Below are positions 1 through 47,274 of a stretch of 47,274 bases of DNA, in pieces (the stretch's first letter is position 1; every line of letters begins with the position of its first letter). A model generated the notes under the pieces. That model searched no databases, was not told the DNA's origin, and saw only the letters and a list, made by a program, of their open reading frames with translations. The stretch spans positions 1 to 47,274 of the forward strand of contig JAGSHJ010000001.1 in assembly GCA_023954595.1 (NCBI GenBank), in the 5' to 3' direction. Source of the DNA: Bacteriovoracaceae bacterium (GTDB taxonomy: Bacteria; Bdellovibrionota; Bacteriovoracia; Bacteriovoracales; Bacteriovoracaceae). Made by a program: the position numbers and the translations under genes.

Positions 1-335
1 GAGAAGTGTAGATTCTCACCCCAATCAAAACCAAGCCACTCAATATCTTCTTTAATAGCGTTTACATACTCGGTGCTTTCTTTAAGTGGATTTGTATCAT
101 CAAATCTAAGGTGACAACGAGTTTTCTCATTGTCCCTGGCCAAACCAAAGTTTAAGCAAATTGATTTAGTATGTCCCAAGTGCAAGTAGCCATTTGGCTC
201 TGGAGGAAAACGTGTGATTACCCAGCCATCATGTTTGCCGCTTTTTAAGTCGTCAGCAATGATGTTTTCAATAAAGTTACGGTGCTCTTTTTGATCTGTT
301 GGCACGCCCTTTTCCATTTCAACTTCGTTACTCAT
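1..335 (-). CDS. glnS: glutaminyl-tRNA synthetase, N-terminal part (gene continues past the left edge)
   Basis: Absent from the ORF track because it has no stop codon in the window. Reverse-strand translation from the ATG at 335..333 reads [83 protein letters not shown]. This is the GlnRS-type context of the class I HIGH motif ([14 protein letters not shown]). The ATG overlaps the gltX TAA by 1 nt (TAATG). Confidence 0.85.
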
Positions 336-1774
336 TATTTACCTGCTTTCTCTAATCTTTTTTTCAAAATATGCACTGGTGTCAAAGAGATTAAGACCTT
401 TAAATCTGGACCATGATTTTGCCCAGTAAGTAGAACTCTAAAGCCCATGAATAAAGGCTTGCCTTTAATCTTCAACTCTTTCTTACAGTAGTTCATCCAA
501 TCAGCAAGGTCTTGCTCTTGAATAAAGCTTGCCTGCGCCTCATTAAGTCTTTCAACAAGGTATTCTCTTATCTGAGGAGTTGTTTCCCATGATAGGGCCT
601 CTTTAGCCTCGTCAGAGAATTCAACATTTTCATCAAGAACATATTGATCAAGTTGTGTCTCAAACTCTGAGTATAAATCAATTTTTTCTTTATAAAGTGC
701 TACACACTTTTGTTTCCACTCAGCATTTTGCTTATGAAAAAAGTGTCCGTGGGAAACATGTCCCTCTAGGTCTTTAACGATAACTTCGTCACTTGAATTT
801 TTTAAATGCTGTCCATTCATCCACTTTAATTTTTCAGTGTCATAAATAGCATGCGATTTACTAAAGCGATCCAAGTTAAAGACTTCATACAACTCTTCCA
901 GGCCAAAAATATCTTTTTCATCCGGGTGAGACCAACCAAGCAAACATAGGTAATTTGCCAATGCCTGTGGAAGGTAGCTCTCTTCTTTATAAAGAGTTAC
1001 AGAAGTGGCTCCATGACGCTTTGAAAGCTTTTGTCTGTCTTTGCCAATTAGAAGAGATACATGGGCAAAGATTGGAGGTTTGGCTTCTAGTGCTTCATAA
1101 ATCATTAATTGTCTTAATGTGTTGTTTACGTGATCTTCACCTCTAATAACGTGAGTTATTTTATGCATATGATCGTCAACAACATTACAGAAGTTGTATA
1201 CCGGCATTTCATTTGAACGCAATATTACGAAGTCTCCTACCATTCCTTTTGGAAAAGTAACTTCTCCTCTAACCTTGTCCTCAAAAGTATAATCCTTCTC
1301 AGGGGCCAAAAATCTAATTGGTGCTTTTTCACCATTGGCGATTCTGGCCTTTGCCTCATCCCAATGCTTTGGCTCTCGCCACTTTCCAGTATAAGCAGGA
1401 GCGCCCTCACTCATACTTTTCTCTCTCATCTGCTCAAGTTCTTCTTCACTACAAAAGTCGTAAAAAGCTTTCCCTTGCTCAACAAGTTTTAGGGCCTCAG
1501 CTTTATAAATATCAAGTCTTTCAGATTGTCTGTAAGGTCCAAACTCATCCTCTTTTCCTGGGCCGATATCATAATCAATCCCAAGCCATTTAAGATCTGC
1601 AAGTTGTTCAACTTCGTATTCTTTGCTGCTTCTTTCTTGGTCAGTATCTTCAACTCTAACAATGAATTGACCACCATTTGCTTTGGCAAAAAGATAGTTA
1701 TAAAGAGCGGTTCTAGCTCCACCAATGTGTAAATAACCTGTAGGGCTTGGCGCGAATCTTACGCGGATGGACAT
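335..1774 (-). CDS. gltX: glutamyl-tRNA synthetase
   Basis: 479 aa. N-terminus is [28 protein letters not shown] (HIGH motif) and KLSKRHG (KMSKS motif) is present. AAGGAG lies 5 nt upstream of the ATG. Confidence 0.95.
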
Positions 1775-1902
1775 GGCAACTCCTTGAATATGAGAATTTT
1801 ACTCATAAATTAAGTAATTATAGGTATATACCTAAGCTAGCTGCGTTTGAAAAGCTGAGAACCTAAAATCTAGATGGTGAGTTTAATGATTTCGAAGTGG
1901 GG

Positions 1903-1930
1903 CAAAAAAAAAGGCCTGAGAAACAGGCCT
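1903..1930 (-). terminator. rho-independent terminator downstream of cdnL
   Basis: Stem AGGCCTG (1912..1918) pairs with CAGGCCT (1924..1930) around a 5-nt loop. On the minus strand it is followed by a run of 9 T (the A-run at 1904..1912). Confidence 0.6.
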
Positions 1931-1951
1931 TTTAGAGTTCAATTGTTTTAA

Positions 1952-2428
1952 TTATTCGCCAAAACAGCTTTCAATTTTAGTTGATATCTCACCTTCAGGG
2001 TCACCTGTTGAGATTGCGATCTCTTTAATGATCAAGTCTTTACACTGATCCATCATTTTTCTTTCACCAAAAGAGAGCTTCTTTGAGGTTCTAAGTAGAA
2101 ATAGAGAGCGTAAAACGTCTGCAATCTCCAATAGAGAGCCTGTTTTTACTTTAGCTAGGTATTCGCGGTGTCTTCTGTTCCAAGTGGAGTTATCCACCTT
2201 AACGTCATGATCTGCTAATAGGCTGAATACTTCAGTAATTTCGTTATTTGAAACCAGTTCTCTGACGCCATCTTCATTATCAGTTGGAACCATAACAGTC
2301 ATGCCATTGGATATAATCTTAATTATGTAAAAAGACTTTTCCGCATCGCCTAGCTGTTTTGTTTCCACGTTTGTAATCTGACCGACACCATGACCTGGGC
2401 AAACCACATAACTTCCTAAATCAAACAT
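1952..2428 (-). CDS. cdnL: CarD/CdnL family RNA-polymerase-binding transcription factor
   Basis: MFDLGSYVVCPGHGVGQITNVETKQLGDAEKSFYIIKI is the CarD_CdnL_TRCF N-terminal domain. I moved the start from the TTG at 2503 to the ATG at 2428, which has AAGGA 5 nt upstream and gives a typical length of about 158 aa. Confidence 0.85.
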   Translation of the reverse strand: MFDLGSYVVCPGHGVGQITNVETKQLGDAEKSFYIIKIISNGMTVMVPTDNEDGVRELVSNNEITEVFSLLADHDVKVDNSTWNRRHREYLAKVKTGSLLEIADVLRSLFLLRTSKKLSFGERKMMDQCKDLIIKEIAISTGDPEGEISTKIESCFGE

Positions 2429-2654
2429 AAAGATCCTTGGTTGAGTTCCTGTATATTTCAGTTTATACAATTCAATATTAACGCACCGTGACTCGATTAA
2501 CAATTAGATTGTAAATTTTATACACACCTCTTTATTTTAAGACACTTTTCATTGTATAAGCCCGAGCCCATTCAAATACCCGTTTTTATAAGGATTTATG
2601 TCTCTCTTTTTTAGAAGCACGGTAGTTGCTTTTAGCTTCTAATCCCTTCAGAAT

Positions 2655-2942
2655 ATGGGTATGAAAACGACTAAAATTTTGACACTTTCCTTACTTATCT
2701 CTTCTACGCTATTTATTGGCTGTGAGAGCACTCAAACCCAAAGCATGGAAGGCTTTACTATAGATGGCCAAAAAAGCTCCTGTGAGCCCATGGAAAAGGA
2801 TAAGATCTGTACTGAGATCTTTACCATCCAAGATCGCTTTGGAGCTCAATGCGGCCAGGAAGGGCACGAGGCCATTCGTTGTGATTGTCATGAATATTTA
2901 TGTAAAACTAAAGACGGTAAGCCTCTAAAGTTTGAGAAATAG
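2655..2942 (+). CDS. small Cys-rich lipoprotein, unknown function
   Basis: 95 aa. Signal peptide plus lipobox (LFIG-C). The mature part carries six further Cys. No family recognised. Confidence 0.55.
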   Translation: MGMKTTKILTLSLLISSTLFIGCESTQTQSMEGFTIDGQKSSCEPMEKDKICTEIFTIQDRFGAQCGQEGHEAIRCDCHEYLCKTKDGKPLKFEK

Positions 2943-2943
2943 G

Positions 2944-2978
2944 CAAAAAAAAGCGGAGCCTAAGCTCCGCTATCTTTT
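2944..2978. terminator. bidirectional rho-independent terminator between convergent genes
   Basis: Stem AGCGGAGC (2952..2959) pairs with GCTCCGCT (2964..2971) around a 4-nt loop. It is flanked by an A-run upstream and a T-rich tract downstream, so it can serve both the lipoprotein gene (+) and ndk (-). Confidence 0.65.
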
Positions 2979-2986
2979 AGATTGAA

Positions 2987-3415
2987 TTAGAATCTATCTA
3001 CGATCTCGTTTTTTTCGAAAAAGTAAGAGATTTCTCTCTCAGCAGACTGAGCTGAGTCAGAACCGTGAACAGCGTTTTCGCCAATAGACTTAGCGTAAAG
3101 CTTTCTAATAGTTCCTTCTGCTGCTTCAGCAGGGTTAGTTGCACCCATTAGCTCTCTGTTCTTAGTAACAGCGTTGTCACCTTCTAGAACCATAAGAAGA
3201 ACTGGACCACTAGTCATGAAATCAACAAGTTCGCCGAAAAATGGACGATCTTTGTGCTCAATGTAGAAGCCTTCAGCTTTTTCTTTAGATAATTGAGCAA
3301 ACTTAGCCGCAGAAACGCGAAGGTCGTTTTTCTCAAAAATAGAAATAATATTGCCAATATTGTTATCCAAAGTGGCATTTGGTTTGATAATTGAAAATGT
3401 TTTTTCGTTAGCCAT
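2987..3415 (-). CDS. ndk: nucleoside diphosphate kinase
   Basis: 142 aa. TFSIIKPNA..., NAVHGSDS (active-site His context) and the typical Ndk length. Confidence 0.95.
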
Positions 3416-3454
3416 GATTAACTCCTTAAACTTTAATTGTGAGCTCTTTTACAC

Positions 3455-4324
3455 TTATTTAAGAACTTGCGCAACTTTTTCGCCAAGCTCAGCAGGAGAA
3501 CGAGCGATTGTCACACCACATTCTTCCAATACCTTATACTTAGCTTCAGCCGTATCATCTCCACCAGAGATAATTGCACCCGCGTGACCCATTCTTTTAC
3601 CTGCAGGAGCACTTGCTCCAGCGATGAATGAAACAACTGGCTTAGACATGTTCTCTTTAATCCATCTACCAGCGTCAGTCTCAGCGTTTCCACCGATTTC
3701 ACCGATCATGATTACTGCGTCAGTCTCAGGATCTTTCTCAAATAGCTCTAAACAATCGATGAAGTTTGTTCCATTAACTGGATCTCCACCAATACCAACA
3801 CAAGTTGATTGACCAATCTCTCTTTGAGTTAATTGATAAACAGCTTCGTAAGTAAGAGTCCCTGAACGAGAAATAACACCTACTCTACCTGGCATATGGA
3901 TATGACCTGGCATAATACCGATCTTACACTCACCTGGAGTGATTACACCTGGACAGTTTGGACCGATAAGTCTTGAGTTAGAGCCTCTAAGAGCTGCTTT
4001 AACCTTAACCATATCATTAATAGGAATACCTTCAGTAATTGCAATAATTAAAGGAATACCAGCGTCGATACACTCTAGAATTGAGTCAGCTGCAAATGGA
4101 GGCGGAACAAAAATCATCGCCGCATTCGCGTCTGTTGCTTCGATACACTCTTTAACTGTATTAAATACAGGAATGCCTTCGTGAGTCATTCCACCTTTAC
4201 CTGGAGTTACACCACCAACAACGTTAGTGCCGTAGTCTCTAGATTGCAAAGTGTGAAAAGTACCTTGCTTACCTGTAACACCTACAGTGATTAGCTTTGT
4301 GTCTCTATTTATTAAAATAGCCAT
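3455..4324 (-). CDS. sucD: succinyl-CoA ligase subunit alpha
   Basis: 289 aa. [12 protein letters not shown] and [11 protein letters not shown] (phosphohistidine loop). The ATG overlaps the sucC TAA (TAATG). Confidence 0.95.
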
Positions 4325-5493
4325 TACTTATCTCCTTTTGCGGCCTCTACGGCCTTCTTAGCTGCATCAGCCAAGTCGTCTGCCGGAGTTATCGCCAAAC
4401 CAGATTCATTCAAAATCTTTTTACCTAAATTAACATTAGTACCTTCTAGTCTAACAACTAGAGGAACTTTCAAGTCCAATTCTTTAGCTGCAGCAACAAC
4501 GCCTTCAGCGATGATGTCACACTTCATAATACCACCGAAGATATTAACTAGAATTGCACTTACGTTTTCATCTTCAAGAATGATTGAGAATGCTTTTTGT
4601 ACAGTTTCTTTTGTAGCTCCGCCCCCTACATCCAAAAAGTTCGCTGGCTCTCCGCCATGAATTTTTAGAATATCTAGAGTACCCATCGCTAGGCCTGCAC
4701 CGTTTACTAGACAACCAATGTTTCCATCTAGTGAGATGTAAGAAAGACCAAACTTTCCTGCTTCCAATTCTTGCTCAGACTCTTCAGTAACGTCTCTCAT
4801 AGCTTCAATATCAGCATGTCTAAATAGAGCGTTGTCGTCAAAGTTCAACTTAGCGTCTAGTGCGATTACATCGCCGCTTTTAGTTGTAACAAGAGGGTTG
4901 ATCTCTGCAATTGAACAATCTTTTGCCATATACATGTTGTATAGACCTTGAAAGAACTTGTTTGCTTTCTTAAGAGTGTCGCCTTTTAGACCAATACCAA
5001 AGCCCAACTTTCTTCCAATAAATGGAGTAAAGCCTACTGCTGGATCAACAGCAACTTTGATAATTTTCTCTGGAGAATTAGCAGCAACCTCTTCAATGTC
5101 AACGCCGCCTTCTTCAGAAGCCATGAAAGTTACTCTTCCAGTGTTTCTGTCCAATACGATACCAACATAATATTCGTGATCGATGTCGCAACCTTGTTCA
5201 ATAAGAATTTGGTTAACTAGCTTTCCTTCAGGACCTGTTTGATGAGTTACCAAGGTCATCCCAAGGATTTCATTCGCGTGTGCCTTTACTTCGTCTAAAG
5301 TCTTAGCAAGCTTTACCCCGCCGCCTTTACCACGTCCACCGGCATGAATTTGAGCTTTAACAACCCAAACGTTCCCGCCAAGTTTCTTTGCCACCTCGAC
5401 AGCTTCGTCTGGTGTTTTGGCAATTCCACCGTTCAACACCGAAATGTTAAACTCTCTCATCAGGTCTTTTGCCTGATACTCATGCACATTCAT
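4324..5493 (-). CDS. sucC: succinyl-CoA ligase subunit beta
   Basis: 389 aa. [15 protein letters not shown]..., an ATP-grasp domain, and a typical sucC-sucD order. Confidence 0.95.
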
Positions 5494-5668
5494 AGTGACT
5501 CCTTAATAGCGTTATTTTGTCTCTTGATGACTATTCGTGTCTAAACTTTTGTTAACTTAGCCTAAATTATAGAGATTTTTAATCAATGGGCAACAGACAA
5601 TATTGGAAGAATCGGACCATTTTGATTAAAATAGTCCTCGCGCTTAGCGTTGAAACAAAGGAAATAAA

Positions 5669-6535
5669 ATGAAAATCTCACTTCTGCACCCTTCGACCTT
5701 TAAATTAGATGGTGGGGCCATGTTTGGAATCATTCCAAAACCCCTATGGGAGCGGAAGATTAGACCTGATGAACTAAATAGAATTCCCATGAGCCTCAGG
5801 GTTGTACTCATTGAAACCAAGAATAAAAAGATTCTAATTGATACAGGTATTGGCGATTATCATGGTGAGAAATTTGATAAACAATTTGCAGTTATAGGCA
5901 AGAAATCCCCGTTGATCAACGCCCTGAAAGAAGCAGACATTGAGGCAGATCAAATAACTGACATAATCCTGACTCATTTACACTTTGACCATGTCGGTGG
6001 CCTAGGCCATGGAACACAAGAGCATAAAAGACTCTTTCCTCAAGCACGTATTCACGTTCATAAAAAGCATTATGAATATGCCAAGAATCCAACTAAACGA
6101 GATGCCGGCTCCTTTCAAACAAAGTTCTTCCTCCCCCTTATGGAGCAGTATGAAAAAGAAAATAAGATTCATTTTTTAGACTCTGATAAAGGCGAGATTT
6201 TAAGTGATGAAGGAGAAAAGATTGAATTTCTTACAAGCTTTGGTCACACTCCTCACATGATACACCCAGTATTTGAGAATTATATCTACATGGCAGACCT
6301 TGTTCCAATGTCACACCATGTGAATATCCCTTGGGTGATGGGCTATGATTTAGAACCAGGAACTACGACGGTATACAAAGAAAAGTTTTACAATTATGTC
6401 CAAGACAAAGATTTAACCATGATTTTTGAACATGACATGGATGTATGGGGCGGGAAGCTTGCAGTTGATGATAAGGGGCGCTTCATCCTTCAACAACCAC
6501 AAGAGAGTAAAAAGTTGGTTGTTGAAAGAATTTAG
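5669..6535 (+). CDS. MBL-fold metallo-hydrolase
   Basis: 288 aa. LTHLHFDHVGG (HxHxDH zinc motif). Substrate not inferable. Confidence 0.75.
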   Translation: MKISLLHPSTFKLDGGAMFGIIPKPLWERKIRPDELNRIPMSLRVVLIETKNKKILIDTGIGDYHGEKFDKQFAVIGKKSPLINALKEADIEADQITDIILTHLHFDHVGGLGHGTQEHKRLFPQARIHVHKKHYEYAKNPTKRDAGSFQTKFFLPLMEQYEKENKIHFLDSDKGEILSDEGEKIEFLTSFGHTPHMIHPVFENYIYMADLVPMSHHVNIPWVMGYDLEPGTTTVYKEKFYNYVQDKDLTMIFEHDMDVWGGKLAVDDKGRFILQQPQESKKLVVERI

Positions 6536-7998
6536 CTATCTGCAGATTTATCTCTTAAAGACTCAATCCTCTCAGAGACTGTGGTCGAGATAGTTTTAAA
6601 TGATTTTTTTATCTTGTTTTCGGCCTCTAGCCTCTCTCTGCCGTTTTGAGGGTCCTTTACGCTTTTAAGCAACTCTAAGGCCCTCATCGTTTCAGCCCCT
6701 ACTCTTTTGGCTATTTTGGTAAGCCTTGTATAGCTTGATACGACTTCCACTTTATTATGGAACTCTTTTCTTTTTAGATCTTCATATGCAAATTCATTTT
6801 GAATAACAAAGCTTGTAAAAAAGTTCCCAAAGTTTCTAATGTATTCTTTTTCAAAGTTCTCAATAGAGTTGTTCCAGTGGTTGCTATCACTTTGGAAAAT
6901 TTTTGACATGGCCTTCTCTATCTTAAGCGACATGGCATTTACAGTCTGATATTTTTGAAGAAGCTCCTCCCAAAAGATGGAGTCATTCGTTTTCTGTTTT
7001 TCTTCAAATGAAGTTAATGCCCTTTCAAAAGCTTCCTTGGAAAATGAGGTCAAAAGCATCTGTTGACTAAAATCAAAGCTTTGTTGTTTCTTGCTGAACT
7101 TTGCAACAAGTGGAACTTCCAAGTTCGAAGAGTTTCTGATCTCAACGTTATACATGCCATCCACAAGTCTTTGTCCTTGTTCGAATTCAAAATTCTTGAA
7201 TTCTATGACCCTATTTTCTAGCGTTCCAGTAGACTGAGCAACAACTTTTTTTGTTGAAAGAACTTTGCCATCGATACTATTTAACTTTAAAGAAACCTCC
7301 CCTCTAAAGGGAGAATTAGTAGCAACCCAAAGGCCACTTTTATCGCCGGCCATAGCTATTGCAAATTGGTTCTGACCTTCTTTTTGAGCGGTTTGAATTA
7401 ATTTATTATAGTCGTTAAGACTCATTTTATTAGGCCGTGGAAATGGTTTGAACTGAGATGCGTAATAGAACCAACCAGCACCCGCCCCACCAATAATAAT
7501 TAATAAGACAGCAATGGTTGCAAAAATCTTAAAAAGATTTGGACCACGACTATTGCTCTCAGGCTCCACGTCATCTTCAAGGTGTTGTTCAGCAATTGGC
7601 TCATCTTGTGCTTGTTCTGTAGGTACAGCAACAGGAGTCGGTGGTGGATTAAATTCAGGGACGACCGATTCTACTTTCTCAGCAGCTTCACTTACAGAAG
7701 AAACCAAATGCTGCTTTGAAGGAGCTTTCAACACCTCTGGTGGCAATGGAGGTGGAACTTCGTCCTCTTCTTCAGTAGGAATAGGAATATTAAAGGCAGG
7801 TGGTGCCACTTCTACAAAGAGGTCTTCGTAAGATTGGGCCTTGCCCATACCATCACGCCATAGCATTGTGCTATTGGAAATCTCTCCATTAATATGTAAA
7901 CGCTTTAGATCCTCATCTTGGAATGGGCCTAAATGTTCATTTTCTTTTATAACAAACCAGTTCATGTGATAACTTTGCGATGAAAATTGTATTGTCAT
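6532..7998 (-). CDS. GYF_2 (DUF4339)-domain membrane protein with a Pro-rich linker
   Basis: 488 aa. N-terminal WFVIKENEHLGPFQDEDLKRLHINGEISNSTMLWRDGMGKAQSYEDL matches the bacterial GYF-like domain. A PPPLPPE/PPPTP linker follows, then one TM segment (IFATIAVLLIIIGGAGAGWFYY) and an unassigned C-terminal domain of about 300 aa. Confidence 0.6.
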   Translation of the reverse strand: MTIQFSSQSYHMNWFVIKENEHLGPFQDEDLKRLHINGEISNSTMLWRDGMGKAQSYEDLFVEVAPPAFNIPIPTEEEDEVPPPLPPEVLKAPSKQHLVSSVSEAAEKVESVVPEFNPPPTPVAVPTEQAQDEPIAEQHLEDDVEPESNSRGPNLFKIFATIAVLLIIIGGAGAGWFYYASQFKPFPRPNKMSLNDYNKLIQTAQKEGQNQFAIAMAGDKSGLWVATNSPFRGEVSLKLNSIDGKVLSTKKVVAQSTGTLENRVIEFKNFEFEQGQRLVDGMYNVEIRNSSNLEVPLVAKFSKKQQSFDFSQQMLLTSFSKEAFERALTSFEEKQKTNDSIFWEELLQKYQTVNAMSLKIEKAMSKIFQSDSNHWNNSIENFEKEYIRNFGNFFTSFVIQNEFAYEDLKRKEFHNKVEVVSSYTRLTKIAKRVGAETMRALELLKSVKDPQNGRERLEAENKIKKSFKTISTTVSERIESLRDKSADS

Positions 7999-8039
7999 AG
8001 TATTATATATTAAACCGCTTCACACAATGGAAAACAAAA

Positions 8040-8939
8040 ATGGAAAAAACCAACAAGCGATATTCCGACTCAATAGCTTCCAAATTTTCTACTAAAGAAA
8101 ATCCTGACTGTTTAATTCTAAAAGCATGTTCAGATATTGGAGTAAGAAGAAATAAAGGAAGAAATGGAGCCAGATATGCTCCCTTAGCGATTGAGAATGC
8201 TCTTAAAAAGCTCAATCACCACCTAGCATTAGACACCTTTCACTCAGAGCAGGTCTCTTACCAAGAAGAAGAGATAAATGATTATGACCAAGCAATAGAT
8301 CTAAGTGCACAAAGAATTGCAAAGAATATAGCCTCGCCTCATAAGGCCTGTATTCATATAGGTGGCGGTCATGACCATGCCCTCCCCCTTCTAAGAGCAC
8401 TGGATGAGACTACAAAACAAAATACTCTCATCATAAATTTCGATGCCCATTGCGATACACGCGTTGATGACCGTAAACATTCTGGAACTCCATTCAGGGA
8501 TTTTGACAGAGAGTCCAAGAACAAATTTCACCTTTTCCAAGTAGGGATTCATGAGTTCGCCAACAGTAGAGACACACTTTCAAAGCTTGAAAACAACAGC
8601 GAGGAGATTCTCTTCACAAAAGATATAAGAGATTACAAGTCCCCACTCGACTTTGTAGACAAGGTATTCGAAAGTTGTCCTTTTACTATCAATGAAGATA
8701 CCAACCTATTTATTAGTATTGATTGTGATGCCTTATCATCCTCTGTAATGAGTGCCGTCAGTGCTGTAAACCATGATGGAATAGAGCCAAAGCTTTTGTT
8801 GGAATGGATTGAAGTATTAAAGGACTTCCCTTGTAAAAGAAAGGTTTTAGGGATTTATGAGTACAACCCAGTGTTTGAAGGTTTATCTCAAAAGGGTTCA
8901 AGATACCTTGCAGGTTTAATCTATAAATATTTAAGCTGA
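8040..8939 (+). CDS. arginase-family hydrolase (formimidoylglutamase/agmatinase-like)
   Basis: 299 aa. Metal-binding motifs of the ureohydrolase fold are present: GGGHDHA, INFDAHCDTR and SIDCDAL. Confidence 0.7.
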   Translation: MEKTNKRYSDSIASKFSTKENPDCLILKACSDIGVRRNKGRNGARYAPLAIENALKKLNHHLALDTFHSEQVSYQEEEINDYDQAIDLSAQRIAKNIASPHKACIHIGGGHDHALPLLRALDETTKQNTLIINFDAHCDTRVDDRKHSGTPFRDFDRESKNKFHLFQVGIHEFANSRDTLSKLENNSEEILFTKDIRDYKSPLDFVDKVFESCPFTINEDTNLFISIDCDALSSSVMSAVSAVNHDGIEPKLLLEWIEVLKDFPCKRKVLGIYEYNPVFEGLSQKGSRYLAGLIYKYLS

Positions 8940-8961
8940 TTCTAATTTTTGGAAATAAAAA

Positions 8962-8991
8962 AGCCTGCGAGAAATCGCAGGCTTTTTTTTC
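8962..8991 (+). terminator. rho-independent terminator
   Basis: Stem AGCCTGCGA (8962..8970) pairs with TCGCAGGCT (8975..8983) around a GAAA loop, followed by a run of 8 T. Confidence 0.8.
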
Positions 8992-9368
8992 GAGAGACAT
9001 AAGGAGAAGTTATAAAAAAATCCTTTTCTTATAACCCCAACACACACACGCATATATAGTAAGCAAGTCCTGTGCCAACTTTTGTCTAACATTCTTGAGT
9101 TATAAGTGGTTGATAACACATAAATGGCCTGTCATATTTTTGAAAACTACATGTCAGACGACACAACGCAAAACTATTGTGCTATACTTTTTCCAAATCA
9201 AAACTCAATTCATCTAAAAAACTCAGGAAAAAATTTAACTCACCGATAAGCATCACATAAATGATGACATTAATTGCTTAGTTCTTTTTACTTCAAAAAT
9301 GAGCTAGGTATGCGATAATACTTAAAGATAAACTTTTAACTACCTGTAATTACAAAAAGGAAAAATCG

Positions 9369-9878
9369 ATGAAAGCAACTAGCAGAAACTTATTTATGAC
9401 CTTGATTACTCTATTCGCACTTTCTATGACTGGGTGTGCATCAAACTCTGAAAAAGCTGACGGCAGTGCATCTGAAAGCGTTGTTAGTGACGCTGGTTCA
9501 GCTCCACTAGAGCTTAACGGTTCAAGTGATGACAACACAGCTGGTGTTTTAGAAACTGTTTACTTTGACTTTGACTCTTCAAGACTAACTTCTGCTGCAA
9601 GAGGTACACTTGAGAGAAACGCAGAGTTTCTAAAGAACAATCAGAACGTTGACATTCAAATTGAAGGTCACGCTGATGAAAGAGGCGGAGAGCAGTACAA
9701 CTTGGCACTTGGTGAAAGAAGAGCAAGATCTGTAAAAGATTACCTTACAGCTTTGGGTGTAGATGCAAACAGAGTTTCAGTAATCTCTTTCGGTAAAACA
9801 ACTCCAAAAGCTTTTGGACACAACGAGCAAGCATGGTCTCAAAACAGACGTGCAAACTTTGTTATTACTGCTAAGTAA
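9369..9878 (+). CDS. pal: peptidoglycan-associated lipoprotein (OmpA-family)
   Basis: 169 aa. Lipobox MTG-C. VYFDFDSSRLTSAARGTLERNAEFLKNNQNVDIQIEGHADERGGEQYNLALGERRARSVKDYL is the canonical Pal/OmpA_C signature. Confidence 0.9.
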   Translation: MKATSRNLFMTLITLFALSMTGCASNSEKADGSASESVVSDAGSAPLELNGSSDDNTAGVLETVYFDFDSSRLTSAARGTLERNAEFLKNNQNVDIQIEGHADERGGEQYNLALGERRARSVKDYLTALGVDANRVSVISFGKTTPKAFGHNEQAWSQNRRANFVITAK

Positions 9879-10180
9879 TGTTTAAAGTTCTTGTCTTAAA
9901 ATTACTCATAATTTTGACAATATCGGCGTGTGGTTTAACCACCACACGTCCGAAACAAGAAATGAGCTATGCTCAATCCGCTTTTTTAGCCGCTAAAGAA
10001 GCAAAAGCCGAAGTTCACTCCCCTACATTTTTTAGAAAAGCTGAAATCTACTACTTAAAGGCGAAATCGGCCTATAGGCGAAAGTATTTTAATAAGGCTA
10101 AAAGCTACGCGAAACTATCCCAAAAATTCAGTGAAAAAGCTGAAATGGATGCGGTTAAAAAAGTCCTCCTAAATCGCTAA
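9878..10180 (+). CDS. small helical lipoprotein (DUF4398-like)
   Basis: 100 aa. Lipobox ISA-C. The rest is Ala/Lys-rich and helical (AQSAFLAAKEAKAEVHSPTFFRKAEIYYLKAKSAY). The ATG overlaps the pal TAA (TAATG). Confidence 0.55.
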   Translation: MFKVLVLKLLIILTISACGLTTTRPKQEMSYAQSAFLAAKEAKAEVHSPTFFRKAEIYYLKAKSAYRRKYFNKAKSYAKLSQKFSEKAEMDAVKKVLLNR

Positions 10181-10228
10181 TCACTTTTTTCAAAATTCAT
10201 GTTAACATTTTTCTAAAAAGGAAGTTCT

Positions 10229-10987
10229 ATGAAACATATATGGATGTTGTTCTTTTTAGTGTCTTGTTTTAAAACCGCAGAAGAAATCAAGCGTGATGAG
10301 ATGGTCGACCAAATGAGTGTTCAACTTGAGCAGTCCTCTACTCTTGTAGCTGATCTCACACAACAAGTAACAGATCTTCAAACAAGACTTGCAAATACAA
10401 CAGGTCAAATTGAAGAAATAGATCATAAAACACAAAAAACATCAGCAGAACAAAAGCAAACTCTTGAGCAATCAATAGCTCAACTTCAAGAGCAAGTGAA
10501 GGCCCTAACAGCTCAAAGTAGTGAGAATAAAAACTTACTCTCCCAACTTCAATCAGATTTAAATGCTCAAAAAAGATACTCAAAGAAAGTTGCAAAAACA
10601 CTTGGAAAAATCGCCAAAGACTCCCAAGGTCCTACACTAAAAGGTGCTCATAAGTTATTTGAAAAAAATAAATTAAAGCAGGCCGAGGATGCGTACCTAA
10701 TACTATTAGATGAAGCAAAGATTAATGCCGCCCAGACAAATGCTGTTTGGTACAACTTGGGATTAATTAATTACTGGAACAAAAAGTATGAAGATGCAGC
10801 AGCTTACTTTAGCAAGATTTATACGAAATGGCCTAAGAGCTCCTATGCCCCTCGCTCCCTATTATATATTGCAAGAAGTATGGATAAGAGCGGAAAGAAA
10901 GCAGAGGCAAATGCTGTTTATGAAGAGTTAATTAAAAATTACCCAAAGTCTTCCCAGGCGAAAAAAGCTAAAACAGAGATGAAATAA
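10229..10987 (+). CDS. ybgF: Tol-Pal system protein YbgF/CpoB-like (coiled coil + TPR)
   Basis: 252 aa. Signal/lipobox (LVS-C), an N-terminal Q/L-rich coiled coil and a C-terminal TPR region (WYNLGLINYWNKKYEDAAAYFSKIYTKWPKSSYAPRSLLYIARS...YEELIKNYPKSSQAKKAK). It lies immediately after pal. Confidence 0.75.
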   Translation: MKHIWMLFFLVSCFKTAEEIKRDEMVDQMSVQLEQSSTLVADLTQQVTDLQTRLANTTGQIEEIDHKTQKTSAEQKQTLEQSIAQLQEQVKALTAQSSENKNLLSQLQSDLNAQKRYSKKVAKTLGKIAKDSQGPTLKGAHKLFEKNKLKQAEDAYLILLDEAKINAAQTNAVWYNLGLINYWNKKYEDAAAYFSKIYTKWPKSSYAPRSLLYIARSMDKSGKKAEANAVYEELIKNYPKSSQAKKAKTEMK

Positions 10988-10989
10988 GT

Positions 10990-12576
10990 ATGCTAAGAAT
11001 TTTACTATCAATTGCGCTAATTACTTCATGCAACCGTTTTGTGAAAATGGTCGATGACTCTTATCATGAAAAGATTGATACTAAATCTGGTGCAGACCAC
11101 GTCAAAGTTGTTTTCTCTCACAATATTAATGGTGAGACCCATCCTTGTGGCTGTAGAAAGTTTCCATTAGGAGGTCTTCCTCAAGCAGCAGGCTACCTTC
11201 ACGAATCAAAACAAGACAGTAATGTTATCTATGTAGATTCAGGTGACATGCTATTTCCATCCAATACTGTTCCAAATACTTTGGCCGACTCAATAAAGTT
11301 CACTGCCGATGCTCTGGCAAATGCTCAAGACCTTCTTGGTTTAAAGTTTTTTACACCAGGAGATCAAGACTTTGCTCTAGGAGTAAACTACTTGGCGGAA
11401 CTGTCAAAGAAAGTGAAGTTCAGCTTTCTTATTTCTAATGCAAAGAAGAGCCTGCCGATCAAAAGCATTCCCTACTCTCACGTTAAAGTAGGTGATACAA
11501 ACTTGGTATTTCTTGGAATTGTTAATCCAGATATTCTAAGTGGTGACATAAGGTCATACTTTGAAGATCCAATCGAATCATTGAAAAAAAACCTAGAAGA
11601 AGTTAAAAAGATGTCTTTTGGTTCAAATGAAAAAGCTCCCAAGCTTATTCTTCTAAGTCACGCAGGAATGAACTTTGATAAAGTACTGGCAAAAAAGTTC
11701 CCTCAAATAGATTGGATTATTGGCTCACACTCACAAGCTTTCCTTAAAGAACCAGAAACAGTCGGCAATGTTCAGATAGCCCAAGTTCTTTCAAGAAATC
11801 ACTATATGGGTGAGATAAAAATTCCTTTCAATCAGAAGGCGACTTCATCTTACAAACTTGCGGCCATAGATGAGAACTCCGAAAAGAAGATGCCAAACAA
11901 TCCCCTAATTCCGTGGCTTACTAAATACAAAAGTGAATTGGAAGAAGTCCAAAAAGCAGAACAAAAAAGATTAATGGCCCACTCTGTAGATTCAGATTAC
12001 AAAAGCCAAACCTATATTAGCTGTTCCCAATGTCACACAAAACAAACAGAGTTTTGGCAAGAAACAGCCCACTCCATCGCTTGGCAAACTCTTGAGAAGG
12101 CGAAAGCGGCAAACAACTCACAATGTATTAGTTGTCACAGTTTAGACTTTGGAAAGCCCCAAGGCTTTGCATCTACTGAGGAGATCGTTCAAGGAAATGA
12201 TTTAGACGAAAAGAACATGGATGCATATTGGGCCGAAGTTAATACGATCTTTAAAGACGTTCATTCAGTTAGAGAGCTTAAGAAGGGTAAAAGAGCTGAG
12301 TTATCTAAAAAATGGATGAAAGTCGATGCCAAGCATTCAGTTGAAAACAACTATGCGAATGTTCAGTGTATGCATTGCCATAATCAACATCCAGAGCACC
12401 CTTTTCAAATTGAAGAGAAGACAGTTCAAAAAGATTATTCAAAGAATTGTCTTCAATGCCACACTGCGGATCAATCTCCAGAGTGGTATAACAAGGGCGA
12501 TAGCGGGCTTGCCACAACGGTGAACAAAAAGTATGTTGACCAAAAAATTAAAGAGCTATCCTGCCCAAAAATGTAA
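10990..12576 (+). CDS. lipoprotein fusing a metallophosphoesterase/5'-nucleotidase-like domain to a tetraheme c-type cytochrome domain
   Basis: 528 aa. Lipobox ITS-C. N-terminal half has calcineurin-like motifs (VDSGDMLF, TPGDQDF, LLSHAG, IGSHSQ). C-terminal half has four CXXCH motifs: CSQCH (12022..12036), CISCH (12124..12138), CMHCH (12367..12381) and CLQCH (12448..12462). Confidence 0.7.
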   Translation: MLRILLSIALITSCNRFVKMVDDSYHEKIDTKSGADHVKVVFSHNINGETHPCGCRKFPLGGLPQAAGYLHESKQDSNVIYVDSGDMLFPSNTVPNTLADSIKFTADALANAQDLLGLKFFTPGDQDFALGVNYLAELSKKVKFSFLISNAKKSLPIKSIPYSHVKVGDTNLVFLGIVNPDILSGDIRSYFEDPIESLKKNLEEVKKMSFGSNEKAPKLILLSHAGMNFDKVLAKKFPQIDWIIGSHSQAFLKEPETVGNVQIAQVLSRNHYMGEIKIPFNQKATSSYKLAAIDENSEKKMPNNPLIPWLTKYKSELEEVQKAEQKRLMAHSVDSDYKSQTYISCSQCHTKQTEFWQETAHSIAWQTLEKAKAANNSQCISCHSLDFGKPQGFASTEEIVQGNDLDEKNMDAYWAEVNTIFKDVHSVRELKKGKRAELSKKWMKVDAKHSVENNYANVQCMHCHNQHPEHPFQIEEKTVQKDYSKNCLQCHTADQSPEWYNKGDSGLATTVNKKYVDQKIKELSCPKM

Positions 12577-12577
12577 T

Positions 12578-13675
12578 ATGAAAAAAATCATCCTTGGAAT
12601 TGAAACGAGCTGTGATGACACCTCTATAGGTGTTTTAAGTAGCGAAAATGATAAGATAGAGGTTCTATCCCATAGAACCTTTGGACAAGAAGAAATCCTA
12701 AAAACATGGGGTGGTGTTGTTCCTGAGATTGCAGCAAGAAACCACTTACAAAAGCTTGCCCCCCTACTAGAGTCGACTACAAATGAGGCGGGGATCACTA
12801 TCGATGATATCGATTTAATTGGTGTGACGTGTGTTCCAGGATTACTTGGTCCTCTTCTGACAGGACTAAATGCTGCAAAAACAGTGGCAATGTTGGCCAG
12901 AAAACCAATCATGCCTGTAAATCACTTATATGCTCACCTTGAAGCAATTCATCTTACTAAAAAGATGGCCTACCCATACTTGGGACTATTAATAAGTGGA
13001 GGCCATACAATCTTCTTTCTAGTTCAATCAAGCACTGATTTTAGAGTTCTTGGTAGTACAATTGATGACGCTGCCGGAGAGGCATTTGATAAAGGTGGAA
13101 AACTTCTAGGTCTTGGTTATCCTGCGGGAAGAATTATAGATGAATTGGCCAAAGAGGGCGATCCACTTAAATACGAGTTTCCAATTGGTCTAAAATCAAG
13201 TGCTGACTGTAGATTTAGCTTCTCTGGACTAAAAACGGCACTAAGAGTTTTCTTAGAAAGAAATCCTGAGCTTGCAGATCTTGGTGAGAGAAGAGACACA
13301 CTCTCTCCAGAAGAACGTAAGGCACTTTGTGATGTTTGTGCTTCCTACCAGCATGCAATTGTTACAGCAATAAACCTAAAGGCTAGATATGCACTTCAAC
13401 TTGCCTATGAGATCACTGGAATCAAGAATCTACCGATAGTGGTTGGTGGTGGTGTGGCATGTAATTCAGGCATAAGAGCTGGTTTGGCCAAAAAATACTC
13501 CAATGTTAATTTTGTTGATCCAAAATACTGTGCCGACAATGGTGCAATGATAGCAAACTATGCTCTAATTAACGAGGCCAGTGCTATCGCCTACCCTGAA
13601 TGTCTTCAGCTTGATGCAAGAGGACGTTTTATAAATAAAAAGGATTTCAGTGGAAAGACCTCCAAAAGCAAATAA
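12578..13675 (+). CDS. tsaD: tRNA N6-adenosine threonylcarbamoyltransferase
   Basis: MKKIILGIETSCDDTS..., SGGHT and a Kae1/Gcp-type C-terminus. I moved the start from 12533 to the ATG at 12578, just after the upstream stop at 12576. Confidence 0.9.
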   Translation: MKKIILGIETSCDDTSIGVLSSENDKIEVLSHRTFGQEEILKTWGGVVPEIAARNHLQKLAPLLESTTNEAGITIDDIDLIGVTCVPGLLGPLLTGLNAAKTVAMLARKPIMPVNHLYAHLEAIHLTKKMAYPYLGLLISGGHTIFFLVQSSTDFRVLGSTIDDAAGEAFDKGGKLLGLGYPAGRIIDELAKEGDPLKYEFPIGLKSSADCRFSFSGLKTALRVFLERNPELADLGERRDTLSPEERKALCDVCASYQHAIVTAINLKARYALQLAYEITGIKNLPIVVGGGVACNSGIRAGLAKKYSNVNFVDPKYCADNGAMIANYALINEASAIAYPECLQLDARGRFINKKDFSGKTSKSK

Positions 13676-14447
13676 AGATTTAGGCCAACACTACCTGAAG
13701 GATAAATCTGTAATAGAAAAAATAATCAATGATGCTCCAGCTGAATATGACGCCATTGTTGAGGTTGGACCTGGCCCTGGGGTGATCACAAAAGAATTAT
13801 CTCAAAAAGGAAAGCCACTCTATCTAATAGAGATGGACACTCGTTTTGAACCACACCTAAACTTCGAAAATATTAAAGAAATCTTCTTCCAAGATGCCAT
13901 GCAATTCAATTGGCCAGAGTTCTTATCTAAAAATGGGCTTGAAGACAAAAAGATATGGTTGGTTTCAAACCTGCCATACAATGCAAGTAGTCAATTGTTT
14001 GTTCAATTTCTTCAAGTAGAACAAATTAGCAATATGACACTCATGTATCAGAAAGAAGTTGGTGAAAAAACTTACTACCGACCAGGTGCAAAAAATCAGA
14101 TGAATAGCCTCCTAAGCCTCGCAAGTGCTTACACTGAATCAAAACAAGTGTGTAAAGTATCTCCTGGGGCCTTTAATCCACCACCTAAGGTCGACTCAGT
14201 TGTTGTTACCTATGATAGGCTAAGCTCTCCAAGAGTAGCTTATAGTGAATTTAAGACATATGAGAGCTTTCTTCGTAAATTGTTTGCAATGAAAAGAAAA
14301 CAACTCGGTTCAGTTCTTAAGGCCTGGCCTGCGGGCAAGACTCTTCTATCTCGACTGGAAGAAAGTGGTTTTGATGCTAGGATTAGGGCCGAAGGCCTTG
14401 ATTTAGACCAGGTATTTTCTCTTTTTGAAACCTACTCTAAGCCCTAG
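13650..14447 (+). CDS. rsmA: 16S rRNA (adenine1518/1519-N6)-dimethyltransferase
   Basis: 265 aa. LGQHYLKD, the SAM motif VEVGPGPGVIT and NLPYN. GTG start overlapping the tsaD 3' end by 26 nt. Confidence 0.9.
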   Translation: MERPPKANKDLGQHYLKDKSVIEKIINDAPAEYDAIVEVGPGPGVITKELSQKGKPLYLIEMDTRFEPHLNFENIKEIFFQDAMQFNWPEFLSKNGLEDKKIWLVSNLPYNASSQLFVQFLQVEQISNMTLMYQKEVGEKTYYRPGAKNQMNSLLSLASAYTESKQVCKVSPGAFNPPPKVDSVVVTYDRLSSPRVAYSEFKTYESFLRKLFAMKRKQLGSVLKAWPAGKTLLSRLEESGFDARIRAEGLDLDQVFSLFETYSKP

Positions 14448-14613
14448 AAATACCAAAACTGAAAAACCTTCAAAAAGACTCACTGCTCCATTTGATTCTT
14501 TCAAATTACAGATCTAAAACAAATTCATAAATATACTCCCAAGGTGACAAAATAGGCCTTGGGAGTTATAAAGATGGGCACATTTACATTAAGCGTAAAT
14601 AGTTGGAGCGACC

Positions 14614-15063
14614 ATGAGCATTAAAATTATAGCCAAAAATAAACGAGCTTCGTACGACTACGTCCTACAAGAAACGTTTGAAGCTGGTCTAAGTCTTCAA
14701 GGCACGGAAGTGAAAACCTTAAGAGGTGGAAAGTGCTCTCTGACAGAGGCATTTTGTTCAGTAGATAAAAAAGACGAAATATGGATTCACAATATGACCA
14801 TCCCGGGATATGAATTCGGAAATATTTCAAACCATGAAGAAACGAGAAAAAGAAAACTCCTTTTAAAGAGAAGCGAGATTGAATCCATACAAAGATCTCT
14901 CGCTACAAAGGGACAAACCTTGGTTCCAACCAAGATCTACTTTAAAGGGTCATTGGTAAAGCTTGAAATAGCACTGGCCAAAGGTAAGAAGCTTCACGAC
15001 AAAAGAGAAGCGACTAAATCAAAAGAAGTTGAGAAGAAATTGAGGCAGGGAGTATATGAGTAA
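14614..15063 (+). CDS. smpB: SsrA-binding protein
   Basis: 149 aa. IAKNKRASYDYVLQETFEAGLSLQGTEVKTLR and a basic C-terminal tail. GGAG lies 5 nt upstream of the ATG. Confidence 0.95.
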   Translation: MSIKIIAKNKRASYDYVLQETFEAGLSLQGTEVKTLRGGKCSLTEAFCSVDKKDEIWIHNMTIPGYEFGNISNHEETRKRKLLLKRSEIESIQRSLATKGQTLVPTKIYFKGSLVKLEIALAKGKKLHDKREATKSKEVEKKLRQGVYE

Positions 15064-15400
15064 CAACAATGTAGAGACTTTAAACATTTTTCACTTAGAT
15101 CAAAACCGCGAGTTTAGCGAAGATGAAGCATACCAACTGGTAAATATGCTTCACATTGTTACTCAAAAATCTAAGAACAAGATCAACTCCTACTCTGGGC
15201 AAACTCAGTTTCATAGCCGCAACCCTAAAGAGGCGGAAGTTTATCAAGCAAAACTAAATGAAGAGATCCAAAAATGGAGCGAGAAAACCAGAAGACTTGG
15301 CGCTATCCCTCTATCTTTATACAAGGTAAAAATCACTGCTAAAGGCGGTGGATACTACACATGGGAGTTCCCATCTAGTGAACTAGAGTGGAAATCCTAA
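15056..15400 (+). CDS. hypothetical protein, DUF2203-like
   Basis: 114 aa. A helical N-terminus followed by RRLGAIPLSLYKVKITAKGGGYYTWEFPSSELEW resembles the DUF2203 C-terminal pattern. The family assignment is weak. The ATG overlaps the smpB 3' end by 8 nt. Confidence 0.45.
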   Translation: MSNNNVETLNIFHLDQNREFSEDEAYQLVNMLHIVTQKSKNKINSYSGQTQFHSRNPKEAEVYQAKLNEEIQKWSEKTRRLGAIPLSLYKVKITAKGGGYYTWEFPSSELEWKS

Positions 15401-15780
15401 TAAACCATAAATGTCATTAGAACGATTCCAACGAGATCAAGGCCATAGTCTATGGCGAAGGCCTTGCCACTCACTCTTGCAAAAGCATAATGTTTTGCCC
15501 CTAAACCAACCTGAATAAACAACCAACATCCAAGACCAACAGTTAGCTGCTCGACCAAGTTTTGCGGCTGAATATGCTTTAACATTAGAAAAAGACCATA
15601 ACTTGCGTACAGTGAACCTATAAATGCCAAAAGATAAGGCTTGGGATCTCCAGGACGAATATCTTTGTGTTGTAGCTTCCATGCATGAAGCCACTGTTTA
15701 CCAAATACAGAGTACCAGATTGCCCCTAGAACAAAATTTACAAATGCAGCACCAATAACCCACAACGCATCTGACGACAT
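15397..15780 (-). CDS. DUF1761-like small membrane protein
   Basis: 127 aa, four predicted TM segments. The N-terminus AAFVNFVLGAIWYSVFGKQW matches the DUF1761 signature. Confidence 0.55.
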   Translation of the reverse strand: MSSDALWVIGAAFVNFVLGAIWYSVFGKQWLHAWKLQHKDIRPGDPKPYLLAFIGSLYASYGLFLMLKHIQPQNLVEQLTVGLGCWLFIQVGLGAKHYAFARVSGKAFAIDYGLDLVGIVLMTFMVY

Positions 15781-15842
15781 AACTGACTCCCCTTTGATTC
15801 ACCTTTACTCATTGCTATCTAAATTTAATAATATTAATCATT

Positions 15843-16319
15843 ATGAAGTTTCTCAATCAATATTACAAAAATACACCAAAATTGAAGTTTCTGGCCCAGG
15901 CGGCCATATTGACTTTTATTAGTGACGTCATCAACATTTGCTATATAAATATGTATTTTCTCCCAGAGAAGATCACTGGCAATTACATTTTCAATCTCTA
16001 CTCCAACTTGGGAATCGATCCACGACAGTTTAATGCATCTTACATTATGGAGTTAAGGCAGGTTCTAATAAACTCAATGGCCTTGGTCTTTTGTGGCTTT
16101 CTTGCCTATCACATCTTGGTTTATTTTCAGCTTTCAAAAGACAAGAAGTGGGCCAAAAAATATGTTTCAGGCTACGCCTTTACAGGTGCGATCCTAACTG
16201 TAATAGAGTTACCTGTTTTGATACAGGAACATATTGGCTGGGCATTTGCGATGCTTATTACCACAGTTATTTATGTTTTTAGCTTTATGGGTCTAAGGTT
16301 TTTTAAAAGAGCTAAGTAG
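15843..16319 (+). CDS. hypothetical membrane protein
   Basis: 158 aa, about four hydrophobic segments. No family recognised. Confidence 0.45.
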   Translation: MKFLNQYYKNTPKLKFLAQAAILTFISDVINICYINMYFLPEKITGNYIFNLYSNLGIDPRQFNASYIMELRQVLINSMALVFCGFLAYHILVYFQLSKDKKWAKKYVSGYAFTGAILTVIELPVLIQEHIGWAFAMLITTVIYVFSFMGLRFFKRAK

Positions 16320-16323
16320 CTTC

Positions 16324-17280
16324 TTAATTAAAGATTGGAGAGATGAACATAGGGTCATCCTCTTTATCGAATAGTGGTATATCTCTAACTTCATTTTTCA
16401 ATAGACTCTGTCCAGCTAGAGCGAGCAAAAAAGAGTCAAATGCTTTGGGATTCTTCGCTAACAGTTCTAGATCTTTTTCATAAATAAAAACACCTAGTTT
16501 TTTCTCTATTTCCTTAGCTGTTTGAACTCTAGCAAGAGCGGCCATGTCCAAGTCTTCAAGCTCTCTAAGCCTCTTCTTAGTTATGATTCCAGCTCGATAA
16601 AGCTCAATAAGAACAATTCTCGCGTTGGACTCATACATTTTAAGATCCCTAGGAAGGTGTCTTCTTAAATAGTGAAAACGCTGCATCAGCATCACTGATA
16701 CGTTTCCAAAAGAGTCATATGAAATATTAAATAGAGATAGAATTTGATCGTAGTAATGCTTCCAAATCCAAAAATCGATTGGTCGATTCCAATATGGAAG
16801 ATAACCCTTTTTGAGCTTTCTCTTAAAGGCCTTTGAAAGGATGTGCTCACTTGTTTCTTTATATAGAGCACTTCTACTATGGTGAACTAAATCATCATCA
16901 TTTCGACTTTGTTCATATCTTTTAGGATTTGAGTCCACCAGCTGCTTATCTTCATTTAAAAGATCGTCCATAGAGCTTCTAACTTTCTGAACAACTGGGT
17001 GTGCACAGTTTGTTGTTCCAGGACAATCAAGCTTACAAGACTCACACATGGGTTTTGTAAGGGGAAAATCAACTACGAGCTGGTGAAGTTTATAGTTGTC
17101 CACCCAAGATGTAATCGCTTCATCACGATCCATCTCTTCCTCGTCTCTTACCTGTCTCAAGGAAGTCAGAAACCATCTTCCCTTATCAGGAAAGTACTCA
17201 AGCAGACAGAAGAAGAAGTTCTCCCTTCTTCCACCACCAAGAGACATACCAGCAATAGATTTTGATTTTCCTACACTCAT
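16324..17280 (-). CDS. uncharacterised protein with a CxxCx3Cx5CxH cluster (possible RNase-H-fold, DUF429-like)
   Basis: I moved the start to the ATG at 17280, which overlaps the upstream TAA (TAATG) and gives MSVGKSKSIAGMSLGGGRRENFFFCLLEY. Cys cluster is CESCKLDCPGTTNCAH. The C-terminal FDSFLLALAGQ resembles the DUF429 C-terminal acidic motif. The family call is tentative. Confidence 0.5.
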   Translation of the reverse strand: MSVGKSKSIAGMSLGGGRRENFFFCLLEYFPDKGRWFLTSLRQVRDEEEMDRDEAITSWVDNYKLHQLVVDFPLTKPMCESCKLDCPGTTNCAHPVVQKVRSSMDDLLNEDKQLVDSNPKRYEQSRNDDDLVHHSRSALYKETSEHILSKAFKRKLKKGYLPYWNRPIDFWIWKHYYDQILSLFNISYDSFGNVSVMLMQRFHYLRRHLPRDLKMYESNARIVLIELYRAGIITKKRLRELEDLDMAALARVQTAKEIEKKLGVFIYEKDLELLAKNPKAFDSFLLALAGQSLLKNEVRDIPLFDKEDDPMFISPIFN

Positions 17281-18302
17281 TAAGAATATTGTATAGGATG
17301 GTCGATGCAAAAATCCAGCACTCTCATGCCTAATTGCTCAATAGTCTTTTTAATCGAGTCACTATCTTGAGATTTATGGGTCAGTATGAAGCATCCCCCT
17401 CCACCGGCACCGCACATTTTCATGCCAATAGCTGGGAAGTCAGTTTTCAACTTGTTAAATATGTCTTCAATTTCTGAAGGAACAATATTGGGGGCCAGAA
17501 GCTTTCGAACCTCTCCCTCTTGTCCAATTAATTCTAGGACTTCATCATAGTTCTTATTCTTTATCGCCAAATAGGTTTGATAGCTAATGTCTGCTATTTT
17601 TTCCATACCTGAACGAATCTTCTCATTCTTATCAAAAAAGGCCTTATAAACTTCCCAATTATTGATTCCAGAGTTTCTACTCAATCCGGAATACACAAGG
17701 GTCATATGGCCTTCTAAAAAGTCTTTTAATTCTGGAGTGAAAAGTTGCTCGTACTCAAGCTCACCAGCTTTTCCACGAATACTTAATACACCACCAGTCA
17801 AAGCTGGAAAGTAGTCTTGGTAACCTGGGACACCTTGATTTAAAATTCGTCCCTCAGTGCCTTTGACCTTTGCAACCGCCTCATAGATATCAAACTTCTT
17901 ATTAAATTTGTCACATAGAGCGCTATAAAGGGTAACACCCATAGCACTTGAGCCTCCAAGCCCTGAACCAGCAGGTGCTCCGGATGAAAGAGTAACTCTT
18001 AGATTTTTTGTGGCTCCAAAAAGGTCTAGAATCTGGCACACAAACTTCATTTCTTTGAAGAAGTCACCAGAGTAGAGATTTTCTTGATTGAAGTCTGACT
18101 GATTGAACTTATAGCTCGTGTCATAGTCTTTGGAGAAGATCTCAACGCCATCAAAGCTAGATTCTTCCAATACGACCTTTGCTTTGAGCGATGTGGCGAC
18201 ATTTAAAGTCACCACATTTGGAAGAATTAAGTTAATAGGCTCTAGGTCAATCGTACCACCAACCAAGTCAACGCGAACGCTTCCCTCTTTAGTTACCGGC
18301 AT
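17280..18302 (-). CDS. GHMP-family kinase (HddA/COG2605-like sugar-phosphate kinase type)
   Basis: 340 aa. RVDLVGGTIDLEPI at the N-terminus, GHMP motif II SSGAPAGSGLGGSSA and motif III KMCGAGGGGCFIL. Confidence 0.7.
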   Translation of the reverse strand: MPVTKEGSVRVDLVGGTIDLEPINLILPNVVTLNVATSLKAKVVLEESSFDGVEIFSKDYDTSYKFNQSDFNQENLYSGDFFKEMKFVCQILDLFGATKNLRVTLSSGAPAGSGLGGSSAMGVTLYSALCDKFNKKFDIYEAVAKVKGTEGRILNQGVPGYQDYFPALTGGVLSIRGKAGELEYEQLFTPELKDFLEGHMTLVYSGLSRNSGINNWEVYKAFFDKNEKIRSGMEKIADISYQTYLAIKNKNYDEVLELIGQEGEVRKLLAPNIVPSEIEDIFNKLKTDFPAIGMKMCGAGGGGCFILTHKSQDSDSIKKTIEQLGMRVLDFCIDHPIQYS

Positions 18303-18819
18303 TCAAAACACCAATATATGGTAGCTCACGGTATCTACCGGCATAATCAAGGCCATAACCAATTACAAATTTATCCTGAATTTCAAATCCTAGATAATCA
18401 ATATTAACTGGGTGCTTATTTCTGGAAGGCTTAAATAGAAGAGACGCAAGTTTGATAGTCTTAGGCCCTCTAGCTTCAAGTGTCTGCTTTAGTGTTTGGA
18501 TTGTAAGACCTGTATCAACAATGTCCTCAACAACAATGACATTTTTATCTTTGATAGAGTCCGATAGATCCATTTCCATTTTGACAGTACCTGAACTTGC
18601 AGTGCCATCTCCATAAGAAGAGAGAGCAACAAAGTCTAATTTAACAGGTAAATTGATTTTTTTCATGAGGTCCGAACAGAACATGAAGGCGCCTTTGAGT
18701 ACACAAATGATTGTGACTTCTTGTCCTTGAAATTCTTCGGTAATTGCATTGCCCAAAGCTTCAATTCTTAAGGCGATATCCTCTTCAGATATCAACACTT
18801 CTGGTGCCAGAGTTTCCAT
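18289..18819 (-). CDS. hpt: hypoxanthine phosphoribosyltransferase
   Basis: 176 aa. PRPP-binding motif VIVVEDIVDTGLT and YGLDYAGRYRELPYIG. Confidence 0.92.
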   Translation of the reverse strand: METLAPEVLISEEDIALRIEALGNAITEEFQGQEVTIICVLKGAFMFCSDLMKKINLPVKLDFVALSSYGDGTASSGTVKMEMDLSDSIKDKNVIVVEDIVDTGLTIQTLKQTLEARGPKTIKLASLLFKPSRNKHPVNIDYLGFEIQDKFVIGYGLDYAGRYRELPYIGVLNAGN

Positions 18820-18876
18820 AAATCCCCTTTTAAAAGATAAAAATTTATAGAAACAATAATACCAAAAAATTCGAAT

Positions 18877-19500
18877 CTAGTTTATTAAATTTTGAACTTC
18901 TTCTTCAATAGGTAGACGTTCTTGTCCCTGAGAAGGTTCATAGAAGTAATGTGATCTACATCTAGCTTCATATGCCTCAGTTTCACCCAATAGTACTGTA
19001 TCAGTTGAATCAGATAGTCTCTGACTTCTAGTGGCCGGTGAACCACAAATTGTACATATTGACTGAATTTTTTGAACATTATCAGCAAGAGCTAAAAGCA
19101 TTGGCATAGGACCAAATGGTACACCTCTATAGTCAAGATCAAGGCCTGCGCAGATAACGCGATAGCCTCTATCAGCAAGCTTACTTACAACCTTAACAAT
19201 ATCTTGGTCAAAGAACTGAATCTCATCAATCGCTACAACTCTAGTTGTATCTTTTAGATTCAGAAGAATATCAACGGCCTTCTCTACTGGTTCACTATGA
19301 ATGGCCTGATTAGAGTGGCTTACGACTTTGGTTTCATCATATCTAACATCAATGGCAGGCTTAAAAATTTGAATTCGCTGTTTGGCAATTTGTGCCCTTT
19401 TTACTCGACGAATAAGTTCCTCAGTTTTCCCAGAAAACATTGGACCGCAAACTAATTCAATAGAACCGTGATTGAACCCGTGATTAACCATAAATGACAT
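18877..19500 (-). CDS. tdk: thymidine kinase
   Basis: 207 aa. P-loop GPMFSGKTEELIRR and a C-terminal zinc ribbon (CTICGSPA...ARCRSH). Confidence 0.92.
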   Translation of the reverse strand: MSFMVNHGFNHGSIELVCGPMFSGKTEELIRRVKRAQIAKQRIQIFKPAIDVRYDETKVVSHSNQAIHSEPVEKAVDILLNLKDTTRVVAIDEIQFFDQDIVKVVSKLADRGYRVICAGLDLDYRGVPFGPMPMLLALADNVQKIQSICTICGSPATRSQRLSDSTDTVLLGETEAYEARCRSHYFYEPSQGQERLPIEEEVQNLIN

Positions 19501-19673
19501 TAACGCCTCTCTCTCAAAAATAGCTGGTGTGTGTGAGCTGGACTATTCCAAAATTTTCCATAAATGACAATTAGATGTAAGATTAAATAGGCCTATGAAT
19601 TTGCAAGATACTGTTTTTGCGTATTGAGAAATTTCATAGCGCGCGCGTTAAAAACAAATCTTATAGTGGTTTT

Positions 19674-20096
19674 ATGAAAATTTTGCAGAAATTATTTACA
19701 CCTCGTCCTTTTGTTCCTTACGAAATCTTCCAAGAAGATGGCCTTAAGGAGCTAGTTCATAACTTTTACCATGTAATGGAAAATGACCCACAGGCAGAAC
19801 AGTGCTTAAGAGTTCACGAACTCGTGGATGGAAAGGTTGAACAAGAAGTTAAGGATAAGCTTTTTGAATTTTTAAGTGGATGGATGGGTGGCCCTCAACT
19901 TTTTATTAAAAAGCATGGTCCTCCTAGGATGAGAGCTCGACACATGCATGTGAAAATAACCAAAGTGGAAAAAGAGCAATGGCTATTCTGTATCGACAAG
20001 GCCTTAGATATGAGTAGTAAGAAAATAAAGAAAAAACAACGAAAGATAATCTTCAACTCTTTCACGGCCCTGGCCATGAGAATTCAGAATATCTAG
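19674..20096 (+). CDS. truncated (2/2) haemoglobin, group II-like
   Basis: LVHNFYHVMENDPQAEQ...LFEFLSGWMGGPQLFIKKHGPPRMRARHMHVKITKVEKEQWLFCIDKAL fits the trHb pattern. I moved the start from the TTG at 19617 to the ATG at 19674 (about 140 aa). Confidence 0.7.
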   Translation: MKILQKLFTPRPFVPYEIFQEDGLKELVHNFYHVMENDPQAEQCLRVHELVDGKVEQEVKDKLFEFLSGWMGGPQLFIKKHGPPRMRARHMHVKITKVEKEQWLFCIDKALDMSSKKIKKKQRKIIFNSFTALAMRIQNI

Positions 20097-20716
20097 AGAG
20101 AGAATAAAAGAATTATAAAAGAAGCAAAGAACAAAAAGATTAGAATAGGAGTTAAAAGAACACAAAAAGTAAGTGCTCTTGAAAACTCCAGTTGTTCTCT
20201 GATACCAGCATACATTTGCACAAAATGAGCTGCCTTTTGAGCAAATTCTCCAAAAATAGGTACAATTAAAAGAATATGAGAACTAAGTGCAACTGATAAA
20301 ATAGTTTTCGTCTTTTTATCCACATCACCCTGTACGCCGGCAAGTGAAGCGTAAGACTTTAAAACAAACTCCCAAAACTGAATGATAAACATTGTGACCA
20401 ATGGATAGAAAATAACATCTAAAATAGAAGTCAGGATTAAGAAGTAAAATCCTGTAAAGCTATTCCCATCAATTATTCCACCAAGAAAAGCATTCTCAGG
20501 ATCTATCATCCCTAGAAACATAAAAATAACGAGGTTGATTAAAACAATACGGACAAGGCCTGCCACAACGACAAATACCCACGAGACACCTAAAGACTCA
20601 TATAGTCCAAGTGGCTTCACTCCAGAGTCCTGGTCTCCCCCAATCAACAACTGATGTGTCTTGAATGGATGTACAAGGTAGTAGAAATAATTGTGAAATA
20701 CTTCGGCAAGCTTCAT
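20093..20716 (-). CDS. hypothetical polytopic membrane protein (Yip1-like?)
   Basis: 207 aa, five hydrophobic segments. It is the last gene of the GldA/F/G-like ABC cluster. The family call is weak. Confidence 0.4.
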   Translation of the reverse strand: MKLAEVFHNYFYYLVHPFKTHQLLIGGDQDSGVKPLGLYESLGVSWVFVVVAGLVRIVLINLVIFMFLGMIDPENAFLGGIIDGNSFTGFYFLILTSILDVIFYPLVTMFIIQFWEFVLKSYASLAGVQGDVDKKTKTILSVALSSHILLIVPIFGEFAQKAAHFVQMYAGIREQLEFSRALTFCVLLTPILIFLFFASFIILLFSL

Positions 20717-20738
20717 GGGCTAAATTGTATATCTGAAA

Positions 20739-22121
20739 CTACTTGAAAGCAAAAAATAGCTTACTTTTAAGTTGCTCAACTTCTTCATTATCATAATAGA
20801 CATACTGAAGATTAGTCTTGGTATCCAGCATGACGATAGAGTCATGCTCTTTTGCAAAAACTAAGGTTCGCCCCAATACTTTCATCCAAATTTTGTTTTT
20901 AAGTGCTTTAATCAATGAAGCACTCTCTTTTGATGTTAATGCATTTATCATATCGGCCTGCTCAAAGCCATTATTAGCAAAAATGACGTTAAACAGGAGG
21001 TTGAAATAACTAAGGTCATTAATTTTTATATTTTTGTGATTTGTGGTTATTGAGAACTTTTTAATATCATCCACGACAAAGGAGTATAACTCTTTAGGGT
21101 CTTGCCCGAGTTCAAATTCAATTTTAGAAAGACTCTCTAAATCATGTGCTGAAAGATCAATTCTCTTATCCCAAAAGCTTTGGACGTTCTCAAAAAAGAA
21201 TCGCTGTCCCTCACTAATAATATAGGTTTTATCATCATCACTTCTTTTGAGAAAAAGCCCTTTATTGCCATTTCGAAGACCAAATAGAGTTAAGTTTAGA
21301 ACGCCTTCTTTCGTTGTGATTTCAACTTGTGAAAGTTGTTCATCCATAGAACTCTTATCTTCTTTGATAAAACGATCAAATTTTACTTTTTCAAGACTAT
21401 TAGCAATCGCTCTCCCGGCAGGCCTAATTCTAACTCCTTTGGGAGGTACTGGAAGTGATGTATTCTTGACGAGATCAAGTTCAAACCATCGATTCCTAGA
21501 ATTATCAATTCGTATTTTTTCAATACCAGCAATGAAGCTAGGAGATAATAGTTGTTTTTCAATTAGGTCAAAGGGTTTCGAGGAAATGAGATCTTTAAAA
21601 TCAAGGTACTTTCTAAGGTCTGCTTCTAGCTCATTTTGATAAAAACCTTCAAACAGTGAGGTGTCCTTTATCAAGTGAAGCTGTGCTTGCGCACCATCTA
21701 GGCCTTGCATATAGAAACTTCCTGTTAATTCGGAAACATCCCCTATTCTAAATTTGATATCCTGGTTAAACGTTTTAATTCTAACGAAGTGATCTTGGTG
21801 GGAAAAGAACTGAGAAAACTGCTCATTGGCAACTTTCAAAGTTTTAACAGAACGCAGCCCATTTAGTTTTTTTACTAGAAGTGCAAGTTTCGCTTCATTT
21901 ACCGGAAAGTTAAGCTCACCAACAACAAAATCATTATTCTTTTTTATAATCTTAGCGTTTGGTAACTCGAGTTCTAAAAGCTCAGCTAGTTTAAAACTAG
22001 CAACTTCAACACCAGAGACTTTTTGGCCAGTGCCACTTTTTTCAGTGTTATTAGATTCCAGCAACCAAGCAACGCCAACTAGAGAGAGGAAAGCTAATGC
22101 CAAAAGTGCATTTTTTTTCAC
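20739..22121 (-). CDS. DUF4340-like secreted protein of the GldG-type ABC cluster
   Basis: 460 aa with a signal peptide. Its position directly after a GldG-like gene is typical for DUF4340 proteins. The GTG start overlaps the upstream TGA (GTGA). Confidence 0.5.
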   Translation of the reverse strand: MKKNALLALAFLSLVGVAWLLESNNTEKSGTGQKVSGVEVASFKLAELLELELPNAKIIKKNNDFVVGELNFPVNEAKLALLVKKLNGLRSVKTLKVANEQFSQFFSHQDHFVRIKTFNQDIKFRIGDVSELTGSFYMQGLDGAQAQLHLIKDTSLFEGFYQNELEADLRKYLDFKDLISSKPFDLIEKQLLSPSFIAGIEKIRIDNSRNRWFELDLVKNTSLPVPPKGVRIRPAGRAIANSLEKVKFDRFIKEDKSSMDEQLSQVEITTKEGVLNLTLFGLRNGNKGLFLKRSDDDKTYIISEGQRFFFENVQSFWDKRIDLSAHDLESLSKIEFELGQDPKELYSFVVDDIKKFSITTNHKNIKINDLSYFNLLFNVIFANNGFEQADMINALTSKESASLIKALKNKIWMKVLGRTLVFAKEHDSIVMLDTKTNLQYVYYDNEEVEQLKSKLFFAFK

Positions 22122-23644
22122 TTATTAACCCTTTTTCTATAAACCCAAATACCTATTGCAAATAAGCAAAATGGAGAAAACAAAATTGAAAAGTAAAAGA
22201 TTAACGATATTTGCGGTGCAGAGAGTACAATCATATTATCACTAAGTGCAGGGCGATTTAGACTTATAAGCCCTTCATCGTCTACAAGCCATGAGAGTGT
22301 ATTCATGAACAAGTTGAAGTTTGAGCTTTGATTTTGGTAGGAGTTATTTACAAACTCTACACTTGCACTTACTGCCAACTTTCCAAAGTCTTTTGAATTC
22401 TCAGTAACAGCCAAAAGTCCTACAGGACCTTTTAAATCAAGTCCTTTAGTATAGTAAACCTTTCCTGAGTTTATATCTTTTAATTGCGACTCCGCCCAAC
22501 TTGCTGGAAATGGAGAGCTCATCGCCAAAGCGTGGTAGCTTGTATTCTTAACCTTTACAGATTCTAGTGCTGCACTCAATGGGAACAAGGTTCGTCCAGT
22601 AAACTTATTTGTAACAGAGTGCTCGTGGTTATAACGATTTACAATTGGGATCGTTGCATTTGCTCCCTGAACTGCTGATAAGCGATCTAGAACTAAAGCA
22701 TTATGATGCTTAATCCCTCTTTTTTCCAATACCGCTCTAAGATTTGAGAGGTCCGTGGTTTGAAAGTTAGGTCCCAAAAGAAGAAAGACATTGCCTCCTC
22801 TATTTAGGTACTTTTCAAAGAGTTCGACTTCAAGATCCATAAATCCTTTCACTGGACCTAGAGATAATACTGCATCCGCATCAGCTGGAATTCGATCAAC
22901 TTTCAAAGTATCAAGCGGCTTCAGATTGTATGAGCCATTATTTAATATTTTAAATAAGTAACTTCCACCTTCTGGTTTTTCATTGAAGGGCTCAAGCTCT
23001 CCGTGTCCTGTGGTATAGTAGATATTTAGTGACTTTGATCTCAAGGATTTAATTAATAAGTTTGTAACAGACAATTCCGACTCAGCAGAAGACTTAAAGC
23101 TCTTGCCTTGTTTTTTCAGAACGACAGTTCCACTTTTTTCAATATTATTTAATTTTGTCAGAGACGGATTTGACTCTATATCTACGGCGTTAACTTTTAT
23201 TTTTTTATTTAAGTTTCTATACTGCCCAAGTAGTGGAAGAAATCGGTCCCATTCTGAGCGTTTTGCAAAGAGGACCATTTCTAGTTCTTCATCAACCTGG
23301 GATGCAACTTCCTTAGATTGTTCAGATAACGTATGTAATTTTGAGCTCGTCAGATCAAATTTAAATGAGCTTTTAACCCCTATATAGTTCACAATACTCA
23401 AGATACAAATAACAAGAAAGATCCGAACTCCAGTAACGAGGCTCATTCTTACTTTTTTGCGCTTAAGAAACTGTAGAATCTTTTTATAAAAGACAGCAAT
23501 CATCAAAGCACTCAGACCAATAGCACTTCCCAGCAATGCTCGATTTAAAAGGGCGTACTCTTGAGCGACTGTAAACATCACTGCGTTAATAATCCACAAT
23601 GAGAAGACAATAAAAAACCAAGCTTTTAAAATAAATGATTTCAT
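22118..23644 (-). CDS. GldG-like auxiliary component of an ABC-2 transporter
   Basis: N- and C-terminal TM anchors flank a large periplasmic domain, and the gene follows an ABC-2 permease. I moved the start to the ATG at 23644 (MKSFILKAW...), which overlaps the permease TAA (TAATG). Confidence 0.65.
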   Translation of the reverse strand: MKSFILKAWFFIVFSLWIINAVMFTVAQEYALLNRALLGSAIGLSALMIAVFYKKILQFLKRKKVRMSLVTGVRIFLVICILSIVNYIGVKSSFKFDLTSSKLHTLSEQSKEVASQVDEELEMVLFAKRSEWDRFLPLLGQYRNLNKKIKVNAVDIESNPSLTKLNNIEKSGTVVLKKQGKSFKSSAESELSVTNLLIKSLRSKSLNIYYTTGHGELEPFNEKPEGGSYLFKILNNGSYNLKPLDTLKVDRIPADADAVLSLGPVKGFMDLEVELFEKYLNRGGNVFLLLGPNFQTTDLSNLRAVLEKRGIKHHNALVLDRLSAVQGANATIPIVNRYNHEHSVTNKFTGRTLFPLSAALESVKVKNTSYHALAMSSPFPASWAESQLKDINSGKVYYTKGLDLKGPVGLLAVTENSKDFGKLAVSASVEFVNNSYQNQSSNFNLFMNTLSWLVDDEGLISLNRPALSDNMIVLSAPQISLIFYFSILFSPFCLFAIGIWVYRKRVNK

Positions 23645-24402
23645 TACCATGCCCTCGATTCCAAAGACTTCTTGGAGCAATACAACCAAAAACCCGTAAA
23701 AGTAATATAGTAAATAAGGCTGTGAGTTCCAAATATGCCTTTAACTAGGTTTTCATAGTGACTGACCATTGTTGCCTGCTTAAGAATTTCTACTAAAAAG
23801 TAATTAGAAGAAAGTTGAATAACCCAAGAGATAAGCCAGAAGCCAAGGATAATAACAAAGCTAAACAGAGCAGCTATAATTTGGCTTCTTGTTATTGAAG
23901 AAGCAAAAAGCCCAATCGATAAGTAGCAAGCAAGATTTAGAAATAGACCAAGATAACCTGAGATCGAGAATGAGTAGTCCTCTACTCCCGCCATAACAGC
24001 TATCACTGGGAATACAAACGTTGTTGATAAAATAAATACACCCATTAGAAACGAGGCAAAAAACTTGCCCAAGACTAGTTGCCAATCAGTTATAGGTGAA
24101 GAGAAATAGATATCAATAGATTGATCTTTTTTTTCTTCAGAGAACATCTTCATAGTTAATATTGGGCATATCATTAATAAGAGAAAATTCAGATTCCCAA
24201 AAAGCTTTATAACTACATGGTTAACAAATTGTAGCTCTCCCCCACCAGGTCCTTGTGGTAGTGCCTGAATGTTTTCAACAAAGCTATAAAGCAAGTTAAA
24301 AAAGATCCAGCCCATCACAAGGCTAAACAAACCGGCCAAGACATAGGCAAGTGGCGATTTGAAAAAAGACTTCAGTTCTTTTTTAAATATTAAATAAATC
24401 AA
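23644..24402 (-). CDS. ABC-2 type transporter permease (GldF-like)
   Basis: 252 aa, six TM segments. IFKKELKSFFKSPLAYV is the typical ABC-2/GldF N-terminus. Apparent TTG start overlapping the ATPase TGA. Confidence 0.75.
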   Translation of the reverse strand: MIYLIFKKELKSFFKSPLAYVLAGLFSLVMGWIFFNLLYSFVENIQALPQGPGGGELQFVNHVVIKLFGNLNFLLLMICPILTMKMFSEEKKDQSIDIYFSSPITDWQLVLGKFFASFLMGVFILSTTFVFPVIAVMAGVEDYSFSISGYLGLFLNLACYLSIGLFASSITRSQIIAALFSFVIILGFWLISWVIQLSSNYFLVEILKQATMVSHYENLVKGIFGTHSLIYYITFTGFWLYCSKKSLESRAW

Positions 24403-25334
24403 CGCTCGTTCCTTTTAACAACTTCAAAAAAGATTTTCTCAAGATCAGGCTTCTCTTGTGTCATTTCCAAAAGTCCTAACTTTTGTTCCACCATGAATCG
24501 GCTTATCTCTTCCCTATTATCTACTAACGAGTCGGCCAAAACCTTAATGTAGAAGCCATCACTCTTTTGCTCAACAAGAGCATTCTCAACAAATGGATAC
24601 TTTTGTAAAAGGGCCAAGGAGTCCTCGCTCAAGGACTTAGTGACAATATTTATGACAGTCTTTTCAGACAGACTGTTTTGAATCTCATTAATTGGAGCGG
24701 ATACCATCAGTTTTCCGTTTGCGATAATTGTCACATCATCACAAATTAAATCCGCCTCTCTTAGAAGGTGACTTGAGAACAATACAGTATGCTCATCTTT
24801 AAGCCCTCGTATCAACTCTCGCATTTCCATTACGGCCTGTGGATCAAGCCCCGATGTTGGCTCATCTAAAATAACAATTTCTGGGTTATGTACAATTGCT
24901 TGAGCAACTCCAAACTTTTGCTTATAGCCTTTAGAGAGATTTCCAAGAAGCCTATTTTCAAAATTCTGAAGACCCAACTTCTCAAGAACAAAGTCTACAC
25001 GTTCTTTAAGGTCTTTTTTCGAAACTGTTCGTAGTCTTGCAACGTACTCTAGGTACTCTCTGCCTTCCATGTCCATAAATAGAGGGGGAGTTTCCAAAAG
25101 GATGCCTATCTTCTTTTTAATTTCACGAGGATTCTCACTCACATCAACTGAGTCTATGAGAACTCTACCGGAGTCTGGAGGTAGAAGTGCCGCCAACATT
25201 TTCATTGTTGTAGTCTTCCCAGCACCATTTGGTCCCAGAAAGCCATGAACAGCACCCTTTTTAACTTTAAAACTTAAGTTATCTACGGCCAAATGGTCGC
25301 CATAAAACCTTGTAATTTGATCAACTTCTATCAT
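24399..25334 (-). CDS. ABC transporter ATP-binding protein (GldA-like)
   Basis: Walker A GPNGAGKTT, signature LSKGYKQK and Walker B ILDEPTSGLD. I moved the start from the TTG at 25400 to the ATG at 25334 (MIEVDQITRFYG). Confidence 0.88.
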   Translation of the reverse strand: MIEVDQITRFYGDHLAVDNLSFKVKKGAVHGFLGPNGAGKTTTMKMLAALLPPDSGRVLIDSVDVSENPREIKKKIGILLETPPLFMDMEGREYLEYVARLRTVSKKDLKERVDFVLEKLGLQNFENRLLGNLSKGYKQKFGVAQAIVHNPEIVILDEPTSGLDPQAVMEMRELIRGLKDEHTVLFSSHLLREADLICDDVTIIANGKLMVSAPINEIQNSLSEKTVINIVTKSLSEDSLALLQKYPFVENALVEQKSDGFYIKVLADSLVDNREEISRFMVEQKLGLLEMTQEKPDLEKIFFEVVKRNER

Positions 25335-25480
25335 TTTTTCACTTATGTTGTTGTTTATGGAAATACTAACGACAAAAAAACAATAAGTGAACGCTTCCAA
25401 TAGGCTTTAAATTCCTGAGTACAAGACTAGGGCAAATAAAGTGGTTTATTTTCCTTGCGACATAACCGATAAATATAACT

Positions 25481-26476
25481 ATGGAAATGTACAAAAAATT
25501 TAAAAAGGCCATCGATCAGGCCCAAAACATCGTTATCTCTACACACCTCTTTCCCGATGCCGATGGCATAGGAAGTGAGATCAGTCTGTGTTTGGCCTTA
25601 AACAAGTTTGGAAAAAACGCTATTTGTTGTAATCAAGAGCGTCTTCTAGAACGATACAAATATCTGGACCCACAGGACCTAGTTATTGGATTGGAAGACT
25701 TGGAAGAGCGTTACCCACAAAAGCCTGATCTTGTAATTGTGGTCGACACAAATACTGTTTACAGAACAGGTGAGCGCTTTAGGGAGTATGTTGAAGAACA
25801 AGGCTGTCCAGTTTTTTACATTGACCACCACCCTTGCGCAGAATCCTTACAAGATGATAACTGCATTGACACAACAGCGGCAGCAACTGGTCAACTCGTA
25901 GGAGAGCTAATTAAACTTCTGGGTATAAAGTTTGATCAAGAAATCGCGCTACCTCTGTATACTGCAATTTTAATTGATACAAGTTCATTTCGATATCCAA
26001 CAGTTACCGCTCAAACCCACCGATTAATCGCCGATCTTATGGACACAGGCATCGAGCCACCTCTTGCTTACAATGGCATTTATGGAACGAAAAAAATCGA
26101 GCATATGCACCTTCTTGGAAACGTGTTGGCCAGTGCTGACTGCAACAAATCAGAAGAGATCGCATGGTTAGTATTAAAGCGTGAAGAGATGGAAAAATTC
26201 AATATTGATATTGAAGACACCCACGCATTCATTAATCACCTACTAATATTAGATAATATCAAAGTCGCTTGTATGTTTAGAGATGAAGGCAAACAACTAA
26301 AAGTATCACTTCGTTCAACTGGAGTCGTCGATGTTGGCCTTATTGCAGTACAACTTGGTGGCGGTGGACACAGTCACTCAGCAGCTACGTTAATCAATAA
26401 AAGTGATGATAAATCTCTAGAAGAAATTATAAAGGCAACAGTTGAGAGAATTGAAAATTGCCTTAGTAATGTTTAA
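25481..26476 (+). CDS. nrnA: DHH/DHHA1 phosphoesterase (NrnA-type oligoribonuclease / pAp phosphatase)
   Basis: 331 aa. HLFPDADGIGS, VVDTN, IDHH and the DHHA1 motif GGGGHSHSAA. Confidence 0.8.
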   Translation: MEMYKKFKKAIDQAQNIVISTHLFPDADGIGSEISLCLALNKFGKNAICCNQERLLERYKYLDPQDLVIGLEDLEERYPQKPDLVIVVDTNTVYRTGERFREYVEEQGCPVFYIDHHPCAESLQDDNCIDTTAAATGQLVGELIKLLGIKFDQEIALPLYTAILIDTSSFRYPTVTAQTHRLIADLMDTGIEPPLAYNGIYGTKKIEHMHLLGNVLASADCNKSEEIAWLVLKREEMEKFNIDIEDTHAFINHLLILDNIKVACMFRDEGKQLKVSLRSTGVVDVGLIAVQLGGGGHSHSAATLINKSDDKSLEEIIKATVERIENCLSNV

Positions 26477-27365
26477 TTTGAATAACAACTGAACCCAAAA
26501 GTAAAAGTGCTCCACCCACCAGTTGGATTGGAGTCAACGTTGCGTTTAGGAAAAGCCAGTTCACAATTACGGCCATGAATGGAAAGAACATTTCAGCTAG
26601 AGAACAAGCACGAGCTGAAACCTTTCGCAATCCTTGATAGAAGATGTACATGGCCAATACTCCACTTATGAAAACCATAAGTGAGATCTTTCCATAGACT
26701 TCCACTGGGTGGCTAAAAACTTGAAGATCGAATCCTACAAACGGAAGAAGTGCCACAAGTCCCATTAGAAATCTTCCGGACATTATCTGTTCATTGGTAT
26801 AGCCTTCAAGACTCAACTTTTTACCAAAAACAGTAGCAGCTCCCCACCCTATAACTGAAAATATCGTCAAGATATAGCCTTGAGGTGCACCTGGATGAAA
26901 AAAGATATTCCCCATCGTTTTTGGAGCATCTATTAAACTTACAATATCTTCATAACTAATGAGTGCCGCCCCCACTAAAGAAATCGCGGCCCAAAAGACA
27001 AAGTACTTATTGATCTTCTCTTTAAGAACCCATGAGGCCAAAGCAATTGCGGCCACTGGCTGAAACTTCTGTAAAAGAATAACGAGTGACGGGTTTAAAA
27101 ACACAAAAGCTCTAGTAAAGGCAAGTGTCGCCAGTACAGAACCAACTCCACCGACCATAAAGAAGTAAAAGAAATGAGATGGTTTAGCGTTCCACACCTT
27201 TTTCAATGATTTAAAAAAGACAATGGAGAAAACAATAGTGAGAATGAGGTGTTCGTAAAATACTATAGATAAGGCAGAAACACCCTCTCCGATAAGAGGG
27301 TAACGGATCAAGGTATCCAGCGCCCATAAGGCGCAGGCTACCATTATAAAGAGAATCCCTACCAA
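26463..27365 (-). CDS. EamA/DMT-family transporter
   Basis: 300 aa, about 10 TM segments arranged as two EamA-like halves. Confidence 0.7.
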   Translation of the reverse strand: MVGILFIMVACALWALDTLIRYPLIGEGVSALSIVFYEHLILTIVFSIVFFKSLKKVWNAKPSHFFYFFMVGGVGSVLATLAFTRAFVFLNPSLVILLQKFQPVAAIALASWVLKEKINKYFVFWAAISLVGAALISYEDIVSLIDAPKTMGNIFFHPGAPQGYILTIFSVIGWGAATVFGKKLSLEGYTNEQIMSGRFLMGLVALLPFVGFDLQVFSHPVEVYGKISLMVFISGVLAMYIFYQGLRKVSARACSLAEMFFPFMAVIVNWLFLNATLTPIQLVGGALLLLGSVVIQIKHY

Positions 27366-28723
27366 AATAATTCCTTGTCGGATTCAACTAATTCGTCAAA
27401 AACTGCCCTGGCCTTTTCTGCGGCTAACTGCTTCTTGATCTTCTTACGCTTTGGATTTTTTCTCTGTTCTTTATTTAGAGCAATAGTTGGTAGAAGCCCA
27501 AAGTTAATATTAGAAGGTACCGGCTTTGGAGCAGTCATGATGTAGTTAATCAGTGCTCCGATTCCAGTTTCAATAGGAAAAGGTATAGACGCCTTGCCTT
27601 GCATTTTTCTGTAAACTTGTGCCGCAACATAAAGACCCATCGATGCACTTTCAGTATAACCTTCCACACCAGTGATCTGACCTGCAAAGCTTAAACAAGG
27701 ATACTCTTTGCTACTTAAATCAAAGTTCAGAAGCTTTCTACTATTTAGAAAAGAGTTTCTATGGACAGAGCCTAAATGTGGGAAGCTTGCTTTTTCAAAT
27801 CCAGGAATTGTTCTAAATACCCTTAGTTGTTCTTTATAAGTTAGCCTTGTCTGGAATCCAACAAGATTAAAAGCGCTACCTAAAAGGTTTTCTTTTCTTA
27901 ACTGTACTACTGCAAAAGGTGCAGTCCCATCTTCCATCTTAAGCCCAATAGGCTTCATGCATGAAAAACGAGGAGTATCCACTCCACGCTCTGCCATCAA
28001 ATCAACAGGGAGACATGCCTCGAAGAACTTGTACTCTTCAAAAGATTGCGCAGGCACTTTGTCTGCATTTCTTAGCTCTTCAATGAAAGCATAGTATTGC
28101 TCTTCATTCATCGGAGCGTTTAAATAATCAGCCGACTCATCGGCCTCTTTATGACGATCTTTGAAGTATAACTTTGAATAATCAAGAGTGTCAGCGTCTA
28201 CAACTGGCGCGATTGCATCATAGAAATAAAAATCTTCTTTCCCAATGTTTGCAACAATCCAATCACTTAGCTTTTCAGTCGTTAAAGGTCCGGTAGCGAC
28301 AATAACCTGATCACAGCCATATTCTTTCATCATGGCCAGAGGGTCTTGTGCTTCGGCCTCAACAACCTCAATATTTTTATGGTCTTTTAATTTTTTGGTA
28401 ATGATTCTTGAGAAGTTTTCACGATCAACTGCCAATGCATCCCCTGCAGGAACTTTGGCCTCGTAACCAGACTCAAGAACAATCGAGCCCAACGCCTTCA
28501 TTTCATATTTCAGAAGTCCATGTCCAGATGATGGCTCCATTGATTTCAAAGAGTTTGTACAAACAAGCTCTGCAAAATCATTAATTTTCTGTGAGGGATT
28601 GCGTTGAATGGTCTTATTTTCAACTAATATGACCTTTATGTCTCTCTTGGCCAAGTACATTGCTGCTTCTGAACCAGCAAGCCCTGCCCCTACGACTAAA
28701 ACTTTTCCTAAACTATTATTCAT
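27359..28723 (-). CDS. trmFO: methylenetetrahydrofolate--tRNA-(uracil54-C5)-methyltransferase
   Basis: 454 aa. FAD motif VVGAGLAGSEAA and Gid/TrmFO-type conserved blocks (CTNSLKS, FAGQITGVEGYTES). Confidence 0.9.
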   Translation of the reverse strand: MNNSLGKVLVVGAGLAGSEAAMYLAKRDIKVILVENKTIQRNPSQKINDFAELVCTNSLKSMEPSSGHGLLKYEMKALGSIVLESGYEAKVPAGDALAVDRENFSRIITKKLKDHKNIEVVEAEAQDPLAMMKEYGCDQVIVATGPLTTEKLSDWIVANIGKEDFYFYDAIAPVVDADTLDYSKLYFKDRHKEADESADYLNAPMNEEQYYAFIEELRNADKVPAQSFEEYKFFEACLPVDLMAERGVDTPRFSCMKPIGLKMEDGTAPFAVVQLRKENLLGSAFNLVGFQTRLTYKEQLRVFRTIPGFEKASFPHLGSVHRNSFLNSRKLLNFDLSSKEYPCLSFAGQITGVEGYTESASMGLYVAAQVYRKMQGKASIPFPIETGIGALINYIMTAPKPVPSNINFGLLPTIALNKEQRKNPKRKKIKKQLAAEKARAVFDELVESDKELFW

Positions 28724-28821
28724 CCTGTAAAACTTTGCTTTAAGGGTTTATAATTACTAGTGTAATTGGCCGCAAAACTACCCTATGTCTAGCATTGAGT
28801 CAACAACAAGGAAATTTATCT

Positions 28822-30570
28822 ATGATGTTCCATATTCACCAAACTCACCACACAATTGCCGACTTTCAGGCAATTGGAAACACGCTTAAAAGCACTATTG
28901 AGAGCAATCAGACGGGAGTTCACGTTTTTCCAGAACTCTTCCTATGTGGCTATCCTCTTCATGATTTGTGCCTACAAAAGTCCTTCATTGAGACTTATCA
29001 GAAGTTCTTGAATGAGCTGGATCAATGGGCCCAAAAACAGAAGAAATCAGACCAAATTCTCCTTGTTGGAGGGATTAAATACGACCTAACAGAGGATGGT
29101 CTTCCTCTAAAACTTTCCAATGTGATTTATAAAGTAGAAGCTGGCAGCCCAATATCTGCAATCTACACCAAGCAGCTCCTGCCAAATTACGATATTTTCG
29201 ATGAGATGAAGTATTTCACAGCAGGTTCAACTCCAGGTGTGCTGGAGTATAAAGGTAAACAAATTGGCCTTTTAATTTGCGAAGACATGTGGTCATCAAG
29301 CTTTCATCAAAAAGATCCAGTTCTTGATCTCAAGCACTTATGTGACAAAGATGAAATTAAACTCGACATGTTAGTAAACCTCTCTGCAAGCCCATTTGTT
29401 ATAGAGAAAAATGAGAAGAGATTAAATAGGGCCAAGTTCATATCAAACCTTTTTGAGGCACCATACTTATATGTAAATCGCGTTGGTGCTGAGGATGAGA
29501 TCCTATTTGATGGAAGAAGCTTTGTAGTATCTGGTGATAAACTTGAATGTGAGTTAGCACGCTTTAGGCCAGATTCAGCAACCTTTAACTTGAAAGAACA
29601 ATCTGGTACCTACTCTCCAGATATTAAGGCGGCACAGGCCAATACATGGGAGGAGCTATTCGCAGCACGAATTTCTCCAAAAGCTCCATCACTAAGTCAA
29701 TTCTCACCTGAGCAATGTGAGGAAGTTCTTGAGGCCTTATGTTTTGGTTTCCAAGATTATGCTAGAAAAAATGGCTTTAATCGCTTCACTATAGCCTTGT
29801 CTGGTGGAATGGACTCCGCACTAGTTTTAACAATCATTAAGTTATCTTTAAAAGAGGGACAATATCTAGAGGCGATTTACATGCCAAGTGTTCACTCCTC
29901 TACTTTGAGCTATGACTTGTCTTTGGATCTTTGTGAAAATTTAGGAATACCTTTTAAGTCTCTTCCTATTAAGTTTTTACATTCTACTTCTAAGAACTTG
30001 TTCACCCAAACCTTTCAAGACAGCTTCGAAGGGCTTACTGATGAAAACATTCAATCAAGGCTCAGAGGCATGCTTCTGTACACACGCTCCAATCAGATAG
30101 GATCAATGGTTGTTAACACATCCAATAAGTCAGAGCTCGCCGTAGGCTATTCAACTCAATATGGCGATAGCGTAGGAGCAATCTCCATGCTCGGCGATTT
30201 ATATAAATCAGAAGTTTTTCACCTGGCGAACTATATCAATGAAACCAGAAATAATATTATCCCTGAGCGGATTATTACTCGCCCACCGTCAGCAGAGCTT
30301 CGTCCAGATCAAGTAGACACTGAGTCTCTTCCACCATACGAGAGGCTTGATGCTATTCTAGAAGGGCTTTTAACTTATCGCCACTCGATGGATGATCTTA
30401 TTTCTTTTGGTTTCAAGGAAGAAGAAGTGCAAAGAGTGTTCAATCTTTATAGAAAAAGTGAATACAAGAGATACCAATTCTGTCCAATCATTAAAATAAG
30501 CTCGAAAAGTTTTGGATTTGGGTATAGAATCCCACTAAGTAAGGACTCGAACTTTTATATCAATAAATGA
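28822..30570 (+). CDS. nadE: glutamine-dependent NAD+ synthetase
   Basis: The N-terminal CN-hydrolase domain has the E/K/C triad contexts FPELFLCGYP and LLICEDMW. The C-terminal NAD synthetase domain has the PP-loop LSGGMDSA. The start is placed at the ATG at 28822 (AAGGAA 8 nt upstream) rather than the TTG at 28795. Confidence 0.9.
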   Translation: MMFHIHQTHHTIADFQAIGNTLKSTIESNQTGVHVFPELFLCGYPLHDLCLQKSFIETYQKFLNELDQWAQKQKKSDQILLVGGIKYDLTEDGLPLKLSNVIYKVEAGSPISAIYTKQLLPNYDIFDEMKYFTAGSTPGVLEYKGKQIGLLICEDMWSSSFHQKDPVLDLKHLCDKDEIKLDMLVNLSASPFVIEKNEKRLNRAKFISNLFEAPYLYVNRVGAEDEILFDGRSFVVSGDKLECELARFRPDSATFNLKEQSGTYSPDIKAAQANTWEELFAARISPKAPSLSQFSPEQCEEVLEALCFGFQDYARKNGFNRFTIALSGGMDSALVLTIIKLSLKEGQYLEAIYMPSVHSSTLSYDLSLDLCENLGIPFKSLPIKFLHSTSKNLFTQTFQDSFEGLTDENIQSRLRGMLLYTRSNQIGSMVVNTSNKSELAVGYSTQYGDSVGAISMLGDLYKSEVFHLANYINETRNNIIPERIITRPPSAELRPDQVDTESLPPYERLDAILEGLLTYRHSMDDLISFGFKEEEVQRVFNLYRKSEYKRYQFCPIIKISSKSFGFGYRIPLSKDSNFYINK

Positions 30571-30584
30571 AGGAGAAAGTGAAA

Positions 30585-31097
30585 ATGAGCAAGCCTAGTC
30601 AAATCATCCAGTCTTGGAAGACATTGAAGAAAAGTGTAGATCAGTTTATGAAGGATAATAAGTCTTTGGATGAGCTTCAAAAATCTGTGAAGAAGATTGC
30701 TCAAAAAGCACAACAAGACCTTTCAACTGTAGTTGAGCAAGATGTTGATAAAGTTCGTAACCGCATCAAAAAAGAAACTAAAGAGATTGAAAAGAAAGTT
30801 GAAAAAGCAGTAAATTCTGAGATTGCAAAGGCACGCAAGTTTGTTGAGCAACAAAAGAAAGAGCTAGCAAAGATTCAAGACAGACTAGAAAGTTTAGTTC
30901 CAAATAAGAAAGTTGCTAAAAAGGCCACAAAGAAAAAGGTAGCTAAAAAGGCTACAAAGAAAGCAACGAAAAAAGTAGCAAAGAAAACGACTACAAAGAA
31001 AGCTACTAAGAAGGCGGCACCTAAAAAGGCAACGGCCAATAAAGCAACAAAGAAGAAGGCAACGAAAAAAGCAACTAAGAAGCCAACTCAAAAATAA
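30585..31097 (+). CDS. coiled-coil protein with a histone H1-like Lys/Ala/Thr-rich tail
   Basis: The N-terminal ~105 aa are helical and charged. The C-terminal ~60 aa are KKATKK-type repeats (KKVAKKATKKKVAKKATKKATKKVAKK...). The start is probably the ATG at 30585 (AAGGAG 8 nt upstream). An in-frame ATG at 30567 overlaps the nadE TGA. Confidence 0.7.
   Translation: MSKPSQIIQSWKTLKKSVDQFMKDNKSLDELQKSVKKIAQKAQQDLSTVVEQDVDKVRNRIKKETKEIEKKVEKAVNSEIAKARKFVEQQKKELAKIQDRLESLVPNKKVAKKATKKKVAKKATKKATKKVAKKTTTKKATKKAAPKKATANKATKKKATKKATKKPTQK
30906..31094 (+). repeat. in-frame low-complexity AAR/GCN/ACN codon repeat encoding the KKATKK tail
   Basis: Visible reiteration of aaaaaggc(t/c)acaaagaaa-type units across about 190 nt. 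Confidence 0.7.
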
Positions 31098-31104
31098 ACA
31101 AAAT

Positions 31105-31136
31105 AAAAAAACCGTCCTAGTGACGGTTTTTTTTTA
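31105..31136. terminator. bidirectional rho-independent terminator
   Basis: Stem ACCGTC (31111..31116) pairs with GACGGT (31122..31127). An A-run precedes it and a run of 9 T follows. It lies between convergent genes. Confidence 0.7.
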
Positions 31137-31149
31137 TTATTTTTTTAAC

Positions 31150-32484
31150 CTAATCCTCAGTCTTCTCTATCTCACCGACATGATAAACTTTACCTCGACC
31201 AGACTTCTTAGAAACATACATCATAGAGTCAGCAAAATTTATAATTTCCGTAGCAGTTGTGGCATCTGTTGGATACTCAGCAATTCCTATTGAAAGACTT
31301 AACTGGTAATTTTTCGCTTCTCCGATATTAAAGCTTTTCATCTTAACCGCCTCTCTTACTCGTAGCGCGATATTATGAACGGCGCTAATTGGGGCCTCAG
31401 GCATAATGACAACAAATTCATCCCCGCCATACCTATAGATCTTATCGGTAGATCTAAGTACTCTTCTCAACTCTTCAGCAATTTCAAGAAGCATCTGAGA
31501 GCCTACGACATGACCAAAGTTATCGTTAACTTGTTTAAAGTGATCCACATCGATAAACATTACTGAGAATGTTTTTTCGGCCTCTTTATGACTTTCTATT
31601 GCCTTCTCAAGATCCTGGCCAAGTTTTCTTTGATTAAAAAGACCTGTTACATCATCTTTATTTGCTAGATCAATGTAGCCGCTGATTTTTTCAAGATTCT
31701 TTCGATAAATTAATGCGTTTTCTAGGTGTCTAAAGAACAGATCGTTTAAGATAAAATCTTTCTGAGATTTATCTAGCCTGCACACACACCAAGTTTCTTG
31801 CTCCTGCTTTCTATAAACGGGAAAAGCGCACAAGGTTGTTTTCTCACTCAGCTCCACCTCTATAGTTTGACCTATAAAGATCCGTGGTAATTGGAATTCC
31901 TTAATCTTTTTATAGATATCTCGCTCTTTAATTTCAACACCAGCTACTAGATCGAAGTTTCTTTGATCATAACTGAGGATGGAAAGTTCCACGCCTTCGT
32001 CGAAATTATTAAAATAAGAGCTTAATTTTTGAAAAAGGTCTAAATCTGTCTTTACTTTAATTGGAGAAGACAACAACTCCATCAGGTGCCCAAGCGGTAG
32101 ATCAAGTTTTCCGTCTTTGAAGTTTCTCAAATCACTTCTAATTAGGGCCTTTTGTAATTGCTCAGGACAGTACTTTCTATCTAAAACCATTGAAAGTGAG
32201 AACTCAAAAGCTTTAAGTAAAGTAGCAAAGTCTCGCTTTTGAAAGATGACATTTATAGGAAGCGTCCTTCTAGAGCGCTTTATTTGAGCGATATTTTTTT
32301 CAAACTCTTCTACACTGGAGTCATGTAAATAAAATAAAGAATGGGCCTTAAACTCAATGCTATCCAACTCTGAAGCACTATTAATGTTTTGAACTTCAAA
32401 TTCTTCATTTAAGTCCGTAAGACACTGCTCAAACTTACGTTTTTTCCGTTGATCAAAATTCAATAGAAGAATTTTTCTCGTCAT
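31150..32484 (-). CDS. diguanylate cyclase (GGDEF) with an N-terminal receiver-like domain
   Basis: 444 aa. Active site RYGGDEF with an RSTD (RxxD I-site) five residues upstream. N-terminus KILLLNFD...LFYLHD... is receiver-like but partly degenerate. Confidence 0.85.
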   Translation of the reverse strand: MTRKILLLNFDQRKKRKFEQCLTDLNEEFEVQNINSASELDSIEFKAHSLFYLHDSSVEEFEKNIAQIKRSRRTLPINVIFQKRDFATLLKAFEFSLSMVLDRKYCPEQLQKALIRSDLRNFKDGKLDLPLGHLMELLSSPIKVKTDLDLFQKLSSYFNNFDEGVELSILSYDQRNFDLVAGVEIKERDIYKKIKEFQLPRIFIGQTIEVELSEKTTLCAFPVYRKQEQETWCVCRLDKSQKDFILNDLFFRHLENALIYRKNLEKISGYIDLANKDDVTGLFNQRKLGQDLEKAIESHKEAEKTFSVMFIDVDHFKQVNDNFGHVVGSQMLLEIAEELRRVLRSTDKIYRYGGDEFVVIMPEAPISAVHNIALRVREAVKMKSFNIGEAKNYQLSLSIGIAEYPTDATTATEIINFADSMMYVSKKSGRGKVYHVGEIEKTED

Positions 32485-32487
32485 AAT

Positions 32488-34875
32488 TTAAACGTCCAGA
32501 CTCTTCTTTAAATTTTTTATATCTCTTAGAGGAGCTTCATCCTCTTCTAATTCACCGATTGCTCTTCTCAAAGTATTGATAACCCTCTCCATTCTCTCTT
32601 CCATGGCGTACTTGTTATCGACGGTTTTCTTCTCTTTGACTTGGATAGACTCCATATCAAACTCCAGAGTATCTATCTTGCGTTTAAGCTCTAGTATTTT
32701 GAAGTCTCTATTTCTTATCTGAAGCTCAGTATCTGCTTTTAAAAGTTCAAGTTTATTTTCAAGCTCACGCTCTCTATTCTTGATTTTATTGAGATCCACA
32801 GATGTTTTCTTTCTTAGTTTTTCATTCTCTTGTTCAAGACGCTTGTTCTTTTCTTCAAGAATTGATTTTTTCTCATCTGCCAACTCGACTCTATAGCGCA
32901 GCTCATCGAGTTGCTTAACTCTTCTTTTATTAATAAGACTTATTTCAATGCGCTTTTCTTCCAACTCTGCTTGAAGCGTAGAAAAGTCAGATTTGTCATT
33001 ACTAATTTTATCCTCTAGTTGAGCGACCTTATCTAGAAGGGCCTGTCTGTCTTGGCGAAGATGTTTAATTGTTTCTCCAAGTCGGGAAAATTCATTGTCA
33101 TGACTCTCTAGAATCCCTTTCTGCTCATCAATCGTTTTATTGCCACTTAAAGAAAAGTCACTATTCGATGGAGTTTGCTCTGCCAGGTAGTTATCTTCAG
33201 CAGGTTCCATCTGGGCATCATAAGTAAAAACTTGTGTCGCCGAGGAGTCTGAACTTTCCTGAGTCGGGTCGAAGTCCTCTTCCTCTGAGTTTAGTTGGTT
33301 AACAATGTCGATATCAGATGATGGTTCGTTTTCATCAAATGCCATCATCTTTTCTATTTCGGCCAGCTTCTCTAATGCATCATCACTCATTTCATTACTG
33401 GTGCCAGAGGAATTCAACTCTGGTGCATCAGGCAGACTGTCTGCAGACAAAGAGTCTTCACTACCCTGATTAAACAAATCATCGTCTGATAGGGATAGCT
33501 CGTCTTCAGGCATATCAAAGCCTGGTTCTGTATTAACCTTGAATTCATTATGCGTTTGTTCTGGTTCTTGCTCTGTTTCTTGCTCTGGTTCTTGTGCACC
33601 AAACGACAGGTCTTCGAGCTCTTCAATGTCATCATTAAAGTTCAACTCAGCAGCTGCTGCATCTTCAGAGAGATCAACTTCTTGGGAACCATCGCCAAAT
33701 TCAATGGCCTCTTCTTCATCTGAAAGTTCAAGAGATGATAGGTCCACATCACTGGAGATATCCTCACCTAGATCATCCGAAAGACTTAATTCGGCTTCAT
33801 CAGCTTCAATTCCTAAATCAGCATCTTCAGCTGAGATTAATTCATCTGCACCCAAATCGAGATCCATTCCAGCGTCCATGTCTTCGGACAAACTTAAATC
33901 CTGTGATTCATCCATCTCTTGACCTAAATCAAGTGCATCACTTAGGTCATCGTTACCAAGTTCTAGTGAATCATCTGAGTCAGAACTCAGCTCAAGGCCA
34001 TCATCGGAGTCTTCTCCCAACTCTAGCCCATTATCCTCTTCAATAACTAGTTGCTCATCTGAGCCGGCAAGATCAAGGCCTAATTCTTCAGTCCCATCGC
34101 CCAACTCCATCCCAGAATCATCATCAAGGGATAAATCAAGGCCACTTTCATCACTATCGCCAACTTCTAATTCAGAAGCGGATTCTAAATCTAGCTCTTT
34201 ATCGTCTATGGCCATTTCCGGCTCCTCGTCTATTTGTACTTCGGTATCTCCAGACTGCTCACCTTCCATTGCAGATAGGTCCAAGTCAGGATAAGTTCCT
34301 TCTGATACGCCCTCACTTGCATGCAAGGCATCATCTCCATCTTTTTTCTCTAGTTCTTCAATTTCTTTTAAGGCCTCACTCGATTCAGGGACCTCGCCAA
34401 GAGTTTCGCGAAACACTTCATCCAGCATTCCACTTGTTTCCATCGCACTTTCATCGACATCTAGACGTTCTTCGTGCTCAGAAAGAACCTGCTTTTGCTT
34501 ATCCAACAGCCCTACTGATAACTTTTCGCCTAAAAGTGGCTCAAGCACACTGATGAGAACACGCTCATCAACAGGGCACTTTAGATATACGTCCCCTCCA
34601 AGCTTTGACTTCTGGTGTTTTGCAATTTCTTTCGAGGACATTTTTGATGTTATAAAAACAAGATTGAAGTTGATTTTGAGCTTTTTTAAGGCCTTAAGCT
34701 TTTTTTCAAGCTTCTTTCTCTCAAAATCCAAGTCGAAAATGAGTAAATCCCCCTCATCCACTTCCGTGACAAGGTCCTCAACATCTTCAAAGAGGTCGAT
34801 ATCTACATATTTCCCGGCCAAACCAAGAAATTGCTCTAATGAATCCGATTCACTGTCCCAGATTAGGGTTTTCAT
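32488..34875 (-). CDS. receiver-domain / hyper-acidic repeat / C-terminal coiled-coil protein (FrzS/AglZ-like architecture)
   Basis: 795 aa. Residues 1-115 are CheY-like (LLIFDLD, LVFITSK, GGDVYLKCPVD). Residues ~180-575 are D/E/S/L/G-rich. Residues ~596-795 are heptad-rich and K/E/R/L-rich. The stop lies 3 nt before the GGDEF gene start. Confidence 0.7.
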   Translation of the reverse strand: MKTLIWDSESDSLEQFLGLAGKYVDIDLFEDVEDLVTEVDEGDLLIFDLDFERKKLEKKLKALKKLKINFNLVFITSKMSSKEIAKHQKSKLGGDVYLKCPVDERVLISVLEPLLGEKLSVGLLDKQKQVLSEHEERLDVDESAMETSGMLDEVFRETLGEVPESSEALKEIEELEKKDGDDALHASEGVSEGTYPDLDLSAMEGEQSGDTEVQIDEEPEMAIDDKELDLESASELEVGDSDESGLDLSLDDDSGMELGDGTEELGLDLAGSDEQLVIEEDNGLELGEDSDDGLELSSDSDDSLELGNDDLSDALDLGQEMDESQDLSLSEDMDAGMDLDLGADELISAEDADLGIEADEAELSLSDDLGEDISSDVDLSSLELSDEEEAIEFGDGSQEVDLSEDAAAAELNFNDDIEELEDLSFGAQEPEQETEQEPEQTHNEFKVNTEPGFDMPEDELSLSDDDLFNQGSEDSLSADSLPDAPELNSSGTSNEMSDDALEKLAEIEKMMAFDENEPSSDIDIVNQLNSEEEDFDPTQESSDSSATQVFTYDAQMEPAEDNYLAEQTPSNSDFSLSGNKTIDEQKGILESHDNEFSRLGETIKHLRQDRQALLDKVAQLEDKISNDKSDFSTLQAELEEKRIEISLINKRRVKQLDELRYRVELADEKKSILEEKNKRLEQENEKLRKKTSVDLNKIKNRERELENKLELLKADTELQIRNRDFKILELKRKIDTLEFDMESIQVKEKKTVDNKYAMEERMERVINTLRRAIGELEEDEAPLRDIKNLKKSLDV
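33556..33594 (-). repeat. 3.25 copies of a 12-nt in-frame tandem repeat
   Basis: The coding strand reads CAAGAACCAGAG / CAAGAAACAGAG / CAAGAACCAGAA / CAA, encoding QEPEQETEQEPEQ. Confidence 0.8.
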
Positions 34876-35028
34876 ACTTATTCTTCTCCATTCTTCACTT
34901 TTAATGATAACAGAGACATAGATGCTGCAATAGGCGGTAAAAAGATTTCAATTGGTTAGAATAGTTCCTATTGATAAAAGGTCTTTCGGACATTAAAATT
35001 TAACAAAAAACCCCAAGGCGGTACAAAA

Positions 35029-36060
35029 ATGCAATCAATCCTAAAGAGCACACTTCTCTTTATTATATCTTTCAATGTGTATGCTGAAGAGTTCCTTCCA
35101 GCAAACATCTACCAATTGGACTCTCGGTTCGCTCACCACGTAGTTGTGGTTGAGAAGTCGACACATAAGCTCTATTTATTTGAGAACGACAACTCCCGTC
35201 CAAAACTTCTAAAGACTTACCAAATCGCTACGGGAAAAATTACTGGGGATAAAAGAGTTCAAGGTGATGAAAAGACTCCTGAGGGCATTTATAGATTTCA
35301 GAAGTTTCGTCCAGCGTCAGACTTAGTTAGCTCTTACGGTGATTATGGCCTGATCTATGGAGCCGGTGCTTTTACAACAAACTACCCTAACATCATGGAC
35401 ATCAGAGCAGGAAAAACAGGTGGAGGAATTTGGCTTCACTCAACTGATGATGATTCTCGTGTTGGTAAAGGCCTAGACTCTAGAGGTTGTGTCGTTGCAG
35501 TCGATTCTGATCTAAAAGACATTTCGAAATATATTGACCTAAATAACACTCCAGTAGTTATAGTTCAAAACCTTCACTATTTGAAAGAGTCGACTTGGAC
35601 GGCCAATAAAAATCAATTGGCCAATGAAGTTTTAACTTGGGCAAAAGCTTGGAAAGAAAAAGACTTCGACACATACATCAATCAGTACTCTAAAACGGAT
35701 TTCTTTAATTCTAAAAAGGGTAACTACTCTCAGTTTAAATATTACAAGAAAGCTATTTTTTCTAGAACTGAAAAGCCTGAGATCGCTTTCAGAAATGTTT
35801 CTATTCTGGCCTACAACGATTACGCAGTTGTAACACTAGAGCAGGACTACAAATCTAAATTGATTCAAGATATTGGTAAAAAGATCCTATATTTCAAAAA
35901 AGATGCAAACTACAACTGGAAAATAGTTGCTGAACAATGGAAAAAGCTAGAGCCTAGCCAACAATTGTCTTTTGTACCTTCTCCGCGATTCTTTCCTACT
36001 ACTGAAGAACAAGTTGTTCAGTCTCAAGAAAGAAAAACTAGCAATATAAAAGAAAACTAA
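35029..36060 (+). CDS. L,D-transpeptidase-fold (YkuD) enzyme with a C-terminal NTF2/SnoaL-like domain (Csd6/Pgp2/Bd1075-like architecture)
   Basis: 343 aa with a signal peptide. The YkuD catalytic motif is IWLHSTDD...GLDSRGCVVA (His137/Cys154). The C-terminal LTWAKAWKEKDFDTYINQYS...VVTLEQDY...NWKIVAEQW fits the NTF2-like pattern. Confidence 0.75.
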   Translation: MQSILKSTLLFIISFNVYAEEFLPANIYQLDSRFAHHVVVVEKSTHKLYLFENDNSRPKLLKTYQIATGKITGDKRVQGDEKTPEGIYRFQKFRPASDLVSSYGDYGLIYGAGAFTTNYPNIMDIRAGKTGGGIWLHSTDDDSRVGKGLDSRGCVVAVDSDLKDISKYIDLNNTPVVIVQNLHYLKESTWTANKNQLANEVLTWAKAWKEKDFDTYINQYSKTDFFNSKKGNYSQFKYYKKAIFSRTEKPEIAFRNVSILAYNDYAVVTLEQDYKSKLIQDIGKKILYFKKDANYNWKIVAEQWKKLEPSQQLSFVPSPRFFPTTEEQVVQSQERKTSNIKEN

Positions 36061-36061
36061 A

Positions 36062-36784
36062 ATGATTCAAAAGCCTACTAAAGAGCTAACACTCATTGTT
36101 TATAATACGCCTAAGCCTCCTAGATATTTAAAAATAAATAAGAGGCTATTAAAGCTATTAATTTTTGCTATTCCATTTCTTCTTATTGTTTCTCTTTTAT
36201 TCTCACTTACAACTACTGTGTATATGAAGAAGAAGCTTGAAAACGCAAGAAGCCAAGAGCCAGCAATTATTACTTCTCTAAGATCCGAAAAAGAGCAGTT
36301 GTCATCCGAAGTCGAATCACTGAAGAAGGTAAATGCCAATCTTACTCAAAAGATTTCAGCAGGCTCAACTAGTGGCCCTGCAAGTGCATTGGCACTCTTC
36401 TCTACCCCAGTTGGGTATGAAGACTTCACAGAGAAAGAAATGGCAAAGCTTGAGAATATGAGTGCTAACTTCCGCCAAGACAAGGTGGAGTTTCGTTTTG
36501 ATTTGCTGAACAACTTAGAGGGTGACGAGAAACTATCAGGCTATATCAGCATTGTTCAGTTTGCTGACAACCATATGAGTTTTCACCCCCAGCATACTCT
36601 TACGGTTGAAAACAATAGATTAGACTTCTCTAAAGGTGAGAGTTTTGTAGTCTCTAGATTTAGACCTGTTATTGCAGAATTTGAGAAACCAAACAGCTTG
36701 GCCGTTTGGTATAAGGTTTTTATTTTTAGTCGCTCAGGCGACTTGATCAGCTATAAAGTGGCTGGTCCTTACCAGGTCAATTAA
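36062..36784 (+). CDS. bitopic membrane protein with a coiled coil, unknown function
   Basis: 240 aa. One TM segment (LLIFAIPFLLIVSLLFSLTTTVY), then a coiled coil (SLRSEKEQLSSEVESLKKVNANLTQK), then a beta-rich domain. The start lies 1 nt after the upstream stop. Confidence 0.55.
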   Translation: MIQKPTKELTLIVYNTPKPPRYLKINKRLLKLLIFAIPFLLIVSLLFSLTTTVYMKKKLENARSQEPAIITSLRSEKEQLSSEVESLKKVNANLTQKISAGSTSGPASALALFSTPVGYEDFTEKEMAKLENMSANFRQDKVEFRFDLLNNLEGDEKLSGYISIVQFADNHMSFHPQHTLTVENNRLDFSKGESFVVSRFRPVIAEFEKPNSLAVWYKVFIFSRSGDLISYKVAGPYQVN

Positions 36785-36785
36785 A

Positions 36786-37130
36786 ATGAAAGAAAGCGAA
36801 TTCAAATCTCTAAATTTCACAATGCTAGGAAAAGGCAGCGAGTATGAGGGTGATCTTAGACTCTCAGGCGACACAGTTGTAAACTGCAAGATCTTGGGCA
36901 CCTTAACGATTCTGGATGGCTCAAAGCTTACTATAGAGCGTGAAGCAATGATTGAAGGCTCAATTTACTGCAAAGATGTAGAAATTTTTGGAGAAGTTAG
37001 CGGGTCCATTTCAGCAGCAGGATCAATGGTAGTTAGATCTTCAGGAAAGGTTTCTGGCAATATCGAAGCAAAGAACCTCAGCGTCTATCCAGGCGCCCTA
37101 CTTAATATTGAAGGGCGCGCTCAAGAATAG
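36786..37130 (+). CDS. bactofilin (polymer-forming cytoskeletal protein)
   Basis: 114 aa. Repetitive beta-helix pattern GDLRLSGDTVVNCKILGTLTI...IEGSIYCKDVEIFGEVSGSISAAGSMVVRSSGKVSGNIEAKNLSVYPGA. The start lies 1 nt after the upstream stop. Confidence 0.85.
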   Translation: MKESEFKSLNFTMLGKGSEYEGDLRLSGDTVVNCKILGTLTILDGSKLTIEREAMIEGSIYCKDVEIFGEVSGSISAAGSMVVRSSGKVSGNIEAKNLSVYPGALLNIEGRAQE

Positions 37131-37134
37131 TTAC

Positions 37135-38502
37135 TTATAGATATTTTTTATAATTTAGAACTTTTACCTTATAGCCGGCCTTTTCAAGGTCGGTTTTTAG
37201 TTTCTTAGAACCTAGTACAAAGATAAGTTGCTCACTAGGATCAAATAGCTTTCCAACTTCCTTCTTCACCTGATCCTTAGTTAGACTATCCACAGCTCCA
37301 GGAAATTCATAAATCTCTTCATACTCTCTTCCAACATGGTCAAAGTAGATTAGATTGCTTAAAAAGGCACTAGTTGACTCTAATCCAAACAAGTAACTAC
37401 CTTTGGCATATCTTTTAGCCATCTGGAAGTTATCTTCTTTAATTTTATTAGTACTGTTTCTTAAAACTTCTTTGATTGCATCCAATGTTTGGACGATTGT
37501 CTCATTTTTAGTAAAAGTAGAGATGCCCTTGCGGCCATACTTACTTTGCTCACTAGCATAAGATCCAATTGAATAAGTAAGCCCTCTAGCAACTCTAATT
37601 TCTTGCATCAAGCGAGAAGTAAATCCACCACCTAGAAACTGTGAAGTGAAATCGCGAACTTCATGATTCTTTGAAGACTCCTCAGCAGTCATAAAGTTTC
37701 CAATTCTGATTTGTGCCTGATTTGCTTTTGGAACAACTGCCAAGTAAACAGTCTTGTCATCGCCTCTTCTACTCTCTTTAGTTGCCTTAGGAGTTTTAAC
37801 GACAGCTTCACGCTTGCCCCACTTACAATCATTTTCAAATACGGCCTTAAGAGCTTTCATCTCTTTTGGACCTTTAATATAGATTCTCTTTTTGATGTCA
37901 TCATTTAGGAATTCAATCTTCTTTTTAAGATCACCCGAAGAGATTCTCCCAATACTTTTTAATGTGCCCCCTACCGGGTTTTCGTATCCAGTCCCCTTTA
38001 GGCTTTCCTTTCTGAAGATTCTATTCGCAAGCCCACTATGATTTGATGGAAGATTGCGAAGACCTGTCTTCATTCTTTTAACACTCTTTTTAAGCTCTGC
38101 TCTTGGGTAGGTCGCGTTTCTGAACATGTGACAAACCATTTTCATAGTAGGAACAGCGTCTTTAACAAGTCCACTCACATTGTAAGATGAAAATTCATGG
38201 GTAACGCTTGCTTGATAGCTTGCTCCATAGAACTCTAACGAGTCCAGAATTTCTTTTTGCTTATATCTCAAAGTCCCGGTACTAAGCAGATCAAAAGCAA
38301 GTTGTGTTTCACCATACTTCCCTGGAGCATCTGAGTATGCTCCTGCATGGAAATAAACAGATACATCGTAAACAGGATAGGAATCATCTTCTAACCAAAT
38401 GACTTCAACACCATTCCAAGTTTCCTTCCTTAGATTGTCTTCTAGATAATTGGCATTTGCGCCAAAACTTATAATTGCAAATAACGTGATTAACAGCTTC
38501 AT
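37135..38502 (-). CDS. M16-family peptidase, non-catalytic partner subunit
   Basis: 455 aa with a signal peptide. M16 fold blocks are present, but the HxxEH position reads ETQLAFDLL. Confidence 0.7.
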   Translation of the reverse strand: MKLLITLFAIISFGANANYLEDNLRKETWNGVEVIWLEDDSYPVYDVSVYFHAGAYSDAPGKYGETQLAFDLLSTGTLRYKQKEILDSLEFYGASYQASVTHEFSSYNVSGLVKDAVPTMKMVCHMFRNATYPRAELKKSVKRMKTGLRNLPSNHSGLANRIFRKESLKGTGYENPVGGTLKSIGRISSGDLKKKIEFLNDDIKKRIYIKGPKEMKALKAVFENDCKWGKREAVVKTPKATKESRRGDDKTVYLAVVPKANQAQIRIGNFMTAEESSKNHEVRDFTSQFLGGGFTSRLMQEIRVARGLTYSIGSYASEQSKYGRKGISTFTKNETIVQTLDAIKEVLRNSTNKIKEDNFQMAKRYAKGSYLFGLESTSAFLSNLIYFDHVGREYEEIYEFPGAVDSLTKDQVKKEVGKLFDPSEQLIFVLGSKKLKTDLEKAGYKVKVLNYKKYL

Positions 38503-38514
38503 ATTTTCCTCTAA

Positions 38515-39885
38515 TTATTTTTTATGTTTATTCCAGATTGATAAAAAGATCGCGTTATCTTTTACGATATAGTCCTTACACGCCTTTTTAACTTCTTCTA
38601 AATTGATAGACTGGTAAGTGGCCAATTCCTTTTTATAAAAATCATAGTCACCATAATATGCTTGTCTATCTCCAATAAACTTTGCAATCCCTTGATTAGT
38701 GTCTAATCCACTTAAATAAGAAACAAGGTATTGATTCTTAACCTTTTGAAGTTGTCTCTCATTAAGTGATTGTGCACACCCTCTTTGAAGATTTTTGAAA
38801 AGATCATTTCTGACAGTGTTAATTGAAACTCCATTGAGAAGTTGTCCACCTATAAAGAACACGCCACTCTCTAAAAGAGTGTAGTTTGCAGCATAAACAT
38901 TTGATAGCTTAGGCTTTCTGGCCAATACATACTTTTCACTTAGGTAAGAACTCTCACCATCGCCCAGCATAGAAGATAAGATATCCAGAGTATAAGCGAT
39001 TCTTGGACCGACTTTCACGCCTTTAAATCCCAACATAAATACAGGATCTTTTGTGTCTCCATGGAGTCTGATGTGACGTCCGCCATACTTCCCTTTAAAA
39101 TCAAATCCACCATTTTGCTTAAAGATTGATTCTTTGCGCTCTTTTAGTTTTTCGTTTTTAGGGATATCACCAAATTTTGATTCTACTTCTTTTATAACCT
39201 CATCGCTGTCAACATCACCAACGATTACAATGAAAGCGTTATTAGGAGCATAAAAAGTTTTGAAGTACTCAAACACTTGGTCTCTAGTTACATTCTTAAT
39301 GTCTTCAATTTTTCCGATAACAGGAATTCCATAAGGAGTTCCTTCAAACATGCTAGTCATCATCTCCAAATAGATCTTGCCTCTATCAGAGTTTTCATAA
39401 CGCATCTTTCTCTCTTCCAAGACTACGTTTTTCTCAGAAGCAAACGACTTAGGGTTTAATGCCAGATTTTGCATTCTATCTGCTTCAACATCAATAATCT
39501 TTTTGATGTGTTCAGATGGAAGACTCTCATAATAAACAGTCATATCACTAGTGGTGTAAGCGTTATTCTTACCACCACTTCCTTCAACCATTTTATCAAA
39601 CTCCCCTTCAGGATATTTTTTTGCACCTTTGAACATCATGTGTTCAAGAAAATGGGAGGATCCAGTAATCCCTGGCGTTTCAAACTTTCCGCCAACATCA
39701 AAATAGGTGTAATAAGATACCAATGGAAGCTTGTGATTTTCCACAACTAGAACTTTCAATCCATTGTCTAAAAGCTTTTCTTTAACTTCAAAGTGAATAA
39801 GGTCGCTCTCACTTCTACCTTGTTTTACATCCTTATTGGCACACCCTAAAAAACTGAGCATTGCCGCAAGCCAGATTAACTTCAT
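38515..39885 (-). CDS. M16-family zinc peptidase (catalytic subunit), lipoprotein
   Basis: 456 aa. Lipobox FLG-C and the inverted zinc motif HFLEHMMFKG (HxxEH). Confidence 0.85.
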   Translation of the reverse strand: MKLIWLAAMLSFLGCANKDVKQGRSESDLIHFEVKEKLLDNGLKVLVVENHKLPLVSYYTYFDVGGKFETPGITGSSHFLEHMMFKGAKKYPEGEFDKMVEGSGGKNNAYTTSDMTVYYESLPSEHIKKIIDVEADRMQNLALNPKSFASEKNVVLEERKMRYENSDRGKIYLEMMTSMFEGTPYGIPVIGKIEDIKNVTRDQVFEYFKTFYAPNNAFIVIVGDVDSDEVIKEVESKFGDIPKNEKLKERKESIFKQNGGFDFKGKYGGRHIRLHGDTKDPVFMLGFKGVKVGPRIAYTLDILSSMLGDGESSYLSEKYVLARKPKLSNVYAANYTLLESGVFFIGGQLLNGVSINTVRNDLFKNLQRGCAQSLNERQLQKVKNQYLVSYLSGLDTNQGIAKFIGDRQAYYGDYDFYKKELATYQSINLEEVKKACKDYIVKDNAIFLSIWNKHKK

Positions 39886-39937
39886 TTACATCTCCGTATG
39901 TATATTCTTTTTACCCACTGTTTGGTAAAGTTATATT

Positions 39938-40756
39938 ATGAAGAATAATTGTAACGAAGTTGTGGCACTTGGTACAGGAACATCTACCGGGATTCCTATG
40001 ATAGGCTGTTCCTGTAAGGTATGTTGCTCAGATAACCCTAAGAATAAAAGATACAGAACGAGTATTTTACTCAAGACATCTTCAAATAAAACGATTCTTG
40101 TGGACACGACACCTGATCTAAGAAGTCAGTTTCTTGAAAACAATATTGTCGATTGTGACGCCTGCATTATTACCCATGAACATGCTGATCATGTCCATGG
40201 CATAGATGATCTTAGACCCTTAACATTTGCAAAACAAAGTCCGATTCCAGTTTATACTTACGACTTATGTGCAGATCATTTAAGAGAGAAGTTTCCATAC
40301 ATTTTTAAGACAAAAGACCATTTTAAAAATAAGGCCGTACTTGGTGGTGGAATTCCAAAGCTTGAATTGCATTCAATAGAACAGGACTCAAAGATCCTTG
40401 GAGAAGATTTTGAATTTTTCCTCCTACCTCATGGACACACCAAGACTCTTTCCTTTATTCACAAAAAGTTTGGTTTTGCAGTAGATTGCAAAACGATCCC
40501 AAGACCATGGATAGAAAAACTAAAGGCCTCTAAGCTTGATCTTTTCATCCTCGACTGTGTCAAAAGAGACCCCCATCAAACTCACCTTCACTTAGATGCT
40601 GCACTTGAAATAGCAAAAGAAGTTGGGGCTAAAAGAACTGGGCTCATTCACATGGGCCATGAACTTGAACACGAACACATGACTCAAGAGCTCAATGGCC
40701 TTGATTTTGATGTTTTTCCCCTCTATGACAGACAGATTCTCACCTATGGGGAGTGA
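39938..40756 (+). CDS. MBL-fold hydrolase, PhnP-like
   Basis: 272 aa. N-terminal GTGTSTGIPMIGCSCKVCCS (Cys cluster typical of PhnP-type enzymes) and ITHEHADHVHG. Confidence 0.7.
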   Translation: MKNNCNEVVALGTGTSTGIPMIGCSCKVCCSDNPKNKRYRTSILLKTSSNKTILVDTTPDLRSQFLENNIVDCDACIITHEHADHVHGIDDLRPLTFAKQSPIPVYTYDLCADHLREKFPYIFKTKDHFKNKAVLGGGIPKLELHSIEQDSKILGEDFEFFLLPHGHTKTLSFIHKKFGFAVDCKTIPRPWIEKLKASKLDLFILDCVKRDPHQTHLHLDAALEIAKEVGAKRTGLIHMGHELEHEHMTQELNGLDFDVFPLYDRQILTYGE

Positions 40757-40859
40757 GTAGGGCATTTTTTTCAGATTTGAAGTATTTTTCAGTGTTTAAA
40801 ACTCGAATTTCTTGTATAGTTTCCACATATTTACAACGATTTTTGAAGCGAGGAAAGCC

Positions 40860-41978
40860 ATGAAAATTGCCGTTCCAAAGGAAATTAAAAACAACGAAAA
40901 CCGCGTGGGCCTTGTACCAAGTGGTGTTAGACAACTAGTTCAAGATGGTCACGAAGTATTCGTACAAGCGACTGCAGGTGAAGGGATCGGTATTTCCGAC
41001 GAGATGTATATCGAAGCGGGGGCTAAGATTACACCTACTCTTGAAGAGACTTTCGCTGCCGGCGAAATGATCATTAAAGTTAAAGAGCCTCAGCCAGTTG
41101 AGATTGCTCTTTTAAGGCCTCATCACATTCTTTATACGTATCTGCACCTTTCTGCAGATAAGGATCTGACTCAAGGTCTAATGGATTCAGGTGCGACTTG
41201 TATCGCTTATGAAACAATCCAATTCCCTGACGGATCTCTACCTCTACTTGTTCCTATGAGTGAAGTTGCTGGTAGAATGGCCACTCAAGTTGGTGCCATG
41301 TGTCTGCAAAAAGACAAAGGCGGCAAAGGACTTCTCCTTGGAGGTGTTCCAGGTGTTCATAGAGCAAAGGTTACAGTTATTGGTTGTGGTATCGCAGGTA
41401 CTAATGCAACAAAAATGGCCATGGGCCTAGGTGCAGACGTAACTTGTATTGATTTAAACACAAAAAGATTAGCTGAAATGGATGATCTTTTTGACAACAG
41501 AATCACAACTCTATTCTCTAACACTCAGAACATTGAGGAAGCAGTAATTAACTCTGACCTTGTTATTGGTGCAGTTTTAGTTCCAGGGGCAAAAGCTCCA
41601 AAGCTTGTTACTAGAGATATGATTTCTAAAATGGAAGCTGGTAGCGTTGTTGTTGACATCGCTGTTGACCAGGGTGGATGTATTGAAACATGTAAGCCAA
41701 CAACTCACCAGAATCCGACTTTTACAGTCGATGATGTTGTTCACTACTGTGTTGCAAATATGCCAGGTGCAGTTCCTAGAACTTCTACTTACGCGCTTAC
41801 AAACGTAACTCTTAAGTACGCAAGAATGATCGCTAGAAATGGTGTAGAAAAGTCAATCGCGGCTGATCAAGCACTTAAACTTGGCGTGAATATCTATAAA
41901 GGTGACTTGGTTTATGAGCAAGTAGCTCAAGACCTTGAACTGCCTTACACTCCTCTTCAAGCGGAAAAATATCTATAA
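40860..41978 (+). CDS. ald: alanine dehydrogenase
   Basis: MKIAVPKEIKNNENRVGLVPSGV and the NAD motif VIGCGIAGTNA. The start is set at the ATG at 40860 (GAGGAAA upstream) instead of 40812. Confidence 0.92.
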   Translation: MKIAVPKEIKNNENRVGLVPSGVRQLVQDGHEVFVQATAGEGIGISDEMYIEAGAKITPTLEETFAAGEMIIKVKEPQPVEIALLRPHHILYTYLHLSADKDLTQGLMDSGATCIAYETIQFPDGSLPLLVPMSEVAGRMATQVGAMCLQKDKGGKGLLLGGVPGVHRAKVTVIGCGIAGTNATKMAMGLGADVTCIDLNTKRLAEMDDLFDNRITTLFSNTQNIEEAVINSDLVIGAVLVPGAKAPKLVTRDMISKMEAGSVVVDIAVDQGGCIETCKPTTHQNPTFTVDDVVHYCVANMPGAVPRTSTYALTNVTLKYARMIARNGVEKSIAADQALKLGVNIYKGDLVYEQVAQDLELPYTPLQAEKYL

Positions 41979-42009
41979 TTTGCCTATTGGCCAAATATGT
42001 TTCCAGTTG

Positions 42010-42018
42010 TGCTAGAAT
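42010..42018 (+). promoter_or_regulatory. possible extended -10 promoter element (TGcTAGAAT) abutting the fliL start codon
   Basis: TGCTAGAAT ends about 6 nt before the ATG at 42025, and no Shine-Dalgarno sequence lies between them. Coordinates are +/-1 nt. Confidence 0.3.
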
Positions 42019-42024
42019 ATATGC

Positions 42025-42495
42025 ATGACTGGAAACCCTGGCCTAGATAAAATCATTTTTGGTATAAACGGATTGGTAGTAATTGCTGCCTCAGCTCTTG
42101 TTGTGTATTCCCACACAATGGTCAAGACTCCCCCAACAGACGAATCAGCAGAGTTCTCCTCCATGGTTGCCAACAGCATGGTTGAGTTTCAAAAACCGCA
42201 AGTTCAATTTCCTGAGATGGTTGTAAACCTCTACTCTAGAGAAGCTCGTCTTAGATTCATAAACCTGAAAATGAATATCGAGACATTCGAGCAGGAGCAA
42301 ATCGAACAGATCGAAAACTCAAAGTCTCTAATCCAAGATGCATTAATAGACATCGCCTCAAACATGCGTCCTGAAGAAGTTAACTCGGTAACGGGAAGAA
42401 TTTTGTTGGAAACGAGAATTAAGAATAAAGTTAACAGCAAACTTTCAAAGCCTGCTGTTAAAAAGATTTATTTTTCTAAATTTATTGTTCAGTAA
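42025..42495 (+). CDS. fliL: flagellar basal-body-associated protein FliL
   Basis: 156 aa. One N-terminal TM segment, then VVNLYSREARLRFINLKMNIE...ALIDIASNMRPEEV...GRILLETRIKNKVN...KIYFSKFIVQ, the FliL family pattern. Confidence 0.75.
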   Translation: MTGNPGLDKIIFGINGLVVIAASALVVYSHTMVKTPPTDESAEFSSMVANSMVEFQKPQVQFPEMVVNLYSREARLRFINLKMNIETFEQEQIEQIENSKSLIQDALIDIASNMRPEEVNSVTGRILLETRIKNKVNSKLSKPAVKKIYFSKFIVQ

Positions 42496-42508
42496 TCAAG
42501 TTAGACGA

Positions 42509-42685
42509 CTACTCGCCTTGAACTTCATCCTTAGATGCAACTTTTTCGTAAGCTGAATCTGCTTCTTCTGGAAGGTTATTTAGGTAATCATCAATGTCTT
42601 TCTTAGTAATTTTACCTTCTGCAAGCAGACGGTCTCTAAGTCTTGAATCCATTAATTTATCTTCTAGGGCCAAACGAAGTTTCAT
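42509..42685 (-). CDS. small acidic protein (58 aa), unannotated in the ORF track
   Basis: ATG at 42685..42683 with AAGAGGA 6 nt upstream. Translation: MKLRLALEDKLMDSRLRDRLLAEGKITKKDIDDYLNNLPEEADSAYEKVASKDEVQGE. It falls below the 60-aa cutoff of the track. Confidence 0.55.
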   Translation of the reverse strand: MKLRLALEDKLMDSRLRDRLLAEGKITKKDIDDYLNNLPEEADSAYEKVASKDEVQGE

Positions 42686-42751
42686 ACGTTATCCTCTTAA
42701 GTAAAGTATTTGAACGTCATCAAATATCATATACATGCTCAATTAGTCAAT

Positions 42752-43486
42752 CTACTGCCAATATTTTGGATCCTGTGGGTCAGCTTTTTTAGGTTCATCG
42801 TCTCTGACGATCCTGAGCTTTCCACGCCCCTTCTTTTTAGGGCTTTTAGGCATAAGGTCCCCAAATCGTTGACCTCTGGCCTGCATAGATCTCCATTTTA
42901 AAAATAAGAAACCAGCAGCACCTGCGGTTAAATGGGCCCATGAAGCCTTACCATTTGCTGAAAATAATCCCATATAAAGCTCAATTGCAGCCAAAATCAT
43001 GCAGAAGTATTTAGCTTTCATTGGGAACAGAAGCATGAAAGTAAGCTGTCTTTCCGAGAAAATGATTCCATAGGCTATAAGCAGCGCAAAAATCATCCCA
43101 CCTAGTCCCTGTAGGGGAACATATTGGAAAGCACCGCCAAACATTGCTGAAATCAGTAAATATACAATTCCTGAACTAAAAGCAGCGATGGCCAAGAATT
43201 TAATATAAAAAACCTGTCCCCATCGTGATTCCAGATCTCCGCCAATAAACCAAATAAGCATGGAGTTGAATAGTGCAGACATAAAAGAGACTTCAATAAA
43301 GGGAAAGCTCACCAATTGATAAATTAGTCCCTGGGACATACCACCAAGACTTAATCCAAGAAAAGACGCTAGCCCTATACCAGCACTCGCTTTAAGAATA
43401 GAGTTTAATAGAAACAATCCCACGTGTGCGATTATTATATATTTATTAACCTTGCTTAAAGGCGGAACGTACATTTGAGCGTGCAT
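42752..43486 (-). CDS. rhomboid-fold membrane protein lacking the catalytic serine
   Basis: 244 aa, six TM segments. Rhomboid blocks are ALFNSMLIWFIGGDLESRWG (TM2-L1), GLGGMIFALL in place of GxSG (TM4), and WAHLTAGAAG (TM6 His retained). The C-terminal tail is basic. Confidence 0.65.
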   Translation of the reverse strand: MHAQMYVPPLSKVNKYIIIAHVGLFLLNSILKASAGIGLASFLGLSLGGMSQGLIYQLVSFPFIEVSFMSALFNSMLIWFIGGDLESRWGQVFYIKFLAIAAFSSGIVYLLISAMFGGAFQYVPLQGLGGMIFALLIAYGIIFSERQLTFMLLFPMKAKYFCMILAAIELYMGLFSANGKASWAHLTAGAAGFLFLKWRSMQARGQRFGDLMPKSPKKKGRGKLRIVRDDEPKKADPQDPKYWQ

Positions 43487-43493
43487 TATAACC

Positions 43494-43916
43494 TCATTTT
43501 TGTTTTTCAGAAATTTCTATAAGCGCACCACCAGTAGACTTGGGATGAATAAAGTTCACCAAGCAATTACCAGCTCCAACCTGTGCCTTTTCGTATAATA
43601 GCCTAAAGCCTTTAGACCTAAGCTCTTCTTCTTTAGCGACAATGTCTTTTACGCGAAAGCAAAGATGATGAATTCCTGGCCCTTTCTTATCGATATACTT
43701 GGCGATAGGACCATCTTCATGGGTTGATTGAAGAAGTTCGATATGTCCGTTCTCATCAATTGGCGCAAAGGCAGTTTTAACCTTCTGTGCAGGAACTTCT
43801 TCCCTTTCTTCTGAGAACTTAAGGCCTAGGGCCTCATAAACTTTAACACTCTCCTCTAGATCATTTACTGCTAATGCAACATGGTCTAGAACGCAATCTT
43901 CCAATTCAGGCAACAT
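43494..43916 (-). CDS. mce: methylmalonyl-CoA epimerase (VOC/glyoxalase fold)
   Basis: 140 aa. LDHVALAVNDLEESVKVYEALG, GPGIHHLCFRVKDI and GGALIEISE. Confidence 0.8.
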   Translation of the reverse strand: MLPELEDCVLDHVALAVNDLEESVKVYEALGLKFSEEREEVPAQKVKTAFAPIDENGHIELLQSTHEDGPIAKYIDKKGPGIHHLCFRVKDIVAKEEELRSKGFRLLYEKAQVGAGNCLVNFIHPKSTGGALIEISEKQK

Positions 43917-43975
43917 ATATAATCCTTTTTTAGGATATTATGCCCAACGTCTGGGAAGAAATCCAGTGTATGTAA

Positions 43976-45922
43976 TTAATTGTTTACTGGTACATCCTGA
44001 GGGTCGATAGCGTCATCACATCTATTTGGATCTTCAGGGTTGAATACAGGCTGCTCAGGCTGTTGTGGAGGCTGACACGTACCAATCACGTTGTTAGATC
44101 CAGCTTTACAATCACCATGCTCCTCGTAGGTATAGCACCTTTTTGCACAAGTTTTCTGTCCTTGAGCATCGAAGCCAGTGTTTACGATATAGCATTGAGT
44201 TACTGGGTGCTTCATACACCACTCTTTAGCAATACAAGTCTGGCCTGAAGGCTTTGAGCAAAATACTTGTGGATCTGAAAGGCTATCATGAACTGCACAC
44301 TTGCCGCTTGCTTGATTACAGCAAAGACTTGAACATTCATGATCACTTTGACAGCTATCGCCTGGTAGAGCGTTTCCATAAGTTGGAAGGTCTTCAACAC
44401 ACTGAGAAACGATGTCTTTTGACCAACAGCGCTTATTCATACAACACTCGTCCGCTCCACATTGACTAGTAGAAGAACATGACTGAAAACTTGAAAGAAG
44501 AACATTGTCTCCATCTGTATTAAGGTTTTCACCTTTTACTAATTGCAACTTAACTTCAGTAGTTGTGTCCACAACATTCTCTGTACCGTCATCAGCTACA
44601 GATATGATTTCAACCTGTGCAGTGACATTACATGAACCAACGTGTTCCCCGTTATAGTCATTCACCATAGATGAAACTCGTTCGTTACAACCGTCCATCC
44701 ATTGAGTTTCCCCATTGGAACCCATCACTTTTAGTGTCTTAGGATCACCAGGGATGGAGCTGCCCATGTATTCTACATTCTTTGATAGAGTTCGTTTTAT
44801 CTCTAGTGGGAAAAGCTTTGCCTGAGCTCCAAATTGGATTTCAGTACTATCTACACCTGCCACAGAGTTTAAGTTTAAAAACCTCTCAAAGATGCCACTC
44901 TCCCCTAGAAGAGCACTGTCAGCAATCTGCCATGAATTCAGGTTAATTGCCTGATATGGACCTTGATAGTAATAACTTCCAAGTGAGGTAGAACCTTCAA
45001 ATAACTCTTTCAAACTATTAGATGCAATCTCCCATTTAGAGTCGCTACTATTATAACTCGCTGAGAATGGAAAACTTGTAGACCCAATTGTATGAGTAGT
45101 TGTAGATGGGTTATTAGGTAGACAACGATCAAGGTTGATGTCATTGCTGTCATCATCCATAAGGTTTGTAGTCGCTGCTACATTAATCTCAGTAGGCAGA
45201 ATTGGTGTTAGCCAATCCGATTTAACCAGGCCTTTATCAAGAATTTTTGCATAAGCAAACTTACAAGTATCATTCGCTCCAGAACAGCCATCTGCCACTT
45301 TTCCTGTGAAAGTAGGATCATGCTCTAGTTTTAGGCCTCTACAGTACAACTTATCATCTCTATTAAATTGAACAGGTTCATTAAGCACACCAGAATCAGG
45401 AGTGCTATTTCCAAAGTCGTAATCGTTATAATCAAAAAGATCATACACAAGTCTTACACGGTCAAAGGGAGCGCTTCTCATATCCATTACTAAGACTTCC
45501 ACATTAGTTTGCGGAGTAAGCCCTGGAGCAGTTGAGATTGTTGCTGGAATATCGATTGGACTTGCATCAAGACCGAACTTAAAACGAACTTTCAAATTCT
45601 TATCAGAAAGTGTTGAGACGTTAATCCCCGCCAAGTACAAGTGTCCGTCATAGTTTTTAGGTAGCGTAAGCTTTCTTTGATAAGTTCCACCATCGCTACT
45701 ATCATCGACCTTAGGTTCAATAAGGTGTCGAATCTCTACCTTTGCTTCTACAAGTTCCGCTTCAGAGTCCAAGGACCCATCGCCTGGAACTGCCCCATTT
45801 CCAGTCCCGCCACCTACAGTGCCAGTGACATCATCTGAAAGAGAAGCAACTTGCCTATTGCTTGCGATATCTTCACAAGAGGCAAAAGTAAAAAATAGTG
45901 TAAATAGTAAAATCTTTTTCAT
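43976..45922 (-). CDS. large lipoprotein with a C-terminal Cys-rich (20 Cys) region
   Basis: 648 aa. Lipobox FAS-C. The N-terminal ~470 aa match no recognised family. Residues 482-635 contain 20 Cys, including two C-x5-C-x3/4-CC-x4/6-C modules. Confidence 0.6.
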   Translation of the reverse strand: MKKILLFTLFFTFASCEDIASNRQVASLSDDVTGTVGGGTGNGAVPGDGSLDSEAELVEAKVEIRHLIEPKVDDSSDGGTYQRKLTLPKNYDGHLYLAGINVSTLSDKNLKVRFKFGLDASPIDIPATISTAPGLTPQTNVEVLVMDMRSAPFDRVRLVYDLFDYNDYDFGNSTPDSGVLNEPVQFNRDDKLYCRGLKLEHDPTFTGKVADGCSGANDTCKFAYAKILDKGLVKSDWLTPILPTEINVAATTNLMDDDSNDINLDRCLPNNPSTTTHTIGSTSFPFSASYNSSDSKWEIASNSLKELFEGSTSLGSYYYQGPYQAINLNSWQIADSALLGESGIFERFLNLNSVAGVDSTEIQFGAQAKLFPLEIKRTLSKNVEYMGSSIPGDPKTLKVMGSNGETQWMDGCNERVSSMVNDYNGEHVGSCNVTAQVEIISVADDGTENVVDTTTEVKLQLVKGENLNTDGDNVLLSSFQSCSSTSQCGADECCMNKRCWSKDIVSQCVEDLPTYGNALPGDSCQSDHECSSLCCNQASGKCAVHDSLSDPQVFCSKPSGQTCIAKEWCMKHPVTQCYIVNTGFDAQGQKTCAKRCYTYEEHGDCKAGSNNVIGTCQPPQQPEQPVFNPEDPNRCDDAIDPQDVPVNN

Positions 45923-45960
45923 CTCAAACTACTTTTCGGTATTAAAAAATCTTACTTAAT

Positions 45961-45966
45961 TATAAT
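45961..45966 (+). promoter_or_regulatory. perfect TATAAT hexamer (a second TATAAT reads on the minus strand at 45964..45959)
   Basis: AATTATAATG lies in the divergent intergenic region between the 648-aa lipoprotein gene and the 144-aa gene. No convincing -35 element on either strand. Confidence 0.3.
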
Positions 45967-46198
45967 GTCCTGAGCGGCAAAGTTTGACAGTACGAGTCTA
46001 AACACCTGAAATTTCGAGGTGACCCTAAATGATATGTGCAGAAAGTGGCAATGAAATGGGCCGCTTTAACTATTTAAGCTGAGGATGTCAGAATCCTAAC
46101 AGTCTATGTAAAAATGGGAACCTTTATTCAGCTCTGCCCCATCATTTGAGATAATAGCTAAAAGTTTTACTTATAAAGATTTGTGAAAAGGAAAAGCC

Positions 46199-46633
46199 AT
46201 GAAATTATCTCTTATTATTGCATCTATTGCTTCAGCAGTTTCTATCAACGCCTTTGCAGCATGCCCTACCGACCTAAATTCTTCTTACGAGGCATCGGTT
46301 AAAAACCTAAGTCAGTGCGATCAAAGCGAAAGAATCATTCTGATGAGGGAGTTAGAAAATAGAGACCGTGAATTGAAAGAAAGAATTGAGGTTCTTCAAG
46401 ATGCCAAGGCCGTCTACACTCAAAACATTCAAGACCTGACTAGAGAGCTAACAGAACAAGACGATAAGCATATTTTTGCTCAGGAACTTAAAAATACTAG
46501 GACGGCATACATGCTTAACATGTCAGATGTTCAGATAAACATCCTAACCAAAAAGCTTGAGCAATCTAAAATCAATAGAATCAAAGATATTTTTTCAACT
46601 CTAAGAAGTACAAAAAGAAATCCTAAGCTTTAA
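46199..46633 (+). CDS. secreted coiled-coil protein, unknown function
   Basis: 144 aa. Signal peptide (SINAFA-A), a charged helical remainder, and AAAGGAAAAG upstream of the ATG. Confidence 0.5.
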   Translation: MKLSLIIASIASAVSINAFAACPTDLNSSYEASVKNLSQCDQSERIILMRELENRDRELKERIEVLQDAKAVYTQNIQDLTRELTEQDDKHIFAQELKNTRTAYMLNMSDVQINILTKKLEQSKINRIKDIFSTLRSTKRNPKL

Positions 46634-46640
46634 AGATGAA

Positions 46641-46680
46641 TTTGAATCAGGTCTTCCCCTGGCCTGATTCAAATACTTTT
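46641..46680 (+). terminator. hairpin, probable terminator
   Basis: An 11-bp stem, TTTGAATCAGG (46641..46651) pairing with CCTGATTCAAA (46663..46673), followed by TACTTTTATTT. Confidence 0.55.
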
Positions 46681-46699
46681 ATTTCTCAAAAGGTTTATA

Positions 46700-47095
46700 A
46701 TGGTTATTTCTAGAAGGCACATTCTACTTATTGACGGGCTAGGTGCACTTTTGAGCACTTCGTTTTTAGGTCTTCTACTTCCATTTTTTCAGAGTTTTAT
46801 CGGCATTCCAACAAACGCACTCTACTTGCTGGCCGTAGTGGCAGCTTTTCTGTGCATCTTTTCTCTATATAGATTTTTTCAAAGTTTCCAGGCCCAAGAC
46901 AAGGACCTTAAATTTATTGTTGTCGCGAACGCAATCTATTGTCTTCTATCTATATCCGCATTGGCGTTATATTGGGAAGAAATCACAATGATAGGTTTGG
47001 CCTACTTCTTAATTGAAACGATAGCTTTAATCCTACTAGTAAGTTTTGAGTCAAACCTACTCTCGCACACAGTGCAAAGCGAGCCTCTACTCTAG
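46700..47095 (+). CDS. hypothetical membrane protein (four TM segments)
   Basis: 131 aa and hydrophobic. No family recognised. Confidence 0.45.
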   Translation: MVISRRHILLIDGLGALLSTSFLGLLLPFFQSFIGIPTNALYLLAVVAAFLCIFSLYRFFQSFQAQDKDLKFIVVANAIYCLLSISALALYWEEITMIGLAYFLIETIALILLVSFESNLLSHTVQSEPLL

Positions 47096-47274
47096 TATGC
47101 TTCGAAAGTTCTTTTGGCCTTGTTCTTCTTTGCGCCTGGAACTTCAAAGAGCCTATTATGAAATGAAATATAAATTCCTGGCTGGATAACCTTGGCAACC
47201 ATCATCGCTTCAGTGACATTTTGAATAGCATCAGAGTCTTCAAAACCTAGCGGCTTCATTGCACCTGTAAACAC
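47092..47274 (-). CDS. C-terminal end of an unidentified protein (gene continues past the right edge)
   Basis: The open frame runs to the window edge, so the M shown in the track is an edge artefact (GTG). The tail ...GIYISFHNRLFEVPGAKKNKAKRTFEAY was not recognised. Confidence 0.4.
   Translation of the reverse strand: MFTGAMKPLGFEDSDAIQNVTEAMMVAKVIQPGIYISFHNRLFEVPGAKKNKAKRTFEAY

Follow-up and report, generated by a model that had tools for sequence, protein, structure and literature searches.

By trimming the tetrapeptides of peptidoglycan to tripeptides, the LD-carboxypeptidase Bd1075 curves the cells of Bdellovibrio (Banks et al. 2022, PMC8938487): its NTF2 domain targets the enzyme, and Tyr274 is critical to the targeting. 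Two other enzymes with a role in cell shape, Csd6 from H. pylori (structure 4XZZ) and Pgp2 from C. jejuni (6XJ6), feature the same combination of a YkuD and an NTF2-like domain, without the Trp-bearing C-terminal extension found in Bd1075 (PMC8938487). Partners of bactofilins are known from other systems. In Hyphomonas and Rhodospirillum, the bactofilin gene adjoins the gene for a bitopic protein, LmdC, whose hairpin binds the bactofilin; the resulting bactofilin-LmdC module modulates cell curvature (Pöhl et al. 2024, PMC10945521). In the CcmA-Csd5 system of H. pylori, the cytoplasmic N-terminus of the bitopic Csd5 binds the bactofilin domain of CcmA and recruits CcmA to the envelope (Sichel et al. 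2022, PMC9507126). In Caulobacter, the client of the bactofilin BacA is PbpC, a class A PBP, and a client protein can replace the membrane-targeting sequence of a bactofilin (PMC12448750). A literature search found no published description of an operon link between an LD-carboxypeptidase and a bactofilin, in agreement with the original prediction for the locus described here; the prediction had, on the other side, overlooked the closest precedents, bactofilin-LmdC and CcmA-Csd5, where the bitopic partners are laid out like the product of the second gene of the locus.

The analysed window is a stretch of 47,274 nucleotides (contig JAGSHJ010000001.1, assembly GCA_023954595.1) from a marine predatory member of the Bacteriovoracia, family Bacteriovoracaceae. 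Three same-strand genes, indicated as gene 1, gene 2 and gene 3, follow one another: as anticipated, the ORF coordinates leave a single nucleotide between stop and ATG at both junctions. The features of the locus are reported in Table 1. The reading tentatively preferred here, as a real possibility, is that the three genes are transcribed together and make up a single cell-shape module across the envelope, in which gene 2 would connect the bactofilin with the wall and the enzyme.

Table 1. Features of the three-gene locus and of its surroundings, in window positions; residues are numbered within each protein.
Feature	Position (nt)	Strand	Length or residues	Remarks
GGDEF protein	31150-32484	-		Pfam GGDEF, E 3e-43; possibly associated context
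Acidic/coiled-coil protein	32488-34875	-	795 aa	divergent from the operon; possibly associated context
Sigma-70-like promoter candidate	34971..34999	+		TTGATA-17-TAAAAT; ~30 nt 5' of gene 1; 10/12 consensus positions
Gene 1	35029..36060	+	343 aa	predicted secreted Bd1075-type LD-carboxypeptidase
Gene 1, YkuD domain	~35137-35562	+	residues 37-178	Pfam E 5e-18
Gene 1, NTF2-like domain	~35617-35937	+	residues 197-303 (Pfam), 197-306 (domain)	Pfam Cds6_C, E 1.9e-20
Gene 1, tail motif	35968..35994	+	residues 314-322	SFVPSPRFF; consensus A-F-x-P-x-x-R-[FY]-F
Gene 2	36062..36784	+	240 aa	predicted bitopic membrane protein, undescribed family
Gene 2, cytoplasmic beta-hairpin	36062-36142	+	residues 1-27	AF2 strands 8-13 and 21-26
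Gene 2, TM segment	36149-36223	+	residues ~30-54	single hydrophobic segment
Gene 2, periplasmic coiled coil	36227-36361	+	residues 56-100	followed by a linker
Gene 2, Ig-like beta-sandwich	36437-36781	+	residues 126-240	8 strands; GESFxVSRFRP motif
Gene 3	36786..37130	+	114 aa	bactofilin
Terminator-like hairpin + T-run	37173..37195	+		43 nt past the gene 3 stop; pattern match only

Gene 1 had been predicted to carry a signal peptide, a YkuD and an NTF2-like domain, in the architecture of Csd6, Pgp2 and Bd1075. All three elements are found, at Pfam ranges near those first proposed, and Bd1075 is the closest relative by both sequence and fold. The putative signal peptide takes up residues 1-19, where the N-terminal hydrophobic segment ends in VYA before EE; a hydrophobic h-region is found in 74 of 77 gene 1 homologs, and the product is predicted to be secreted into the periplasm. 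Among PDB sequences, Bd1075 (7O21) is matched over both domains (E 1.7e-45), followed by Pgp2 (E 9e-33) and Csd6 (E 4.5e-24). The AF2 model (pLDDT 85) has the same 7O21 as its best Foldseek match (TM 0.89, normalised by target), and also matches 6XJ6 and 4XZZ (E ~1e-18 to 1e-19) and NTF2-like cones: the C-terminal domain is modelled with the fold expected for it. All 77 sequences compared share H137, S138, C154 and Y274, while position 304 is occupied by W (61 sequences) or F (16). H137 and C154 align with H141 and C156 of Bd1075; Y274 corresponds to its Tyr274, and W304, located in an extended C-terminus as in the Bd1075 subtype, to its Trp303. The two loci also have a chromosomal neighbourhood in common (M16, M16, FliL, rhomboid). 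By the match in sequence and fold, the invariant catalytic and pocket residues and the common neighbourhood, gene 1 is an ortholog of Bd1075; trimming of tetra- to tripeptides and a role in curvature are predicted from this orthology.

Gene 1 differs from Bd1075 in three respects. Bd1075 is monocistronic, while gene 1 is operon-linked to gene 2 and the bactofilin; the catalytic His is followed by Ser in gene 1 and by Ala in Bd1075; and the gene 1 protein features a C-terminal tail motif, AFxPxxRFF. This motif is present in 75 of 77 operon-linked gene 1 proteins and in 113 of 120 database homologs, and in none of 120 Bd1075-clade proteins: gene 1 gained it only in the operon-bearing clade. In the AF2 model, pLDDT over residues 311-330 is 73 and then 56. 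The tail is probably flexible, and may be regarded as a candidate docking peptide. In one locus, L083, a gene 1 endowed with the tail motif has neither gene 2 nor gene 3 next to it, an observation which counts against the module.

For gene 2, a TM segment, a coiled coil and a beta-rich domain had been described, matching no recognised family. This description holds, and the topology is that expected of a trans-membrane adaptor, the role tentatively suggested for gene 2 in the original prediction. The AF2 model (pLDDT 85) has a single helix for the TM segment and the coiled coil (residues 27-100), with an all-beta domain at the C-terminus, while the positive-inside rule favours an N-in topology in 76 of 77 family members: gene 2 is predicted to be a single-pass membrane protein, with cytoplasmic N-terminus and periplasmic C-terminus. 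The beta-hairpin is its most conserved region. The coiled coil is conserved in length (45 aa in 67 of 77), not in sequence. No family was found by Pfam (E up to 0.1) or NCBIfam; a profile search of the PDB returned only coiled-coil noise, and Foldseek only generic Ig/FnIII-like sandwiches (TM <=0.44), with no M23 structures among the top 50. The readings of gene 2 as a degenerate M23/LmdC, MreC, SH3/Csd5 or PilN/O-like protein were discarded, given the absence of a Pfam or NCBIfam match and the noise and generic sandwiches obtained in the structural searches. With 82 close homologs and 753 clusters at 50% identity, gene 2 founds an undescribed family of proteins of about 240 aa.

The predicted layout of gene 2 resembles that of LmdC, with a cytoplasmic beta-hairpin, a TM helix, a periplasmic coiled coil and an adjacent bactofilin gene. 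LmdC, however, ends in a catalytic M23 endopeptidase, while a non-enzymatic Ig-like sandwich forms the C-terminal part of gene 2, whose operon supplies the peptidoglycan enzyme separately, as a secreted LD-carboxypeptidase. Because it has no M23 (LytM) domain, gene 2 is not a member of the LmdC family, yet it may work alike. The pattern R-Y-[IL]-x-I, noticed by eye both in the hairpin of gene 2 and in the LmdC 1-38 peptide, was rejected as evidence of homology: in a profile test, 308 of 5000 shuffles scored equally well, so that the similarity is not significant, which counts against the module. Csd5, like the proposed gene 2 product, is bitopic with a non-enzymatic periplasmic domain, which in Csd5 contacts the wall. 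Csd5 differs in having an SH3 domain, in recruiting MurF and in not being operon-linked to an LD-carboxypeptidase; gene 2 has no SH3 family match in Pfam and no homology to Csd5.

Gene 3 is a cytoplasmic bactofilin, as had been proposed: it matches PF04519 (E 4e-20) over 94 of the 98 profile positions and, in the PDB, the Thermus bactofilin 6RIA (E 8.5e-5), with BacA (2N3D) also matched. Its tail, MKESEFKS, is short and acidic, and does not correspond to a canonical membrane-targeting sequence of the MFSKKKK type, for which a hydrophobic residue at position 2 and Lys at positions 4 and 7 are the rule (PMC12448750); BacA, in contrast, has the canonical MFSKQAKS. Among 77 bactofilin tails of the family, only one is canonical-like, while 66 contain two or more acidic residues and 75 have a net charge of zero or below. 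The canonical sequence is common among bactofilins, and does not define membership.

The order of the three genes is intact in 74 of the 75 evaluable Bacteriovoracales genomes, and 17 metagenome loci show identical order and tight spacing: their recurrence indicates that the arrangement is not due to chance. Across the family, genes 1 and 2 are separated by 1-3 nt or overlap, while the junction of genes 2 and 3 shows a 4-nt overlap in 33 loci and a distance of at most 10 nt in nearly all, as measured on raw ORF coordinates; many homologs carry 1-3 extra N-terminal residues. Gene order is kept between families, even where gene 2 identity falls to about 32%. The 3' flank varies, with an M16 gene downstream in 43 of 69 loci and a changed flank in the other 26. 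On the opposite side, 60 of 62 evaluable loci have the divergent coiled-coil gene: this upstream flank is as conserved as the three genes, so that synteny within the clade could largely reflect inherited order, rather than selection for linkage.

Pairing of gene 2 with a bactofilin persists at 22-35% gene 2 identity. In two distant relatives, L113 and L114, the two genes are adjacent, without an adjacent gene 1; their gene 2 heads retain the GESFxVSRFR motif, and the divergent coiled-coil gene adjoins the pair. These loci indicate that the gene 2/bactofilin pair is the conserved core, gene 1 being therefore a lineage-specific addition or retention beside it. In Bdellovibrio, neither gene 2 nor a bactofilin is found within 6 kb of Bd1075, and the sole bactofilin reported sits in a parAB operon. 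Near Bd1075, some unannotated proteins (208-241 aa) were considered as hidden gene 2 homologs and rejected: hmmsearch --max finds none, and they differ in topology, with a signal peptide and a C-terminal TM segment. Co-conservation of the three genes, which the original prediction had proposed to look for across the Bdellovibrionota, is thus found across the Bacteriovoracales and does not extend to the whole phylum, with Bd1075 alone in its locus and L113 and L114 devoid of an adjacent gene 1.

In the module as proposed, the bactofilin polymer would lie beneath the inner membrane. As gene 3 does not carry a canonical membrane-targeting peptide, it is proposed to be captured by the cytoplasmic beta-hairpin of gene 2, in the way that LmdC, Csd5 and PbpC capture their bactofilins. 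The coiled coil, of a fixed length of 45 residues, would keep the Ig-like head level with the peptidoglycan layer, where the head would position or regulate the LD-carboxypeptidase, possibly through the AFxPxxRFF tail. Trimming would be confined to one face of the cell, and would result in the comma shape typical of the clade, as seen in Halobacteriovorax cells (PMC5760749). The module is suggested by the LmdC-like layout and conserved hairpin of gene 2, by its N-in topology, by the non-canonical tail of the bactofilin and by the restriction of the tail motif to the operon clade; physical contacts of gene 2 with the bactofilin and the enzyme, above all that with gene 1, are inferred. A stronger version, in which gene 2 would represent a new class of trans-envelope 'ruler' adaptor, tying the bactofilin to the LD-carboxypeptidase by way of the enzyme tail, is rather doubtful.

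Several observations speak for gene 2 and the bactofilin as a self-contained pair, whose periplasmic head would have peptidoglycan as its ligand, or some other client (a synthase, for instance), while gene 1 is only co-expressed, for example for growth inside prey, and sited by its own NTF2 domain, without contacting gene 2. Bd1075 works alone in Bdellovibrio, targeted by that domain, and curves the cells with no gene 2 or bactofilin near it, so that the enzyme does not intrinsically need the module. L113 and L114 keep the pair and the head motif with no gene 1 beside them, indicating a function of the head independent of an operon-linked enzyme. In H. pylori, Csd6 stays outside the CcmA complexes, as it does not interact with CcmA, Csd5 or Csd7, a result that also counts against the module, and Csd5 binds peptidoglycan directly (PMC9507126). 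We consider this alternative possible, if somewhat unlikely: the triad is intact in nearly all genomes, despite the rearrangements of the 3' flank, the junction between genes 1 and 2 is tight, and the tail motif was acquired by gene 1 only in the operon clade.

It is improbable that gene 2, instead of recruiting the LD-carboxypeptidase, acts as its membrane-tethered inhibitor or activator, with bactofilin clustering switching the activity locally and asymmetry arising from regulation, not localisation. Such a role would suit a non-enzymatic Ig-like head, which has a proteinase inhibitor (3ISY) among its structural neighbours, the tight coupling of the operon, and the precedent of CcmA, which acts on Csd1 indirectly, through Csd7 (PMC9507126). 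The structural match is, however, weak and generic, and the contact between gene 2 and the enzyme purely hypothetical.

Equally hard to sustain is a cytoplasmic scaffold, for polarity or under c-di-GMP control, for example at the flagellated or invasive pole, composed of the gene 2/bactofilin pair with the divergent coiled-coil protein and the GGDEF regulator, gene 1 being a functionally unrelated neighbour. The near-constant presence of the coiled-coil gene, in L113 and L114 as well, speaks in its favour. More than half of gene 2, on the other hand, consists of a conserved periplasmic stalk and head, which point to a function in the envelope or on peptidoglycan; gene 1 separates the divergent promoter region from gene 2, to which it is coupled within 1-3 nt, and the 795-aa protein has no recognisable family.

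That adjacency is just inherited gene order, devoid of functional meaning, is very improbable: the whole neighbourhood is syntenic within the clade, yet junctions with an overlap or a gap of 1-4 nt are a typical sign of translational coupling, and the order holds between distant families while the 3' flank changes.

Under the preferred reading of the three genes as one module, the operon is a testable candidate for how a curvature enzyme is placed on one side of the cell, a problem raised by Banks et al., of which Bd1075-type enzymes are the clearest case. The operon links such an enzyme with a curvature-associated cytoskeletal polymer and a protein that spans the membrane, and some members of the clade are both cultivable and comma-shaped (Halobacteriovorax marinus, Bacteriovorax stolpii, Peredibacter). 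The theme of bactofilin-associated hydrolases, hitherto limited to M23 endopeptidases, would reach LD-carboxypeptidases, and the gene 2 family is in itself a sizeable unannotated addition to the bactofilin partners. Should the 'ruler' adaptor prove true, it would provide the first mechanism by which an enzyme that trims peptidoglycan is directed to one lateral face of the cell, as well as the first case of an LD-carboxypeptidase under bactofilin control, and LmdC-type modules would be splittable into a non-enzymatic adaptor and a soluble enzyme. If the genes do not interact, the gene 2/bactofilin pair and Bd1075 would be separable modules, assorted differently in three Bdellovibrionota lineages.

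As for the surroundings of the operon, no family was found in Pfam or PDB for the 795-aa coiled-coil protein, and the receiver-like character of its N-terminus is no more than an impression. Promoter-like sites are rarer than in shuffled sequences (2 observed vs 5.8 expected), and the candidate upstream of gene 1 is only consistent with an operon promoter; terminator-like sites show no clear enrichment in the same scan. The candidate promoter and the terminator-like site flank the operon on either side, the latter lying within the 3'-terminal part of the convergent M16 gene.

The three genes described in the original prediction as a candidate cell-curvature module lie on one strand, and the ORF coordinates reproduce exactly the expected spacing: 1 nt between stop and ATG at both junctions. 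Judged purely as pattern matches, a sigma-70-like site (30 nt 5' of gene 1) and a terminator-like hairpin (43 nt 3' of gene 3) bracket the triad; the same scan detects no promoter-like site on the + strand between the three genes. Annotation and operon organization of the triad (gene 1, gene 2, bactofilin) are solid. The stop codon of gene 3 is separated by 4 nt from that of the convergent M16 pair.

Coordinates of the triad, of its neighbours in the window and of features at other loci.
Feature	Location	Strand	Remarks
Divergent 795-aa protein, then GGDEF protein	window 31150..34875	-	transcribed away from triad
Gene 1 ORF	window 35029..36060	+	343 aa
Gene 2 ORF	window 36062..36784	+	240 aa
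Gene 3 ORF	window 36786..37130	+	114 aa
M16 (insulinase-type) peptidase gene pair	window 37135..39885	-	convergent with triad
Gene 1 homolog locus	L083 4851..7268		Oligoflexia MAG LF-bin-469
Unannotated M16-adjacent protein	L084 1694..2320
Unannotated M16-adjacent protein	L086 1478..2188
Unannotated M16-adjacent protein	L088 9..734

Gene 3 is a bactofilin, as predicted (Pfam, E 4e-20), of minimal type; a PDB search relates it to those of Thermus and Caulobacter. In canonical bactofilins, membrane binding depends on an MFSKKKK-like peptide with F2, K4 and K7 as critical residues; a membrane client can stand in for this peptide (PMC12448750). The N-terminal tail of gene 3 is MKESEFKS in the window; in the family, only one tail out of 77 is canonical-like, and 66 carry at least two acidic residues.

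Gene 2 constitutes a new, undescribed family with an adaptor-like build. As anticipated, it falls into no recognized family: Pfam and NCBIfam return no match, the PDB profile search yields coiled-coil noise only, and Foldseek finds generic Ig/FnIII-like sandwiches and no enzymes. Homology searching gives 82 close homologs, none with a Pfam domain, and a full profile search yields 753 clusters at 50% identity; among the best 150 matches of the latter, full-length members measure about 240 aa. In the AF2 model (pLDDT 85), the short strands 8-13 and 21-26 pair as a hairpin, followed by a single helix (residues 27-100), in which the protein's only hydrophobic segment leads into a coiled coil; an eight-strand β-sandwich (residues 128-238) comes after a Gly/Ser linker. 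For 76 of 77 homologs, the way charges are distributed speaks for an N-in/C-out topology. The hairpin is the best conserved region, with a mean identity of 48% versus 23-32% elsewhere. The length of the coiled coil hardly varies: it is 45 residues in 67 of the 77 sequences and never falls outside 44-47. At only 29% identity, such constancy suggests a fixed-length spacer.

Among known systems, genes 2 and 3 most closely resemble the bactofilin-LmdC module. The bitopic LmdC binds BacA through a cytoplasmic β-hairpin and also has a periplasmic coiled coil and an M23 domain; its gene adjoins bactofilin genes in 226 species, and it modulates Rhodospirillum curvature (PMC10945521). Gene 2 shares this layout, but membership in the LmdC family was rejected, because the M23 domain is missing and similarity between the two hairpins is not significant; it plausibly works in the LmdC manner. 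Another functional analogue is Csd5 of H. pylori, a species in which Csd6 does not interact with CcmA, Csd5 or Csd7 (PMC9507126).

In gene 1, Pfam matches both predicted domains, YkuD (residues 37-178, E 5e-18) and NTF2-like Cds6_C (residues 197-303, E 1.9e-20). The closest solved relative by PDB sequence search is Bd1075 of Bdellovibrio bacteriovorus (7O21, E 1.7e-45, residues 20-309), followed by Pgp2 (9e-33) and Csd6 (4.5e-24). The AF2 model (pLDDT 85, pTM 0.83) gives the same ranking in Foldseek, with 7O21 as top superposition (E 6e-27, TM 0.89 normalised by target); its C-terminal half resembles many NTF2-like cones, in agreement with the predicted fold. In Bd1075, H141 and C156 are catalytic, and convex-face targeting requires Y274 and the Bd1075-specific W303 (Banks et al., PMC8938487). 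All 77 gene 1 sequences keep the equivalent H137, C154 and Y274; at position 304, 61 of them have Trp and 16 have Phe. The surroundings of the triad in the window include two M16 peptidases (a pair also adjoining bd1075 in Bdellovibrio), FliL and a rhomboid protein, the same set found around bd1075: since the neighbourhoods match, the two loci are orthologous. Gene 1 is an ortholog of Bd1075.

A gene 1 profile scan of genomes identified 80 loci from throughout Bacteriovoracales, among them loci of Halobacteriovorax, Bacteriovorax stolpii and Peredibacter. Synteny holds within this order: among the 75 loci reaching far enough downstream, 74 keep the triad with its gene order intact. Gaps between genes 1 and 2 are mostly 1-3 nt; between genes 2 and 3 there is a 4-nt overlap in 33 loci. 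The 3' flank is variable (M16 downstream in only 43 of 69), and a divergent acidic coiled-coil gene lies upstream in 60 of 62. In the window it encodes the protein of 795 aa, which has a long central part, acidic and of low complexity, a C-terminal coiled coil and no family in Pfam or PDB; it may have a functional connection with the bactofilin module. The sole exception is L083, from a higher-GC Oligoflexia MAG, where an amino-acid permease takes the place of gene 2 and bactofilin after the gene 1 homolog (tail GFNPSQRFF, AFxPxxRFF-type).

Outside the order, synteny is only partial. Scanning metagenomes with the gene 2 profile added 17 intact triads. In Bdellovibrionia, Bd1075 and its orthologs are encoded monocistronically, and a sensitive search found neither gene 2 nor bactofilin within 6 kb of them; a published study places bd3904, the one B. 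bacteriovorus bactofilin that it examined, in the parA3-parB operon. In two distant metagenomic loci, L113 and L114, a gene 2-like gene and a bactofilin gene overlap by 4 nt, and gene 1 is absent; on the upstream side both have the divergent coiled-coil and GGDEF genes known from the triad, and downstream come M16 (L113) or MBL and AlaDH (L114). Since these loci keep the pair without gene 1, and Bd1075 is monocistronic, the conserved core is the gene 2/bactofilin pair; the linkage to the LD-carboxypeptidase is Bacteriovoracia-specific.

The best-supported reading of the triad, though a tentative one, is a trans-envelope coupling of its products. Its main rival, in which gene 1 shares no more than its expression with a bactofilin-adaptor pair that works independently, appears somewhat less likely. 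Bacteriovoracia gene 1 proteins have a motif of their own near the C-terminus, A-F-x-P-x-x-R-[FY]-F (residues 314-322 of gene 1 in the window). It occurs at 75 of 77 operon loci, in 113 of 120 database homologs and in none of 120 Bd1075-clade proteins. Model confidence is lower here, and the tail is probably flexible. We propose the motif as a candidate docking peptide for the periplasmic head of gene 2; alternatively, it could be recognised by a tail-specific protease. Among the Bd1075-clade proteins P0203-P0273, many Bdellovibrio Bd1075 orthologs feature a different conserved tail motif (~KEVTAAIARE) beyond the NTF2 Trp; this stretch was not traceable in the crystal of Banks et al. (PMC8938487).

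The triad is made up of components from known classes; what is undescribed is the adaptor family and the bactofilin/LD-carboxypeptidase linkage. In line with the original prediction, a full-text literature search found no publication that connects bactofilins with either LD-carboxypeptidases or Bacteriovoracia. The finding makes a stated open question, how a wall-trimming enzyme reaches one lateral cell face, testable in cultivable, comma-shaped relatives.

Two further observations concern other loci. In Bdellovibrionia, a conserved unannotated protein of ~210-240 aa, with no Pfam match, is encoded near bd1075 beside the M16 pair; it features a C-terminal TM anchor in L084, L086 and L088, and a signal peptide in the latter two, and was rejected as a gene 2 homolog. 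L029 (CAXPDR010000034.1), from a MAG labelled 'Flavobacteriaceae bacterium', contains a full Bacteriovoracia-type triad, with gene 1 at 54% identity, and is probably a mis-binned contig.
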